DNA from: Eubacteriales bacterium
GTDB taxonomy: Bacteria > Bacillota > Clostridia > Oscillospirales > CAG-272
Length of the DNA: 61,135 nt
Direction of reading: 5' to 3'
NCBI GenBank assembly: GCA_045632805.1
Contig: JAZQXI010000125.1
Span: 1-61,135 of the forward strand
This document shows positions 1 through 61,135 of this stretch, piece by piece (positions within the stretch are counted from its first letter, which is position 1; every line of letters starts with the position of its first letter). Position numbers and translations under genes: made by a program. Under the pieces are notes generated by a model, which ran no database searches, was not told the DNA's origin, and saw only the letters and a list, made by a program, of their open reading frames with translations.

Positions 1-25
1 AAACTTCTTGCAAGAAGTTTCCCCC
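1..25. terminator. Window-edge palindromic hairpin (AAACTTCTTG/CAAGAAGTTT followed by CCCCC), probably truncated on its left arm
   Basis: Perfect 20-nt palindrome at 1-20 followed by CCCCC. It has the same ACTTCT...AGAAGTTCCCCC core as the hairpins at 45649-45680 and 45927-45954. Confidence 0.4.
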
Positions 26-71
26 ACAAAAACATTTCCCCCACAAAAATACCTCCCCGCAAAAACATCTC
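21..71 (+). repeat. Three tandem 17-nt direct repeats (CCCCCACAAAAACATTT / CCCCCACAAAAATACCT / CCCCGCAAAAACATCTC)
   Basis: Read directly at 21-37, 38-54 and 55-71. They lie just upstream of the predicted yqeG promoter. Confidence 0.7.
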
Positions 72-89
72 TCTTTCATTGTTAACCCA

Positions 90-118
90 TTGCAATTTTT
101 GCACAACTATGCTATAAT
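90..118 (+). promoter_or_regulatory. Sigma-A-type promoter (TTGCAA, 17 nt, TATAAT)
   Basis: -35 TTGCAA at 90-95 and -10 TATAAT at 113-118 with a 17-nt spacer. Confidence 0.55.
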
Positions 119-148
119 AATTGCAGAATGACGAAAGGGGATACTGCA

Positions 149-688
149 ATGAAGGATTATCTGACCCCCGACTATATGTTTGGACATTTTTGGGAGATCA
201 CGCCTACATTCCTTTCTTCCATTGGCGTGCGCGCGCTTCTGATCGACATTGACAATACGTTAGCGCCTTATGAGGTGGCAGAGCCGGACGAGCGGATACG
301 CGAGTGGTTTGAGGGGATGCAACAAAGCGGCATCAAGGCGGCGCTGATTTCCAACAATCACGCACCGCGTGTCGAGCTGTTCAACAAAACGCTTGGTCTT
401 GACGCGTACCCCGATAGCCACAAGCCCCGACGCGCCACGCTGGAAAAAGCCATGCAAAAAATGGGCGTGACACACGCCGAAACCGCAATGCTTGGCGACC
501 AGCTCCTCACCGACGCTTACGCAGGCAAGCATATCGGGCTTCGCGCGATCATCGTACCGCCCATCAAGGACAAGACCAACCTCTTTTTCCGCTTCAAGCG
601 GCTTTGCGAGCGGCCGTTCATCCGCAAATACGCCAAAGCGTACGGATACGCGGATTGGATGGCGTTCTGGAAGATCAAACGACACTAA
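149..688 (+). CDS. yqeG: YqeG-family HAD-IIIA phosphatase
   Basis: HAD motif LLIDIDNTLAPY, a later SNN motif and GDQLLTD. The ORF opens at 128, but the ATG at 149 has AAAGGGGA 8 nt upstream. Confidence 0.8.
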   Translation: MKDYLTPDYMFGHFWEITPTFLSSIGVRALLIDIDNTLAPYEVAEPDERIREWFEGMQQSGIKAALISNNHAPRVELFNKTLGLDAYPDSHKPRRATLEKAMQKMGVTHAETAMLGDQLLTDAYAGKHIGLRAIIVPPIKDKTNLFFRFKRLCERPFIRKYAKAYGYADWMAFWKIKRH

Positions 689-725
689 AAACGCGGCACG
701 TGTTGCCAAAATGAAAGGAATACAC

Positions 726-1577
726 ATGAATTACGCAACCTTCGGTCCCGGCGGAAACGGCGATTGGTTTTACGCCGAGGGCAAAAAAAGCACCCTGCAA
801 AGTCCGGGGTGGCTCAAAGAAAAAGGACTTGACGCCTTTGAATACGAGGCGGGAAACGGGATTGCCGCAGGAGAGAGTACGCTGCGCGCGATCGGTGAGA
901 AGGCACGGGAGCATGGGATCCTCATGTCTCTGCACACGCCGTATTTTATTTCTCTCTCGGGCGTCGATCCCGAAAAGAGAATGAAAAGTCTGGAATACAT
1001 TCAAAAATCCCTTTGGGCGGCAGAGCTGCTTGGCGCTGATACCATCGTCATCCACAGCGGAAGCGCCGCAAAGATCTCCCGTGAGGAGGCAATGGCGCTC
1101 TCCTGCGACACGCTTGCGCACGTAGCGGAGTCGGTTGGAAATACGCCTATTCGTTTAGGCATCGAGACCATGGGAAAGGTCAACCAATTGGGAACCTTGT
1201 CCGAGGTTATTGAGCAATGCAAGGTCGCGCCGATTTATGCCCCCGTGGTGGATTTCGGACACTTGAACGCACGTAACATCGGCGGTGCGTTCCCCGATGC
1301 GGATAGCTACCGCCGTGTGTTCAACGAGATCGGTGAGAAGCTTGGCGACAGCTTTGCCAAAAATCTGCACTGCCATTTTTCCAAGATCGAATACACGGGC
1401 GCAGGCGAGAAAAAGCATCTGACGTTTGCCGACGAGACCTTTGGACCCGTATTTGAGCCGCTTGCCGAGGCGATCGTGCGCGAGAACGTTGCTCCCCGTA
1501 TCATTTGCGAGTCTGCGGGAACGCAAGCGGAGGATGCGCTCTACATGAAAAACGCCTATCTGCGCCTTTGCGAGTGA
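726..1577 (+). CDS. Xylose-isomerase-like TIM-barrel protein (endonuclease IV-like family)
   Basis: Motifs HTPYFISL, IVIHSG, GIETMG, DFGHLNA. I chose the ATG at 726 after GAAAGGA. The 492 start in the track overlaps yqeG out of frame. Confidence 0.65.
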   Translation: MNYATFGPGGNGDWFYAEGKKSTLQSPGWLKEKGLDAFEYEAGNGIAAGESTLRAIGEKAREHGILMSLHTPYFISLSGVDPEKRMKSLEYIQKSLWAAELLGADTIVIHSGSAAKISREEAMALSCDTLAHVAESVGNTPIRLGIETMGKVNQLGTLSEVIEQCKVAPIYAPVVDFGHLNARNIGGAFPDADSYRRVFNEIGEKLGDSFAKNLHCHFSKIEYTGAGEKKHLTFADETFGPVFEPLAEAIVRENVAPRIICESAGTQAEDALYMKNAYLRLCE

Positions 1578-1586
1578 TTGGGGACG

Positions 1587-2552
1587 ATGAGCGCAAAAAA
1601 ACAACGCCGTTCCGTCCGGCATGCGGACGGAACGGTCACGGTTGCAAAATACAACTATATCTTCGGCGGTATCTTTGGTGCGGCGGCACTGCTTTTTCTG
1701 ATCGCCGCTATTTGGGAGTCGATCTACCTTGCATTTGGGCTGATCTTGCTTGTCATTGCCCTGCCGTTTTTGATCTATGCGATCAATTACCGCGTGACCA
1801 TGAACAAAGAGGGCATCACCGTGCGCAATTTCTTTCGGGTCACCACGCATTACGCCTTTTCCGATATCCGCGCGTACCGCGAAAATCTGCACTATACCTA
1901 TCTGTATTTTGAGGACGGCAAGCACATCCGCATCAAAGACGAGGACGGCGAGGACGTGTTTCTCAACCGCCTGTTGCGCCGCGCGGAAGATGCGGGTGCT
2001 GTTAAAAAAAAGAAAACGAGCGGTTCCGCGCTTTATTGGGGGAACTGCTCACGCCCCGTTCAGCTGACGCTGTTTTTGGGTCTGATGTGGATGCTTGGCA
2101 TTGTCTGCGCGGCGATTGCATTGATGTCGGTAAACGAGTTGATGCTTGACGAATCCCGGCTGTTACATCAGCACCAAACGGTGGTTTCGGTTTCGAGCGA
2201 CGGGGAATGGATCACTCTGGATACCTCGGACGGGAGCTATCACATTGTGGATTCGGCGCTCGCCCCCGAACGGGATTGGAATGACTTGGAAGGTCACGGT
2301 ATTACGATCCTGACGGATAGCAAAGGGGAGATGTATGCATTGACCGACTCCCGTGGAGAGGAATGGTTCACCTTTGAGGAGTATTACGAATCGAATTTTG
2401 GCGGAGCTCTCGGTGCGGCGATTGTATGCGGTGTGATCTGCTTGTTGCCCGTCGTGTTTACGGTGTTAGCACTTTTGGCATATCACGATCCCGAGCGTTT
2501 TTCACGTCTTTACGATGAATTTGAAACCATGGATTTCTGGAGGAAAAATTAA
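1587..2552 (+). CDS. Hypothetical membrane protein (several predicted TM helices)
   Basis: Hydrophobic stretches FGGIFGAAALLFLIAAIW, LGLMWMLGIVCAAIALM and AAIVCGVICLLPVVFTVLALLA. The start is uncertain (TTG 1578 or ATG 1587). Confidence 0.5.
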   Translation: MSAKKQRRSVRHADGTVTVAKYNYIFGGIFGAAALLFLIAAIWESIYLAFGLILLVIALPFLIYAINYRVTMNKEGITVRNFFRVTTHYAFSDIRAYRENLHYTYLYFEDGKHIRIKDEDGEDVFLNRLLRRAEDAGAVKKKKTSGSALYWGNCSRPVQLTLFLGLMWMLGIVCAAIALMSVNELMLDESRLLHQHQTVVSVSSDGEWITLDTSDGSYHIVDSALAPERDWNDLEGHGITILTDSKGEMYALTDSRGEEWFTFEEYYESNFGGALGAAIVCGVICLLPVVFTVLALLAYHDPERFSRLYDEFETMDFWRKN

Positions 2553-2554
2553 CA

Positions 2555-3742
2555 ATGAACGACATCAGAGAGGAATCTCTCAAAAAACATTATGAATGGA
2601 AAGGGAAGATCGAGGTGGTTGCCCGTTGCGAGGTCAACGACCGCAACGATCTCTCTCTTGCATATACGCCGGGCGTGGCAGAGCCGTGCTTGGTGATCCA
2701 AAAGGATCTTGACAAATCCTATGAGTTGACAAGACGTTCCAACCTCGTGGCGGTCGTCACCGATGGCAGCGCCGTTTTAGGTCTTGGCGACATTGGCCCC
2801 GAGGCGGGCATGCCCGTGATGGAAGGGAAGTGCGCGTTGTTTAAGACCTTTGCGGACGTAGACGCGTTCCCGATCTGTATCCGTTCACAGGACGTGGACG
2901 AGTTGGTTCGAACGGTCTACCTCATCTCGGGCAGCTTTGGCGGCATCAATCTCGAGGACATTGCCGCGCCCCGTTGCTTTGAGGTGGAACGAAAGCTCAA
3001 GGAGATCTGTGATATTCCCGTGTTCCACGACGACCAGCACGGCACGGCAATCGTGGTCGCGGCGGCGCTGATCAACGCTTTAAAGGTGGTCAAAAAGGAA
3101 ATCGGGAAGGTGAAGGTCGTCATCAACGGAGCGGGAAGCGCGGGATGCGCGATCGGAAAGCACCTGCTCAACATGGGCGTTAAGGATCTGACCATGGTAG
3201 ACCGTTTCGGGATCCTCTGTCGCGGTATGGAGGGGCTCAACCCCGCGCACGCGGAAATGGCAGAGTTGACCAATCAACGTTTCGCTACGGGCACACTTGC
3301 CGACGCGATGAAGGACGCTGACGTATTCATTGGCGTGTCCGCTCCCGGTGTGGTGAGCGAGGAGATGGTGCGATCGATGGCAAAGGACGCCGTGGTATTC
3401 CCCATGGCAAACCCCACCCCCGAGATCATGCCGGATTTGGCAAAGCGCGCAGGTGCCCGTATCGTTGGAACGGGTCGCTCGGACTATCCCAATCAAATCA
3501 ACAACGTTTTGGCATTTCCGGGTATTTTCCGCGGCGCGTTGGATTGCCGCGCATCCTGCATCAATGAGGAAATGAAGGTGGCGACGTCCTATGCGCTGGC
3601 GGCGTTGATCCCCGAAGAAGAATTGACCGAGGAGAATATCATCGTTCCCGCTTTGGATCGCCGTGTCGCTCCTGCGGTGGCAAAAGCTGTAATCGAAGCC
3701 GCTTACGAGACGGGTGTCGCAAGGCTTCCGCGAGAGGAGTAA
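2555..3742 (+). CDS. NAD(P)-dependent malic enzyme (short form, no PTA domain)
   Basis: Typical malic-enzyme sequence LAYTPGVAEPC, FHDDQHGTAIV, NGAGSAG and ANPTPEI. GGAGG RBS present. Confidence 0.9.
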   Translation: MNDIREESLKKHYEWKGKIEVVARCEVNDRNDLSLAYTPGVAEPCLVIQKDLDKSYELTRRSNLVAVVTDGSAVLGLGDIGPEAGMPVMEGKCALFKTFADVDAFPICIRSQDVDELVRTVYLISGSFGGINLEDIAAPRCFEVERKLKEICDIPVFHDDQHGTAIVVAAALINALKVVKKEIGKVKVVINGAGSAGCAIGKHLLNMGVKDLTMVDRFGILCRGMEGLNPAHAEMAELTNQRFATGTLADAMKDADVFIGVSAPGVVSEEMVRSMAKDAVVFPMANPTPEIMPDLAKRAGARIVGTGRSDYPNQINNVLAFPGIFRGALDCRASCINEEMKVATSYALAALIPEEELTEENIIVPALDRRVAPAVAKAVIEAAYETGVARLPREE

Positions 3743-3745
3743 CCC

Positions 3746-4714
3746 ATGCAAAAAATGTATCCGTTACGCTTAAAAGGCATTACCAAGTCTCCCATCTGGG
3801 GCGGTAAACGCCTGCTTTTGGATTGGGGTAAGACCTCAGACGCCGACACGGTGGGGGAAAGCTGGGAATTGACCGTTCGCCCGAATGAAATGTGTACCGT
3901 GGAAAACGGACGCTTTGCGGGAATGCCGCTCGGTGCGCTGATCCAAACGCACAAGGACGTGATTCTGGGGGCTTCCTCAACGCCCGACGGTGAGTTTCCG
4001 CTCCTGATCAAATTCATCGACGCTGGGGACAAGCTCTCCGTTCAGGTGCATCCCGATGACCGTTATGCCGCGCGCGTAGAGAACGGACGTGGCAAGACCG
4101 AGATGTGGTACATCGTAGAGGCGGATGCGGGGGCGGAGATTGTTTGCGGACTTGCGGACGGCGTTGACCGCGACACGTACGCCAATATGGTGGCGGCGGG
4201 GGACACCGAAAGCGCCCTTAGACGCATCCCCGTACATGCGGGAGAAACCTATTTTATCCCCGCAGGTCTCCCTCACGCCATCGGTGGGGGAATTCTGATC
4301 GCGGAGATCCAGCAGAACTGCGACCTGACCTATCGCGTATTTGATTACAACCGCCGTCAAAAGGACGGGACGCTTCGGGAGTTGCACATTGAAAAGGCGC
4401 TTGACGTGATCCGTCCGTTTACCGATGCCGAGGTGGATGCCGTGCGCTATTCCAACGGCACAGATGCAAAAAACGGCGAATTGCTTGCCGATTGTACCTA
4501 TTTCCGCGTAGAGCGCTTGTCGCTTGACGGTGCGCGTATGCTTTCTGCGTCCAAGCATATGCGCCACGTGCTTGCGCTTTCGGGAGAGATTGCGTGGGAA
4601 TGTGACGGTGAAACGGGAATCATCGCGCGTGGCGAGAGCTGGCTCTTACCTGCGGCTTTGGGGGACGTATCTCTTAAAGGAACAGGCTGCTTGCTGATCT
4701 CTGCGGCGTACTAA
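3746..4714 (+). CDS. manA: Mannose-6-phosphate isomerase, class I
   Basis: PIWGGKRL, LSVQVHPDD and EMWYI motifs of the cupin-type PMI family. Confidence 0.85.
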   Translation: MQKMYPLRLKGITKSPIWGGKRLLLDWGKTSDADTVGESWELTVRPNEMCTVENGRFAGMPLGALIQTHKDVILGASSTPDGEFPLLIKFIDAGDKLSVQVHPDDRYAARVENGRGKTEMWYIVEADAGAEIVCGLADGVDRDTYANMVAAGDTESALRRIPVHAGETYFIPAGLPHAIGGGILIAEIQQNCDLTYRVFDYNRRQKDGTLRELHIEKALDVIRPFTDAEVDAVRYSNGTDAKNGELLADCTYFRVERLSLDGARMLSASKHMRHVLALSGEIAWECDGETGIIARGESWLLPAALGDVSLKGTGCLLISAAY

Positions 4715-4724
4715 CCAATGGTAT

Positions 4725-4764
4725 AAAAAACGGTGCTGTCTCTATGCCGAGGCAGCACCGTTTT
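4725..4764. terminator. Bidirectional intrinsic terminator between manA and the convergent orphan gene
   Basis: CGGTGCTGTC...GGCAGCACCG stem flanked by an A-run and a T-run. Confidence 0.65.
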
Positions 4765-4774
4765 GCGATTCAAA

Positions 4775-5926
4775 TCAATCCGCCACCAATTCAATGGCGT
4801 CAAAATCGATGGAGTAGACCACCTTGGCAGCGCCCGCGATGGGAACGCCGACCTTGGATGAGAGCTTAACGGGTTCTTCGGGGGAGACGCCCGACATCAG
4901 CCACTCGCTACCACCGCCGAGGATCTTGTTCTCACGGCTGAGGAACTGATAGTGCAGGGTCAAAGAGCGCAAGGGACGATCGTATTCGCTTGCTACCGTT
5001 GCAAAGAACTGCATGCCCTCGCCCGAGCGGGTAAGGCGCAATTCGGAAAGCTTGAAATGCTTCATGATCGGTGTGTCCAGCTTCAAGTATGATGCAACCT
5101 TCGCCGTGGCGGAAATACTTCCAACAGCCGCCCCGCGGATGCGGCGGGTGATGCCGTAGTGATAGACCGCGCCGGGGTCGAGAGACTCTAACTTGTCTCC
5201 GATCACGGTGATGACCTTGCCATCCTTGTCCTTGAGTGTGACATCGATCTGAATCCCACGCGCCATGCGGTCGGTGTTGGGGTTTTCAATGTCAAGACCC
5301 AAGGAAAGAGCATAGGAGTCGCCCTCGCGCTTTCCGGCACTGCCACCCAAGGCGCGCACCTTCAAGGGAAGGGGATCCGGCTCAGGCTCTGCGGTCAATT
5401 CGTCCAGCATTTGTTTGAAAGCATCGTAATAGCACCACGTGTAGGTGGCTTCGGGGTTGCGGTCCTCCATGTAGGCAAACTCCATCAGCGCAACGGTAAA
5501 CAAACGCAGATATTGCATGACCTCGCCCACCTGTCCCGCATCAATTCCAAGCGCCAGAGCGGTGGACCAGTAGGAACCGTCCAAGGCGCGGAAGCGGTTG
5601 CCGTAGCGCGCGTTGTAGCTTTGATATTCCTCGCTTTCGCGGTTGCGGAACGCCCCGATCATCGATTCCACAATAGAGGGGTCGATCACACCCGAGGAAA
5701 CGTGACGGTAAAAGCTCTCGGCGGCATCGCTCTCCCAGCCCTGCGCGTCTGCTTCGGAAAGGAGCGCAAAGGAGAACTGCTCGTGCATGTTCAGATTTTC
5801 AACCAGCGAACACAGATCGATCTGCTTTTCGCGGTTGATGATATAGGGAGTGGAAAGAAAATCCGCGATGTCGCGTCTGACCTCGCCAATCCCTTTTCCA
5901 ACGGCATTTTGAAATTCTGTTTCCAT
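4775..5926 (-). CDS. Hypothetical protein: N-terminal helical-looking region plus two beta-rich C-terminal repeats, no signal peptide
   Basis: Long ORF with consistent coding character and no motif I recognise. The ORF opens at TTG 5947; the first ATG is at 5926. Confidence 0.55.
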   Translation of the reverse strand: METEFQNAVGKGIGEVRRDIADFLSTPYIINREKQIDLCSLVENLNMHEQFSFALLSEADAQGWESDAAESFYRHVSSGVIDPSIVESMIGAFRNRESEEYQSYNARYGNRFRALDGSYWSTALALGIDAGQVGEVMQYLRLFTVALMEFAYMEDRNPEATYTWCYYDAFKQMLDELTAEPEPDPLPLKVRALGGSAGKREGDSYALSLGLDIENPNTDRMARGIQIDVTLKDKDGKVITVIGDKLESLDPGAVYHYGITRRIRGAAVGSISATAKVASYLKLDTPIMKHFKLSELRLTRSGEGMQFFATVASEYDRPLRSLTLHYQFLSRENKILGGGSEWLMSGVSPEEPVKLSSKVGVPIAGAAKVVYSIDFDAIELVAD

Positions 5927-6116
5927 AATGTGATCCGACCTTTCCAACGAGTTTTAGAAAAAAAGCAGTATCTACTATTGTATTTTTTGAAAAAATATAG
6001 TATAATAAGATGCATCTATCATTATTATACACCGCAAAAGCGATTTTGGCAAGTCTTATTTGATTTTTTTGCAAAAAAGCTACCAATCGGAATACTTGCC
6101 CGGAAAGGAAAACGTT

Positions 6117-6959
6117 ATGTATCAGATTTTGGAAAAACGCAGCTTAAATCCCACCGTGACCTTGATGCGCGTTCACGCGCCCTTGGTTGCAAAAAAAGCA
6201 GAACCGGGGCAGTTTATCATTTTGCGCGTGGATGAAAACGGTGAGCGCATTCCTCTGACCGTGGCGGATTTCGATCGCGATGCGGGAAGTGTTACCGTGA
6301 TCTTTCAGGTCGTCGGAGCGACCACCGAGGCGCTTAATCACCTCGCTGTCGGGGACTGTTTGCATGATTTTGTCGGTCCCTTGGGTCGCGCGACCGAAAC
6401 GGCAGGGCTTTCCAAGGTTGCCGTGGTTGGTGGCGGCGTGGGGTGTGCGATCGCGTATCCCGTTGCCAAAAAGCTCTTTGAAACGGGTGCCGAGGTGCAT
6501 GCCATCGTCGGCTTCCGAAATCGCGACCTCGTGATCCTTGAAGAGGAGTTCTCCGAGGCTTCGACTCGCTTTGTGCGGATGTCGGATGACGGCTCGTGGG
6601 GAGAAAAAGGTCTTGTGACCGATGCTTTGCGCGCTCTGATCGAGAGTGGCGAGCAGTATGACGAGGTCATTACCATAGGACCTTTGCCGATGATGAAATT
6701 CGTTTGTAAGTTGACCCGAGAATACGGTGTTAAGACCGTAGCCTCCATGAATCCGATCATGATCGACGGCACGGGCATGTGCGGCGGATGCCGTCTTACG
6801 GTTGGCGGCGAGACCAAATTCGCCTGCGTGGACGGCCCCGAATTCGACGGACATCTGATCGATTTTGACGAGGCGATCGCGCGTTCCTCAATGTATAAGC
6901 CTTTTGAGAGGCAGGCACATGAAAAGACCTGCAACCTCTTTCGTAAGGAGTTGAACTGA
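6117..6959 (+). CDS. nfnA: Ferredoxin-NADP+ reductase-like FAD/[2Fe-2S] subunit (NfnA / GltD-partner type)
   Basis: PyrK-like fold signature: GQFIILR, GGGVGCA and a C-terminal GMCGGCR cluster motif. GGAAAGGA RBS before ATG 6117. Confidence 0.75.
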   Translation: MYQILEKRSLNPTVTLMRVHAPLVAKKAEPGQFIILRVDENGERIPLTVADFDRDAGSVTVIFQVVGATTEALNHLAVGDCLHDFVGPLGRATETAGLSKVAVVGGGVGCAIAYPVAKKLFETGAEVHAIVGFRNRDLVILEEEFSEASTRFVRMSDDGSWGEKGLVTDALRALIESGEQYDEVITIGPLPMMKFVCKLTREYGVKTVASMNPIMIDGTGMCGGCRLTVGGETKFACVDGPEFDGHLIDFDEAIARSSMYKPFERQAHEKTCNLFRKELN

Positions 6960-6960
6960 T

Positions 6961-8343
6961 ATGCCGAATATGAATCCCAAAAAGAATCCCATGCCCTCGC
7001 AAGAGCCGCACGTGCGTGCGCACAATTTTGACGAGGTAGCTTTGGGTTACACCGAACAAATGGCGCTGGATGAGGCGGATCGGTGTTTGAATTGCAAAAA
7101 TATGCCTTGTGTCACGGGATGTCCCGTCGGCATTGAAATCCCAAGCTTTATTCAAAAGGTAAAGGTGGGAGAATTTGAAGAAGCCTACCGCATCATTACC
7201 GAGTCAAGCTCGCTCCCCGCAGTCTGTGGTCGCGTCTGTCCTCAGGAGCATCAGTGCGAGAGCAAATGCGTGCGAGGCATCAAGGGAGAGCCTGTTGCCA
7301 TTGGGCGTTTGGAGCGCTTTGTCGCGGATTACCACAATGCCAATATCACCGAATTGCCCACGCCCCCCGCATCCAACGGGCATCGCGTGGCGGTGATCGG
7401 TTCTGGCCCCTCGGGCCTTGCCTGCGCAGGTGAGCTTGCCAAAAAAGGATACCGTGTTACTGTTTTTGAGGCATTACATACGGCAGGCGGTGTGCTGGTC
7501 TACGGTATTCCCGAGTTTCGTTTGCCCAAGGCGATCGTGCAAAAGGAGATCGACACCTTAAAGGCGCTTGGCGTTGAAATTGCGCTCAATACCGTTATCG
7601 GAAAAACGCTTTCGATCGAGGAATTGCAAGCGGACGGCTTTGAGGCGATCTTTATCGGTACGGGTGCAGGGCTTCCGAGCTTTATGAAGATTCCCGGGGA
7701 AAATCTCAAGGGCGTGTATTCCGCAAACGAGTTTTTGACCCGCATCAATTTGATGAAGGCTTACCGCGCAGACAGCACAACGCCCATCCAACACGCGCGC
7801 CGTGTTGCGGTGGTTGGTGGTGGAAACGTGGCAATGGATGCCGCGAGAAGTGCGTTGCGTCTGGGCGCTGAAGAAGTCTTTATCGTGTATCGCCGTTCGC
7901 TGGATGAGCTTCCCGCGCGCCGCGAGGAGGTCGAGCATGCGATGGAGGAGGGCATCAAGTTCCTGATGCTCAACAATCCCACCGAGATCCTTGGAGACGA
8001 AAACGGTTTTGTGCGTGGCATGACCTGCATCAAAATGGAATTGGGCGAGCCGGATGCATCGGGCAGACGTTCTCCCGTAGCGATTGATGGCTCGGAATTC
8101 CTTTTGGAATGTGAATCCGTGATCATGGCGATAGGTACATCTCCCAATCCGTTGATCAAGTCCACGACACCGGGACTTGAAATCAACCGTCGCGGTGGTA
8201 TCGTGGTTGCCGAGGAGACGGGAAAGACCTCTTTGGAGGGCGTTTATGCGGGCGGAGATGCTGTAACGGGAGCCGCCACCGTCATTCTTGCTATGGGGGC
8301 GGGTAAGACTGCCGCACGGGCGATTGATGAGATGTTGAAATGA
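6961..8343 (+). CDS. nfnB: NADPH-dependent glutamate synthase-like / NfnB large subunit
   Basis: CLNCKNMPC...CP and CPQEHQCESKC Fe-S motifs, plus VAVIGSGPSGLACA and VVGGGNVAMD dinucleotide folds. Confidence 0.8.
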   Translation: MPNMNPKKNPMPSQEPHVRAHNFDEVALGYTEQMALDEADRCLNCKNMPCVTGCPVGIEIPSFIQKVKVGEFEEAYRIITESSSLPAVCGRVCPQEHQCESKCVRGIKGEPVAIGRLERFVADYHNANITELPTPPASNGHRVAVIGSGPSGLACAGELAKKGYRVTVFEALHTAGGVLVYGIPEFRLPKAIVQKEIDTLKALGVEIALNTVIGKTLSIEELQADGFEAIFIGTGAGLPSFMKIPGENLKGVYSANEFLTRINLMKAYRADSTTPIQHARRVAVVGGGNVAMDAARSALRLGAEEVFIVYRRSLDELPARREEVEHAMEEGIKFLMLNNPTEILGDENGFVRGMTCIKMELGEPDASGRRSPVAIDGSEFLLECESVIMAIGTSPNPLIKSTTPGLEINRRGGIVVAEETGKTSLEGVYAGGDAVTGAATVILAMGAGKTAARAIDEMLK

Positions 8344-8387
8344 TCTCATAACGCATAAAACTTCCCACCATGTTCGCACAACCCCCA

Positions 8388-8556
8388 CAGTAAAAGTTTT
8401 CGCCCGCCTTTTTCAAAAGGCGGCACGGATCCAACGCCGTGTGGCGTTGGTCGCGCTCTGCAGAGCGCGAAACACTTCTTTTGGCGTTTCTTTTTTGTGA
8501 ACTTTTTTCTTTGCGCCTGCGGTGTCAAAGAAAAAAGTGGGTTATAGAGTTTGTAG
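8388..8556 (+). repeat. Structured intergenic repeat, copy A (5' half divergent, 3' half near-identical to copy B)
   Basis: From GCAGAGCGCGAAA to GAGTTTGTAG it matches 8700-8796 with a few substitutions. Confidence 0.8.
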
Positions 8557-8564
8557 CTGTTAGA

Positions 8565-8594
8565 GGGGCTGTCGCAATTGCTTGCGACAGCCCC
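8565..8594. terminator. GC-rich hairpin GGGGCTGTCGCAA-TTGC-TTGCGACAGCCCC separating repeat copies A and B
   Basis: Perfect 13-bp stem read directly. Confidence 0.5.
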
Positions 8595-8602
8595 TTAGAG
8601 TG

Positions 8603-8796
8603 TAGACAAAACTAACGAGTTTCCTCAGTTTGATGAAAGTTTTGATCAAACTTTTTCAAAAGTTTGTGGGGTGGAGGGGCAAAGCCCTCCTCGCTCTCCG
8701 CAGAGCGCGAAATACCTCTTTGGGCGTTTCTTTTTTGCGAACTTTTTTCTTTGCGCCTGCGGTGTCAAAGAAAAAAGTGGGTTATAGAGTTTGTAG
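8603..8796 (+). repeat. Structured intergenic repeat, copy B (full length, at least 5 hairpins)
   Basis: Starts TAGACAAAAC. Hairpins: AAACT..GAG/CTCAGTTT, CAAACTTTT/AAAAGTTTG, GGAGGG/CCCTCC, CGCTCT/AGAGCG and ACTTTTTTCTTTG/CAAAGAAAAAAGT. Confidence 0.85.
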
Positions 8797-8807
8797 TTGT
8801 TAAAAAA

Positions 8808-8847
8808 GGTGGTGAGTCAAATGCGAAAACGCATTTGACTCACCACC
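8808..8847. terminator. 18-bp perfect hairpin GGTGGTGAGTCAAATGCG-AAAA-CGCATTTGACTCACCACC followed by a T-rich tract
   Basis: Read directly. Its GAGTCAAATGC core recurs at 28423-28462 and partially at 9226-9247. Confidence 0.6.
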
Positions 8848-9026
8848 TTGGTTTTTGTTTTGGCGGCTAAACACCGCCATTTTTACCTCTTTAGAGGCCA
8901 AAAACAACAAATTTCCGGGTACGAAAAAGCCTACTGTCGCTTTTTTCGCGCAGGGGCTTTGTCAATGACTCAGCCCCACTTCTTCTATCATCGTGTATCA
9001 CTGTCAGAATCCAATCCATCCATTGC

Positions 9027-9214
9027 CACTTTTCTTTTGACACCGCAGGCGCAAAAGAAAAGTTAACAAAAGAAAACGCCGTTTGGGGGATTTAGCGCTC
9101 TGCGGAGCGCGACCAAGGCTCCGCCTTTGGAAACCGCAAACTTTTGATAAAAGACACGCGCAAGCGCGCGATCAAAACTTTCGTCAAGCTGACGAAAGTC
9201 GGTGATTTTGTCTA
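9027..9214 (-). repeat. Structured intergenic repeat, copy C (inverted orientation)
   Basis: The reverse complement starts GTAGACAAAA and ends ACTTTTCTTTTGCGCCTGCGGTGTCAAAAGAAAAGTGG. Hairpin positions match copies B and D with different stem sequences. Confidence 0.8.
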
Positions 9215-9225
9215 CAGTCTGCGAA

Positions 9226-9247
9226 GGGCGAGTCATTTGACTCGCCC
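9226..9247. terminator. Hairpin GGGCGAGTCA-TT-TGACTCGCCC downstream of the minus-strand AraC gene
   Basis: 10-bp stem read directly, immediately after the stop at 9256. Confidence 0.5.
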
Positions 9248-9255
9248 GCGTTTTC

Positions 9256-10074
9256 TTATTTTCTCTCACTTGCAAGATACTGTCGCGGTGTTTTTCCGTG
9301 GCAACGCTTGAAGGAGCGGATCAGATTGCAGGTGTCTCCAAAGCCGCACGCCTCGGCACACTCTTGTTCACTTTTTCCTGCGCGAAGCATGCGGACCGCG
9401 TTTTTGACACGGCATCGCATCAGATAATCACCAAGCGTGCTTCCCGTGTACTTTTTAAACGCGGTCATCAAGGTCGTTCGTCCGACGCCCAAGCGCCACG
9501 CAAGGTTTTCGGCAAGGATCTTTTCGGAATAGTTCTCTCCAATGTAGGTCAGCGCACCTGTTACATAGTGGGGAACTGCCGACGAAACGGTTTCATCCTG
9601 ACCCGAAAGCTCTAAAAGATGAGAAAGCAAACTCAAAATCAGTAACCGTTGACGAAACGGTTCCTTTTCGGCTTCGATCTCGCGGATTTTGCCTTTGTAG
9701 AACTCCGCTTGCTCCGTGTCCAAAGCGATCACTCTGCCGCTTTTGCCAAAGACTGCGCGCAATTGCTCCCATTCGGGAACGTAATCCGCGATAAATCCGT
9801 CCGAAAACAGAAGATTGAGACGGCTGTAAAAGGTGTCGGGATCGCGGTAAACGAAGTGCGGCGTTTTGGGACTTGCCAAAACGATGCGGCTCTCTGTCCC
9901 TTCCTGCACATGGTCGGAAACAAAGACTTTGACGTATCCCGTTAAAATCAAGCTGATCTCATAATAGTCGTGTGCGTGAAAATCCACCATCTGACTGCGA
10001 TATCCCTCGTAGTAATCCACGTGGCAGGTCTCCCACGTACTACCAAAATGCATATTATCAAGATTGACGCCCAT
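9256..10074 (-). CDS. AraC-family transcriptional regulator (cupin sensor + HTH)
   Basis: The C-terminal LAWRLGVGRTTLMTAFKKYTG...ECAEACGFGDTCNLIRSFKR region is a typical AraC double HTH. AGGAGG lies 8 nt before ATG 10074. Confidence 0.85.
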   Translation of the reverse strand: MGVNLDNMHFGSTWETCHVDYYEGYRSQMVDFHAHDYYEISLILTGYVKVFVSDHVQEGTESRIVLASPKTPHFVYRDPDTFYSRLNLLFSDGFIADYVPEWEQLRAVFGKSGRVIALDTEQAEFYKGKIREIEAEKEPFRQRLLILSLLSHLLELSGQDETVSSAVPHYVTGALTYIGENYSEKILAENLAWRLGVGRTTLMTAFKKYTGSTLGDYLMRCRVKNAVRMLRAGKSEQECAEACGFGDTCNLIRSFKRCHGKTPRQYLASERK

Positions 10075-10196
10075 TCCGTCACCTCCTTTTCTCATATTCT
10101 ATCACATTTTTGAATGATTTTCAATATAAAAACTCTGTTTTGATCAAAAAAATGAGAAAAATTGAACGATTTGCTATTTATATGAACGATTGTATA

Positions 10197-10225
10197 TTGC
10201 AAAGCGAAAAAAGATGGTTTATAAT
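10197..10225 (+). promoter_or_regulatory. Sigma-A-type promoter of the hexuronate operon (TTGCAA, 17 nt, TATAAT)
   Basis: -35 at 10197-10202 and -10 at 10220-10225. Confidence 0.55.
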
Positions 10226-10256
10226 GAAGATGAATACATTTGTATGGAGGCAAACT

Positions 10257-11966
10257 ATGGCTCGCTTGTTTGAAGAACATATCAAGAGACGTATCAAGTC
10301 GCTTGACGGCGCGTGGAGCTTTCGTAAGGATCCCTTAAATTGCGGAAAGCGCACGGCATGGTATCTTGGCATTCCTTACGGAACGACCGTAGCGGTTCCG
10401 TTAGTATGGAACACGCAACAGGGGCTTCTGACCTACGAGGGCGTCGCTTGGTACGAAAAGAAATTTCACACTGCCGGCGGGTGCCTGCGCTTTTGCTTTG
10501 GCGCGGTGATGACCGATGCCGAGGTATGGCTCGACGGTCACTATCTCGGTTCTCACTACGGCGGATTTTCACAGTTCGATTTCATCGTTCCTGACGTGGA
10601 GGAAGGGGAGCACCGCCTCACCGTTCGTGTGGACAACACCTTTGATGCACACTCCATTCCGCAAACATGGGTGGATTGGTATCACTACGGAGGCATTCCG
10701 CGCGGTGTAACGGTAGAAACCTTGGAAGGGATCTGCATCCTTTCCAACCGATTGGAATACACGCTTTCAGATGATCTGACTGTTGCCGAATGCCGTACGG
10801 TGGTTGAAGTCTACAACGCCAAAAAGCGGCAGGGAAGCACCGAGGTTACCGTAGCGCTGAACGGTGAGAAGGTCACGCGGGATACCGTAACCGTCAAGGG
10901 CGGCAAGAGAATCGAGGTTGTACTTTCTTCCTTTACGATTGAAAATGTCAAACTTTGGGATATCGGAAAGCCGAATCTCTACAGCCTCTCCATCACCACC
11001 GAGACCGATGATCTCTGTGACCGTGTCGGCTTCCGTTTTGTAGAGATCGTTGACGGCAGGCCCCTGCTCAACGGAAAACCCGTAGAGTTCCGCGGTGTCA
11101 ACCGCCACGAGGAGCATCCCGACTTTGGCTTTGCGTTCCCGGTTGGATTGATGAAAAAAGACATTGACCTGATGCTGGAGATGGGGTGCAACGCCGTTCG
11201 AGGCTCACATTATCCCAATTCGCAGGAGTTTGTGGATTTTTTGGATGAGACGGGACTGATGTTCTGGAGCGAGATCCCGATCTGGGGTTGCGGATTTTCC
11301 GATGAAGCGCTTGCCGACAAATTGGTGGTCAAGCGCGGCTTGGAAATGCACCGCGAGATGGTCAAATATTACTACAATCACCCCTGCATCATCTTCTGGG
11401 GACTCCACAACGAGATCCATTCCTACCATAAGGCGGCATACGCCATGAGCAAGCTCTATTATGAGTTCTTAAAGGCAAATGGCGGCAATCGTTTCGTGGT
11501 TTACGCATCCTGCCATCCCGATACCGATATTTGCTGGGAATTTTGCGACTTGATTTGCCTGAACCAGTATTTTGGCTGGTACTACGGCTACGAGGAGGAC
11601 GCATGGGACAAATTCCTTGACCGATTTGTCGCAAAGATGGACGAGATCGGCATGTCGCACAAGCCCATTGTCATGAGTGAGTTCGGCTGCGCGGGACTGT
11701 ACGGCTGTCACGACGACGAGGGAATCCTCTGGAGTGAGGAAAACCAAGCAAAGCAGCTCTCCCATTGTCTCACTCTCTTCCACAAGCATCCGCGTGTGGC
11801 GGGTAGCTTTATCTGGCAGATGTTCGATATGCGTACCTGCCTTGAAGCGGGACTTAACCGTGCCCGTGGCTTTAACAACAAGGGATTGATGAACGAATAC
11901 CGCAAGCCCAAGCTTGCATACCGTGCGGCAAAGCAGCTCTATCACGCATTTGCCGAAGAAAAATAA
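10257..11966 (+). CDS. uidA: Beta-glucuronidase (GH2)
   Basis: GH2 architecture with NRHEEHP, WGLHNE (acid/base region) and MSEFGC (nucleophile region). GGAGG RBS before ATG 10257. Sits in a uronate catabolic context. Confidence 0.8.
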   Translation: MARLFEEHIKRRIKSLDGAWSFRKDPLNCGKRTAWYLGIPYGTTVAVPLVWNTQQGLLTYEGVAWYEKKFHTAGGCLRFCFGAVMTDAEVWLDGHYLGSHYGGFSQFDFIVPDVEEGEHRLTVRVDNTFDAHSIPQTWVDWYHYGGIPRGVTVETLEGICILSNRLEYTLSDDLTVAECRTVVEVYNAKKRQGSTEVTVALNGEKVTRDTVTVKGGKRIEVVLSSFTIENVKLWDIGKPNLYSLSITTETDDLCDRVGFRFVEIVDGRPLLNGKPVEFRGVNRHEEHPDFGFAFPVGLMKKDIDLMLEMGCNAVRGSHYPNSQEFVDFLDETGLMFWSEIPIWGCGFSDEALADKLVVKRGLEMHREMVKYYYNHPCIIFWGLHNEIHSYHKAAYAMSKLYYEFLKANGGNRFVVYASCHPDTDICWEFCDLICLNQYFGWYYGYEEDAWDKFLDRFVAKMDEIGMSHKPIVMSEFGCAGLYGCHDDEGILWSEENQAKQLSHCLTLFHKHPRVAGSFIWQMFDMRTCLEAGLNRARGFNNKGLMNEYRKPKLAYRAAKQLYHAFAEEK

Positions 11967-11991
11967 ATCAAAACAGAAAGGGAATATCGAT

Positions 11992-13281
11992 ATGAAACAG
12001 AACAGACCTGTTCGAGTGATCCAATTTGGCGAGGGCGGCTTTTTGCGCGGTTTTGCGGATTGGATGCTCCAGAAATTGAACGATGCAAATTTGTTTAACG
12101 GAAGTGTCGTGGTGGTACAGCCCATCGAAAAGGGAATGTGTGATCTGCTCACGGCACAAAACTGCGAATATACCCACATTATCCGCGGTGCCGAGGGGGT
12201 TGAAACAAGTAAGATCGATGTCATTTCGCATTGCGTCAAGCCCTACGAGGATTTCGAGGCGTATCTCGCTCTTGCCGACAATCCCGATGCGCGCTTTATC
12301 ATCTCCAATACCACCGAGTCGGGCATCGAGTTCCGCGCGGATGACAAGATCACCGACACGCCCCCCGCAAGCTTTCCGGCAAAGCTGACGCTGCTACTCA
12401 AGCGCCGCTTTGAAAAGGGACTTGGCGGCTTTGTGCTTCTGCCTTGTGAATTGATCGACCGCAACGGCGACAACCTCAAAAAGACCGTACTGCAGTATGC
12501 ACAGCTCTGGAATCTCGGTGCGGACTTCTGTGCGTGGGTTGAGAAGGAAAATGTGTTCTGCAACACGCTGGTTGACCGTATCAACACGGGATATCCCAAG
12601 GACGAGAAGATCGATCTTGGCTACGAGGACAACATGATCAACACCTCCGAGTTCTTCCACCTTTGGGTCATTGAAACCGAATATGACCTTGAAAAAGAGC
12701 TTCCGTTCTCCAAGGCGGGACTTAACGTCATCGTCACCAAGGATGCGCTGGAGCGTTACCGCACGAGAAAGGTACGCATCCTCAACGGCGCGCATACGTC
12801 GATGGTTCCTTACGCACTCCTATCGGGCTTTGATACTGTCAAATCCTGCATGGATGACGAAAAGATGAGCGGATTCATCCGTACCTGCCTCTTTGAGGAG
12901 ATCATTCCCACCCTGGATCTGCCGCACGCGGAGCTTGAAGAATATGCCGAGAACGTACTGATCCGTTTCTCCAATCCTTACATCAAGCATTATCTCAGCG
13001 CGATCTCTCTCAATTCGGTCAGCAAGTTCAAGGTGCGCGTGTTGCCTTCCTTGCTCGAATACCGCAAGAGATTTGGTAAATCTCCCAAGAACCTGATCTT
13101 TTCCTTTGCCAAGCTGATCGAGTTTTATAAGCTTGGCACTCCGAGCGATGCTCCCGAGATCATCGAGAAGATGCAAAAGCTCTCCATCCGCGAGATTTTG
13201 GCAAATGCGGAATGGTGGGGCGAGGATCTCTCTTATCTGTGCGAGGAGGTAGCGGCAAATGCGGATCCATCCATCCGATAA
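11992..13281 (+). CDS. uxaB: Tagaturonate reductase (altronate oxidoreductase), mannitol dehydrogenase family
   Basis: N-terminal VIQFGEGGFLRGF motif. Its length and adjacency to uxaA also fit. Confidence 0.8.
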   Translation: MKQNRPVRVIQFGEGGFLRGFADWMLQKLNDANLFNGSVVVVQPIEKGMCDLLTAQNCEYTHIIRGAEGVETSKIDVISHCVKPYEDFEAYLALADNPDARFIISNTTESGIEFRADDKITDTPPASFPAKLTLLLKRRFEKGLGGFVLLPCELIDRNGDNLKKTVLQYAQLWNLGADFCAWVEKENVFCNTLVDRINTGYPKDEKIDLGYEDNMINTSEFFHLWVIETEYDLEKELPFSKAGLNVIVTKDALERYRTRKVRILNGAHTSMVPYALLSGFDTVKSCMDDEKMSGFIRTCLFEEIIPTLDLPHAELEEYAENVLIRFSNPYIKHYLSAISLNSVSKFKVRVLPSLLEYRKRFGKSPKNLIFSFAKLIEFYKLGTPSDAPEIIEKMQKLSIREILANAEWWGEDLSYLCEEVAANADPSIR

Positions 13282-14635
13282 CGTAGAAGTCCGTGCCGAC
13301 GGGCAAAAATACGCGTGTGCCGAGATCAAGGCAGGGGAGAACGTGATCAAATACGGCTTTCCCATCGGATCGGCAAAACGGGATATCAGCGTTGGAGAGA
13401 AGGTCTCTCCCGAAAATCTCCGTTCCAATCTCGCGGGAATGGGGGATTGGTATTACGATCCTGCAAAAACCGCGCCCGTTGGAGGGAAGAACGGAACGTT
13501 TATGGGCTATGTCCGTAAAAACGGCGATGTGGGAATCCGAAACGAGCTTTGGATCGTTCCCACGGTCGGTTGCATCAATGACGTAGCAAAAGCGCTGGCA
13601 GAGAAGAGCGGTGCCAAGGCACTCACGCACCCCTACGGCTGTTCGCAGCTTGGCGGCGACCTTGAAACTACCAGGCGTGTCCTGTGTGGCTTGATTCGTC
13701 ATCCCAACGCGGGGGGCGTGCTGGTGTTGGGGCTCGGATGCGAGAACAACCGTATGGAGGATATGCAAAAAATGCTCGTGGATACCGACACGGAGCGTGT
13801 GCGTTTCCTCAGCATTCAGGATTGTGAGGACGAGCTTGCGGAGGGCATGAAGATCCTTGACGAGCTGAAATCCTTGATGCAAAAGGACGTTCGCACATCC
13901 GTATCGCTTTCCAAGCTCCGCATCGCGGTCAAGTGCGGCGGCAGCGACGGATACAGCGGCATTACCGCGAATCCCTTGGTGGGTCGCGCGATGGAGCTTC
14001 ACTCGGCATACGGCGGAACGGTGCTTATGAGCGAGATTCCCGAGGTGTTTGGAGCGGAGCAGCTTCTGCTTTCGCGCTCCAAGGATCAAGCTACCTTCGA
14101 TTCTGTCGTGGCGATGATCCGTGCGTTCCGTCAGTATTTTATCGACCACGGCGAGGGCATTGCCGACAATCCCTCTCCCGGAAATATTGCGGGCGGCATT
14201 TCCACTTTGGAGGAAAAGTCACTCGGATGCGTGCAAAAGGCGGGCAAGGTTCCGCTGTGCGGCGCATTGAACTTTGGCGAGATCCCCGGTGCCGACGGTG
14301 GCTTGTATCTGGTCAACGGACCCGGAAACGATATGGTTGCCGTGACCAATTTAGCGGCGTCGGGCGCTCACATGATTCTCTTTACCACGGGTCGAGGAAC
14401 GCCCTTGTCCGCACCCGTTCCCACACTCAAAATCGCAACCAACACCCCTCTTGCCAATAAAAAGCCGCATTGGATCGATTTCAACGCAGGCGTGCTTTTG
14501 GACGGCGCGGATTGGGATGCGGAGGCAGAAAGCCTTTATGCGCTTTGCCGCCGCGTTGCAGAGGGCGAGGAATCCAAGAGCGAAGCAAACGGATATTACG
14601 ACATTGCCATCTTCAAGGACGGCGTTACACTGTAA
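13259..14635 (+). CDS. uxaA: Altronate dehydratase
   Basis: N-terminal SAF-like IHPSDNVEV...IKAGENVIKYGFPIG region and a conserved UxaA/GarD C-terminal region. It overlaps the uxaB end by 23 nt. Confidence 0.8.
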   Translation: MRIHPSDNVEVRADGQKYACAEIKAGENVIKYGFPIGSAKRDISVGEKVSPENLRSNLAGMGDWYYDPAKTAPVGGKNGTFMGYVRKNGDVGIRNELWIVPTVGCINDVAKALAEKSGAKALTHPYGCSQLGGDLETTRRVLCGLIRHPNAGGVLVLGLGCENNRMEDMQKMLVDTDTERVRFLSIQDCEDELAEGMKILDELKSLMQKDVRTSVSLSKLRIAVKCGGSDGYSGITANPLVGRAMELHSAYGGTVLMSEIPEVFGAEQLLLSRSKDQATFDSVVAMIRAFRQYFIDHGEGIADNPSPGNIAGGISTLEEKSLGCVQKAGKVPLCGALNFGEIPGADGGLYLVNGPGNDMVAVTNLAASGAHMILFTTGRGTPLSAPVPTLKIATNTPLANKKPHWIDFNAGVLLDGADWDAEAESLYALCRRVAEGEESKSEANGYYDIAIFKDGVTL

Positions 14636-14646
14636 AGGAGCAAGCG

Positions 14647-15813
14647 ATGAACGAATTCATCAGTCAATATTATGATGATTGTATGATCCTGACTCCCGAT
14701 GACGACGCGCATTATTTCTTTGCATATTATGACATGCGCGCAACGGGCGAGACAGGAAAGCACCTGTGCCACCGCGTCTCCTTTATGGACCGCTTGCAAA
14801 AGGCGGAGGACGTGTGCGAGCTGGGATATCTGGAGGATCGGAATTTTATCAAATTTGCCGAGACCACCGCGTGGAACTTCCAGCAAGGTGCAATGCTTCA
14901 GTATCACCCCACAAAAGAGAACACGGTCTATTACAACGTCTGCGAGAACGGAAAATTCATGACCGTAACGCACAACTTCGTCACAGGTGAAAAGAAGTAC
15001 ACCGACCGTGCCACCGCATGCGTCTCTCCAAACGGCAAATGGGGCTTGGGTGTCAACTTCGGACGGATCTTCGCCTTCCGCCCGGGATACGGATATGCAG
15101 GTTTTACGGACGAGAACGCACACGTCAATGCGCCGCAAAACGACGGCGTGTTCCTTGTGGATATGGAAACGGGTAAGAGCCGACAGATCGTTTCCTATGA
15201 CAAGCTCGCTCCCATCGCGGGATTTTCTCCGAACCAAAAAATTCTGGTCAATCACATCACCTTTAATACCGCATCCAACTGTTTCCTGATGCTCGTGCGC
15301 AACTTTATGACTCCCGAGGTCCCCGATTGGTCAACCTCGCTGGTTATTTCCGATTTAGAAGGAAACTGCCGCGCGATACTGAAAAACACCTATTTTTCGC
15401 ACTATCTGTGGCTCTCCGAAAAGGATCTTTTGGCGCATTGTACCGTTGAGGGAAACAAAAAAAGCATGTACGTTATCGATGTGAATGCGGGAACATGGAT
15501 CGAATACGATATGCCGTATTTCCACGGCTCGCACAACCCCGATATCCATTGCAACATGGCACCGGGGGGCAAATACATCATCGGAGACGGATACCCGATC
15601 GACGGGTATCGCTATCTGATGGCGTACAGCATCGAAACGGGCAAATCGCGCGAATTATTGCGCGTAAAGACCGTTACCCCCAATGACATCACCGACATTC
15701 GCACAGATCCGCACGCGCGATTTGTGTGGGGAGGGAAGTACATTACCTTTGATACCACGCATAACGGTAGACGTGAGATCGCACAGATCGACCTGAGCGG
15801 ACTGGATTTTTAA
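14647..15813 (+). CDS. Hypothetical beta-propeller-like protein, possibly distantly oligogalacturonide-lyase (PL22)-like
   Basis: 388 aa. AAGGAG RBS. Blade-like segments, for example DPHARFVWGGKYITFDT. The context suggests uronate or oligosaccharide processing, but the family assignment is only a guess. Confidence 0.3.
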   Translation: MNEFISQYYDDCMILTPDDDAHYFFAYYDMRATGETGKHLCHRVSFMDRLQKAEDVCELGYLEDRNFIKFAETTAWNFQQGAMLQYHPTKENTVYYNVCENGKFMTVTHNFVTGEKKYTDRATACVSPNGKWGLGVNFGRIFAFRPGYGYAGFTDENAHVNAPQNDGVFLVDMETGKSRQIVSYDKLAPIAGFSPNQKILVNHITFNTASNCFLMLVRNFMTPEVPDWSTSLVISDLEGNCRAILKNTYFSHYLWLSEKDLLAHCTVEGNKKSMYVIDVNAGTWIEYDMPYFHGSHNPDIHCNMAPGGKYIIGDGYPIDGYRYLMAYSIETGKSRELLRVKTVTPNDITDIRTDPHARFVWGGKYITFDTTHNGRREIAQIDLSGLDF

Positions 15814-15830
15814 GAATAGAGGATTAAAAA

Positions 15831-16889
15831 ATGAGTGAACACCAATTTCCTAAATTTTATCAATATGAGGAGCAGCCTTGCCACAAGCTGTTGTATCCCA
15901 AAATCAAGCAACAATTGGCTTATGACGATAGTGCCGACTACCAAACGTGGAAGGAAAACGTGCGCGCAAAGTTCATGGAGCTTTCGGGACTTTCTTTGAT
16001 CGAAAAAGAGCCTGTATGCGATCCCGATCTGCAGATCGAATACACCGAGCAGCGCGACGGCTACACCGAAATGCGTTTCACCTTCCAAAGTGAAGAAGGC
16101 TACCGCGTTCCGTGCTATCTGCTCATCCCCGACGGTAACAAGGAAAAATATCCCGTTGCCATCACTCTGCAGGGGCACTCCACGGGCTTTCACAATTCGG
16201 TAGGATACATCAAATATGAGAATGACATTGACTATCAGCCTCGCGGACAGTTCGGTATTCAAGCGGTCAAGCGTGGCTTTGCGACACTTTGCATCGAGCA
16301 AAGAGGAATGGGTGAGAGAAGACCCCGCATCAAAGATGGCGATTGCTACGATAATTGCGCTTATACAGCGATGCAGGCACTTCAGATCGGACGTACCATC
16401 CTTGCCGAGCGTGTCTGGGACGTTCACAAAGCAATCGATCTCTTGGAGACGTCTTTCCCCAAGTGCGACACCGAAAAGGTCGTCGTTACGGGCAATTCGG
16501 GCGGTGGTACAGCAACCTTCTATTCCGCTTGCTATGACGAGCGCATCAAGATCTGCGCACCCAGCTGTGCCTTCTGTCCCTACGAGGATTCCATCATGGC
16601 AATGTATCATTGCACCTGCAACTATATTCCCGGCGCATTTCAGTGGTTTGAGATGCAGGATCTTGCGTGCTTGATCGCACCACGTCATTTCAGCATTATT
16701 TCGGGTATTCGTGATAATATTTTCCCGATCGACGGTGTCAAGCGTGGATACGAGACCGTGCAAAAAATTTATGCAAAAGAAAATGCAACCGACGCGTGCA
16801 GTCTGACCGTTACTCCTCGTGAGCACTGGTGGTGCGAGGACCTTGTATGGGGTGAGATTCTGCGCGTTGCCGAAACACTCGGCTGGTAA
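15831..16889 (+). CDS. Alpha/beta hydrolase (carbohydrate esterase-like)
   Basis: Nucleophile elbow VVVTGNSGGG (GxSxG) and a C-terminal His region. Sits in the uronate operon. Confidence 0.6.
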   Translation: MSEHQFPKFYQYEEQPCHKLLYPKIKQQLAYDDSADYQTWKENVRAKFMELSGLSLIEKEPVCDPDLQIEYTEQRDGYTEMRFTFQSEEGYRVPCYLLIPDGNKEKYPVAITLQGHSTGFHNSVGYIKYENDIDYQPRGQFGIQAVKRGFATLCIEQRGMGERRPRIKDGDCYDNCAYTAMQALQIGRTILAERVWDVHKAIDLLETSFPKCDTEKVVVTGNSGGGTATFYSACYDERIKICAPSCAFCPYEDSIMAMYHCTCNYIPGAFQWFEMQDLACLIAPRHFSIISGIRDNIFPIDGVKRGYETVQKIYAKENATDACSLTVTPREHWWCEDLVWGEILRVAETLGW

Positions 16890-16909
16890 ATAAAAAGGAG
16901 AAACGAAGT

Positions 16910-18298
16910 ATGAGTTACATTCAAAAGAATTTTTTGTTGACCAATCCTACGGCTGAAAAGCTGTATTTCGGCTATGCAAAGGACATGCCGATTTTCGACT
17001 ATCACTGCCATCTGCCCGAAAAGCAGATCCTTGAAAACAAGCCTTTTTCCGACGTGTTTGAAATCTGGCTTGCAGGTGACCATTATAAGTGGAGATTGAT
17101 GCGTAACTACGGTGTGGACGAAAAGTACATCACGGGTGACGCTTCCAATAAGGAAAAGTTCCTTACCTACTGCCGCGTTTTGGGAACGGCATTCGGTAAC
17201 CCCTTGTATCACTGGTCGCAGGTCGAGCTTGAGGAGTTCTTTGGCTGTACCAAAGAGATCAATGTGGAGAACGCCGAGGCAATCTGGGATGAGTGCAACG
17301 CTTACATCCGCGCCAACAACGTTACCCCTAAATCTCTGATCGAAGGCTCCAACGTCAAGCACCTGTTCACCACCAACGAGGTGTTCGATGACCTGACCAC
17401 TTTTGAAAAGATCGCGCAAAAGGGCTACAAGTTCACGGTTGCTCCCGCGTTCCGTGCGGATAAGATCATGAACATCGATGCTCCCTTGTATCGCACCTTC
17501 CTTGGAAAGCTGGAAGAGCAGACCCATCCCATCGCTACGGTGGAGGAACTGGAGGCGGCGCTCGAAAACCGCCTGCAGGCATTCCTCAAGGTGGGTGCTA
17601 AAGCAAGTGACATTGCCGTGGAGCGCGCGCTTCCCGTTACCACCCGTGAGGAAGCACAGGTTGTGCTTTCCAAGGTACTCGCAGGCAGAACTCCCGACCT
17701 TGCCGAGACCGAGATATTCAAGGGATATCTGACCTATTTCCTGATGAAGCTTTACGCAAAATACAACGTCGCAACCGAGGTTCACATTGGTGCGATGCGT
17801 AACAACAATGCTGTGATGCTTGCTAAACTCGGACTTGATACCGGCTTTGATAGCATTTCGGATACCAACAGCATCAGCGCCCTGTCCCGTCTGTTCGATC
17901 GCCTCAACAGTGAGTGCGCTCTTCCCAAGACCATCGTGTTCAACCTCAATCCCAAGATGAACACCGAGATCATGACGCTCATCGGCTGCTTCCAGAGCGC
18001 CGAGGCAAGAGGAAAGATGCAGTACGGTCCCGCATGGTGGTTCCTTGACAACAAGGTCGGCATGGAACAGCACCTGCGCGATCTGACCGCAACGGGGCAT
18101 CTGGCTGTGTTTGTCGGCATGCTGACCGATAGCCGTTCGCTCTTGTCTTATCCTCGCCACCACTACTTCCGTCGTATTCTGTGCAACTATCTTGGCACGA
18201 TGATGGAAAACGGTGAGATGACCACCGATATGGAGCGCGTCGGTGCCGTTGTGCGTGACATCTGCTTCAATAACTCGGTTGCATATTTCAATATGTAA
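16910..18298 (+). CDS. uxaC: Glucuronate isomerase
   Basis: Classic N-terminus FLLTNPTAEKLY...MPIFDYHCHL and C-terminal MLTDSRSLLSYPRHHYFRR. Confidence 0.9.
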   Translation: MSYIQKNFLLTNPTAEKLYFGYAKDMPIFDYHCHLPEKQILENKPFSDVFEIWLAGDHYKWRLMRNYGVDEKYITGDASNKEKFLTYCRVLGTAFGNPLYHWSQVELEEFFGCTKEINVENAEAIWDECNAYIRANNVTPKSLIEGSNVKHLFTTNEVFDDLTTFEKIAQKGYKFTVAPAFRADKIMNIDAPLYRTFLGKLEEQTHPIATVEELEAALENRLQAFLKVGAKASDIAVERALPVTTREEAQVVLSKVLAGRTPDLAETEIFKGYLTYFLMKLYAKYNVATEVHIGAMRNNNAVMLAKLGLDTGFDSISDTNSISALSRLFDRLNSECALPKTIVFNLNPKMNTEIMTLIGCFQSAEARGKMQYGPAWWFLDNKVGMEQHLRDLTATGHLAVFVGMLTDSRSLLSYPRHHYFRRILCNYLGTMMENGEMTTDMERVGAVVRDICFNNSVAYFNM

Positions 18299-18310
18299 GG
18301 AGAAATGACT

Positions 18311-19084
18311 ATGAAAATCGGAATCTGCCGTAACATGAAAGAATGCTTGGAAGGGTATCCCCACAAAGCGGACTACGTTGAGATCAGCGCCATGGATATT
18401 CTCGGTGCGCAAAAAGAGATCTATCCCGAGTTCAAAAAGGCAGTAGATAAGGGTGAGATCATCACCTATAGCTGTAACGGTCTTTTCCCGGGTGATGTCC
18501 GTTTGACGGGAGATGTCAATTGGGATACGGTCAAGGCGTATTGCGATGAGACCTTCTATAAGTTGGCAGAGGTCAAGATCCATATGCTGGTGTTCGGTTC
18601 GGGCAAGGCAAAGCACGTTCCAGACGGATTTGACCGCCAAAAGGCATGGGATCAGCTCTACGAATTGGGCGCACTCCTTTCCGATACCGCAAAGCAATAC
18701 GGACAGACCGTTGTAGTCGAGCCGTTGAGCTATAGCGAGGTCAATATCGTCAATACGGTGGATGAGGGAGCGGAATATTGTAAGGTGGTCAATCGCGACA
18801 ATTTCAAGCTTCTCGTTGATTTCTATCATTTTGATAACAACGCCGAGGATTGGGCGTCTTTGGAAAGAAACCACGATCTTCTGGCGCATGCACACATCGC
18901 AACGCAAAAGGAAAGAACGAAACCCAAGACCGAAGAAGAATGGAAATTCTTCGAAAAATCCATCAACGCTCTGCGTGCTATCGGATACACGGGCAACCTC
19001 AGCTTTGAGGGCGGTTTCCATGAAGCAAAATTCATGAGCGAAATGGCAGAAAGAATGCAAGCCATCGCAAAACAGCCATTGTAA
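18311..19084 (+). CDS. Sugar phosphate isomerase/epimerase (xylose-isomerase-like TIM barrel)
   Basis: VVEPL, DFYHF and HAHIA patterns. AAGGAG lies 8 nt before ATG 18311. Confidence 0.6.
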   Translation: MKIGICRNMKECLEGYPHKADYVEISAMDILGAQKEIYPEFKKAVDKGEIITYSCNGLFPGDVRLTGDVNWDTVKAYCDETFYKLAEVKIHMLVFGSGKAKHVPDGFDRQKAWDQLYELGALLSDTAKQYGQTVVVEPLSYSEVNIVNTVDEGAEYCKVVNRDNFKLLVDFYHFDNNAEDWASLERNHDLLAHAHIATQKERTKPKTEEEWKFFEKSINALRAIGYTGNLSFEGGFHEAKFMSEMAERMQAIAKQPL

Positions 19085-19089
19085 TAACA

Positions 19090-19128
19090 AAAACGTCTCT
19101 CACTCTGAAACGAGCGGGAGACGTTTTT
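19090..19128. terminator. Bidirectional intrinsic terminator
   Basis: AAAACGTCTC...GAGACGTTTTT stem-loop between convergent genes. Confidence 0.7.
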
Positions 19129-19130
19129 GG

Positions 19131-19871
19131 TTATTTGGTTCTGACCATTTTCCCTTTGGCAAACGCATCAAGGAGTCGGGTGAAGAGGGGAATGCGGAGC
19201 AAAAAATACAGGATCATCGCGCCGCCCACGTTTAAGATCAAGTCATCAACGTCACAGGAACCGACCATAAACGCAAATTGAAGCGCTTCCACTAAGGAGA
19301 CGCTAAGAGCGAGGGTTGGCAAAAAGAAGTACCAATGTTTTTGCGCTTTCCAAAAGCGAGGAAGAAAGAAGGCAAAGGGCATAAACGCGCACATGTTGCC
19401 AAGAAGATTGAGCAGCATATAGTAGCTGTTAACGTAACCGTGCAAAAAGCCTTGAATATAGACCTGGTAAATACTGCGGAAGGGTTGCATGTTCACAAAG
19501 CGACTCATGTAGTAGTCGCGCCCACCGTCGGGATCATCGGAGAGAAGCGCATTTCGCCCCATTCCTTTATCCAAAAGGGTAAAGTTAAAGAGCATGTAGA
19601 GATAAAGAGCAAAAAAGAGCCACATCAAAACAGTCATCACGCGTCCGTTCTGCGTGCGATCCAAGTACAGCAATCCGCCAAGATAGAATAGTGTACAGAT
19701 CAACAGCATCAAAAACAAACGGAAGATGGCTGACTTCGGAAATTGATCGGCATGCAGATGCACCTGCCACTCGGAAAAGGCGAACAACAGCAAAAAGAGG
19801 GAAGCTGACAAAAACACCCAAAATTCAGCATGCCGCCAACCGGCTTCAAGCGGCTTGATCGGATTTTTCAT
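19131..19871 (-). CDS. VanZ-family membrane protein
   Basis: Multi-TM protein with the C-terminal VanZ-like signature EALQFAFMVGSCDVDDLILNVGGAM. Confidence 0.7.
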   Translation of the reverse strand: MKNPIKPLEAGWRHAEFWVFLSASLFLLLFAFSEWQVHLHADQFPKSAIFRLFLMLLICTLFYLGGLLYLDRTQNGRVMTVLMWLFFALYLYMLFNFTLLDKGMGRNALLSDDPDGGRDYYMSRFVNMQPFRSIYQVYIQGFLHGYVNSYYMLLNLLGNMCAFMPFAFFLPRFWKAQKHWYFFLPTLALSVSLVEALQFAFMVGSCDVDDLILNVGGAMILYFLLRIPLFTRLLDAFAKGKMVRTK

Positions 19872-20023
19872 ATGCGTACCCCCTTTCTGATTCTATGTAA
19901 AAAGTATAGCAGAAAACGCGCAAAAAGTCCATAGCTTTTTCGCAAAAAAATAGGTCTTTACAAAAAAGAATCTTTGTGCTATAATAAAGCTGACAGAATT
20001 TTACTGCGAAAGGAATTTTGATT

Positions 20024-20911
20024 ATGGATACGACGTTGGTCATTTTGGCGGCAGGGCTTGGCAGCCGCTTTGGCGGAAATAAACAGATCTCTCACGTAGG
20101 ACCTCACGGTGAGATTTTGATGGAGTATTCCATTCACGATGCCATTGAGGCGGGTTTTACGCAGATCGTCTTTATTTTGAAGGCGGATATGGTTGATATG
20201 ATCCGCGAAACAATCGGCAAGCGCTTGGAAGGGAAGGTACGAGTGGACTACGCTGTGCAGGACGACAGCACGCTTCCCGCATGGTATCACAAGCCCGAGG
20301 ACCGCACAAAACCCTTTGGTACGGTTCATGCCGTGCTTTGCGCGTCTGACGTGATTCAAGGCGCATTTGCAACGGTCAATGCCGATGATTATTACGGCAA
20401 AGAAGCATTTAAGATCATGCATGATCTGCTTCTTTCTCTCAAGGACGCAAACGATGCTTCCATGGTGCCGTATATCCTTGGCAACACGATGAGTGAAAAC
20501 GGCGGTGTCACGCGCGGAATCTGCAAGGTAGCGGACGGCAAGCTCGTTGATGTTGTGGAAACCAAAAACATTGAATACGCGCCCGACCGCTCCATCGTCA
20601 GCGATAACGGCTCTCTTCAAGGGGATGAGATGGTCTCCATGAACATGTGGGGCTTCCACAAGGATCTCCTTGTCCGCATGGATCAGTATTTTGAGGACTT
20701 TTTGCACGCCACTCCCGCCGATGACATCAAGGCGGAGTGTCTGCTTCCTATTATGGTCGGTGAATTCCTTGCAAAGGGGGACTTTACCGTTACCGCAAAA
20801 GCATCTCCCGACAAGTGGTTTGGCATCACCTATCAAGCCGACCGTGAGGTTGTGATGCAAAAGCTGGAAGAGCTGCACAACACGGGTGCATATCCCGAAA
20901 AGCTGTTTTAA
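20024..20911 (+). CDS. Sugar-phosphate nucleotidyltransferase family protein
   Basis: N-terminal LAAGLGSRFGG signature. ATG 20024 follows AAAGGA. Upstream promoter is TTTACA, 17 nt, TATAAT. Confidence 0.7.
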   Translation: MDTTLVILAAGLGSRFGGNKQISHVGPHGEILMEYSIHDAIEAGFTQIVFILKADMVDMIRETIGKRLEGKVRVDYAVQDDSTLPAWYHKPEDRTKPFGTVHAVLCASDVIQGAFATVNADDYYGKEAFKIMHDLLLSLKDANDASMVPYILGNTMSENGGVTRGICKVADGKLVDVVETKNIEYAPDRSIVSDNGSLQGDEMVSMNMWGFHKDLLVRMDQYFEDFLHATPADDIKAECLLPIMVGEFLAKGDFTVTAKASPDKWFGITYQADREVVMQKLEELHNTGAYPEKLF

Positions 20912-20920
20912 TCAAAAAAA

Positions 20921-20993
20921 GGGTGTTTCATAGTGAATTTGCACCACTTTGTGCTGTCCGTACAAAGTGGTGCAGTTCATTTGAGACACCCCC
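20921..20993. terminator. Nested long hairpin between convergent genes (inner TGCACCACTTTG/CAAAGTGGTGCA, outer GGGTGT/ACACCC)
   Basis: Read directly. Its 3' end, CATTTGAGACACCCCC, is identical to the 3' end of the hairpin at 37330-37370. Confidence 0.6.
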
Positions 20994-22537
20994 TATTTTT
21001 TTAACAATCCCAAGATCCATGCGCGGTCCTCGCGGTCAAGTGAGCCGGAGAGCAACAAAAAAAGAAGATAAAGAACTAACAGCAGAATTCCGTGGACAAC
21101 AAGGGAGCAAACAAGATCTCCAAAAAGTAATCCGGTTTTAGAAAGGAACAAACGCGTCAGCGCCGTGGCGCATACAATAGAGATGAGTGGCTTGTAGATC
21201 CATTTGAATAAGCGTACAGGCGTTTGGCTGATGCTCAAAAGATGTGTTACACTGCAAACGGTGTTGAAAAGCTCCGAAATATAGACCGTTGCAAGATAGC
21301 CGCGAATTCCCATACGCGGAATCAAAAACGAAACCAGAATCACCGAGATCAAAGCATCCGCAATATTGATCTTCATCGAAAACACCTGCTCGCCAAGTCC
21401 CTTCATCATGGCATCGGTTGCCGTGTCTACGTACATGATAGGGATCAGAGGTGCCAGTACGCGGATGTAATAGCCCGCATCGGTGTTGGGATAAAGAAGG
21501 GTTCCAAGCTCGTTTGAAAAGGTAATCAGGACTCCCGCAACACCAATGGAAAACAGCATGGAAAGAGACCAAACACGCGAAATCATGTACTGCACGTGCC
21601 GACGGCTATTCTGTATCCCCGCTTCGGCAAGCTCAGGCACCAGAAGCCCTGAAAATGAGGAGATCAGCGCGGCGGGATAGAGGATCACGGGGAGCGCCAT
21701 ACCTTGGATGCTTCCGTATGCGATCAAAGCATTTTGATGACTGGTCCCGCTTTGTCGCAGTGCGTGGGGAATGAGAATATGCTGTAGCGTAATCAGTCCC
21801 GAACGGATATAGGCGGTAAAAGCAACGGGCAGACTGATGGAAAGCAGCTTTCGCCCTTCCAAACGACCGCTGTCACGGTCTTGGACGGCAAAGTGCTTGC
21901 GGCGGTCAAGGCGATAGAGTAAAAACGCGGCGGAAAAGGAGAGAATCTCCGCCACAGCTCCCCCTGCCACCAAGGCACAGCAGGTGCTTTCCACGTCACG
22001 GGCGAATACGGCGGTCAAAAGATAGACGGTCACACCGATCTTAACTGCCTGCTCCATGACCTGTACGGCGGCATTTTTGTATGGACGGCGCACCGCCGTA
22101 AAATAACCGCTCCAAGCAGAGGAAAGAGCAATCAAGGGGAGCGTCAAGGAAAGCAAACGGAGAGAGGAAACGGTTCGTACGTCGCGCAGGCAAAGCGTTC
22201 CGATCGGTTCTGAAAGAGAAAACAGCAGGACGGATGCCAACAGACCGAAAAAGAGTGTATACACTGTGGCGCGCTTCATCGCGGGAAGGATCCGTTGCGG
22301 CTTGTTCGTTCCGACGGAATCCACTACAAGGCGCGTCACCCCCAAGTGGATCCCCGAGGTCGCAAGTGTCAAAGCGAATCCGTAGACTCCCGAAAGCAGG
22401 GAAAACAGCCCCATTGCTTCAGCCCCCGCGCGTCCGGAAATATAGACTTGAAAGCAGACGCCAACCGTCCGCATCAAAAGGGAAGCGGCGGTTAGCAAAA
22501 TGGCATTCCAAAAAAGCTGTTTGGCATGTGTTTTCAT
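20993..22537 (-). CDS. spoVB: Stage V sporulation protein B-like MOP/MurJ-family flippase
   Basis: About 14 TM helices. N-terminus LLMRTVGVCFQVYISGRAGAEAMGLFSL is typical of SpoVB. GAGGTG RBS before ATG 22537. Confidence 0.7.
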   Translation of the reverse strand: MKTHAKQLFWNAILLTAASLLMRTVGVCFQVYISGRAGAEAMGLFSLLSGVYGFALTLATSGIHLGVTRLVVDSVGTNKPQRILPAMKRATVYTLFFGLLASVLLFSLSEPIGTLCLRDVRTVSSLRLLSLTLPLIALSSAWSGYFTAVRRPYKNAAVQVMEQAVKIGVTVYLLTAVFARDVESTCCALVAGGAVAEILSFSAAFLLYRLDRRKHFAVQDRDSGRLEGRKLLSISLPVAFTAYIRSGLITLQHILIPHALRQSGTSHQNALIAYGSIQGMALPVILYPAALISSFSGLLVPELAEAGIQNSRRHVQYMISRVWSLSMLFSIGVAGVLITFSNELGTLLYPNTDAGYYIRVLAPLIPIMYVDTATDAMMKGLGEQVFSMKINIADALISVILVSFLIPRMGIRGYLATVYISELFNTVCSVTHLLSISQTPVRLFKWIYKPLISIVCATALTRLFLSKTGLLFGDLVCSLVVHGILLLVLYLLFLLLSGSLDREDRAWILGLLKK

Positions 22538-22728
22538 AGGGGGATTACACCTCATCACGGATTATCAATCTATTGTATGAGCAAAAGAAACGGAATATTT
22601 GTAATTTTTCGGCGCTTTTTGTGCGAGATCATAAAATCTTGAAAAATATAAAAACAGATATTGACAAAATACGCCGTCTGTTATATGATATATACTGTTT
22701 GAAATTTATATAAAGGAGAAAATGTAGT

Positions 22729-22911
22729 ATGACGATTCACATTTGTGAGCTGTGCGGATATGAGTACGATCCGCGCATGGGAGACGTTGACAGCGGAATT
22801 GAGGAGGGAACGGATTTTGAGGATCTTCCCGCCGATTGGGTATGTCCCTTGTGTGGGGCTTCCAAGGAGGATTTTACCGAAGAGAGTCGCGAAATAGAAG
22901 AGGAATATTAA
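22729..22911 (+). CDS. Rubredoxin
   Basis: [10 protein letters not shown]...DWVCPLCGA double CxxC motifs. 60 aa. Confidence 0.9.
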
Positions 22912-22916
22912 ACAGA

Positions 22917-22955
22917 CAAAATGCGTGGGAAGAACAATCTTCACACGCATTTTTT
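22917..22955 (+). terminator. Intrinsic terminator after the rubredoxin gene
   Basis: AAAATGCGTG...CACGCATTTTTT. Confidence 0.7.
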
Positions 22956-23051
22956 CAAAAAGTGTTGAAAAATGGAAAAAAATGTGATATAATAATTTAT
23001 TATGAGTCGAAAGCTCGAAAAATACGCAGATATACGTAGGAGAGAAGCCTT

Positions 23052-23603
23052 ATGATCCGCGCTTTACCGAACATCATCACCTCCTTCCGCATCCTTGGAA
23101 CACTGGTGCTGTTCTTTTTGGAGCCGCTGTCCCCGGCTTTTTACATCATCTATACTTTGGCAGGAATCAGCGACGTGCTGGACGGATGCATCGCCCGTGG
23201 ATTTCATCTGACGAGCGACCTTGGCGCACGCCTTGATAGCATTGCAGACATCCTGTTTTATGCCGTGATGCTATTTAAGATCTTTCCCGTTTTGTGGGCA
23301 TTGCTTCCCATCGGCATCTGGATTGCTCTGGCATGCGTGCTTTTGATCCGCTTGGCATCTTATATTGTGGGGGCGATCAAGTATCATCGCTTTGTTTCCA
23401 TTCATACCTATCTCAACAAGATCACAGGACTTTCCGTGTTTGCAGCACCCTATTTCATTCAATTGCCCGAGACCATTGCGGTCATCCTTTGCGGAACGGT
23501 TTGCGGCATCGGCGGTGTTGCGTCTTTAGAGGAACTGATCATCCATCTGCGCTCCAAGGACTACCAAAGCGCACCCAAATCGATTTTTTGTCGGAACAGA
23601 TAA
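23052..23603 (+). CDS. CDP-alcohol phosphatidyltransferase family protein
   Basis: DVLDGCIARGFHLTSDLGARLDSIAD matches the D(x)2DG(x)2AR...G(x)3D(x)3D motif. Confidence 0.85.
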   Translation: MIRALPNIITSFRILGTLVLFFLEPLSPAFYIIYTLAGISDVLDGCIARGFHLTSDLGARLDSIADILFYAVMLFKIFPVLWALLPIGIWIALACVLLIRLASYIVGAIKYHRFVSIHTYLNKITGLSVFAAPYFIQLPETIAVILCGTVCGIGGVASLEELIIHLRSKDYQSAPKSIFCRNR

Positions 23604-23671
23604 ACCTGAAATGACTGCTTCAAAAAACATGAGGCAGTCCTTTTTATCAGAAATGAAAGGAAAGAACGAAC

Positions 23672-24442
23672 ATGGCAACGCTGCATTTTTTAGGTACCTG
23701 CTCGGGGACTGAACCGATGGTGGGAATGCATCACACCTCTACTGTGTTAGAGGTCAACGGAAGCTATTATTGGTTTGATGCGGGGGAGAATTGCTCCTAC
23801 ACCGCCTATCTTTCGGGAATTGACGTACTGAAAACGCGCGCAATTGTATTTTCGCATATGCATATTGATCACACGGGCGGTCTTGCCAATCTGTTCTTTT
23901 GCATTCAAAAGATGATCGCTTTGGGGAAGGGAAATCCTGCATATGATCCGATTGCGATCTATGCCCCCGACCTTGAGATCATCCGTGCCGTCAAATGCGT
24001 GGCAAGCACGAATCGTTGTGATTCGCTCCGCTTTTCAACCGAGGACATCCAAACGAAGGACGGCTTGTTGTTTGAGGACGAAAACATCCGTGTGACCGCG
24101 CTCCATAACCGCCATCTCGGAGAGGACGGTACAAACGGATGGCACTCCTACTCCTTTTTGGTGGAATGTGATGGGAAGAAGATGATCCTCTCCGGTGACG
24201 TGGCGTCTCCCGAGGAGCTGTTACCCTTGATGAAAGACGGATGTGACCTGTGGATCATGGAAACGGGGCATCATAAGGTAAAAGATGTTTGTGATTTCGC
24301 ACAGGCACACGCCATTCCGCACCTGCGCTTTACCCACCACGGGCGCGAGATCATCGGTGACCGCAAAGCGGCAGAGACCCTCATCCGTTCCTATCCGTTT
24401 GATATTAAGCTTGCCTATGACGGGATGACAGAGGAGATATAA
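23672..24442 (+). CDS. MBL-fold metallo-hydrolase
   Basis: HMHIDHTGG metal-binding motif and a later ETGHH. Confidence 0.75.
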   Translation: MATLHFLGTCSGTEPMVGMHHTSTVLEVNGSYYWFDAGENCSYTAYLSGIDVLKTRAIVFSHMHIDHTGGLANLFFCIQKMIALGKGNPAYDPIAIYAPDLEIIRAVKCVASTNRCDSLRFSTEDIQTKDGLLFEDENIRVTALHNRHLGEDGTNGWHSYSFLVECDGKKMILSGDVASPEELLPLMKDGCDLWIMETGHHKVKDVCDFAQAHAIPHLRFTHHGREIIGDRKAAETLIRSYPFDIKLAYDGMTEEI

Positions 24443-24446
24443 TACC

Positions 24447-24492
24447 AAAAGAAGTCCTACCCGCTCCATTGGCGTTGGTAGGACTTCTTGGT
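24447..24492 (+). terminator. Intrinsic terminator after the MBL hydrolase gene
   Basis: AAGAAGTCCTACC...GGTAGGACTTCTT. Confidence 0.65.
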
Positions 24493-24565
24493 CGAATCTC
24501 CAAACACCGTTCACACAGACTCTATCGGCACAGTGTGAACGATGTTAAATTGTCAATAAAATCGG

Positions 24566-27259
24566 TCAAGGCTTCAGAGCTTGATTGATTTCAAGTCCAA
24601 AGGCAATGCTGACAAAATTTTGTAAAGAGGAACCCTCTGAAACGAGTTCTCCTGCGGCGATATCCTCCTCCGTGATCTTGGCGTACAGGATATGACCGTA
24701 TTTGGCACGCTCGTAATCATATTGGATATATATGGAGCCGTCTGCACCTTCGGTCATGTCCGGGTAGGAAACCTTGTTGCGTGAATCGATGGTGAGCCCA
24801 CCATACCAGGTCTTTCCGTCATCGTCGGAGAGGAATACTGTCAGATCATAGCGCGTGGCAGTCTCGGTATCGATGGTTTTGCCATGCTTGATCAAGATCA
24901 GCCTGCCTGAGGCGAGGCGACGAATGCAAAAACGGGAGCTGGTATGTGCGATTTCGGATTCAATTGGGGTGCTCCACGTAAAGCCTTTGTCTGAACTTTG
25001 TGCAATGTAAAGACCGTCGTAGGTGCGGCCGTACATGGTCAGTGTTCCGTCTTCTTGCTCAACCACCATATGCTCATCAAAAGCAGTATTTGGGAACACG
25101 ACCATGCCGCGCGCTTCCCACGTCTTGCCTTGATCGGAGGAGGCATAGACCCATGCGCCGCGTTCATCATCTAATTCACGGTAGCAATTGTTGAATTGAG
25201 CACTGATGGCTTTTCTGGGCCATAGCGAGACATTCATCAACCACGTTCCGTCAGAGAGGACGATCGGTTTATTGAGGGACATTCCATAGGAAATGTATAC
25301 GGGATCGGTCCAGACGAGTGTCTCTGCATCGGGATTATCACAGCGGATGTACCAGTTACTACTTTTTCCATCGAACTGTCCTAGACTTTGATTAAAGAAG
25401 AGCCAAAGTCGCCCCAACGGGTCCAACCAAAGGTTTCCTACAATGGTAGAGCGTGCTAACGGAAGCTCAGCACTGTGGGGATCGATCACAAGGATGGGAT
25501 CGCTCCAAGTTGCACCGTCGGTGTCGCTTTTTGCAACTACAAAGAATGCTTCCTCGCTGTCGCCGCCACCGACCCAGCAACTAAAGAGTCGTCCTCCGTT
25601 TGTGCGCTCGATGCCAATGGTCATGGCGTAGTCGAGGTTATCGTAGCTATATGCGGGCAGAGGAGAGGTGTTGATCACGGGCGTTGCTTCGCCCAGTGCC
25701 AGTATTTCGGGGGTAATGGTTGCACTTGTAGAGGAGTACAGGCGTTGCGAGGGATCGGAGCCATTGTAATAATTGAGCTGGTCTGTGGCGTAATTCGAGC
25801 TAACCTCGGTTGCGCTGAGCTCACGGTCATAAAAACGGATATCGTAGTATTCGCACAGAGCAAGGCGACTCTCCGTTCCGGAATCATCGTTGAGAATGAG
25901 GGTGTCGGATGTAAGGAGTGCAGTTGCCGCCGCGCGTGTAACCTCTGTACCGTTAACGTAGAGAATAGCTTCTCCATTAAGCTTAAAGGTTACTGTAATG
26001 GTCATGTTGTAAGGAAGATCGCAAACGTGAATCAGACGTTCAGCACTCTTTCCTCTCCAAAACTGAAGCTGCTGATTGTATTTGTTGTAGTAGATTGTGC
26101 ATTTGTCGTTGCGGCTCCAAAGGAATGCTGGATTGGGCTTTGCCACGGAGGATGCAATGTCAAAGCTACCGATAGCCAACTCAATGCTGAATTCCTTTTG
26201 TCTGACAAGTTCAGCAAGCGTTTCAGGAAGGATTACAGCATCTTTGTCGATGGCGTAGGAATATCCCGTCCAAAAGCCGTTGTCCAGAGGAACAGAGGTG
26301 ATGGTGTTTCCGTTTCCGCTCAAATCGTACCAAGAAGTTGAGTTCTTGTCAAGATTGCCGTTTGCAGTATTGATTTTGCCACTGTAGTGAGCAAACAAAT
26401 TTTGTGTAATATAGTTTTCCAATTCGATGGGCTCCTCCTCGCTGGCTTCTTCATAGATCGCCGTGTAAGTCTCATTGACTGCCCCTACGGTGATGGTTGC
26501 GGTGCGCTCACGACTCACAACACCGCGAACACTGTTTTGCCAATATGCAAAGGGAATTCCGTTGACATCTGTTGAGGGAGCGGTAATTTCAACCGGTGTA
26601 CCTTTGAGATACAAGCCACTTGTGCAACCGTCAGATGTCAGTGTTCCGTTGGTCAAATTGATCTGATAAAACTCGCCGTTGGCAGGACGATCTGTGCGGT
26701 AGTTAAAGTATGTCTGGGCGGATGCTCCGTAGTCCAACAGATCCGACAGCAGTGCAGTCAGATTTTGATCGCTTGAGCCGACTGCGGTTTTTCCCAACAT
26801 ATTGTAGGCGTATTGCAGAACGCTGTATTTTTTTAGATTGCTGTAGTAGATCTCGCCGTTAATCCGCAGAAAAGCGCGAGCGTAAATGTCATCGGTCATT
26901 TGCTTTGCCGCGAGTTCCTTGTATTCAAAAACGTAGTATTCGGAAGCTTCAATTACGGTTTTTCCTGAGGTTGAAAGTGCCAAAGCCTCGCTACCGAGTT
27001 CGTATGAGGTTGAAGGATTTGTCCAGAATAACATGCCGAAATCCTTGTTCGAAATCGTTGCGGGATCTATGTCTTTCAAAGATACCGCATATAAAATCTG
27101 TACGTTTTCTTCAAATTGTAAATTGCAAAAGTCGATCGAAAGCATGGGAGGAGAGGTGGGGCTTAACGATTCGGCGCTTACGAACATTATCGCATTCGAA
27201 AAAAGCATTGCTACGCAGAGAACGAGTGTGAGTGCTGTTTTGTTTTTCATCTTTTTCAT
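24566..27259 (-). CDS. Secreted LamG-domain + BNR/Asp-box (sialidase-like beta-propeller) glycoside hydrolase-like protein
   Basis: Signal peptide MKNKTALTLVLCVAMLFSNAIMFVSA. Four Asp-boxes: SDTDGATW, SSDQGKTW, SSDKGFTW and SDDDGKTW. The start is either ATG 27259 (ATGA overlap with the upstream small ORF) or ATG 27250. The 27295 start in the track is unlikely. Confidence 0.75.
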   Translation of the reverse strand: MKKMKNKTALTLVLCVAMLFSNAIMFVSAESLSPTSPPMLSIDFCNLQFEENVQILYAVSLKDIDPATISNKDFGMLFWTNPSTSYELGSEALALSTSGKTVIEASEYYVFEYKELAAKQMTDDIYARAFLRINGEIYYSNLKKYSVLQYAYNMLGKTAVGSSDQNLTALLSDLLDYGASAQTYFNYRTDRPANGEFYQINLTNGTLTSDGCTSGLYLKGTPVEITAPSTDVNGIPFAYWQNSVRGVVSRERTATITVGAVNETYTAIYEEASEEEPIELENYITQNLFAHYSGKINTANGNLDKNSTSWYDLSGNGNTITSVPLDNGFWTGYSYAIDKDAVILPETLAELVRQKEFSIELAIGSFDIASSVAKPNPAFLWSRNDKCTIYYNKYNQQLQFWRGKSAERLIHVCDLPYNMTITVTFKLNGEAILYVNGTEVTRAAATALLTSDTLILNDDSGTESRLALCEYYDIRFYDRELSATEVSSNYATDQLNYYNGSDPSQRLYSSTSATITPEILALGEATPVINTSPLPAYSYDNLDYAMTIGIERTNGGRLFSCWVGGGDSEEAFFVVAKSDTDGATWSDPILVIDPHSAELPLARSTIVGNLWLDPLGRLWLFFNQSLGQFDGKSSNWYIRCDNPDAETLVWTDPVYISYGMSLNKPIVLSDGTWLMNVSLWPRKAISAQFNNCYRELDDERGAWVYASSDQGKTWEARGMVVFPNTAFDEHMVVEQEDGTLTMYGRTYDGLYIAQSSDKGFTWSTPIESEIAHTSSRFCIRRLASGRLILIKHGKTIDTETATRYDLTVFLSDDDGKTWYGGLTIDSRNKVSYPDMTEGADGSIYIQYDYERAKYGHILYAKITEEDIAAGELVSEGSSLQNFVSIAFGLEINQALKP

Positions 27260-27423
27260 CCTTTCTTGATTTTTGAGCATGAAACCGGATCCCATTCTCC
27301 GGGGTTACTTGGCAAAAAATCACCGGAGTCGATGCCGGAGGCGCGGATGACATCCTCGCTGTCAAAATATATGACTGTCATTTTTGCCGATTCATAAGGC
27401 TGGTGTTTGCTTCTTCTTTTCAT
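27256..27423 (-). CDS. Small ORF (55 aa) not in the supplied track: MKRRSKHQPYESAKMTVIYFDSEDVIRASGIDSGDFLPSNPGEWDPVSCSKIKKG
   Basis: I translated it by hand from the reverse strand. A GGAAAGGAGAA Shine-Dalgarno sequence lies 6 nt upstream of ATG 27423. Its TGA overlaps an ATG of the LamG/BNR gene (ATGA). Confidence 0.5.
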   Translation of the reverse strand: MKRRSKHQPYESAKMTVIYFDSEDVIRASGIDSGDFLPSNPGEWDPVSCSKIKKG

Positions 27424-27550
27424 AATAAGTTCTCCTTTCCTATAATTATCTTTATTATATCAGATAGGATTTGAAATGGAAATTGCTAAATATATTCAAA
27501 ACATTGACTAATATACTGCATTGTGCTATAATAACAATGAGGTGATAAAA

Positions 27551-28396
27551 ATGCAAGAAGTTTTTTCAAAATGTATGGAAAGTGAAGGATTGCGTTTTAA
27601 ATATGCGCGCGGAATGCGGGATATCAAGGGACGGGAATTTCATCTGTACCATGAATTTTTGCTGCTTAAAGCCGGTGATGCAGAGTTGATCTCCGATAAA
27701 AACAGAGTCCACCTTCTTCCCAATACGCTTGTTATTATCCCGCGCGAGCAATTTCACCAGTTTGTAGTATATGGCAGAGAGGAAAACTACTGTCGTTGTG
27801 TGGTCAGTGTTGAACATTTGCCTCGTTTTTCTCCTTTGTTGGATGCTAAGATAAGGGACGTACATGTACTGCATGCGGGGAAGGAAATCGTAGCACTTTT
27901 TGACGAAATGATTCAAGGAATGCATCTATATTCTACTGAACAGGAGCGCACGTTTTTTTTGGATGCAATGGTATCATTACTGTTATTGCGACTGGATACA
28001 CCGACAGAATCGGTGTCAACTGAAACGATACAATCCTTTAACCGCATTACCTATGAGGCGTTGCAATATATTGATACACACATCACGGAGGCAATTAAAA
28101 TTTTGGATATTGCTACACACATCCATATATCAGTTTCACGCTTGAATCATGTGTTCAAGAAGGATCTGAATATATCGGTGCATTCCTATATTTTGAAGAA
28201 AAAGCTTATTTTCGCCAATCATAGAATTAGCATGGGAATTCCGCCCACCAAGATCATCGAAGAGTGTGGTTTTTCGGACTATTCGGGATTTTACAAGCAG
28301 TATGTTAAAATGTTCGGGTGTACTCCTTCCGGCAAAAACGAACAGAAGAAAAAATATCAAAAAAAGAAAAACAACTTTTCACAAAGAGACGATTGA
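27551..28396 (+). CDS. AraC-family transcriptional regulator
   Basis: Cupin-like N-terminus and a C-terminal HTH (ILDIATHIHISVSRLNHVFKK...ECGFSDYSGFYKQY). GAGGTGA RBS. Markedly AT-rich. Confidence 0.8.
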   Translation: MQEVFSKCMESEGLRFKYARGMRDIKGREFHLYHEFLLLKAGDAELISDKNRVHLLPNTLVIIPREQFHQFVVYGREENYCRCVVSVEHLPRFSPLLDAKIRDVHVLHAGKEIVALFDEMIQGMHLYSTEQERTFFLDAMVSLLLLRLDTPTESVSTETIQSFNRITYEALQYIDTHITEAIKILDIATHIHISVSRLNHVFKKDLNISVHSYILKKKLIFANHRISMGIPPTKIIEECGFSDYSGFYKQYVKMFGCTPSGKNEQKKKYQKKKNNFSQRDD

Positions 28397-28422
28397 AACA
28401 CACCGTTTCATATAAAAAATAA

Positions 28423-28462
28423 GTGGATGAGTCAAATGCAAAAAAGCATTTGACTCATCCAC
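28423..28462. terminator. 17-bp perfect hairpin GTGGATGAGTCAAATGC-AAAAAA-GCATTTGACTCATCCAC
   Basis: Read directly between convergent genes. It shares the GAGTCAAATGC core with 8808-8847. Confidence 0.6.
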
Positions 28463-28481
28463 TATATACATTCTATTCTTC

Positions 28482-29717
28482 TTATTCTTCATCAAGCTCC
28501 GCCTTCTGTTTCCTGCCCACGTCCTTACTATACTGCATAATCGATCCGCGGACGATGGTACTTGATCCAAAGCGGCGGCGGATGCCGTCGATGATCTTGT
28601 CAAGCTCTTTCTCGCGGTCTTTTTTTTCATCGGGGAAAATCGATAGCTGGGTGTTGTCCTCGCGGGTCAATTGTGTCAGTGCAAGCCCCAAAAGGCGCAG
28701 AGGAGTGCGGCGATCCCAAAGCTCCGAAAAGAGCTTTTTTGCCACCTCATAGACTTCGGAGGTAATATCTGTGGGGGAGAGCAAGGTTTTTTGATGCGAG
28801 CGGTCACGGAAATCGTTGCCGCGAATGGTGACCGCGACACAAGACGCGCGGCAACCGTCGTTTCGCATGCGCGAGGTTACGCTGTCGGCAAGTGCCAACA
28901 GTACGCGGTGTGCTTCCTCAACGGTCACAACGTCCTCGGCAAGGGTCGTTGAGTTGCTGTATCCCTTCGCTTCCTCGCTTTCGGATAGCACGGGGGAGTC
29001 ATCAATACCGTTTGCATAACGGAACAGATGGTCACCCATTTTGATTCCGAACATTGTGCGCAAACGCTCGGGCGAGGTTTTTGCAAGCTCACCAATGGTC
29101 AGAATCCGTGAACGGATCAGCTTTTCTGCCGTGGCGCGTCCAACCGTAAAAAGGTCTCCCACGGGGAGTCCCCACATTTTTTCTGCAATTTCGTTTGAAA
29201 AGAGCGTGTGAATGCGATCGGGCTTTTCAAAGTCGCTTGCCATCTTGGCAAGGAGCTTGTTTGAGCCGATCCCAATGTTTACGGTGAACCCAAGCGTGTC
29301 GCGAATTTCGTTTTTGATCCGCGCGGCAATCTCCAAGGGATCGGGATAGAGGCGGGAGGTGCCGCTCATATCCAAAAAGCACTCGTCAATGGAGACCTGC
29401 TCCACCACGGGCGCGTACTTTTGGCAGACTGCGATAAACGCGCGCGAGGAGGTGTGATAGAGATGAAAATCGGGGGAGGCGAGATAGAGGTGCGGACATT
29501 TTTTGAGCGCCTGCGCAATCGGCTCTCCCGTTTTGATGCCGAATTTTTTGGCGGGAATGGATTTGGCAAGGATCACACCGCGCCGCGCTTCACGGTCGCC
29601 CCCAATTGCGGAGGGGATCAAGCGCAGATCGGGTTCACCGTTTTGACAGCGCCGTGTTGCTTCCCAAGAGAGAAAGGCGCTGTTGACGTCTACGTGAAAG
29701 ATCAATCGTTCCGGCAT
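28482..29717 (-). CDS. dinB: Y-family DNA polymerase IV
   Basis: HVDVNSAFLSWE, SIDECFLD, and little-finger region with a C-terminal basic tail. Confidence 0.85.
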   Translation of the reverse strand: MPERLIFHVDVNSAFLSWEATRRCQNGEPDLRLIPSAIGGDREARRGVILAKSIPAKKFGIKTGEPIAQALKKCPHLYLASPDFHLYHTSSRAFIAVCQKYAPVVEQVSIDECFLDMSGTSRLYPDPLEIAARIKNEIRDTLGFTVNIGIGSNKLLAKMASDFEKPDRIHTLFSNEIAEKMWGLPVGDLFTVGRATAEKLIRSRILTIGELAKTSPERLRTMFGIKMGDHLFRYANGIDDSPVLSESEEAKGYSNSTTLAEDVVTVEEAHRVLLALADSVTSRMRNDGCRASCVAVTIRGNDFRDRSHQKTLLSPTDITSEVYEVAKKLFSELWDRRTPLRLLGLALTQLTREDNTQLSIFPDEKKDREKELDKIIDGIRRRFGSSTIVRGSIMQYSKDVGRKQKAELDEE

Positions 29718-29735
29718 CGCGCCTCTCCTTTCTTG

Positions 29736-31223
29736 TTATCTCTTTGCTCCCGCCGTGGCAGTGCTTTTGCAAAATTCTTCAATGATTACCCGTTCACAAA
29801 ACGGGAGCTTTTGCGTGCCGATCAATTGGTATTCCTCATGGCCTTTTCCCGCAAGGAGCAAAACGTCACCGTTTTTTGTTTCCTCCAAAGCCTGCAAAAT
29901 AGCACTTTTGCGGTCGGGATTTCGCCAATAAGGGGTATTCGTTCCTTCAAACGCGGCGGCGATTTCATCAATGATTGTATCCGGATCTTCGCGCCCGGGA
30001 TTGTCCGAGGTCAAAAAACAGAGATCGGCAAGTGTTGCGGCAGCCTTCCCAATCGATGTGCGGCGCAATTGAGAACGCTCACCGACAGAGCCAAAGAGAC
30101 AGATCAGGCGTCCTTTGACATATGGGCGGAGTGCGGAAAGGATCTGCCGCATGCTCTCTCCGTTGTGCGCGTAGTCGATCACGGCAACAGCTCCCGAGGG
30201 GAGAGGAATACACTCGCAACGCCCGACAACCGACGCGGTGGAGAGTGCGTCGGCTACGTTTTTTAGGGGGATTCCAAAAACACCGATCGCCGTACTTGCG
30301 GCAAGGAGCGCGTTGGATGCGTTACATCTGCCCAGCAGCGGAAGAGAGACGGAAACCGCCCCTTTTTTGTGCATCAAGGAAAAGGTAACGCCAAGGTGCC
30401 CGTTTTTCCAAGTTTCCTTAAGGTCTGCAGCGTAAAAATCTGCCGTTTTTTCGGTAGAACAGGTCAAAAGGCATGGCGCACTTGATCCCGCTACCATTTC
30501 CGCGGCATATGGATCATCGTCATTAAAAATGACATTTTGCAGGTCAAAATCGGTAAACAAGCGATGCTTACACGCCTTGTAATGTTCAAAATCGGGATGC
30601 TCCATGGGACCGATATGATCGGTATAGAGATTGGTAAAGAGCGCGGTTTCAAAGTGCGTTCCGTCCACGCGCTTTTGCATCAGCGCCTGTGAGGAGACCT
30701 CGATCACGGCGGTGTGAACGCCTGCATCAAGCATCTCACAAAGCGTTTTTTGAAGTGTTACAGCATCTGGAGTGGTATTACGGAGCGGCTTTTGAACGTT
30801 TTGGTAGAGCACTCCGTTGGTACCGATGTATCCCGTGGGGATCCCATTTTGGTTGAGAATATGAAACAACAGATGTGCCGTGGTGGTTTTTCCCTTGGTT
30901 CCCGTGATTCCGATGAGGTGCATTTTGCGGGAAGGATGACCGTAAAAGCGGCATGCGAGGTTTGCAAGTGTCATACGGGTGTCATCTGTCAGAAGCACCA
31001 AAGCATCCGAGGGAAGGGAAAGCGGACGACTTGCCACAAAGACGCGGCAACCGTTTTCATACGCACGAAAGGCAAGGTCATGCCCGTCGGCACGTGCTCC
31101 TTTGATGCAAACAAACACGCTCTCGCCATTTGCCAAGGATGTGTGTTCGGTAATGGAGGAGATCTCAAAGTCCACCGTCGGAATGACTTTCATTACCCCT
31201 TCGAACAGCTCGCGCATTCTCAT
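29736..31223 (-). CDS. murE: UDP-N-acetylmuramoyl-L-alanyl-D-glutamate--2,6-diaminopimelate (or L-Lys) ligase
   Basis: IGITGTKGKTTT P-loop, Mur ligase middle and C-terminal domains, and SDNPGRE where the DNPR motif normally sits. Confidence 0.85.
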   Translation of the reverse strand: MRMRELFEGVMKVIPTVDFEISSITEHTSLANGESVFVCIKGARADGHDLAFRAYENGCRVFVASRPLSLPSDALVLLTDDTRMTLANLACRFYGHPSRKMHLIGITGTKGKTTTAHLLFHILNQNGIPTGYIGTNGVLYQNVQKPLRNTTPDAVTLQKTLCEMLDAGVHTAVIEVSSQALMQKRVDGTHFETALFTNLYTDHIGPMEHPDFEHYKACKHRLFTDFDLQNVIFNDDDPYAAEMVAGSSAPCLLTCSTEKTADFYAADLKETWKNGHLGVTFSLMHKKGAVSVSLPLLGRCNASNALLAASTAIGVFGIPLKNVADALSTASVVGRCECIPLPSGAVAVIDYAHNGESMRQILSALRPYVKGRLICLFGSVGERSQLRRTSIGKAAATLADLCFLTSDNPGREDPDTIIDEIAAAFEGTNTPYWRNPDRKSAILQALEETKNGDVLLLAGKGHEEYQLIGTQKLPFCERVIIEEFCKSTATAGAKR

Positions 31224-31963
31224 TTGGACGCCTCCGCGCGGTCAAAATCCGCAGAGAAGCCAATCGGCTCTTTATTGCACGAGAGGATGGTGCGGTACGC
31301 CAACACATCAAGTGAATCGACAAAGATATCGCCGCCGAGTCCCGCTTTTTTCAGTAGCGACAGCTCGGTGCATCCCAAAACCAAGCGCTGACATCCGCGA
31401 GCGCAAAGGGAATTGGCAACGCGCAAAAACGCTTCAAGATCGGGGGATTTATTTTGTTTGATCTGATCGTAAATGATCGAGGTGATCACCTCCTGCTCGC
31501 GTTCATCCGGTGTCAGAACGCGTATCCCATGCGCACGCGCGATCTGCTCGTACGCACCGGAACCAACCGTTCCCTCGGTGGCAAGCAGTCCCACGGTATC
31601 AACGCCTTGACGGGATAGGTGCTTGACCGTTTCTTCAATGATGTTGAGAATGGGGACGCGGCACTGACGTGCGATCCCATCATAAAAATAGTGCGCTGTG
31701 TTGCAGGGGATGACGATCAGATCAACTCCCGCGCGCTCCAATCGCTGTGCTTCTTCGATCATAACGGGTAACGGGTCTTTTTCGGATCTTCCCAAAATAA
31801 ACGCCGTTCGGTCGGGAGTCGAGGCGCGGCTGCTGATGAGCATGTCGATGTGATCACCGTCACGTAAGGCTTTGGTGTGACGGTTGAGCAGCTCGCAAAA
31901 ATAGACGGTGGACATCGGTCCCAAGCCTCCAAGGACACCAAGCAGGATATTCGGTTGCTTCAT
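31220..31963 (-). CDS. Aspartate/glutamate racemase-family amino-acid racemase
   Basis: LGGLGPMST and a later LGCTELS catalytic-Cys region. AAAGGAGG RBS. 4-nt overlap with murE. Confidence 0.8.
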   Translation of the reverse strand: MKQPNILLGVLGGLGPMSTVYFCELLNRHTKALRDGDHIDMLISSRASTPDRTAFILGRSEKDPLPVMIEEAQRLERAGVDLIVIPCNTAHYFYDGIARQCRVPILNIIEETVKHLSRQGVDTVGLLATEGTVGSGAYEQIARAHGIRVLTPDEREQEVITSIIYDQIKQNKSPDLEAFLRVANSLCARGCQRLVLGCTELSLLKKAGLGGDIFVDSLDVLAYRTILSCNKEPIGFSADFDRAEASK

Positions 31964-32382
31964 AGGTATTCCTCCTTTGGTGTTGGAATTACGGGGACAT
32001 CCTCGCCAAACCATACGCGGTACATTTCTGCCCGGTCGGCAATGACGAATCGGGATTCCAGTTCCTCATGACAGCCCCATACAAGATTGGCGTATTCCTC
32101 AGTTCCCGGGATGAGGTAAAGAATGACGTCCTTGTTACCAAGCTGTTCCGCAAAATCGTTGAGTGCCTGTATCATCAATCGCTGATCTTTGGTGCGACGG
32201 ATGATATGAAATTTCATACAAAGTGAGAGGCGCAGAGATAGCGGCACTTTGTTGCAGAACACGTGCGACACCACACCGTAACGTTGATACATGCGGTGCG
32301 CGGTTTCGCTGACCTCAAATGACACGCCCAGCAACACGGGAATCAACTCGCCCGATAGCACGTCTTCCATAATGTAGTCCAT
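31960..32382 (-). pseudogene. 140-aa ORF resembling only the N-terminal (pre-ATP-grasp) part of carboxylate-amine/D-aspartate-ligase-type ATP-grasp enzymes; a truncated remnant or a stand-alone domain
   Basis: The pattern IPVLLG...AHRMYQRYGVVSHVF...LYLIPGTEEYANLV...ELESRF matches my recollection of that family's N-terminus. No ATP-grasp core follows it. GAAAGGAGAGG RBS. 4-nt overlap with the racemase gene. Confidence 0.35.
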
Positions 32383-32540
32383 TTTACCTCTCCTTTCGTC
32401 GATATTATTTATATTATAACATATTTGAGAACAAAAAGAAAGCACCGCGCGAAAATAGTTGCAGAATTTTTTGGAAAACTCTTGCATTCAAGGGCTTTTT
32501 TCGATATAATAGAGGGGAATTGATAAGGATTGTGTGACGT

Positions 32541-33137
32541 ATGAAAAAAGAAAAGATTTATCGGGTGTTCTCACACCTGCCCGAGCTTACCACCGAGCGC
32601 TTGACCCTGCGCAAGATGCTGGTGGCAGATGCTTCGGATATGTATGAATATGCCGCGCGCCCCGAGGTGACCAAGTATCTTACGTGGCAGCCGCATCCGG
32701 ACCGCGACTATACCCGCGAATATCTCCAGTATCTCGGTAACCGCTATGCGGCAGGGATGTTTTACGATTGGGCGATCGTGTACGAACCCGATTGCAAGAT
32801 GGTCGGTACTTGTGGTTTTACCGCGTTTAACTGCACCTCCGACAGCGCCGAGGTCGGTTACGTTCTCAACCCCGAGTATTGGGGAAAGGGGATCGCGCCC
32901 GAAGCCTTGACACGTGTGCTGGAGTTCGGATTTGACGACTTGGGACTCCACCGTATCGAAGCCAGATTTATTGAGGAAAACGATCGTTCCCGCCGCGTGA
33001 TGGAAAAGGTTGGCATGCGCTTTGAGGGTGTTTTGCGCGAGGGAATGTTGGTCAAGGGCAATTATGTGAACGTTGGTATTTGCTCCATTTTGGAATCGGA
33101 ATGGCGTGAAAAGCACGGCAAAAAGAAGAAAAAGTGA
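32541..33137 (+). CDS. GNAT-family N-acetyltransferase (RimJ/RimL-like)
   Basis: Has TERLTLRK at the N-terminus, WGKGIAPEA in the acetyl-CoA-binding region, and LHRIEA. Upstream promoter is TTGCAT, 17 nt, TATAAT. Confidence 0.8.
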   Translation: MKKEKIYRVFSHLPELTTERLTLRKMLVADASDMYEYAARPEVTKYLTWQPHPDRDYTREYLQYLGNRYAAGMFYDWAIVYEPDCKMVGTCGFTAFNCTSDSAEVGYVLNPEYWGKGIAPEALTRVLEFGFDDLGLHRIEARFIEENDRSRRVMEKVGMRFEGVLREGMLVKGNYVNVGICSILESEWREKHGKKKKK

Positions 33138-33206
33138 ATAGCCTGTTCATGGCAAGGCAACAATCGGGGTACGGGGTATCCCGATTTTTGTTTTGGAGGA
33201 ATCGAA

Positions 33207-33767
33207 ATGGCTGTTTACACAAAGGCAGGAGTGCCGGTCGAGCATCTTGCGGGTACGGAGACCGAGCGTAATCTTCACACCGCGCTCTCTGGAGAGTCAC
33301 AGGCGTATCTGCGGTACAAATGGTTTGAGAAGAAGGCAAAGGACGACGGGTACGTGGAAATTTCAGAGCTTTTCCGCGATACTGCCGCCAATGAAATGGA
33401 GCATGCGGAGATCTGGTTCCGCTATCTTGGCGGATGGAGCGGAACGGAAAAAAATTTGGACGTCGCCGCATCGGGGGAGCAGTTCGAGTGGGCGACCATG
33501 TACGCGGACTTTGAAAAGACCGCACGTGCCGAAGGATTTGAGGAGATCGCACAGCTCTTTTCACGCGTGGCAAGCATTGAAAAAATGCACGAGGAGAACT
33601 ACCGCCGTGAGCTGGAGCGTCTGAAAAACAACGAGGTGTTTACCTCGGGGAGCGAAAGCACCAAGTGGATCTGCATCAACTGCGGCTATGTGGTCGAGGG
33701 GAAGGAGCCGCCGCGCGTATGTCCTACCTGCTCGCATCCGCAGGGGTATTTTAAAATCAAGCAGTAA
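33207..33767 (+). CDS. rbr: Rubrerythrin
   Basis: Ferritin-like ExxH motifs (GESQAY, EMEHAEIW, EKMHEENY) plus a C-terminal rubredoxin-like CINCGY...CPTCSHP. Confidence 0.9.
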   Translation: MAVYTKAGVPVEHLAGTETERNLHTALSGESQAYLRYKWFEKKAKDDGYVEISELFRDTAANEMEHAEIWFRYLGGWSGTEKNLDVAASGEQFEWATMYADFEKTARAEGFEEIAQLFSRVASIEKMHEENYRRELERLKNNEVFTSGSESTKWICINCGYVVEGKEPPRVCPTCSHPQGYFKIKQ

Positions 33768-33771
33768 TCTC

Positions 33772-33808
33772 ATCAAGAAAGGGGGGCAAATTTGCCCCCT
33801 TTCTTGAT
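33772..33808. terminator. Bidirectional terminator (ATCAAGAAAGGGGGGCAAA/TTTGCCCCCTTTCTTGAT)
   Basis: Near-perfect palindrome between convergent genes. Confidence 0.7.
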
Positions 33809-33809
33809 C

Positions 33810-35543
33810 CTATTTCTTTCGATTTGCAATCACTTCCACAATTCCCATGGCAACCCCGAACAATCCCCCCGCAAGGAGCCCGATCAGCCACCACGGAGTC
33901 GTCATAAACAAATCGGGAAATTCACCAAGCGTTCCCGTAAAGAGGCAGGTTAAAAATTCGATCAGAATAAAGCCCAGCGTCATAAAGAAGCCGAAAAACG
34001 TTCCCATAAATAACACGCAAAAGAGGAAGAGCAGAATGGAAGAACCAAGCGTTGCGCTTGCGTCCTGCTTCTTTTCCGTTCGGCTCATGTGCCGCATTTC
34101 TGCCTTTTTGACGGCAATGTCCACGGCAAGATCAAGATCCTCAGATTCAAGCCCGTTGTCCGCATCCCCAAAAAAGAGGTTGCAATCGGTCGTGGCGAAA
34201 AATCGTTTTCCGTTCGCGCTGAAGAGACAGTCGGTAACGTCGGGAGATTGCTCACCATGCTTGAGGAGTGCCGTTCCCACTAAAAAGCGGAACGTGCAGG
34301 TGTTTTGCGATGCCGACTCGCGGCAATGCACGTGAAAGACAGCGCGATGCGTTGGCCCTACGAAATAGGACATCCCATAGGAGGATCGCACGTGAAGCCC
34401 GCGGATCTCACCCTCCTTCACAAAATCGGGGTATTTCCCCGAGTAACCGTATGTGTGCATACGCTTTTCGATTCGATGGCGCCAAGCGGAGAGGGGAACA
34501 TCGGAGAGATAAAACGCGTCGGTTGTCGTGTATTCTTCTTGCGAAGCACAAATTTGAGTGTAAAGCTCACGCCAAAGCGGTTCGCCTTTCTTTTGGTTTA
34601 AGACGCTTCGGAGCTTTTGTGAGAGCGAAAGAAAGGAATGAGAGGTCGCCTCTTTTCCCTGCATGCTTTTCAACACGTCACACGCCTTGTCAAGCTGGTA
34701 ATCTTTTAAGAGCGTTAACAAAAGAGGATATTCCAACACGCGCGCGTCATCCGATACGCCCGAATCATGCGTAAGACTTGCCAATTCCCGCAAAAGAGGG
34801 AGGAGTGCCTTCTCTTTTTCATTGCACGGCAATTTTAAGTACTCCTTGGAGCAAATTTCGGCACTTTGCGCGATGAGACGATCCCATGGCGAATCGGAAA
34901 GATCCTCCCAATCCGCGCGAAAGACCGTGCGCTCATACGTTGCATCGGTAAAGGAGAGGTCAAACAGCTCTCTTTCTCCGTCGGGGTCCCGTATCAACGT
35001 GCCGCAAATGTGATACCGTTCATCCTGTTTGAAAAAGCTCAGATCGCAAAGCTCGCACCCGGCAATTTCACTGTGGGGAACGCCTTGTGCGTCATAGAGG
35101 ATCAGCGCAGAATCATAGACGTATTCACAATTGAGGGGCAGTCGCAAGGCTCCGTTTTTCAAAAGTGCATCATAGGGCCATTCCGTCATCCATAAAAGCT
35201 CCGCCACCTCATGCTGCGCATCGGCATCCCAATCAGGGGTTAATTTTGCCACCAACGCCTCATTCGCACTCTTTTGATCCTCTATGCGTGCTTGATGCGC
35301 GTCGTAAAAGGCGTGCAAGCGCGAAAAGATCTCTCGGTCGCTTACGTCGCAAGAAAGATACGAGCGAGCTTCCTCGGATAAGCCATCAAGCTCCTCGGAA
35401 AAGATCTCGAACAGCTTTTTTCGCGCTTTTTTCTGCTTTGCCGCACGCGCATCGCAAATATTCAAGCCGTACATGATCTCGGCGTAAGAGTATAGATTTG
35501 CAAGCGTTTCCAAATCCTTTGGGGCAAGCGTTACCGTAAGCAT
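33810..35543 (-). CDS. Hypothetical protein (about 577 aa): large cytoplasmic region plus C-terminal TM helices
   Basis: No motif I recognise. The C-terminus ILLFLFCVLFMGTFFGFFMTLGFILIEFL...WWLIGLLAGGLFGVAMGIV is hydrophobic. AAGGAG RBS before ATG 35543. Confidence 0.55.
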   Translation of the reverse strand: MLTVTLAPKDLETLANLYSYAEIMYGLNICDARAAKQKKARKKLFEIFSEELDGLSEEARSYLSCDVSDREIFSRLHAFYDAHQARIEDQKSANEALVAKLTPDWDADAQHEVAELLWMTEWPYDALLKNGALRLPLNCEYVYDSALILYDAQGVPHSEIAGCELCDLSFFKQDERYHICGTLIRDPDGERELFDLSFTDATYERTVFRADWEDLSDSPWDRLIAQSAEICSKEYLKLPCNEKEKALLPLLRELASLTHDSGVSDDARVLEYPLLLTLLKDYQLDKACDVLKSMQGKEATSHSFLSLSQKLRSVLNQKKGEPLWRELYTQICASQEEYTTTDAFYLSDVPLSAWRHRIEKRMHTYGYSGKYPDFVKEGEIRGLHVRSSYGMSYFVGPTHRAVFHVHCRESASQNTCTFRFLVGTALLKHGEQSPDVTDCLFSANGKRFFATTDCNLFFGDADNGLESEDLDLAVDIAVKKAEMRHMSRTEKKQDASATLGSSILLFLFCVLFMGTFFGFFMTLGFILIEFLTCLFTGTLGEFPDLFMTTPWWLIGLLAGGLFGVAMGIVEVIANRKK

Positions 35544-35734
35544 TCCAAGGCTCCTTTTCCACATATTTGTTTCATTATAACACGCCACCGTGGTTTTGTC
35601 AATTGAACGGACGGTTTTTGACAGAATAAATGTCAGTCAAGCGCACCAAGAATTTTTGAAAATGGAATAGGCTTGTTCTAAAATCCAATCACCCCCCATA
35701 TATTGTAACAACGCGATATATGGGAGGTTTTGTG

Positions 35735-37213
35735 ATGCCTGAGCATTCAATTTACAAGGATATAGCAGAGCGTACGGGGGGCGACATTTACGTTGGAGTT
35801 GTGGGACCCGTGCGAAGCGGAAAGTCTACCTTTATCAAACGCTTTATGGAGGCGGTCGTGCTTCCAAACATCGGGGAGGGGTATTCCCGAGAGAGAGCCC
35901 GTGACGAGCTTCCGCAATCGGCGGCGGGCAAGACCGTAATGACCACCGAACCCAAATTCATCCCCGAGGACGCTGTTCCCGTGGTACTGGATAACAACGC
36001 ACAGATGCGTGTGCGCATGATCGATTGTGTGGGGTATTTGATCCCCGAGGCAATGGGAGCGATTGAAAACGGACAGCCGCGAATGGTCAGAACCCCTTGG
36101 CGCGAGGAACCGATGCCCTTTGTCGAGGCGGCGGAGATGGGAACGCATAAGGTTATCACCGAACATTCCACCATTGGCATGTTGGTCACCACCGACGGAT
36201 CGATCGGAGACATCCCGCGAGATGCCTATATCGAGGCGGAGGAACGGATCGTCAAAGAACTCAAAGGGCTCGGCAAACCCTTTGCGGTCATTCTCAATTC
36301 CGCTCGTCCCGAAAGCGAAAACAGCCGTACGCTTGCATACGAATTGGAAGAAAAATACGGTGTTCCTGTGGCGCTTGTAAGCTGTTTGGAGCTTGACGCC
36401 GAGGATATCCGCCATATTTTGGGGCTTGTACTGGAGGAATTTCCCGTTACCGAGATCAAGCTTCGTATGCCCGAATGGATGAACGCGTTGGACGAGAGCC
36501 ACCGTATCCGCACGTCTATCCGTACGTCTCTTTGCAAGTGTGCCGACGGCGTTCACAAGGCAGGGGATGTCAAGGGGGCATTCGACGGCATGCGTGAGAA
36601 TGAATATATCGAGAATGCAGCATTGGATCTGTTGGATCTTGGCACAGGGCGTGCTTTGATTACGCTTTCTATGCGGGAAGGGCTTTATTACGAGGTCATC
36701 AGCGAATTGACGGGCTTTTCGATCGAAGGTGAGCGTGAATTGATCGCGTTGATGCGTGATCTTGCCGAGATGAAAGCCAAATACGACAAGGTTGCAGAGG
36801 CTTTGGAGCAGGTCAACGAAAAGGGGTACGGAATCGTCATGCCCGACGTCGAGGATCTGCATTTGGAAGAGCCGCAGATCGTCAAGCAATCCGGCGGATA
36901 CGGAGTCAAGCTGCGCGCGGGTGCGCAATCCGTGCATATGATCCGTGCCAATATCGAAGCGGAGATCAACCCGATGGTGGGGACCGAGCAGCAGTCCGAG
37001 GATCTGGTGCGATACATGCTCAAGGAATTCGAGGAGGATCCCAAAAGCATTTGGGAGTCCAACATGTTCGGCAAATCCCTTTATGAGCTTGTCAATGAGG
37101 GGCTTCATACCAAGCTCGACCATATGCCGGAGGAATCCCGCAAGAAGCTTTCCGAGACCTTGGAGCGTATTATCAACGAGGGCAGCAGCGGACTCATCTG
37201 CATTTTGCTGTAA
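35735..37213 (+). CDS. spoIVA: Stage IV sporulation protein A (spore coat morphogenetic ATPase)
   Basis: IYKDIAERTGGDIYVGVVGPVRSGKSTFIKRFM (Walker A). 492 aa. GGAGG RBS. Confidence 0.95.
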   Translation: MPEHSIYKDIAERTGGDIYVGVVGPVRSGKSTFIKRFMEAVVLPNIGEGYSRERARDELPQSAAGKTVMTTEPKFIPEDAVPVVLDNNAQMRVRMIDCVGYLIPEAMGAIENGQPRMVRTPWREEPMPFVEAAEMGTHKVITEHSTIGMLVTTDGSIGDIPRDAYIEAEERIVKELKGLGKPFAVILNSARPESENSRTLAYELEEKYGVPVALVSCLELDAEDIRHILGLVLEEFPVTEIKLRMPEWMNALDESHRIRTSIRTSLCKCADGVHKAGDVKGAFDGMRENEYIENAALDLLDLGTGRALITLSMREGLYYEVISELTGFSIEGERELIALMRDLAEMKAKYDKVAEALEQVNEKGYGIVMPDVEDLHLEEPQIVKQSGGYGVKLRAGAQSVHMIRANIEAEINPMVGTEQQSEDLVRYMLKEFEEDPKSIWESNMFGKSLYELVNEGLHTKLDHMPEESRKKLSETLERIINEGSSGLICILL

Positions 37214-37219
37214 CAAAGC

Positions 37220-37255
37220 AGGTGCTGTCTCAAATGGTAATTTGAGACAGCACCT
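37220..37255. terminator. Hairpin AGGTGCTGTCTCAAAT-GGTA-ATTTGAGACAGCACCT after spoIVA (no clear U-tract)
   Basis: 16-bp perfect stem read directly. Confidence 0.45.
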
Positions 37256-37329
37256 CGCACGAAAAAGGCGATGGTAGGCTTTTTTGTGCCGGGGAATTTG
37301 CGGCGCTACAGCCGCAAAGCAAAAATCAC

Positions 37330-37374
37330 GGGGGTGTCGACCAAATGCGAGACGCATTTGAGACACCCCCTTTT
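37330..37374. terminator. Bidirectional terminator hairpin GGGGGTGTC..CAAATGCG-AGA-CGCATTTG.GACACCCCC flanked by A- and T-runs
   Basis: Read directly, immediately downstream of the minus-strand CPBP gene. Confidence 0.6.
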
Positions 37375-37377
37375 ATA

Positions 37378-38148
37378 CTATGAAATGTGATGTTCGTGCA
37401 AATGAATCGGCGCCAGATGCTTTTGCTCGCGGTTCAGGCAATAAAGTACGATGCCCGCAATGATCAAACAAACACAGTAGAGCGAATCCAATACCGATCT
37501 CCATTCGTGAAAAAACGGCTTTTCCGCAAACAGGGTGGAGAAGGTGTTTAGCACGTTCATGGACAAGTGTGCCAATGCCGACACCCAGATGTTTTGTACC
37601 TTGGCGTAAAGCGTCAGTGAGAAGAATCCAAAAGAGGTTGTCAGCGCCGTTTGCCAAAGCACTTCCTCTAACATCGAGGGGTCAAGCAGGATGTAAAGCA
37701 GGTGCGAAAGTCCAAATCCAAGGACCAGTACCGCCAACGCTCCGATGCTGTAGGAGTCGTTGCGCTCAAACAGCATCTGCCCGACGTAATGAAAGAATAG
37801 CTCTTCCCATACGATGGTGGTCAGCATACCGATGATTCCAAGCAGTAAAATATCAAGCGCGGGCGTGATGTTTGGGTGTCCCGTGTTGACCAAGGCACTA
37901 AAGATCAGCGGAAGAAGCAAAAAGAGCAGATAAGGCGTGAAAAATTTGCCCCCAAAGAGGATGCGCGCGTTTTTGAGGCGCACCATGATCAGAAGCATGA
38001 ACAGAATAGGCGGGAGCTTGCATAAGATTGCAAACAAGGAGTGCGTGCCGAGCCAATGATCCAGCGCGTGCCCCAAAAGGTTGAGAAACGTACAGATCAT
38101 CGTTCCCGAAAGATAGAGCAGCGTGGCTTTTTTAAACGAAACAGTCAT
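37378..38148 (-). CDS. CPBP-family intramembrane glutamic endopeptidase (CAAX protease-like)
   Basis: Multi-TM protein with a WEELFFHYVG motif (EExxxR-like) and downstream SALAHLSMN. Confidence 0.65.
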   Translation of the reverse strand: MTVSFKKATLLYLSGTMICTFLNLLGHALDHWLGTHSLFAILCKLPPILFMLLIMVRLKNARILFGGKFFTPYLLFLLLPLIFSALVNTGHPNITPALDILLLGIIGMLTTIVWEELFFHYVGQMLFERNDSYSIGALAVLVLGFGLSHLLYILLDPSMLEEVLWQTALTTSFGFFSLTLYAKVQNIWVSALAHLSMNVLNTFSTLFAEKPFFHEWRSVLDSLYCVCLIIAGIVLYCLNREQKHLAPIHLHEHHIS

Positions 38149-38339
38149 GCGTACGGTATCCTTTCGACTTTTTTTTAGTATACCATATTTTTCCCGATTT
38201 GTCAACGCAGAGCGCAAAGTGGCAAAAGGCGCTTTTTCTTAAAAATGTATCTTTTTTGTGATTTTTTCGTTCTCCCGTTGACGGGAAGCTTTTTTTGCGC
38301 TATAATAAACAAAGAAAAAAACGGAGAGGAGGGCGGTTG

Positions 38340-38897
38340 ATGATACACCCGTTTTTGCATCTTGGCACGATCCTACGGCATCGCCATAAGGTGATCTCGC
38401 ATTGCTTTCGCGTAGGGATCGGCTGGCAAGGATTGCGCCACGACCTTTCCAAATTTTCCCCCACCGAGTTTTTGCCGGGAATCAAGTATTATCAAGGAAC
38501 CAGAAGCCCAAACGAGCGCGAACGGGAGCTGTACGGATACTCGGCGGCATGGATGCATCACAAGGGGCGTAACCGCCACCATTTTGAGTATTGGAACGAT
38601 CTCAACCCTGCGACAAAGATGTATGAGCCTGTCAAAATGCCGATGCGCTACGTCAAGGAGATGTTTTGCGATCGCGTTGCCGCCAGCAAGATTTACCAAA
38701 AAGAAAACTACACCGATCAACACCCTCTGCAATACTTTACAAGAGGGAACGCGCGCAAAAAGATGCACGCCGATACAGCGGATCTTTTAGAGGATTGGCT
38801 GACCCGACTTGCCCGTGACGGTGAAAAAGCCGCCTTCGCGCACATCAAACAAATTCCGAACGATTCGGACTACGGAGGAACCAAACAAAATCCATGA
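38340..38897 (+). CDS. DUF5662-like protein (often mis-annotated 'catalase')
   Basis: HDLSKF...AWMHHKGRNRHHFEYW pattern as I recall it for this family. GGAGGAGGG RBS. Upstream promoter is TTGACG, 17 nt, TATAAT. Confidence 0.45.
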   Translation: MIHPFLHLGTILRHRHKVISHCFRVGIGWQGLRHDLSKFSPTEFLPGIKYYQGTRSPNERERELYGYSAAWMHHKGRNRHHFEYWNDLNPATKMYEPVKMPMRYVKEMFCDRVAASKIYQKENYTDQHPLQYFTRGNARKKMHADTADLLEDWLTRLARDGEKAAFAHIKQIPNDSDYGGTKQNP

Positions 38898-39241
38898 CGT
38901 ATATCATGCAATTGCACCAAGAACCCTTTGAAAAGGTCAAAAACGGCACCAAAACCATCGAATTGCGCCTGAATGACGAAAAAAGACGACGCATCCGCGT
39001 AGGGGATTGCATCACCTTTCTCAATCGCGCCGACTCGGGAGAGAGCTTGACCGCGCGTGTGACCGCATTGTATCCCTTTGACTCCTTCGAGGAGCTTTAC
39101 CGCACGTTGCCTCTGGATCGGTGCGGCTACGAGAAATCGGAAGTTGCCACTGCCGCTGCTTCTGATATGGACGTTTACTACACTCGTGAGGAGCAGGAGC
39201 GTTACGGCGCCGTCGGAATCGAGATCGAGGTCATCTCATAA
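38894..39241 (+). CDS. ASCH-domain protein
   Basis: The N-terminal EPFEKVKNGTKTIELRLNDEKRRRIRVGD region is typical of ASCH. ATGA overlap with the preceding gene. Confidence 0.65.
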   Translation: MTYIMQLHQEPFEKVKNGTKTIELRLNDEKRRRIRVGDCITFLNRADSGESLTARVTALYPFDSFEELYRTLPLDRCGYEKSEVATAAASDMDVYYTREEQERYGAVGIEIEVIS

Positions 39242-39253
39242 CTGTTTTTACAT

Positions 39254-39296
39254 AAAAAATCATCGCCAACGCATACTGCGTTGGCGATGATTTTTT
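39254..39296. terminator. Bidirectional intrinsic terminator (AAAAAATCATCGCCAACGCA-TACT-GCGTTGGCGATGATTTTTT)
   Basis: Read directly. Confidence 0.75.
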
Positions 39297-39299
39297 GTT

Positions 39300-39722
39300 T
39301 CAGGTGATCCGTTCAATGCGTTCGTTGCAACGGGGGCAGGTGACGATAATACTGCCTTTTCCCTTGGGGACACGCAACACGGCACGGCATTTGGAGCATT
39401 TGAAATAAACATGTGTATCCTTGTCGCGTTTTTTGTTTTTGTGAAGAAGCCAAGCATTTTTGGGCTTGTTTTTGATCCGCAGATAGCGGTCCAACTCACG
39501 CCGACGCTTGGAGATGTTTTTGGAAAATGTGCGGAAGATCGAAAAAATGACCAGCACGTATGCCAATAGCGAAAAAAGAAAGAAGAAAGGAACGGGAATA
39601 TAGGAAATCAAGATCAAAGCCAACGAGGAGAAGAGAAGAACATAGGTCAATTCGTCATTTCCGTATCGACCGTACATCCATCCTGCGATCTTATATCCGA
39701 TTTTTTGAAACCATTGCTTCAT
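39300..39722 (-). CDS. Membrane protein with a C-terminal zinc ribbon
   Basis: Two TM helices, then CSKC...CPRC. AAAAGGAG RBS before ATG 39722. Confidence 0.55.
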   Translation of the reverse strand: MKQWFQKIGYKIAGWMYGRYGNDELTYVLLFSSLALILISYIPVPFFFLFSLLAYVLVIFSIFRTFSKNISKRRRELDRYLRIKNKPKNAWLLHKNKKRDKDTHVYFKCSKCRAVLRVPKGKGSIIVTCPRCNERIERIT

Positions 39723-39846
39723 AATAGCAGTACTCCTTTTGATCCGCATCCGAAAAGACGCTTCTATCATTGATTTATACGGTTACCGTTATTGTAACAC
39801 AAGATTATAAACCGAACGCAAACTTTTTTCGTTTTTTTGAAAAAGA

Positions 39847-40623
39847 TTACTCTTTTTTTGGCGTATAGCCAAACTTTTTTTTATAAAGGCGGATGAAAAA
39901 GGACAGATTGGAAAAGCCCGATGCTTCGGCGGCTTCTGAAACATTATATTCACCGCTTTGTAGCTTGATGCGCGCGTTGGAAAGGCGCAGATCGTTGCGA
40001 TATTCGATGGGAGATTTTCCAATAAATTCCCGAAAGAGTCTGCGGAAATTTACTTCACTCATGTCGCACAATGCGGCATAGTAGGCGATTGACTTGTTCT
40101 GATCATACGCCGTGCCAAGTTCCAGAAGTGCCGGCTGGAGCTTTTGATATTTCGCGGGGATGCGGGTATAGCTTTCATCGATTTGCCACAGCAGATGATA
40201 AAGGCAGGAAAGATGGTAAAAGGGGTGTCCCGAAACCATTCCGCGAAAAGAGCGGAAGAATGCGTGGATCAACTCGTTTGCGTTTGGGAGCAAAATTTTT
40301 TGCGGCGCGGAAAGGTAAGAGGGAAGCTCTCCTGCGGAAATATCGAATTGTATTACTCGGATCTCGGTAAGGTCATCTAAATACGTGGTGGAATAGGCAC
40401 AGCTCTTGGGGATAAAGACAAGATCGCCCGCCTGCAAAGTCAGACTTTCGTAGGCGTTTTCAAAAAAATCATGGCGCAGTTTTCCGCTTACGATGTAGAT
40501 AAATCCGTGATTCAGTCTACCGTTTAGGACCGAATGGCGGTAGTTTTTTTCGCGTGAGACGCTGGTAATGACCATTTTGCTGACCGTAAAATTGGGTTCC
40601 TGCAAATTGTATTCGTGTTTCAT
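39847..40623 (-). CDS. AraC-family transcriptional regulator (cupin + HTH)
   Basis: C-terminal IAYYAALCDMSEVNFRRLFREFIG...AAEASGFSNLSFFIRLYKKKFG. Divergent from the second uronate cluster. Confidence 0.85.
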   Translation of the reverse strand: MKHEYNLQEPNFTVSKMVITSVSREKNYRHSVLNGRLNHGFIYIVSGKLRHDFFENAYESLTLQAGDLVFIPKSCAYSTTYLDDLTEIRVIQFDISAGELPSYLSAPQKILLPNANELIHAFFRSFRGMVSGHPFYHLSCLYHLLWQIDESYTRIPAKYQKLQPALLELGTAYDQNKSIAYYAALCDMSEVNFRRLFREFIGKSPIEYRNDLRLSNARIKLQSGEYNVSEAAEASGFSNLSFFIRLYKKKFGYTPKKE

Positions 40624-40773
40624 CCGATCACCTCTACCTATATCATATCACGCAAGCTCCGCTTTGTCAAGAAATGTTGATCGAATTGTGTTAGAAAAGA
40701 TCGCATTTGTGATTGAAGGGAATGGAAAATTATGTTATACTGGTACTATCATATAGGAAAGTGAGGATTCGGC

Positions 40774-42066
40774 ATGCAGCAAAATGCGTTTTTGAAAAGC
40801 GCACGGGCGGTAGAGCTTTACGAAAGCTATGCGCGTCATCTTCCCATTATCGATTATCACAACCACATCTCGGTTTCGGATATCGCTTCCGATCGACGAT
40901 TTGAGGATATCACACAGCTTTGGATCGCGTGCGATCCGTACAAGCATCGCCTGATGCGAATCTGCGGTGTTGAGGAAGCTTTGATCACAGGGAATGCCGA
41001 CCCATATGAAAAATTCCAAGCGTTTTGTACGGTCTTTCCGCGCCTTGCGGGTAATCCCGTCTATGATTGGTCGCGCATGGAGCTTTCCCGTGTTTTTGGA
41101 ATTGAGGATCGTTTATGTCGCGAAAATGCGCGTCGTATTTATGATGCGGCAAACGAAATGCTGGCGTCGGATGAGTTTTCCAATAATGCCATTTTGTCTC
41201 GCTTTGGGATTGAGTATCAGTCACCCGTTGCAACGCTTTTGGATGATCTTTCACTGTTTAACGGAACGTCGGTGGCACCGTCGCTTCGTGCGGACGAGCT
41301 GCTTGCGCCGACCAACGAATTTTTAAAACGGCTTTCCGAGAAAACAGGACACGAAATCACCGACACCGACAGCTATCTTTTGGCGGTTGCAGTTCTTTTG
41401 GATCAATTTGACGCTTGCGGATGCCGTTTCGCCGATCACGCTTTGGATGACGGCTTTTTCCAAAACGATACGGACGGAAAGCAACGCGATATTCTCATTC
41501 GTCTCGGTGTCGAATATGCCAAGCGCGGTTGGACAATGTTGTTGCATCTTGGAGCCAAGCGCAAAACCAGTGCGCGGCTGCGCATCTTGGCAGGTCCTGC
41601 GGGCGGATATGCCGCGGCAGGCGAAGGCTTTCCCGTCAGCGCCGTTTGTGATCTTTTGGGAGAGATGGAATCGAGCGGCGGATTGCCGGACACCGTCCTG
41701 TTTCCCTTGAACATGAGCGATATCCCCGCATTTTCGGTGATGCAAGGCTCTTTTTCCGAGGATGGAACTCCTTCAAAGGTACAATTGGGGCCTGCATGGT
41801 GGTGGTGTGATCACACGTTGGGGATCCGCCATACGCTATCTTCCATCGCTTCTTTCGGAGTGCTTTCGCAGTTCATCGGCATGACCACCGATTCGCGCAG
41901 TATTTTGTCCTTCGTGCGGCACGATTATTTCCGCCGTCTCCTTTGCTCCTTCATCGATGAGCAAAATGAGATGGGAGATTGGGAGCTGTCGCAAAAAGAT
42001 GCGGGAGAGATTTTGCATGCAATCTGCTATCAAAACGCCAAAAACAAGATCGAACGAGTAAAATAA
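40774..42066 (+). CDS. Glucuronate-isomerase-family protein (second, shorter paralogue)
   Basis: LPIIDYHNHI, DPYKHRLMR and MTTDSRSILSFVRHDYFRR parallel the uxaC motifs at 16910-18298. Confidence 0.75.
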   Translation: MQQNAFLKSARAVELYESYARHLPIIDYHNHISVSDIASDRRFEDITQLWIACDPYKHRLMRICGVEEALITGNADPYEKFQAFCTVFPRLAGNPVYDWSRMELSRVFGIEDRLCRENARRIYDAANEMLASDEFSNNAILSRFGIEYQSPVATLLDDLSLFNGTSVAPSLRADELLAPTNEFLKRLSEKTGHEITDTDSYLLAVAVLLDQFDACGCRFADHALDDGFFQNDTDGKQRDILIRLGVEYAKRGWTMLLHLGAKRKTSARLRILAGPAGGYAAAGEGFPVSAVCDLLGEMESSGGLPDTVLFPLNMSDIPAFSVMQGSFSEDGTPSKVQLGPAWWWCDHTLGIRHTLSSIASFGVLSQFIGMTTDSRSILSFVRHDYFRRLLCSFIDEQNEMGDWELSQKDAGEILHAICYQNAKNKIERVK

Positions 42067-42079
42067 AAGGAGAACAGCT

Positions 42080-42928
42080 ATGGATCAGTATTTTTCGGGT
42101 AAGGTTGCGGTTGTTACAGGTGCCGCAGGGATGATTTGCTCTGAGGTTGCAAGAGATCTTGCAAGTCTTGGAGTCACCGTCGTTTTGGTTGGCAGAACCG
42201 CGGAGAAATTGGAAAAGGTTGCCGAAGAGATCCGTACGTCGGGTGGAGCGTGCATGACATATGCCTGCGATGTGAGTGACCGCGAGGCGGTGGACGCACT
42301 TGCCGATACTGTGATTGCCACTTACGGCAAATGTGATTTTCTCATCAACGGAGCCGGCGGTAACAACGCCAAGGCACAGCCAAAGATCACCAAATTTGAT
42401 CCACGTGAATTGGATGCGGACCGTCCCGAGGATCTTGTAGGACTTTACAACGTTGATATGGATGCGTTTGAGAATGTGATCCGTCTGAATACCATGGGAA
42501 CGGTTTATCCGCTTCTTGCGTTTGCCAAGCATATGGCAAAGGCGGGGCGGGGGAGCATCATCAATTTTGCTTCGATGAATACCTATTGTCCGCTAACGCG
42601 TAATTTTGCCTATGCGATGAGTAAGGCGGCTGTTGCCAACTTCACCCAAGCGTTTGCGGCATATTTTGCTCACACGGGTGTGCGCATCAACGCAGTCGCT
42701 CCCGGTTTTATCGCAAATGAGCGCAGTCGCCTGATCCTCGGTACTCCCGAGGAGGGACTGACCAAGAGAGGGCAGGATGTGATCGATCACACCCCCATGG
42801 AGCGTTTTGGAAAGGCACAAGATATGTGTGGATGCATCCGCTGGCTGATCGATGACCGTGCCGCAGGCTTTGTTACGGGCGTAACCGTTCCCGTAGACGG
42901 TGGATTTTTGACCTTGAGTGGGGTGTGA
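42080..42928 (+). CDS. SDR-family oxidoreductase (D-mannonate/fructuronate reductase-like)
   Basis: VTGAAGMI Rossmann motif and a YAMSK catalytic motif. Its length and context resemble SDR-type UxuB. Confidence 0.65.
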   Translation: MDQYFSGKVAVVTGAAGMICSEVARDLASLGVTVVLVGRTAEKLEKVAEEIRTSGGACMTYACDVSDREAVDALADTVIATYGKCDFLINGAGGNNAKAQPKITKFDPRELDADRPEDLVGLYNVDMDAFENVIRLNTMGTVYPLLAFAKHMAKAGRGSIINFASMNTYCPLTRNFAYAMSKAAVANFTQAFAAYFAHTGVRINAVAPGFIANERSRLILGTPEEGLTKRGQDVIDHTPMERFGKAQDMCGCIRWLIDDRAAGFVTGVTVPVDGGFLTLSGV

Positions 42929-42930
42929 CC

Positions 42931-43875
42931 ATGATCTTGACAGATTATTTCAGAAGTACACGCGATGCCACGTGGGATTTTGCCCTGCAATCGGGAGTGA
43001 AACACGGTGTTATCCGTCTGCCGGAGGATGATGCGTTTGACGTAAACGATGCTTCGCATTGGAAAACGGTGTATAAGCGATTTACCGATTTTGGCATTAC
43101 GCCGGTTGCGATCGAGCCGATGCCCAACGCTCAGCACGACCACATCAAGGCGGGCGACGGAAAACGCGATGCTTCCATCGAACAGGTGATCGGCATGTTT
43201 CCGATCATGCAAGAGCTTGGCATACAGACGATCTGCTTTAACTGGATGGCGCATATCGGATGGTTGCGCACGTCCAAGGATTATCCTGAACGCGGCGGCG
43301 CACGTGTCACCGCATTCAATATGGCGGATTTTCAGCCGACGGAAGCCAAAATCACTGCCGATGAGCTTTGGAAAAACTATGAATATTTCATCAAAGCCGT
43401 CATTCCGGCAGCCGAACGCTACGGCATCAAGTTAGGGCTTCACCCGGATGACCCCCCGGTTCCGCGCTTGGGAGACGTCGAACGCATTATGATCTCACGC
43501 GAGAACATCCGCCGTGCCGTCAATGGAATCGTTAAGAGCGAGAGCCTTGGAATTACGATGTGTCAGGCGAATTACTACATCATGGGCGAGGATCTTGAAA
43601 GTGTCATCAAGGAATTTGCCGACAAGATCTTCATGGTGCATTTCCGTAACACGACCAAAATGGAAAACGGCTTCCGTGAGACCTTCCACGACAACGGTGA
43701 CATTGACATGGCAAATTTGATGAAGATCTATATCCAAAACGGTGTCAACGTACCGATCCGTGTGGATCACGTTCCCACGATGGCAGGGGAGCAATCGCAA
43801 GTGGCGGGCTATGATGCCATGGGGCGTCTCTTTGCGATTGGGTATTTGAAGGGGATTTTAGATGCTTGTCGATAA
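42931..43875 (+). CDS. uxuA: Mannonate-dehydratase-like TIM-barrel protein
   Basis: Family resemblance and its position after the SDR reductase. An alternative GTG start at 42925 overlaps the SDR stop. Confidence 0.55.
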   Translation: MILTDYFRSTRDATWDFALQSGVKHGVIRLPEDDAFDVNDASHWKTVYKRFTDFGITPVAIEPMPNAQHDHIKAGDGKRDASIEQVIGMFPIMQELGIQTICFNWMAHIGWLRTSKDYPERGGARVTAFNMADFQPTEAKITADELWKNYEYFIKAVIPAAERYGIKLGLHPDDPPVPRLGDVERIMISRENIRRAVNGIVKSESLGITMCQANYYIMGEDLESVIKEFADKIFMVHFRNTTKMENGFRETFHDNGDIDMANLMKIYIQNGVNVPIRVDHVPTMAGEQSQVAGYDAMGRLFAIGYLKGILDACR

Positions 43876-43888
43876 AGGAGAGAAGAGA

Positions 43889-44671
43889 ATGAATGTTTTT
43901 ATTCTGACCGATCTTGAGGGGATCGACGGTGTTAACGACATCGAATTTATGGATCGAGAAGGCGAAAAATACGCACTTGCTCGCACGTTCCTCTCTGAAA
44001 GCATCAATCTTGCAACCGAGGCTTGCTTTGAAGCGGGAGCCGATCGGGTGTATTATCTGGACGGTCACGGCGGCGGTGGGAACGTTATCGACGAAACCGT
44101 AGATCACCGCGCGCAAAAATGCAGTCTTGCCGAGTGGGAGGAGCTGTTGCGATCGGGAAAAATTGATTGTTTGATCGAGCTCGGCGCTCATGCGCGTGCG
44201 GGAACGATGGGTGGATTTTTGGATCACACGATCAATTCACGGGAATGGTTTTCGCATAAGATCAACGGCAGAGAAATGAGTGAGCTTTCAATGCATGCGG
44301 TGCTTTGCGGAGCATACGGTGTTCCCGTGGTCGCTTGTATCGGAGACGAGACTGCTTGTGAACAAGCCAAAGAATACATTCCCAACATTGTTACGGGAGC
44401 GATTAAAAAAGCAACCTGCCGCAATGTTGCAACGGGGTACGAGAACGCAGACGAGATTTTAAAGAATACCGTAAAAACGGCACTTGCGCGTTACCGCGAG
44501 ATCCCGATTTATCAAATTGAAATGCCCGCAACCGTGGAATTGACCTTTTACCGCACGGACATGTGCGAAGCAACCTTAGCGCGCTGTGGCGATGAAGTGA
44601 AACGGGTGGATGCTCGGACACTCCAAAAGACCGTAAAACGCGTGACTCAATACAAGGATTTGAAATTTTAA
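43889..44671 (+). CDS. Peptidase M55 (DppA D-aminopeptidase)-like protein
   Basis: The N-terminal MNVFILTDLEGIDGV resembles the DMEGISG motif of M55. AAGGAG RBS. Confidence 0.55.
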   Translation: MNVFILTDLEGIDGVNDIEFMDREGEKYALARTFLSESINLATEACFEAGADRVYYLDGHGGGGNVIDETVDHRAQKCSLAEWEELLRSGKIDCLIELGAHARAGTMGGFLDHTINSREWFSHKINGREMSELSMHAVLCGAYGVPVVACIGDETACEQAKEYIPNIVTGAIKKATCRNVATGYENADEILKNTVKTALARYREIPIYQIEMPATVELTFYRTDMCEATLARCGDEVKRVDARTLQKTVKRVTQYKDLKF

Positions 44672-44732
44672 AGGCGGAATATGGCAGAATGATCACTCTG
44701 CCACATGATCGAATCAAAAAAGGAGAAGTAGC

Positions 44733-45635
44733 ATGAAACTCAACGATAGAGAAGCGATTATCGAATTGACTCCCTTATGGAAAGGGGAGCGTTTTCCCGA
44801 TGGCAGACCCAAGGTTCCGCAAAAGTATTTGGATCAGATGCAAAAAATGACCCTTGAGGAGCTTTGGAAGCCGATTTTCCTCAAGGGCTATGAAAGTCAG
44901 TTTGAAGGCGATCTTAAGACCTTGCATGACGATGGCAGAAAGCTCATCGGACGTGCCGTAACCGCGACCTACGTTCCCACGCGTCCCGATTTATTGGACG
45001 TTATGTTTGACGTCGGTCGTGCCGAGGGACGTCAAGGCAACTTCAATCAATGGGTCATTGACTCCTTAGTCGAGGGGGATGTTGTCGTCGTGGACATGTA
45101 TGATAAGATCTATAAGGGTACATATCTTGGCGGTAATCTGACCACCGCGATCAAGACCCGTACCAAAACGGGCGGCGGCGTCATCTGGGGCGGTATCCGT
45201 GATGTGGAACAGATGAAGCAGGTACCCGACGTGCAGGTTTATTACCGTGGCATCGATCCCACTCCCATTCGTGAGTTCGTCATCAAGGATTTCAACGGCA
45301 TCACCCGCATCGGCAAGGCAACGGTTTTGCCGGGTGATATCGTTTACGGAGCCGGTGGCGGTGTTCTGTTTATTCCCAGTCATCTTGTGCAAGAGGTGGT
45401 TGAGGGGGCGGCAAAAACGCACGTCAAGGACGATTTCGGTTTTGAAATGATCTCTGCGGGTAAATTCACCACCGCGCAGATCGACCGTGCAACCTGGACC
45501 GAAGAGATGCTGGATATGCTGATGGATTGGATCAAGACGGATCCCAGAGGAGAGAAATACCGAGACCTTGATTGGTCGCAAGAGTATGATCTTGCTCGCA
45601 ACGGAGACCCGAACGATACGCAAACCATGCTTTAA
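44733..45635 (+). CDS. RraA-family protein (class II oxoacid aldolase / RNase E regulator-like fold), long form
   Basis: GRAVTATYVP...GGNLTTAIKTRTKTGGGVIWGGIRD core. AAAGGAGAAG RBS. Confidence 0.6.
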   Translation: MKLNDREAIIELTPLWKGERFPDGRPKVPQKYLDQMQKMTLEELWKPIFLKGYESQFEGDLKTLHDDGRKLIGRAVTATYVPTRPDLLDVMFDVGRAEGRQGNFNQWVIDSLVEGDVVVVDMYDKIYKGTYLGGNLTTAIKTRTKTGGGVIWGGIRDVEQMKQVPDVQVYYRGIDPTPIREFVIKDFNGITRIGKATVLPGDIVYGAGGGVLFIPSHLVQEVVEGAAKTHVKDDFGFEMISAGKFTTAQIDRATWTEEMLDMLMDWIKTDPRGEKYRDLDWSQEYDLARNGDPNDTQTML

Positions 45636-45648
45636 TAGAGGTGTAAAC

Positions 45649-45680
45649 GAGGGGGAACTTCTTTTCGGAAGTTCCCCCTC
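45649..45680. terminator. Hairpin GAGGGGGAACTTC-TTTTCG-GAAGTTCCCCCTC
   Basis: 13-bp perfect stem after the RraA-like gene. Confidence 0.6.
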
Positions 45681-45688
45681 ACAACCTT

Positions 45689-45890
45689 TAGACAAAACTA
45701 ATGATTTTCGTTAGTTTGATGAAAGTTTTGATCAAACTTTTTCAAAAGTTTGTGGGGTGGAGGGGCAACGCCCTCCTCGCCCGCCGCAGAGGGCGAAATC
45801 TATCTTTTCTTCGGCGCTTTTCTTTTTGCCAAGCTTTTTCTTTTGCGCCTTTTTGGTCAAAAGAAAAAGCGTCATCAACAAGCTTGTACG
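45689..45890 (+). repeat. Structured intergenic repeat, copy D
   Basis: The first roughly 90 nt are near-identical to copy B (TAGACAAAACTAA...GTTTGTGGGGTGGAGGGGCAA). Later stems differ from B by paired changes. Confidence 0.85.
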
Positions 45891-45926
45891 ATTGATAAAT
45901 TGCGCACTTAGGATCTAAAGTCTCAA

Positions 45927-45954
45927 GGGGGGACTTCTTTTTAGAAGTTCCCCC
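45927..45954. terminator. Hairpin GGGGGGACTTCT-TTTT-AGAAGTTCCCCC downstream of pheT
   Basis: Read directly. Near-duplicate of the 45649-45680 hairpin. Confidence 0.6.
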
Positions 45955-45980
45955 TAAAACTGATACTACAAAATTCGTAT

Positions 45981-48386
45981 TCAGTTTCTCAATTCCAGAC
46001 CCATTTTAAACTTCAGGTCATTGAGAATCTTTTTAGTTACCTTGTCCGCTTCTTCCACGGTAAGCGTACGGTCGGAAGCACGGAGGGTCACACGAAGCGA
46101 GACCGACTTCTTACCCTCGCCAAGCTGAGGACCGCGATAGATGTCAAAGAGTGCGACGTTTTCAACCAGCTTTCCGCCTGCCTTTGCCATCACGCCCTCA
46201 ATCGCACCGACTTCCATGTCCTCGTCACAAACAAAGGAGAAGTCACGGGTGGTTGCGGGATACTTGGGCAGAGGCTTGTAGGACTTTTTGGTGTTCGCGC
46301 ACGCATAAATCGTGTCAAATTCCAGCTCTGCCACGTAAACGGGAAGATTCATGCCATAGTTTTCGGTCATCAGAGGATGCGCTTGGCCCAAAATTCCAAG
46401 GAGCGTTCCGTCAGCGGCAAGCACCTTTGCGCATCTTCCGGGATGGTAGGAATCATTGTCGTTGCAAGCCGTGTAGGTAGCATCCTTGATTCCTGCCAGT
46501 GCGAGAATATTCTCGCAAACACCCTTGAGCGCGTAGAAATCGGTGTTTCCGTACATACCCAACGTCAAAATACGCTTTTCATCGGGCAACTCATTTGCCG
46601 CTTCGTGGGGCAGGTACACCGTTGCGATCTCAAACAAGCGGATGTTTTCGTTGTTGAAGTTGTTGTTGCGCGCCAGCGTTTCCATCATCGAGGGGAGTGC
46701 TGTGGTACGCATCACGCTCGTGTCCTCGCCCAAGGGATTGGAAATTACGACCGAGCGGCGGAGCGTGCTGTTTTCGGGCATGCGGATCTTGTCGTAATAC
46801 TTGGGACTGATAAAGGAGAAGGTGTGGATCTGAGAAAGTCCCATGCCGACCAAAGCGTTTTCGGTATTGACCTCAAACATTTGCTTGTCGCTTCTGCCGC
46901 CCAAGGTGGTCTCGGCGTTCATGTAGGACTCCTCGATCTTGTCGTAGCCGTAAATACGGCAGACTTCCTCTGCGATATCGTTCATGCAACCGAGATCGGC
47001 GCGGAAGGAGGGAACGTAGATTTTTCCGTCCTCGATCTTGCAGCCAAGTCCCGTCAAGGTTTTAACCATATGCGCCTCGGGAATCTTCATGCCGAGGAAT
47101 TCGTTGTATCGCGCGGGGGTAAAGGGAAGAACCGTCTGTTCTGCCTTGGAGGGGTATACGTCGATGATACCGTCTACAACGTCACCCGCGCCCAACAGCT
47201 CAACCAGTTCGCAGGCTCTTTCAAGTCCTGCCATGCAGTTTTCGGGATCCAGACCCTTTTCGAAACGTGCGGAGGACTCGGTGCGCATGCCGTTCTTCTT
47301 TGCGGTTACACGAACCGACGCGCCGTTAAAGCAAGCAGACTCAAATACAACGGTAGCGGTGGATTCGGTGATTTCGGAGTTTGCGCCACCCATCACACCT
47401 GCCAGAGCGCACGCCTTTTTGCTGTCCGCAATCACGAGCATGCTGTCATCCAGCACGTGATCGGTGTCGTCCAACGATTTAAACGCTTCACCGTTACCGG
47501 CGCGGCGCACGTCGATCTCGGCGCCGTCCAAGGACTTGTAATCAAACGCATGCATCGGCTGACCGTATTCAAGCATGACGTAGTTGGTAATATCTACGAT
47601 GTTATTGATGGGACGAACCCCCGACGCGCGCAGACGCATCCGCATCCAAAGCGGGGAGGGCGCGATCTTGACGTTTTTAACCACTCTTGCAGCATAACGG
47701 TAGCACAAATCGGGCGCCGAAATACCAACGCGCAGATAATTGTCGATCTTGTCACCGTCGCCGCATCCCTTTACAGCGGGCGCTTTGAGGGTCAAAGGCT
47801 TATCAAAGGAGACCGCGGTCTCACGAGCAAGACCGATGACAGAGAGACAATCGGGGCGGTTAGAGGTGATCTCAAACTCCACCGAGGTGTCGCGCAGCAT
47901 CAGAACGTCGCGGATATCCTCACCAAGACGATCCTCGCAATCGGCGTCAAGGATCAGAATACCGTTTTCTTCCTTGCCGGGGCATTCGTGCGTGGTCAAT
48001 TCCAATTCGCCCATCGAGCAGAGCATACCGTTGGACTCTACGCCGCGCAATTTTCCTGCCTTGATCACCACGTCACCGGGCAGCTTTGCCACGGGGAGTG
48101 CTGCGGGAACCAGAGCGCCGACAAAAACATTCTGCGCACCCGTGACGATCTGGATATCATGACCGTGCTTCTCGCCTGCGTCCAGACGGCAGACCCAAAG
48201 ATGGTCGGAATCGGGATGCTTTTCCATTGCGGTGACCTTTGCCACCACTACGTTTTCAATGTTTTCGCCAAGAACCTCAAAGCCCTCAACCTTGGAGCCC
48301 GTAATGGTCAGGCGATCGCAATATGCCTTATTATCAATCTCCGAGACGTCAACGTAATCGGAGAGCCAATTTCTGGAAAGATTCAT
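45981..48386 (-). CDS. pheT: Phenylalanine--tRNA ligase beta subunit
   Basis: N-terminal tRNA-binding domain (VVAKVTAMEKHPDSDHLWVC), B3/B4 and B5 domains, and a C-terminal FDX-ACB domain. 801 aa. Confidence 0.95.
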   Translation of the reverse strand: MNLSRNWLSDYVDVSEIDNKAYCDRLTITGSKVEGFEVLGENIENVVVAKVTAMEKHPDSDHLWVCRLDAGEKHGHDIQIVTGAQNVFVGALVPAALPVAKLPGDVVIKAGKLRGVESNGMLCSMGELELTTHECPGKEENGILILDADCEDRLGEDIRDVLMLRDTSVEFEITSNRPDCLSVIGLARETAVSFDKPLTLKAPAVKGCGDGDKIDNYLRVGISAPDLCYRYAARVVKNVKIAPSPLWMRMRLRASGVRPINNIVDITNYVMLEYGQPMHAFDYKSLDGAEIDVRRAGNGEAFKSLDDTDHVLDDSMLVIADSKKACALAGVMGGANSEITESTATVVFESACFNGASVRVTAKKNGMRTESSARFEKGLDPENCMAGLERACELVELLGAGDVVDGIIDVYPSKAEQTVLPFTPARYNEFLGMKIPEAHMVKTLTGLGCKIEDGKIYVPSFRADLGCMNDIAEEVCRIYGYDKIEESYMNAETTLGGRSDKQMFEVNTENALVGMGLSQIHTFSFISPKYYDKIRMPENSTLRRSVVISNPLGEDTSVMRTTALPSMMETLARNNNFNNENIRLFEIATVYLPHEAANELPDEKRILTLGMYGNTDFYALKGVCENILALAGIKDATYTACNDNDSYHPGRCAKVLAADGTLLGILGQAHPLMTENYGMNLPVYVAELEFDTIYACANTKKSYKPLPKYPATTRDFSFVCDEDMEVGAIEGVMAKAGGKLVENVALFDIYRGPQLGEGKKSVSLRVTLRASDRTLTVEEADKVTKKILNDLKFKMGLELRN

Positions 48387-48401
48387 TGATATAACCTCCT
48401 A

Positions 48402-49415
48402 TCAGAACTGCTCGAGGAAGCGTTCGTCGTTTTCATAGAACAGACGAATGTCATCGATGCCGTAGCGTGCCATGGTAATACGCTCAATACCGAGTCCGAA
48501 CGCGAAGCCGGAGTATTCCTCGGGATCGATTCCGCAATTGGAAAGCACGAAGGGGTGTACCATGCCCGCACCAAGGATCTCGATCCATCCTTCGCCCTTG
48601 CAAAGACGGCATCCCTTGCCGCCGCATACGAAGCAGGAAACGTCAACCTCAGCCGAGGGCTCGGTGAACGGGAAGTGATGGGGACGGAAACGGATCTTGG
48701 TTTCCTCCCCAAACATTTTTTTCGCAAACACCGCAAGCGTACCCTTGAGGTCTCCCATCGTGATGCCCTTGTCAATCACAAGTCCCTCAAGCTGATGAAA
48801 CAGGGGGGAGTGTGTCGCATCCAAGGCATCCGAGCGGTACACGCGACCGGGGGAGATGATGCGGATCGGAGGCTTTACCTGCTCCATGACGCGAACCTGC
48901 ACGGGTGATGTCTGGGAACGCAGAAGGATGTTGTCGGTGATATAGAAGGTATCCTGTGTGTCACGCGCGGGATGATTTTCGGGAATGTTGAGCGCTTGGA
49001 AGTTATAGTAATCAAGCTCCACCTCGGGACCTTCCGCAATCGAAAATCCCATACCGATAAAGATGTTTTCCAGCTCGCGCTGTGCTTGCGTCAGAGGGTG
49101 AATATGACCCATGGGGAGAGGAGACGCGGGCATGGTGACATCCAGCTTTTCGGACTTCAGACGTGCATCCAGCGCCTTCGCCTGAAGCTCGCGGGAACGC
49201 TCCGCAATCGCGTTTTCGATCGCTTCGCGAACCTCGTTTGCCATCTGACCCACCACAGGGCGTTCCTCGGGAGAGAGCGCTCCCATGCCGCGCAACACGG
49301 CGGTAAGCTCACCCTTTTTTCCGAGATATTTGACCTTGATTTGCTCCAAGGATGCGTCGGGAGCCATGATCTGCTCCAGCGCTTCGGCTTGGATCTTTGA
49401 AAGCTTTTCTTTCAT
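48402..49415 (-). CDS. pheS: Phenylalanine--tRNA ligase alpha subunit
   Basis: Class II motifs, including [13 protein letters not shown] and GAGMVHP. AAGGAAG RBS before ATG 49415. The upstream part of the track ORF is leader RNA. Confidence 0.95.
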
Positions 49416-49469
49416 TATTTGATCTTCCTTTCTGATAGATGGAATATAATTTTGACAACGAAACGGGGG

Positions 49470-49735
49470 AAAGCAACAAAAAACGCGCCGTCCCACACAA
49501 TCAGGACGAGGCGCAAACAAGCACTCCGCGGTACCACCCGAAATTTCGGCTCAAAGCCAACACTCTGATAGGCTTGTAACGGTGCCTGTGCCGTATCGGG
49601 CTAAAGACAAACGTGTTGACCCGATCTGCTCCGAAGGGAAATGCACAATCCGACGGCACGCGCCGCTCTCAGCATTGCGGCACTCTCTGTATGTGTCGTA
49701 AATTCGGATAGGCGAGCTTCATCCTCGCATTTACC
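49470..49735 (-). promoter_or_regulatory. T-box riboswitch leader (Phe) with intrinsic terminator
   Basis: On the minus strand: T-box sequence AATTTCGGGTGGTACCGCGG (49526-49545), AGAGA and GCTGAGA stem I elements, a candidate UUC specifier (49633-49635), and terminator GCGCCTCGTCC...GGACGGCGCGTTTTTT (49476-49515). Confidence 0.85.
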
Positions 49736-49740
49736 TAAAC

Positions 49741-49769
49741 AGTATAGCATATTTTTTTGACTTTTGCAA
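49741..49769 (-). promoter_or_regulatory. Sigma-A-type promoter of the pheST T-box leader (TTGCAA, 17 nt, TATACT)
   Basis: Read on the minus strand. Confidence 0.6.
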
Positions 49770-49800
49770 TAGATTTTGCGAAAAAAAGTGAAAAAAGGGC

Positions 49801-49838
49801 AAAAAAATACCGCGCCAAGCCATACGGTTTGGCGCGGT
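49801..49838 (-). terminator. Intrinsic terminator after the SBP gene
   Basis: On the minus strand: ACCGCGCCAA...TTGGCGCGGT followed by TTTTTTT. Confidence 0.7.
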
Positions 49839-49855
49839 CAAACTATGATTGAATT

Positions 49856-51973
49856 TTACTGTCCCTTCTTATCCCAAGCCACTTCGGGGAAGGTATCGAA
49901 GATGGAGATCTTCGACTCCACCGTAGCCCCATCGGCATCCGTCTCGGTTACCGTGTAGGTATAGTCGGTGTAATTTTTGAGATTGGTCTTTTGGAAATTG
50001 TAGGGAGAGTAGTAGGTTGCGGAAATATCGGTGAGCTGATCGCTTACCATTACCGCAGTTTTGTTGAAGATTACGGGGATCACAGGCATATCGTTCATGA
50101 GGATCTTTTCTGCCTCATGGAGCAATCTTGCTCTTTGATCCACCCACTGCCACTCTTCTGTGGTGGGGGTAATGCCGTACTTATCGTAAACAGCCTTTAC
50201 CGTGTCGTATACCTTTGCAAAGGCATCGTCGGTGTAAAGGGAACCTGCAAACTTTTGATTTGCGTTGTTGCGATCAAGCGATGCAAAGTAGGGCAGATAG
50301 TAAATCGCTTCCATAATATTATTATAAGCGGTACTGTTGTAGCCCGTACGGTTGGCAGTCGGGGAATAGGAGAGCTTGCCGTCCTCGGAAACCTGACGGT
50401 TGAGCGCCATGCCGGAGAATTCGAGTGCAAAGTTGCCGAGCATAGAGTATGCGTCAGCGGAGTAAGCGGTGTAATCAAAGAGCACAACGTCGAACTTCTT
50501 GCGCTCGATGGTTTCAAGGAACAGATCGTCGCAAATATCCTTCGGTGTTTCTTCTTGCGATTTCAGCCAGTCGTTATTTTGGATTGCGTATACGGGTTCA
50601 GCCTTGACCTTGAATCCAAGCTCGCACCAAGCTGCCGCAACCAGCTTTGCAACTTCGGTATTTACATCGTCATATGCCGCATATTTGATTGTAAACGAGT
50701 AGTTGGCGGGAACGATTGCCTTTCCGTCGATCTTTGCCTTTGCCAAGGTTGCTTTTGCTTCGGAGAGGTTTTTCGCCGTGGAGAGCAGGGCACCGCCCTC
50801 ATCGCGGAATTTCACAACGTTCTTACCGGGAGTGGTATTTACCACGGAGGGAGGAACCAAAGCGGTTGCACCTTCTGCGTAAACAACCTTTTGCGCGATT
50901 GCATCACGGTCGATGACAAGAGAGAGTGCCTGGCGGACTTCTTTAATGTTAAGAGGTGCTACGTCTTGATTCAGATAGCAAACTGTAGTAGAGAGCGCAT
51001 CCGAAAGCTTAACGTTGTTCTTTACGTAATCATCGTTGCGCAGAGCAAACGGAATATCACTCATATAGAAGATCTTTCCGTCCTTATAAGCCTGCAGAAG
51101 ATCTGCATCGCTCATCGAACAATCAACGAGAATACGATAGGGAGTAACGGTAGAAGTAATACTGTCACGCTCGTCGTTACGGTAGTAGTGACGGTTGCGC
51201 TCCAGATAGAAATACTCAACGTTCATTACGGACGAAGTGGATGTTACTTGATCGCCGTCCTTGTTGATTGCATTATCATCCTTTACCTTTGCGTCCTTGG
51301 TCTCGATGTACTTAATCTTACCGAGCTTAAAGGGACCGCTGGTGATCATTGTGGAGGACTTCTTTGCCCAGTCCGCGTTCTTTTCGACAACGCTCTCGGA
51401 AAGGGGAGCGGTCACAACACTGGTCAGGTTCAACAGGAACTGATTGTAATCGGGCTTTCCTTCAAAGGTGATCTTAAGACCGTAGTCACCCTGAGATACA
51501 ACACCAAGGTCGTAAGGGGATTCTTCACCGCTCTTAACAGCACGCGCGTTTTTAATATCAAACAAGAGAGAGGCTGCCTCATGGCTGTTTCCCTCGCTGA
51601 GCAAGCGTCTCCATGCGTAAACAACGTCCTCTGCAAGCAATGCCAGACCGTTGCTCCACTTGGTTTGGTTCAGCTCGATCTCCATCTCATATACATTGTT
51701 TTCTGCATCTTCAATGATCTTGTATTCTTTTGCGAGGGCGTTGACGATCTTACCGTTCTCGTCCAGCTTGAAAAGCGTTTCAAACATCATGCTCACCACG
51801 TTGGCGGTGCCGCTGTTATAATACGCCTTCGCAGGATCGAAATCGTAGATCTCGTCCGTCATGTACATGGTGATGTAAGCACCGAAATCTTCTTCACCTG
51901 TGTTAGCGCAGGCTGAGAGAGCGGGAACCAACATCACTACACACAGTAAAAGTGCAAAGATCCGTTTTGACAT
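49856..51973 (-). CDS. ABC transporter substrate-binding lipoprotein, family 5 (peptide/oligosaccharide type), orphan
   Basis: Lipobox LVPALSAC after a signal peptide. Long SBP_bac_5-like body. AGAGGAGG RBS before ATG 51973. No permease or ATPase genes are adjacent. Confidence 0.7.
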   Translation of the reverse strand: MSKRIFALLLCVVMLVPALSACANTGEEDFGAYITMYMTDEIYDFDPAKAYYNSGTANVVSMMFETLFKLDENGKIVNALAKEYKIIEDAENNVYEMEIELNQTKWSNGLALLAEDVVYAWRRLLSEGNSHEAASLLFDIKNARAVKSGEESPYDLGVVSQGDYGLKITFEGKPDYNQFLLNLTSVVTAPLSESVVEKNADWAKKSSTMITSGPFKLGKIKYIETKDAKVKDDNAINKDGDQVTSTSSVMNVEYFYLERNRHYYRNDERDSITSTVTPYRILVDCSMSDADLLQAYKDGKIFYMSDIPFALRNDDYVKNNVKLSDALSTTVCYLNQDVAPLNIKEVRQALSLVIDRDAIAQKVVYAEGATALVPPSVVNTTPGKNVVKFRDEGGALLSTAKNLSEAKATLAKAKIDGKAIVPANYSFTIKYAAYDDVNTEVAKLVAAAWCELGFKVKAEPVYAIQNNDWLKSQEETPKDICDDLFLETIERKKFDVVLFDYTAYSADAYSMLGNFALEFSGMALNRQVSEDGKLSYSPTANRTGYNSTAYNNIMEAIYYLPYFASLDRNNANQKFAGSLYTDDAFAKVYDTVKAVYDKYGITPTTEEWQWVDQRARLLHEAEKILMNDMPVIPVIFNKTAVMVSDQLTDISATYYSPYNFQKTNLKNYTDYTYTVTETDADGATVESKISIFDTFPEVAWDKKGQ

Positions 51974-52169
51974 TGGAAAAATCCTCCTCTGTAAATGAAT
52001 AAATCGCAATCGGCTCATATGGCACGATATATACTCTTATATTATAAACTATTTCTCATCAAATTTCAATAGATTCCCAATTTTTTTAATGTATATTTTG
52101 TTAATTTTTTTATCAAAGTAACTACAAAGTATCGTACGCGCGAGAAAAACGAGGAAGGAAGGTGATGAC

Positions 52170-53084
52170 GTGTCGACAAACGGATATGCACGGAGTGATT
52201 TGGCTTGCGAGGGGTTTGGATCAGCAATCGAAGATTGCCCGGGGGCTGAGCGGCAGGAGAGACGTGTAGGCGACGTTAAAATTTGCCGTTTGAAGATTGC
52301 CACCGAGACTGCGTCCCGCACGCTTGGAAAGCCTTGCGGAACCTACCTGACTTTGGAATGTGGCAGAATGGATCGTCTGTATGGGGAGCGCCGAGAGTTT
52401 GTTGCCCGACTTTTGGCAGGAGAACTGCGTGGAATGGCAGAGCGGCTGACAGGAAAACGCGCGGATGCGGAGCTCGGAGTCTTTGTGGCAGGGCTTGGTA
52501 ACGCGGAGCTCACGGCAGATGCCATCGGTCCTATGACCGTTCGCAAGCTGACCGCCACACGGCATCTGCGGGAGCATGAAGGGGATCTTTTCCATTCCGC
52601 GGGATGCGTGTCGCTTTCGGCGTTGGCACCGGGCGTGTTGGGACAAACGGGAATCGAGACCGCCGAATTGCTTTCGGGCGCGGTTCGTGTGGTCTCCCCC
52701 GATCTTGTGATCGTGGTAGATGCGCTGGCGGCAAGAAGCTGTGATCGTCTGGCGTCCACGATCCAACTTTCGGATGTGGGGATCCAACCCGGCGCGGGTG
52801 TTGGGAATCACCGTGTGGCAATTACGCATCAGAGCATTGGAGTGCCTGTCATTGCGCTGGGGGTTCCCACAGTGGTGGATTCCGCAACGCTGGTATATGA
52901 CGCGCTTCGGGAAGCGGGGATCCAAACGGTAGAACCGAGTCTTTCACGTGTTTTGAAAAGCGGGAAGAGCTTTTTTGTATCACCCAAAGAGAGCGATGTG
53001 ATCAGCGCCAAGATCTCGGATCTTCTTTCGCATGCCGTTACCCTGGCATTTGCGGGCGAGCTGATCGCAGAGTTGGAGGAATAA
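52170..53084 (+). CDS. gpr: GPR endopeptidase (spore germination protease)
   Basis: ARSDLACE at the N-terminus, GLGNAELTADAIGP, and VDALAARS. GTG start after GGAAGGAAGG. Confidence 0.85.
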   Translation: MSTNGYARSDLACEGFGSAIEDCPGAERQERRVGDVKICRLKIATETASRTLGKPCGTYLTLECGRMDRLYGERREFVARLLAGELRGMAERLTGKRADAELGVFVAGLGNAELTADAIGPMTVRKLTATRHLREHEGDLFHSAGCVSLSALAPGVLGQTGIETAELLSGAVRVVSPDLVIVVDALAARSCDRLASTIQLSDVGIQPGAGVGNHRVAITHQSIGVPVIALGVPTVVDSATLVYDALREAGIQTVEPSLSRVLKSGKSFFVSPKESDVISAKISDLLSHAVTLAFAGELIAELEE

Positions 53085-53137
53085 AAAATATGAGCGGCGC
53101 ATAGAATGAATCAAAAAAGAAAAGGACGGTGGACGCT

Positions 53138-54208
53138 ATGTCACAAAAGCTGATCCCGCAAACAAGTGCGGACAAGTCGGAACGGATTCTTCTGTCAGGG
53201 CATTTTTACAGGCGATCTCGCTTTTTTGCGGTCTTTCTGATCTGTGTTGCGCTCCTTGTTGCGGGCTTTGCGATCACGGGAGTTTGGATGAATCGAGGAA
53301 TGGATGAGGATTTTAAAGATCTCGGATCTTTTACGGGAGACGGCGAAGAGGATTCCACAAGCGCACTGCCGCCCGACGAAACAGAACCGCCGAAAAAAGA
53401 AGAGTCCCCGGTCGCCCCCGATGAGGAGCTTCCGTCGGGAGCGATCCCCGTGATCGATGCGGATCTGTCGTGTCCCACGTTGGGCGAGGGATATTTTCAC
53501 AACGCAACCGCATACCGCCCCGATCTTCCAACGCTTCTCCGCATGGATATCACATCTCCTTTGGGGGAGCAGCCATTGGTCTTGATTCTGCACACGCATA
53601 CAAGCGAGAGCTATTTGAGGGAAGGGCAGAGCTATCTGACAGGAGATCTTGGCGAGGTGACTTACTCCGAGGATTCCGAACGCAATATGCTGGCGGTTGG
53701 GCAGGTGCTTTGTGAGACGCTCAATCAAAAAGGCATCACCGCGATTCATTGCACGGTGATGCACGATCATCCAACGCTATCAGGCTCCTACGAGCGCGCA
53801 TTGGAAAGTATTCGGTTTTATCTGACGCATTATCCTTCGATCCGCTACGTGATTGACTTGCACCGAGATTCGGTGTTGAGCGCCGACGGAGAATACATAC
53901 GCGCACTTGCAAAAGACGATGGCGAAGCCGTGGCACAGGTGATGCCTGTGGTAGGGAGCGATGGCGGGGGAGAAAAAAATGAGCGCTGGGAAGGGAACTT
54001 GGCACTCGCGCTTCAATTGCGCAAAGCGCTCAATGCAAGCGTTCCATCAATGTGTCGCCCGATCGATTTGCGCAACGAGACCTATAACCAAGAAATCGCT
54101 CCGTATTCCTTATTATTGGAAATCGGTACGGGAGGGAATTCCATCGAAGAAGCCAAGCGTGCGGCGCGGTTGGTGGGAGAGACATTGGCGAGCTTGATTG
54201 CGGGTTAA
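53138..54208 (+). CDS. spoIIP: Stage II sporulation protein P
   Basis: N-terminal TM helix. LILHTHTSESY and IDLHRD motifs. The conserved gpr-spoIIP gene order is present. Confidence 0.85.
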   Translation: MSQKLIPQTSADKSERILLSGHFYRRSRFFAVFLICVALLVAGFAITGVWMNRGMDEDFKDLGSFTGDGEEDSTSALPPDETEPPKKEESPVAPDEELPSGAIPVIDADLSCPTLGEGYFHNATAYRPDLPTLLRMDITSPLGEQPLVLILHTHTSESYLREGQSYLTGDLGEVTYSEDSERNMLAVGQVLCETLNQKGITAIHCTVMHDHPTLSGSYERALESIRFYLTHYPSIRYVIDLHRDSVLSADGEYIRALAKDDGEAVAQVMPVVGSDGGGEKNERWEGNLALALQLRKALNASVPSMCRPIDLRNETYNQEIAPYSLLLEIGTGGNSIEEAKRAARLVGETLASLIAG

Positions 54209-54525
54209 TGACGGCGCAGGCAAAGCACCTCAAGCCCGATGAGTGCGAGCGCGATCAGGAGTCCTGCAAAAAGGCTCAAAGCACCGCTTTCCATAGCACC
54301 GATCACACCGATCATTCCAACCAGTGCGAGTGCCGTTCCGCCAACGCGCAGAAAGCGACGAACGGGAACGGATACCAAAAAATTGAGAATTGCGGCAAGG
54401 AAGGCAAGCACCTGATCTGCCGCTTTTCTCCATGCGCTGACACGCACAGTGCCTTCGAAGAAATAAGCCTCAAAAATATCATTATTGGAATTGGAAGATC
54501 TGTTTTGTTGATAATAAGCGTTCAT
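54205..54525 (-). CDS. Small hypothetical membrane protein (106 aa)
   Basis: ACGGAGG RBS before ATG 54525. Two hydrophobic helices. Its 3' end overlaps the spoIIP stop by 4 nt (convergent). Confidence 0.45.
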   Translation of the reverse strand: MNAYYQQNRSSNSNNDIFEAYFFEGTVRVSAWRKAADQVLAFLAAILNFLVSVPVRRFLRVGGTALALVGMIGVIGAMESGALSLFAGLLIALALIGLEVLCLRRH

Positions 54526-54637
54526 GATTTGCCTCCGTAAATCCATATTTGGAATTGCTGTGTCGACATTATAACAGATTTTTTGCGCTTTGTCAATAGG
54601 TTTTTTCCAAAAAAAGAAAAATATTTTCAAAAACCTC

Positions 54638-54666
54638 TTTACAAACTTTGAAAAGTGTGTTATAAT
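54638..54666 (+). promoter_or_regulatory. Sigma-A-type promoter (TTTACA, 17 nt, TATAAT) for the XRE-S24/radC pair
   Basis: -35 at 54638-54643 and -10 at 54661-54666. Confidence 0.55.
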
Positions 54667-54695
54667 AATGCCGTAATCGGAAAAAGGAGGGGCTT

Positions 54696-55517
54696 ATGGA
54701 GTCTTATCTGGATCGAATCAAACAATTGAAAAATGAAAGAAAAATGACCAACGATCAGCTCTCGGAGCGTTCGGGGATTCCGCTTGGAACACTCAGTAAG
54801 ATCTTGGCAGGCATGAGCGATTCGCCAAAGCTTTCCAATATTATAGCGCTGTGCAGCGCTCTGAATTGCTCGGTGGAATACATCGTCAGCGGCACGCCCG
54901 AAAACACCAACAATTATACCCTGAGCGGTGAGGAAATTTCCTTGATCGAGGATTATCGCGGCTTGGATTCCTTCGGACGCGAGCTGGTGGATTTGGTGGT
55001 CGCCAAGGAACGCGCGCGTATTTCGGCAATGGCAGGTGAGGCTACCCAAGAGGCGCCCGCACCTCGCAAGACCAAGTCGGGAGAGGCAAAAATTCTGTCT
55101 CCCATTCGCCCCCTTGGGCGTTATGCGGGAGAACAGACGCGCACGGGCAGACGTTCGATTTTGCTGTATGAGCTGCCTGTTTCCGCAGGTGTTGGCGTGT
55201 ATCTTGACGAGACGACTGCCGAGAATATCACAATTCCCGATAATGAAAAAACCGCCGAGGCAGATTACGCGCTTCGCATCAGCGGTAACAGTATGGAACC
55301 CAAATATCATGATGGAGACGTGCTTTTGGTGCGTCATAGTGACGGAGTGGATGTGGGAGAACTTGGTATCTTCCTTTTGGATGGCTGTGGCTTCTTCAAG
55401 GTCTTTGGAGGCGATAAGCTTCTCTCGCTGAATCCCGAATATGCACCCATTCCGTTGAAAGATTTTGCCGACGTGCAGTGCAAGGGATTGGTTGTCGGTA
55501 AGCTGAAGAGGAAGTAA
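54696..55517 (+). CDS. XRE-family HTH + S24 (LexA/CI-like) self-cleaving repressor
   Basis: N-terminal HTH (MTNDQLSERSGIPLGTLSKI). C-terminal ISGNSMEP (Ser) and KGLVVGK (Lys) dyad region. AAGGAGG RBS. Confidence 0.8.
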   Translation: MESYLDRIKQLKNERKMTNDQLSERSGIPLGTLSKILAGMSDSPKLSNIIALCSALNCSVEYIVSGTPENTNNYTLSGEEISLIEDYRGLDSFGRELVDLVVAKERARISAMAGEATQEAPAPRKTKSGEAKILSPIRPLGRYAGEQTRTGRRSILLYELPVSAGVGVYLDETTAENITIPDNEKTAEADYALRISGNSMEPKYHDGDVLLVRHSDGVDVGELGIFLLDGCGFFKVFGGDKLLSLNPEYAPIPLKDFADVQCKGLVVGKLKRK

Positions 55518-55518
55518 T

Positions 55519-56340
55519 ATGGCAGAAAAAGAAGGATCCATTCATCAAAATCACAGAAGCCGTATCAGACGCGAGGTCTTGGACTATGGTATGGACCATA
55601 TGCCTGACTATAAGGTGCTTGAAATCTTCTTGTATGGATGTCTCGCTCGCGGAGACACCAATGAGCTGGCACATCGGATCGTGGAGCATTTCGGCTCGAT
55701 CGATGCATTGATGAATGCAAATGGAGACGAATTGATGCGTATTCCGGGAGTTGGGGAGCAGACTGCCGTTCAGATCATGTCGGGGATGGAGCTGTTCCGC
55801 CGCTGTATGCGTGCCCGCATCGAGCGTGCCAACGATACCAAAAATGTTTATACATCCTTGCAAAAAATCGCGGAACGTATGTGGAGCTATTTTCAAGGCT
55901 TGGACAAGGAACGGCTTTATATGTTGCTGTTTGATAACCGAATGGCGCTCATCAGTCAACAGGTCATCTCCAATGGCTCGATCAATAGCACCGATGTTTG
56001 TAACTATGCAATCGTGCGACAGATCATGGAAAAGAACGCCGCAAGCGTTGTGTTGGCGCATAACCATCCGCACGGCAACGCAACTCCGTCGCCCGAGGAT
56101 ATTCAGGTAACCGATGATCTGTTTCATCTGCTCAAGGGCATCGGTATTCCGTTGCGCGAGCATATCATCATCGCGGACGATCGATTTTCCTCCATTTTGC
56201 GTGCGAACAACCGTATTCCGCACGTCATGTCACAGCAAAAGGTAAGCGAGAGCGATTTTGATTGGGACCGTTTTTATGACGTGGACGAAGAAACCTATCG
56301 CTTTTCCGATTCGCTCGGACCTTTAAAGGATCTGAAATGA
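55519..56340 (+). CDS. radC: RadC-family JAB-domain protein
   Basis: N-terminal HRSRIRREV, an HhH region (RIPGVGEQTAVQI), and JAMM motif AHNHPHGNATPSPEDI. It starts 1 nt after the upstream stop. Confidence 0.85.
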   Translation: MAEKEGSIHQNHRSRIRREVLDYGMDHMPDYKVLEIFLYGCLARGDTNELAHRIVEHFGSIDALMNANGDELMRIPGVGEQTAVQIMSGMELFRRCMRARIERANDTKNVYTSLQKIAERMWSYFQGLDKERLYMLLFDNRMALISQQVISNGSINSTDVCNYAIVRQIMEKNAASVVLAHNHPHGNATPSPEDIQVTDDLFHLLKGIGIPLREHIIIADDRFSSILRANNRIPHVMSQQKVSESDFDWDRFYDVDEETYRFSDSLGPLKDLK

Positions 56341-56342
56341 TA

Positions 56343-56393
56343 AAAAAGCTGTCTCACTTGCAATTGCAATGCGATTGCAGGAGACAGCTTTTT
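56343..56393. terminator. Bidirectional terminator (AAAAAGCTGTCTC...GAGACAGCTTTTT)
   Basis: Read directly between radC and eno. Confidence 0.75.
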
Positions 56394-56397
56394 GATT

Positions 56398-57957
<1,560 letters not shown>

Positions 57958-57963
57958 TCATAT

Positions 57964-57992
57964 ATTATACCGCATTCGCCTTGATTTGTAAA
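57964..57992 (-). promoter_or_regulatory. Sigma-A-type promoter (TTTACA, 17 nt, TATAAT) driving the eno leader
   Basis: On the minus strand: -35 at 57987-57992 and -10 at 57964-57969. Confidence 0.55.
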
Positions 57993-58241
57993 TATTCAAT
58001 TGTGACGAAAATTGGCAAAAAAATTTGTGAAAAAACATATGAGTTAGAATTTTACAAAGGTTTTCAACCGCTTTTTTGTGAACTATTTCCATGGACATTT
58101 TTGTCGTATATTTTTTTGCACCGTGAAGAGAGGCGAAGTCTCGGAAAAAAAGAAGAAAATCTGCCGATTTTGGCTTTACAAATTTCCGCAAAAGTGGTAT
58201 ACTATCCTTTAGTTTGAAGTACACCGTAAAGGAGCTTTTTT

Positions 58242-59432
58242 ATGAAGCTGACACACCGTTCCACGATCCTCGCCTGCTACAACGGATACATCACACAGGC
58301 GATCTGCATCAATTTAGCCCCGTTGTTTTATCTGACCTTTCAGAGCGAGTTTGGGCTTTCCGTTACGGCGATCAGTACCTTGATTGCGTTCAATTTTGCG
58401 ACGCAGCTTCTGGTCGACGTTATTGCAACAAGATATTCCAGACGATTGAACCTGCGCGTCGTTTCGGTGGCGGCACATCTGTTCAGCGCTGCGGGACTTG
58501 TGGGAATGTCCTTTTTACCGTATCTCTTTCCCCCTTACGTGGGACTTTTGATTTCCGTTGGACTTTTGGGCGTTGGCGGAGGACTGACCGAGGTCATCAT
58601 CAGCCCTTTGATCGAGGCATGTCCTACGAGCGGAAAATCCGGAAACATGAGCCTTTTGCACTCCTTTTACTGTTGGGGACAGGCGGGCGTTGTGCTGTTT
58701 TCGGGTATCTATTTTGCCTTTTTGGATATCGCCGTTTATTGGCGCTTTCTTCCTATTATATGGGCAATTGTCCCGCTTTTAGGCGCTTTTGCGTTTTGTT
58801 TTGTTCCCATTTATCGGCTTCCCGGAGACGCAAGCGGAAAATCCTCGGCACGTTCTCTCTTCAAAACGCCCGCATTTTGGGGCTTTTTGCTGATGATGTT
58901 CTGCGCGGGTGCTACCGAGCTTACCATGAGCCAATGGGCGTCGGCGTTTGCCGAGTCGGCGTTGGGGATCCCTAAGGAGCTGGGCGATCTGTTAGGCCCT
59001 TGCATGTTTGCCTTGATGATGGGACTTTCTCGTGCGCTGTACGGAAAATTCAGTCATGCGCTTGATCTTCGCTTTTTGATGAAGATCGGATGCGTGGCAT
59101 GTGCCGTTGCGTATCTTTTGGCGGCATTCGTGCCAATTCCCGCGCTCTCTCTTTTGAGTTGCGCACTCTGCGGTCTCGGCGTCGGCATCTTCTGGCCGGG
59201 AATTCTGAGTCAATCCGCAAAAGCGATCCCAATGGGGGGCATTTCCATGTTCGCGTTGCTTGCCGTAGCGGGGGATATGGGGTGTCTCATCGGCCCCAGC
59301 GTTTCAGGCACGCTTGTTGACCTGCTTGGAGGAGACCTTCGTTGGGTGTTCTGCTTTACGCTTCCGTTCCCCGTGATCCTGTTGATCATGCTCTTGTTCC
59401 AAAGCCGTAAAAAAGGAGAAAACAAAGAATGA
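58242..59432 (+). CDS. MFS transporter
   Basis: About 12 TM helices. AAAGGAG RBS. Upstream promoter is TTTACA, 17 nt, TATACT. Confidence 0.8.
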   Translation: MKLTHRSTILACYNGYITQAICINLAPLFYLTFQSEFGLSVTAISTLIAFNFATQLLVDVIATRYSRRLNLRVVSVAAHLFSAAGLVGMSFLPYLFPPYVGLLISVGLLGVGGGLTEVIISPLIEACPTSGKSGNMSLLHSFYCWGQAGVVLFSGIYFAFLDIAVYWRFLPIIWAIVPLLGAFAFCFVPIYRLPGDASGKSSARSLFKTPAFWGFLLMMFCAGATELTMSQWASAFAESALGIPKELGDLLGPCMFALMMGLSRALYGKFSHALDLRFLMKIGCVACAVAYLLAAFVPIPALSLLSCALCGLGVGIFWPGILSQSAKAIPMGGISMFALLAVAGDMGCLIGPSVSGTLVDLLGGDLRWVFCFTLPFPVILLIMLLFQSRKKGENKE

Positions 59433-60073
59433 CGACCTTGATCTTTATTCGCCACGGGCAGAGTCAAGCCAATCTTGACCGCGTGTTCGCGGGGCATACC
59501 AATACGCCTTTGACCGAGCTTGGGATCCGCCAAGCGGAAAATACCGCTCGTTTTTTGGAGCAATATCCCATCGAAAAGATCTACTCCAGTGATCTCTTGC
59601 GATCGATGCAAACGGCAGAGCCGACCGCTAAGCATTTTGGGCTTCCGATCATTCCCGATTGCGAGATGCGCGAGATTTTTGCGGGGGAATGGGAAGGGAA
59701 GCTGTATGAAACTCTGATGAAGGACTATCGCGAAGGGTATGATCTGTGGATTCATGATTGCGGACGCGCGCACCCCAAGGAAGGGGAGAGTGTCAAGGCA
59801 CTTGGAGACCGTATTTACCGTGAAACCGATCGGATTTTGGCGGAAAATCGCGGCAAATGCGTAGCAGTCTTCTCCCATGCTACTCCCATTCGACTGCTCA
59901 ACGCGCGTTGGCAGAACGTTCCCGTTGAGGAGCTGGCGCGTGTCAGCTTTGCACCGAATGCATCGGTTACGTTGGTTGAATACGACGATGAAGACAATTT
60001 CACGCTGAAGCTTTCGGGGTATGATGGGCATCAGGGTGAGCTTTCCACCTCGCTTGCAAAGGGAATCGTGTAA
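59429..60073 (+). CDS. Histidine phosphatase family protein (phosphoglycerate mutase-like)
   Basis: FIRHGQSQAN (RHG motif) and a later SHATPIR. ATGA overlap with the MFS gene. Confidence 0.8.
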   Translation: MTTLIFIRHGQSQANLDRVFAGHTNTPLTELGIRQAENTARFLEQYPIEKIYSSDLLRSMQTAEPTAKHFGLPIIPDCEMREIFAGEWEGKLYETLMKDYREGYDLWIHDCGRAHPKEGESVKALGDRIYRETDRILAENRGKCVAVFSHATPIRLLNARWQNVPVEELARVSFAPNASVTLVEYDDEDNFTLKLSGYDGHQGELSTSLAKGIV

Positions 60074-60078
60074 AAATC

Positions 60079-60110
60079 AAGTAGGCGGTCTCCATCGAGA
60101 CCGCCTGCTT
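60079..60110. terminator. Bidirectional terminator (AGGCGGTCTC-CATC-GAGACCGCCT)
   Basis: Read directly between convergent genes. Confidence 0.7.
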
Positions 60111-60123
60111 TTTATATCTTCGA

Positions 60124-61135
60124 TTATTTCTTAAGATTTGCTTCCAGAGTTGCAAGCTCGTCGTAAAGCTCAGCGGGAACACGGTCGCCGATCTGCTTGT
60201 AGAACGCCTTGATGTTTTCAACGTCCTCGAGCCAGCTTTCGGTGTCGATGGTAAGCAGCTCACGAATGGTCTCAACGGTGACACCGTCAAGTCCTTCAAT
60301 GTTGATATCCTCAGCCTTCGGAACAAAGCCGATAGGAGTTTCAACAGCATCAACCTTGCCGGCGCAACGGTCGAGGATCCACATCAGGACTCTCATGTTA
60401 TCACCGAATCCGGGCCAGATGAAGTGACCTTCAGCATCGGTACGGAACCAGTTTACGTGGAAGATCTTGGGAGCGTTGGGGATTTTCTTGCCCATTGCCA
60501 GCCAGTGAGCGAAGTAATCACCCATGTCGTAACCAACGAAGGGACGCATTGCCATGGGGTCACGGCGAACAACGCCTACGGCACCTGCTGCAGCTGCGGT
60601 GGTTTCCGACGCCATGATGGAGCCGACGAAGGTACCGTTCTGCCAGTTACGGGATTCGGAAACCAGGGGAGCGGTCTTTGCGCGACGGCCACCGAAGATG
60701 ATCGCGGAGAGCGGAACACCCTTGAGGCTGTTGAACTCAGAGGAGATGCAGGGGCAGTTGGTTGCCATTGCGGTGAAACGGGAGTTGGGGTGAGCACCGG
60801 AGGTGTTGACCTTGTCTGCCTTGTCGTACTTGGTGTAATCCCACTTTTCGCCCTTCCAGTTGAGTGCGTTCTTGGGAGGATTGTTGTCAAGACCTTCCCA
60901 CCAAACGGTGTTGTCATCCAGATTGTGGCAAACGTTGGTGAAGATGCAGTTCTTCTTGGTGGTCATGAGAGCGTTGTAGTTGGAGTGCTCGTTGGTGCCG
61001 GGAGCTACGCCGAAGAAGCCGTTTTCGGGGTTGATGGCGTAGAGTCTGCCGTCCTCGCCTACGCGGATCCAAGCGATGTCATCGCCGACAGTCCATACCT
61101 TGTATCCTGCCTTCTTGTAGATTTCGGGCGGGATG
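60124..61135 (-). CDS. pck: Phosphoenolpyruvate carboxykinase (GTP), C-terminal part; the 5' end lies beyond the window
   Basis: FHVNWFR and IWPGFGDNMRVL motifs. My hand translation upstream of the track's Met stays in frame (GDDIAWIRVGEDGRLYAINPENGFFGVAPGT), so the gene runs off the window edge. Confidence 0.85.
   Translation of the reverse strand, partial: IPPEIYKKAGYKVWTVGDDIAWIRVGEDGRLYAINPENGFFGVAPGTNEHSNYNALMTTKKNCIFTNVCHNLDDNTVWWEGLDNNPPKNALNWKGEKWDYTKYDKADKVNTSGAHPNSRFTAMATNCPCISSEFNSLKGVPLSAIIFGGRRAKTAPLVSESRNWQNGTFVGSIMASETTAAAAGAVGVVRRDPMAMRPFVGYDMGDYFAHWLAMGKKIPNAPKIFHVNWFRTDAEGHFIWPGFGDNMRVLMWILDRCAGKVDAVETPIGFVPKAEDINIEGLDGVTVETIRELLTIDTESWLEDVENIKAFYKQIGDRVPAELYDELATLEANLKK

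Follow-up and report, generated by a model that had tools for sequence, protein, structure and literature searches.

Viruses, vertebrate long non-coding RNAs, and the transposons of eukaryotes, including those of plants, are known to protect RNA 3' ends with long triple helices formed in the major groove. In these elements (the ENE plus A-rich tract of MALAT1, MEN-beta, KSHV PAN, and plant and fungal transposon RNAs), the strands follow one another as lower stem, 5' U-rich strand (Hoogsteen), turn or upper stem, 3' U-rich strand (Watson-Crick), lower stem, linker, and A-rich tract. Reviews of 2020 and 2026 describe the C and G residues that interrupt the U/A runs of MALAT1 and fix their register, and they give riboswitches and the group II intron as the only bacterial triplexes (PMC7583470, PMC13541005). 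Our own literature search for bacterial ENE-like elements found nothing relevant. We describe here a family of bacterial repeats that possibly carries the first bacterial counterpart of the MALAT1/ENE-type triple helix, spread behind genes by IS1182-family miniature elements and other vehicles, where it would shield transcript 3' ends.

The repeats also resemble a second group of described systems. BOX, REP/BIME, Correia, ERIC, and bcr1 (from the Bacillus cereus group) are short, modular, multi-copy, intergenic repeats that are often co-transcribed with the upstream gene. Like them, the present repeats contain hairpins with compensatory changes and cause assembly breaks at contig ends, and the mosaic style suggested by an earlier reading made from the sequence alone (the sequence-only reading) was borne out. 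There is no sequence relation between the two, however; the present repeats take an entire hairpin as their target in place of a short duplication of fixed length, and we know of no report of a three-stranded covarying module in any of these five groups. As that reading had supposed, no described RNA family accounts for the repeat: Rfam returned 0 families at the gathering score and only noise at E-values up to 10, and the core sequence was in no paper found by full-text search of the published literature.

The locus lies at 8344-9255 of the window, by which we mean the whole 61,135-nt stretch of DNA analyzed, and is indeed its largest ORF-free gap (912 nt; the runner-up is 554 nt). It is bordered by an nfnB/gltD-like gene ending at 8343 and by an AraC-family gene on the minus strand (9256-10095). 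The proposal that a single multi-hairpin element is repeated here was upheld, since a profile search of the window yielded exactly four copies, A to D, at the places proposed: 8389-8556 (A, E 1e-46), 8603-8796 (B, E 1e-64), 9214-9025 on the minus strand (C, E 2e-50), and 45689-45888 (D, E 2e-56). The copies are ∼150 to 240 nt long. Weak profile matches at 38206-38323 and 19287-19362 were rejected as repeat copies. Small mobile DNA repeats of one mosaic superfamily have piled up in the tract; this superfamily is large and inhabits gut Clostridia (Oscillospiraceae-like MAGs).

Copy A (8392-8541, plus strand; nhmmer and motif coordinates) consists of the core and represents a subfamily without the terminal inverted repeat, with a 5' extension, TGTTCGCACAA, that is also found in loci L001 and L068. 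A common start, GTAGACAAAA, had been claimed for all copies; copy A does not begin with it. The P1 hairpin of copy A is a variant, CCGCCTTTT/AAAAGGCGG (8404-8423), and is followed on the same strand by P2 (8431-8450), P3 (8451-8470), and a putative triple-helix pseudoknot (8483-8538) located by a generic three-strand scan. This last module is made up of S1a (GGCG, 8483-8486), U-rich-1 (TTTCTTTTTTG, 8487-8497), a turn (8498-8500), U-rich-2 (ACTTTTTTCTTTG, 8501-8513), S1b (CGCC, 8514-8517), a loop (8518-8525), and the A-rich tract (CAAAGAAAAAAGT, 8526-8538). Between A and B lies a GC-rich hairpin (8564-8595; an inverted repeat, 14/14 complementary), which sits against the left end of B, as the target hairpins of relatives in this transposon family do at theirs.

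Copy B (8598-8802, plus strand) carries the left IS1182-type terminal inverted repeat, GAGTGTAGACAAAAC, at 8598-8612, and then P0 (∼8609-8631), the P1 head (8635-8666), P2 (8673-8690), and P3 (8691-8710). The three-strand scan placed its module at 8723-8778, with S1a at 8723-8726, U-rich-1 at 8727-8737, U-rich-2 at 8741-8753, S1b at 8754-8757, and the A-rich tract at 8766-8778. Its 3' half is A-like (94% identity between 8451-8562 and 8691-8802), and the right terminal repeat is absent. The sequence that follows had been described as a hairpin-dense spacer; the many hairpins are there, but it is not a spacer, because blastn and direct reading identified 8801-8985 (plus strand) as a copy of a second multi-hairpin repeat family that is unrelated to A-D and has its other copy in the window at 37377-37215 on the minus strand. 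A strong hairpin resembling an intrinsic terminator, with 20 pairs followed by a T-run, occupies 8806-8859 on the plus strand.

Copy C is inverted (9027-9221, minus strand; nhmmer), with its left terminal inverted repeat at 9221-9204, P0 at 9199-9177, P2 at 9130-9113, P3 at 9112-9093, and the triple-helix module at 9080-9028. Its P1 head is split by an extra GC hairpin (9182-9141), and this inserted hairpin with its T-run scores as a terminator on the minus strand. The hairpin abutting the left end of C (9226-9247) and the one at ∼8956-8980 may possibly, on a by-eye comparison, be duplicates that have diverged. Copy D is a full-length miniature element on the plus strand that covers positions 2-234 of the full-length profile (nhmmer). 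The extent first given for it was too short: the full unit runs from 45681 to 45925 between degenerate terminal repeats, CAACCTTTAGACAAAAC and GGATCTAAAGTCTCA, and is flanked by duplicated target hairpins, GAGGGGGAACTTCTTTTCGGAAGTTCCCCCTC at 45649-45680 on the left and GGGGGGACTTCTTTTTAGAAGTTCCCCC at 45927-45954 on the right, which are imperfect duplicates of one another. Within it lie P0 (45695-45717), the P1 head (45721-45752), P2 (45759-45776), P3 (45777-45796), and the triple-helix module (45813-45870).

Every stem named in the sequence-only reading is present in the sequence, and its central claim, that equivalent stems hold their position while their sequence varies by paired changes, was confirmed by a shuffle test on 43 copies from many genomes. 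In these copies, 94.8% of helix cells were paired as compared to 81.5% in shuffles, and 139 cells were changed on both sides as compared to 40, a number reached in 0 of 500 shuffles; controls in which the pairing was slid gave 33 to 53%. The covarying helices are P1, P2, P3, and S1. In P3, the loops and flanks (TCGC..CGCA..GCGA) are constant and the inner pairs vary. The one helix that fared badly was the proposed loop helix GCGCC-TGC-GGTGT, which is not conserved; its CGCC pairs instead with the upstream GGCG to form S1, a covarying pseudoknot stem that adjoins both U-rich strands in nearly every copy and exists in at least six covarying variants. The extended loop helix proposed in that reading was rejected because inward extension of the U-rich-2/A-rich hairpin averages 1.3 bp, as compared to 4 bp for the covarying S1. 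Covariation thus shows a ∼150-nt core whose predicted single-stranded fold comprises the P1 head, hairpins P2 and P3, and an H-type pseudoknot, with the type of molecule inferred.

The order of the module is GGCG, U-rich-1, turn, U-rich-2, CGCC, a loop of 7 to 9 nt, and the A-rich tract, after which comes G[CT]GG. The A-rich tract is complementary to U-rich-2 in the Watson-Crick sense. In all 38 informative copies, which hold nine distinct tracts, it also has a perfect parallel (mirror) complement in U-rich-1, whereas an antiparallel complement is seen in 2 of 38; as a control, swapping gave parallel complementarity in a mean of 11.8 copies and a maximum of 21. An independent metagenome set preserved the parallel relation in 8/9 copies, with one new variant. 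The three-strand motif scan found exactly four motifs in the window, one in each of A-D, and 0 in shuffled sequence. Among tracts of at least 9 nt, the strand order U1-U2-A occurred 48 times, and the other orders one, four, and one times. With a crude anchor, at least 401 of 465 layers were canonical, a count we use only as a lower bound because the anchored count has register errors. The supposed 3' stem would therefore be the strand pair of a three-stranded motif, and the covarying third, mirror strand indicates a triple helix; in form this appears to be an H-type pseudoknot with 9 to 11 U.A-U / C+.G-C triples. We consider it very probable that the triple helix forms in single-stranded nucleic acid.

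These data also bear on whether the structure is selected at all. The copies could be functionless, decaying miniature transposons in which paired changes arose by template switching in quasi-palindromes; the stems are nearly perfect Watson-Crick helices with few G.T intermediates, as palindrome correction would produce, many copies are truncated, chimeric, or hold inserted modules, and 3' halves have been exchanged between A and B. However, template switching yields inverted complements rather than mirror repeats, so that it leaves the 38/38 mirror relation across nine tracts unexplained, as it does the specific strand order, and the loops and flanks of P3 stay constant while the inner pairs change. 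We regard decay as highly unlikely. We dismissed the idea that U-rich-1 and U-rich-2 form a terminator/antiterminator switch, because that needs a direct repeat and a mirror repeat was found (2/38). U-rich-1 and U-rich-2 are mirror images and form the homopurine-homopyrimidine mirror repeat expected of H-DNA; H-DNA, however, needs neither the same-strand purine tract nor S1, and both are conserved and covarying here.

The putative triple helix has the same strand order as the ENE plus A-rich tract and a similar number of stacked triples, its register is fixed by C and G interruptions as in MALAT1, and transposable elements carry it, as they do the transposon ENEs. It differs from the ENE in being bacterial, in lacking an A-minor tract, in having a linker that is not A-rich, and in giving no sign that a 3' end is generated by way of RNase P or poly(A). 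The upper stem is also cut down, in most copies to one or two G-C pairs and a 3- to 4-nt turn, with a true upper stem-loop only in variants such as L046, L065, L038, and L003. Because of these differences, which include the lack of any match to the module among the Rfam ENE models, the likeness would be one of design and not of descent. The H-type pseudoknots with major-groove U.A-U triples of telomerase RNA and of the SAM-II, SAM-V, and preQ1-II riboswitches share its topology: after S1, L1 lies in the major groove of S2, and an L3 of 7 to 9 nt crosses an S1 of 4 to 5 bp. By contrast with these, the triplex predicted here is two to three times longer, and the module is multi-copy, lies in 3' or intergenic positions, and shows no obvious ligand pocket.

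The ends of the copies identify the vehicle. The terminal inverted repeat CAGACTGTAGAC is found on B, C, and D; of the four copies in the window, B and C have the left end only, D has both in degenerate form, and A has neither. An insertion sequence of 1.6 to 1.65 kb ends in CAGACTGTAGAC...GTCTACAGTCTG, which is exactly the terminal repeat of the copies, and the miniature ends (CAGACTGTAGACMAAAG / CTTTTGTCTACA(A/G)NCTG) match the insertion-sequence ends (CAGACTGTAGACAAAGC / GTTTTGTCTACAGTCTG). A scan with the terminal-repeat pattern recovered three 1.65-kb elements, 99% identical to each other, whose 513-aa ORF encodes a transposase of the IS1182 family (NF033551, 468.7 bits; cut-off 270) with the Pfam domains DUF772 and DDE_Tnp_1_6. 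Comparison of the ends shows B, C, and D to be, as far as sequence can tell, non-autonomous miniature derivatives of this IS1182-family insertion sequence; the insertion sequence itself lacks the structured cargo that the miniatures contain. It abounds in gut assemblies, where one cluster numbers 10,501 member sequences. We counted two results against this scheme: tblastn found the transposase neither in the window nor in ∼1.1 Mb of repeat-bearing loci, and a search for flanking duplications around repeat copies without terminal repeats found none, so that the scheme does not account for the mobility of those copies.

Full-length miniature relatives (224-311 nt) are flanked by flush direct repeats that consist of whole hairpins, 19 to 45 bp long, in 8/11 cases. 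The insertion sequence at L199 has the 22-bp hairpin AAGAGAGTGACACCACTCTCTT on both flanks, and in a related insertion sequence (transposase 82% identical), hairpins of 41, 24, and 22 bp are duplicated flush with the ends. These flanks show what appears to be insertion of both the insertion sequence and the miniatures at the foot of a hairpin, mostly a terminator, with duplication of the whole hairpin. Hairpins have also been reported as the target of IS1272, a member of the IS1182 family, for which a published model with the element ends joining at the 5' feet of a cruciform predicts hairpin duplication; IS1272 replaces the stem-loop, whereas the present elements duplicate the whole stem-loop, 19 to 45 bp (PMC5678879 for IS1272). 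RNA-mediated (target-primed) insertion was considered for the variable duplication lengths and set aside, since the elements end in exact terminal inverted repeats that they share with a DDE transposon, and an IS200/IS605-type or REP/RAYT element was rejected given the terminal inverted repeats and long target duplications. Two candidate ends of an "autonomous" element, L057:6513 and L070:7787, were also rejected; they are a degenerate remnant and a truncated copy next to another repeat family.

Solo copies with the triple-helix module lie behind a co-oriented upstream gene in 29 cases versus 10 (29/39, p = 0.003), whereas copies without the module do so in 38 versus 34, all counts resting on crude ORF calls. 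In roughly a quarter of the solo module copies the upstream gene is not co-oriented, which we counted against our best explanation. The bias bears on the type of molecule, for which a strand-specific RNA had been suggested from G-U pairs. That suggestion failed, with G.T in 8 and A.C in 19 of 1127 helix cells and with both strands folding equally well (z-scores -3.1 to -3.8), and because G-U pairs are not enriched, the element may act as either RNA or ssDNA. Such rarity of G.T in helices is unusual for a selected RNA and was counted against the RNA reading.

The fold might instead matter in ssDNA, with the hairpins and an intramolecular T.A-T / C+.G-C triplex forming on one DNA strand (for example the lagging-strand template, or a transposition or repair intermediate), where it would help the repeat to spread or persist, for instance as a recognition or pausing structure. 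This agrees with the equal folding of the two strands and with G.T being no commoner than A.C; in addition, the invariant P1 head forms the end that points outward in 14/14 inverted pairs, as expected of a recombinase site, and the carrier transposase itself recognizes DNA hairpins. IS1182-family DDE transposases, however, act on double-stranded ends and need only terminal repeats, which copy A does not have; only the module-bearing copies show the orientation bias, which tracks transcription; and B and C lie in opposite orientations less than 600 bp apart, which argues against a replication-strand rule. We judge a role in ssDNA to be unlikely and think that the triple helix probably acts as RNA. 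The ENE-like lower stem and the same-strand purine tract would be needed by an RNA or an ssDNA fold alike.

For an RNA, the position of the copies suggests how the triple helix could work. A and B sit after the nfnB stop codon and before the first terminator-like site (8806-8859). The core would be transcribed within the 3' untranslated region of the upstream gene; S1 would close a U-rich internal loop, the 3' U-rich strand would form Watson-Crick pairs with the downstream A-rich tract, and the 5' U-rich strand would occupy the major groove in parallel with that tract, producing 9 to 11 stacked triples. Such a triple helix would stop 3'-to-5' exoribonucleases and stabilize the transcript, and we propose that hosts would therefore tolerate or keep insertions behind genes. 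This assignment of 3'-end protection to the triple helix is tentative. The whole explanation (IS1182 vehicle, triple-helix cargo fold, and a role in RNA 3'-end stability) is the best we can offer, and in our estimate it stands about evenly between right and wrong. There is no sign of how a 3' end would be made, which was counted against a 3'-end role, and a tRNA/tmRNA scan found none and no tRNA-like structure after the A-rich tract.

A structured RNA at this position could also be regulatory. The repeat would then be a cis-regulatory RNA or small RNA gene whose pseudoknot-triplex binds a ligand or protein, in the manner of SAM-II or preQ1-II, and controls neighboring genes, and it does have the topology of H-type pseudoknot riboswitches with major-groove triples; copies with only P1-P3 even lie directly upstream of a ribosome-binding site in eight orthologous loci. 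Yet the repeat is multi-copy with unrelated neighbors (no recurrent neighbor gene was found among 286 ORFs, and the largest neighbor cluster holds 6/286), module-bearing copies prefer 3' over 5' positions, a consensus promoter scan of the tract found no promoter-like site, and the triple helix is uninterrupted, without an obvious ligand pocket. We find regulation of this kind quite improbable as compared with our preferred reading of 3'-end stability.

If the triple helix is confirmed, its design would have been invented more than once, with the present repeats as an independent parallel to the ENEs of eukaryotic transposons, and it would offer a compact and easily tested stability element for engineering Gram-positive bacteria and anaerobes. 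It would also help explain the build-up of repeats behind genes and the breaks in gut metagenome assemblies. To our knowledge, whole-hairpin duplication in the IS1182 family had previously only been modeled, and the finding that an abundant member of the family duplicates whole terminator hairpins flush with its ends is clean natural evidence for structure-directed target choice (cruciforms or hairpins). No match to copy D was found by BLAST in the phage and plasmid collections, and the P1 pattern occurred in a single stretch of viral contigs. The intergenic regions that hold copies are convergent in 24 cases, co-directional in 20, and divergent in nine, with convergent regions over-represented. 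The closest relative of the nfnB gene is 88% identical and has other genes downstream.

Mobile mosaic repeats have piled up in the tract at 8344-9255; some of them are miniatures of the IS1182 family, which duplicate terminator hairpins in full. The tract lies between an nfnB/gltD-like gene (6961-8343), whose relatives are annotated as NADPH-dependent glutamate synthase, and, on the opposite strand, a gene of the AraC family (9256-10095). At 912 nt it is the longest ORF-free gap of the window, as the sequence-only reading had stated; the second longest measures 554 nt. A profile built from the four repeat copies of that reading and run on the window recovered exactly those four, copy A (8389-8556, plus strand), copy B (8603-8796, plus), copy C (9214-9025, minus) and copy D (45689-45888, plus), with no credible further copy in the window; two weak additional matches were inspected individually and rejected. 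Rfam searching matched no family to the repeat, in agreement with its earlier description as an unrecognised element, and a scan for tRNA-like genes returned none. The observation was thus borne out, and it is of more interest than originally described; the core is predicted to carry a triple-helix pseudoknot of ENE+A design (ENE, a U-rich element of the MALAT1 type that pairs with an A-rich tract). Within the P1 head of copy C, an extra GC hairpin and T-run (9155-9170, minus) scores as a minus-strand terminator, so that transcription might stop inside this copy. The window also holds two copies (8801-8985, plus; 37377-37215, minus) of another multi-hairpin intergenic repeat, unrelated to the first, which consists of a terminator hairpin that recurs by itself at 28416-28462, a hairpin GGCGGC..GCCGCC, CGAAAAAGCC..GCTTTTTTCG and a final hairpin.

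Across 43 copies, the core hairpins P1, P2 and P3 and the GGCG/CGCC stem of the 3' module (S1) were paired in 94.8% of cells versus 81.5% when shuffled; slid controls gave 33-53%. Cells changed on both sides numbered 139 versus 40 in shuffles (0/500 reached 139), which upholds the claim that stems keep their place while their sequence varies by paired changes. The outer pairs and loop of P3 (TCGC..CGCA..GCGA) were invariant, and its inner four pairs varied. A strand-specific RNA had also been proposed from G-U pairs. G.T occurred in 8 and A.C in 19 of 1127 helix cells, and folding was equally good on either strand; therefore, there is no strand-specific G-U signal. The loop helix GCGCC-TGC-GGTGT did not survive either: it is not conserved, the hairpin's inward extension averages 1.3 bp, and S1 pairs instead. 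These same counts and the equal folding of both strands speak for a single-stranded DNA structure serving the spread or replication of the repeat, which we nevertheless consider unlikely.

RNAalifold paired the GGCG 5' of a T-rich stretch with a CGCC in the supposed 3'-hairpin loop, and this pairing covaries. The module reads GGCG - TTTCTTTTTG - turn - GCTTTTTCTTTG - CGCC - 7-9 nt - CAAAGAAAAAGC. Its second T-rich strand (U-rich-2) can form Watson-Crick pairs with the purine tract, and the first (U-rich-1) is the parallel complement of that tract and hence the mirror image of strand 2. Where a G is shifted in the purine tract, a C is shifted in both pyrimidine strands (AGAGAAAAA with TCTCTTTTT, AAGAGAAAA with TTCTCTTTT, and AAAAGAAAAA with TTTTCTTTTT). 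We counted third strands in copies not selected on that strand, leaving out mirror-symmetric tracts and searching up to 30 nt upstream. A perfect parallel complement was present in 38/38 informative copies, which hold 9 distinct tracts, and an antiparallel one in 2/38; when upstream regions were exchanged among copies (5000 trials), the parallel count was 11.8 on average and 21 at most. In an independent metagenome set, 8/9 were parallel; this set added a further tract and another S1 variant, GCCC/GGGC. A generic three-strand scan of the 61-kb window found exactly 4 sites, one per copy and in the copy's orientation; the loci gave 46 sites, and five block-shuffles of 742 kb gave none. For tracts of at least 9 nt, the order U1-U2-A (U-rich-1, U-rich-2, A-rich tract) occurred 48 times and other orders 1, 4 and 1 times. 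In nearly all copies S1 directly adjoins U-rich-1 and one G separates U-rich-2 from S1, which occurs as GGCG/CGCC, GCCG/CGGC, GGTG/CACC, GGCA/TGCC, GCTG/CAGC and GGCGC/GCGCC.

Because templated copying cannot make mirror repeats, the joint variation of all three strands speaks for selection on a pyrimidine-motif triple helix of U.A-U and C+.G-C with 9-11 layers; a short subfamily would have 5-8. Palindrome correction by template switching could be behind part of the paired stem changes, and neutral decay with such correction and no selected structure would draw on this, but it fails on the mirror strand, and we regard it as improbable.

The putative triple helix has H-type pseudoknot geometry: L1 (U-rich-1 and the 4-7-nt turn) would run up the major groove of the S2 helix (12 bp) in parallel with the purine strand, and L3 (7-9 nt) would cross the 4-5-bp S1. 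The layout is shared with MALAT1 and MEN-beta, which combine an ENE with a genomically encoded A-rich tract and in which C and G likewise fix the register (PMC7583470); ENEs are also known from plant and fungal transposon RNAs (PMC7583470, PMC13541005). Unlike these, the bacterial module has a mere turn for the upper stem in most copies, lacks an A-minor tract and matches no Rfam model, and therefore the kinship would be one of design, not descent. Four stretches from other genomes or contigs (L046, L065, L038 and L003) have a real stem-loop between the U-rich strands (e.g., ATTTCGC-GGA-GCGAAAT) and a shortened U-rich-1, a layout nearer the canonical ENE with an upper stem. The bacterial triple helices listed in reviews of 2020 and 2026 (PMC7583470, PMC13541005) are confined to riboswitches and group II introns, and our literature searches returned neither a bacterial ENE-like element nor a paper containing the core sequence. 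As far as we have checked, a covariation-supported pseudoknot of this kind would be new for bacteria.

Copies A and B follow the nfnB stop codon and precede the first strong terminator (8806-8849, with a T-run), and D is flanked by convergent RraA-like and pheT genes. No promoter-like site was found in the tract, and a regulatory or small RNA seems an improbable identity for the repeat. On crude ORF calls, all loci comprised 24 convergent, 20 co-directional and 9 divergent intergenic regions, with convergent ones over-represented, and the upstream gene was co-oriented with solo copies carrying the triple-helix module in 29 versus 10 cases (p = 0.003), compared with 38 versus 34 for copies without it. 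This fits a fold acting within the upstream gene's transcript. ENEs, and 3' structures of the REP or BOX type, suggest by analogy that the triple helix may block 3'-to-5' exoribonucleases, which we tentatively favor as the most likely role.

The ~190-nt unit originally described is a portion of an element of 224-311 nt, whose full-length relatives have the ends CAGACTGTAGACMAAAG ... CTTTTGTCTACANNCTG. A direct repeat of 19-45 bp, itself a complete hairpin and different at every locus, lies flush with both ends in 8 of 11 full-length elements, and a GC-rich hairpin adjoins nearly all left ends in the data set. The literature on IS1272 indicated the IS1182 family (PMC5678879). In viral contigs, the terminal-repeat pattern identified three 1.65-kb elements, 99% identical and with the same ends, whose 513-aa ORF encodes a transposase of the IS1182 family (NF033551, 468.7 bits against a cut-off of 270; Pfam DUF772 and DDE_Tnp_1_6); one copy (L199) has an identical 22-bp hairpin on both sides, with a T-run after the right-hand one. 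The insertion-sequence cluster holds 10,501 member sequences. A related 1613-bp element (transposase 82% identical) has flush hairpin duplications of 41, 24 and 22 bp; its remaining copies have mismatched flanks because they recombined with each other. Among stretches bearing this element, L224 shares its left flank with the L223 site and has on its right the hairpin found left of the L226 copy, and L226 and L230 have a common right flank. The shared ends and whole-hairpin duplications identify B, C and D as miniatures derived from such an IS1182-type insertion sequence, which was itself not found in the window or the repeat-bearing loci searched. Copy D is full-length; its ends are degenerate, and the two hairpin copies beside it (45649-45680 and 45927-45954) match imperfectly. 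B and C retain the left end alone, and the 3' half of B has been exchanged with that of A (94% identity). Duplicated target hairpins diverged in structured ways at two loci: the loop is inverted between the two copies at L069:1290-1600 (ACATTTTG vs GCAAAATG), and at L031:3760-4160 a G.T pair in one is A.C in the other, as though the arms were swapped.

Most copies elsewhere have no terminal repeats and start with GAAAGTTTTGATCAAACTTTTTCAAAAGTTTG, the P1 head; copy A is of this type. Neither a flanking duplication nor a recurrent neighboring gene was found for such copies. About half of all copies comprise P1-P2-P3 only, followed by other hairpin modules. Inverted neighboring copies were tail-to-tail in 14/14 cases, P1 heads outward, and never head-to-head; these pairs can make up double units of ~350 nt that occur repeatedly, as in one MAG with two units of 92% identity (L001:6995-7343 and L068:5121-5471). 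Since the core is present with and without insertion-sequence ends, the superfamily is mosaic, and these ends are merely one of its vehicles. One P1-P2-P3-only copy (L007:7685-7800) stops ~10 nt short of a GTPase gene's ribosome-binding site and looks like a 5' leader, a position kept in at least seven loci (L007, L008, L110, L124, L126, L138 and L162). Tandem ~60-nt repeats (GGTCAGCATGGCCCGCGCGGAAGCGGAAAGCGAATGAGTACCCTGCGCGGCGCGGGAC) adjoin the L007 element (7500-7680), and a long ORF called over them, with no Pfam match, is probably spurious.

Scanning one genome per species for an exact pattern gave at least 105 stretches; among the matches listed, all were from Clostridia, Oscillospiraceae or Eubacteriales gut MAGs, plus Caproiciproducens galactitolivorans, and many lay <100 nt from contig ends, as expected because the repeat breaks assemblies. 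A metagenome scan added 63 stretches (human-gut, animal and fermentation samples), and profile searches recovered ~140 copies. A contig labelled Candidatus Peribacteria (L012, CAYLWB010000003.1) carries the Clostridia-specific repeat and is probably mis-binned. A third repeat family, GGGACTTTTTGAAAAAAGTCCC ... CCTCAAAAACTTTCA, is frequent in the same genomes (L070:7860-7935 and L107:5390-5460; also L094, L072, L027, L091 and L084), and the hairpins flanking copy D (GGGGGAACTTC..GAAGTTCCCCC) resemble it in style.
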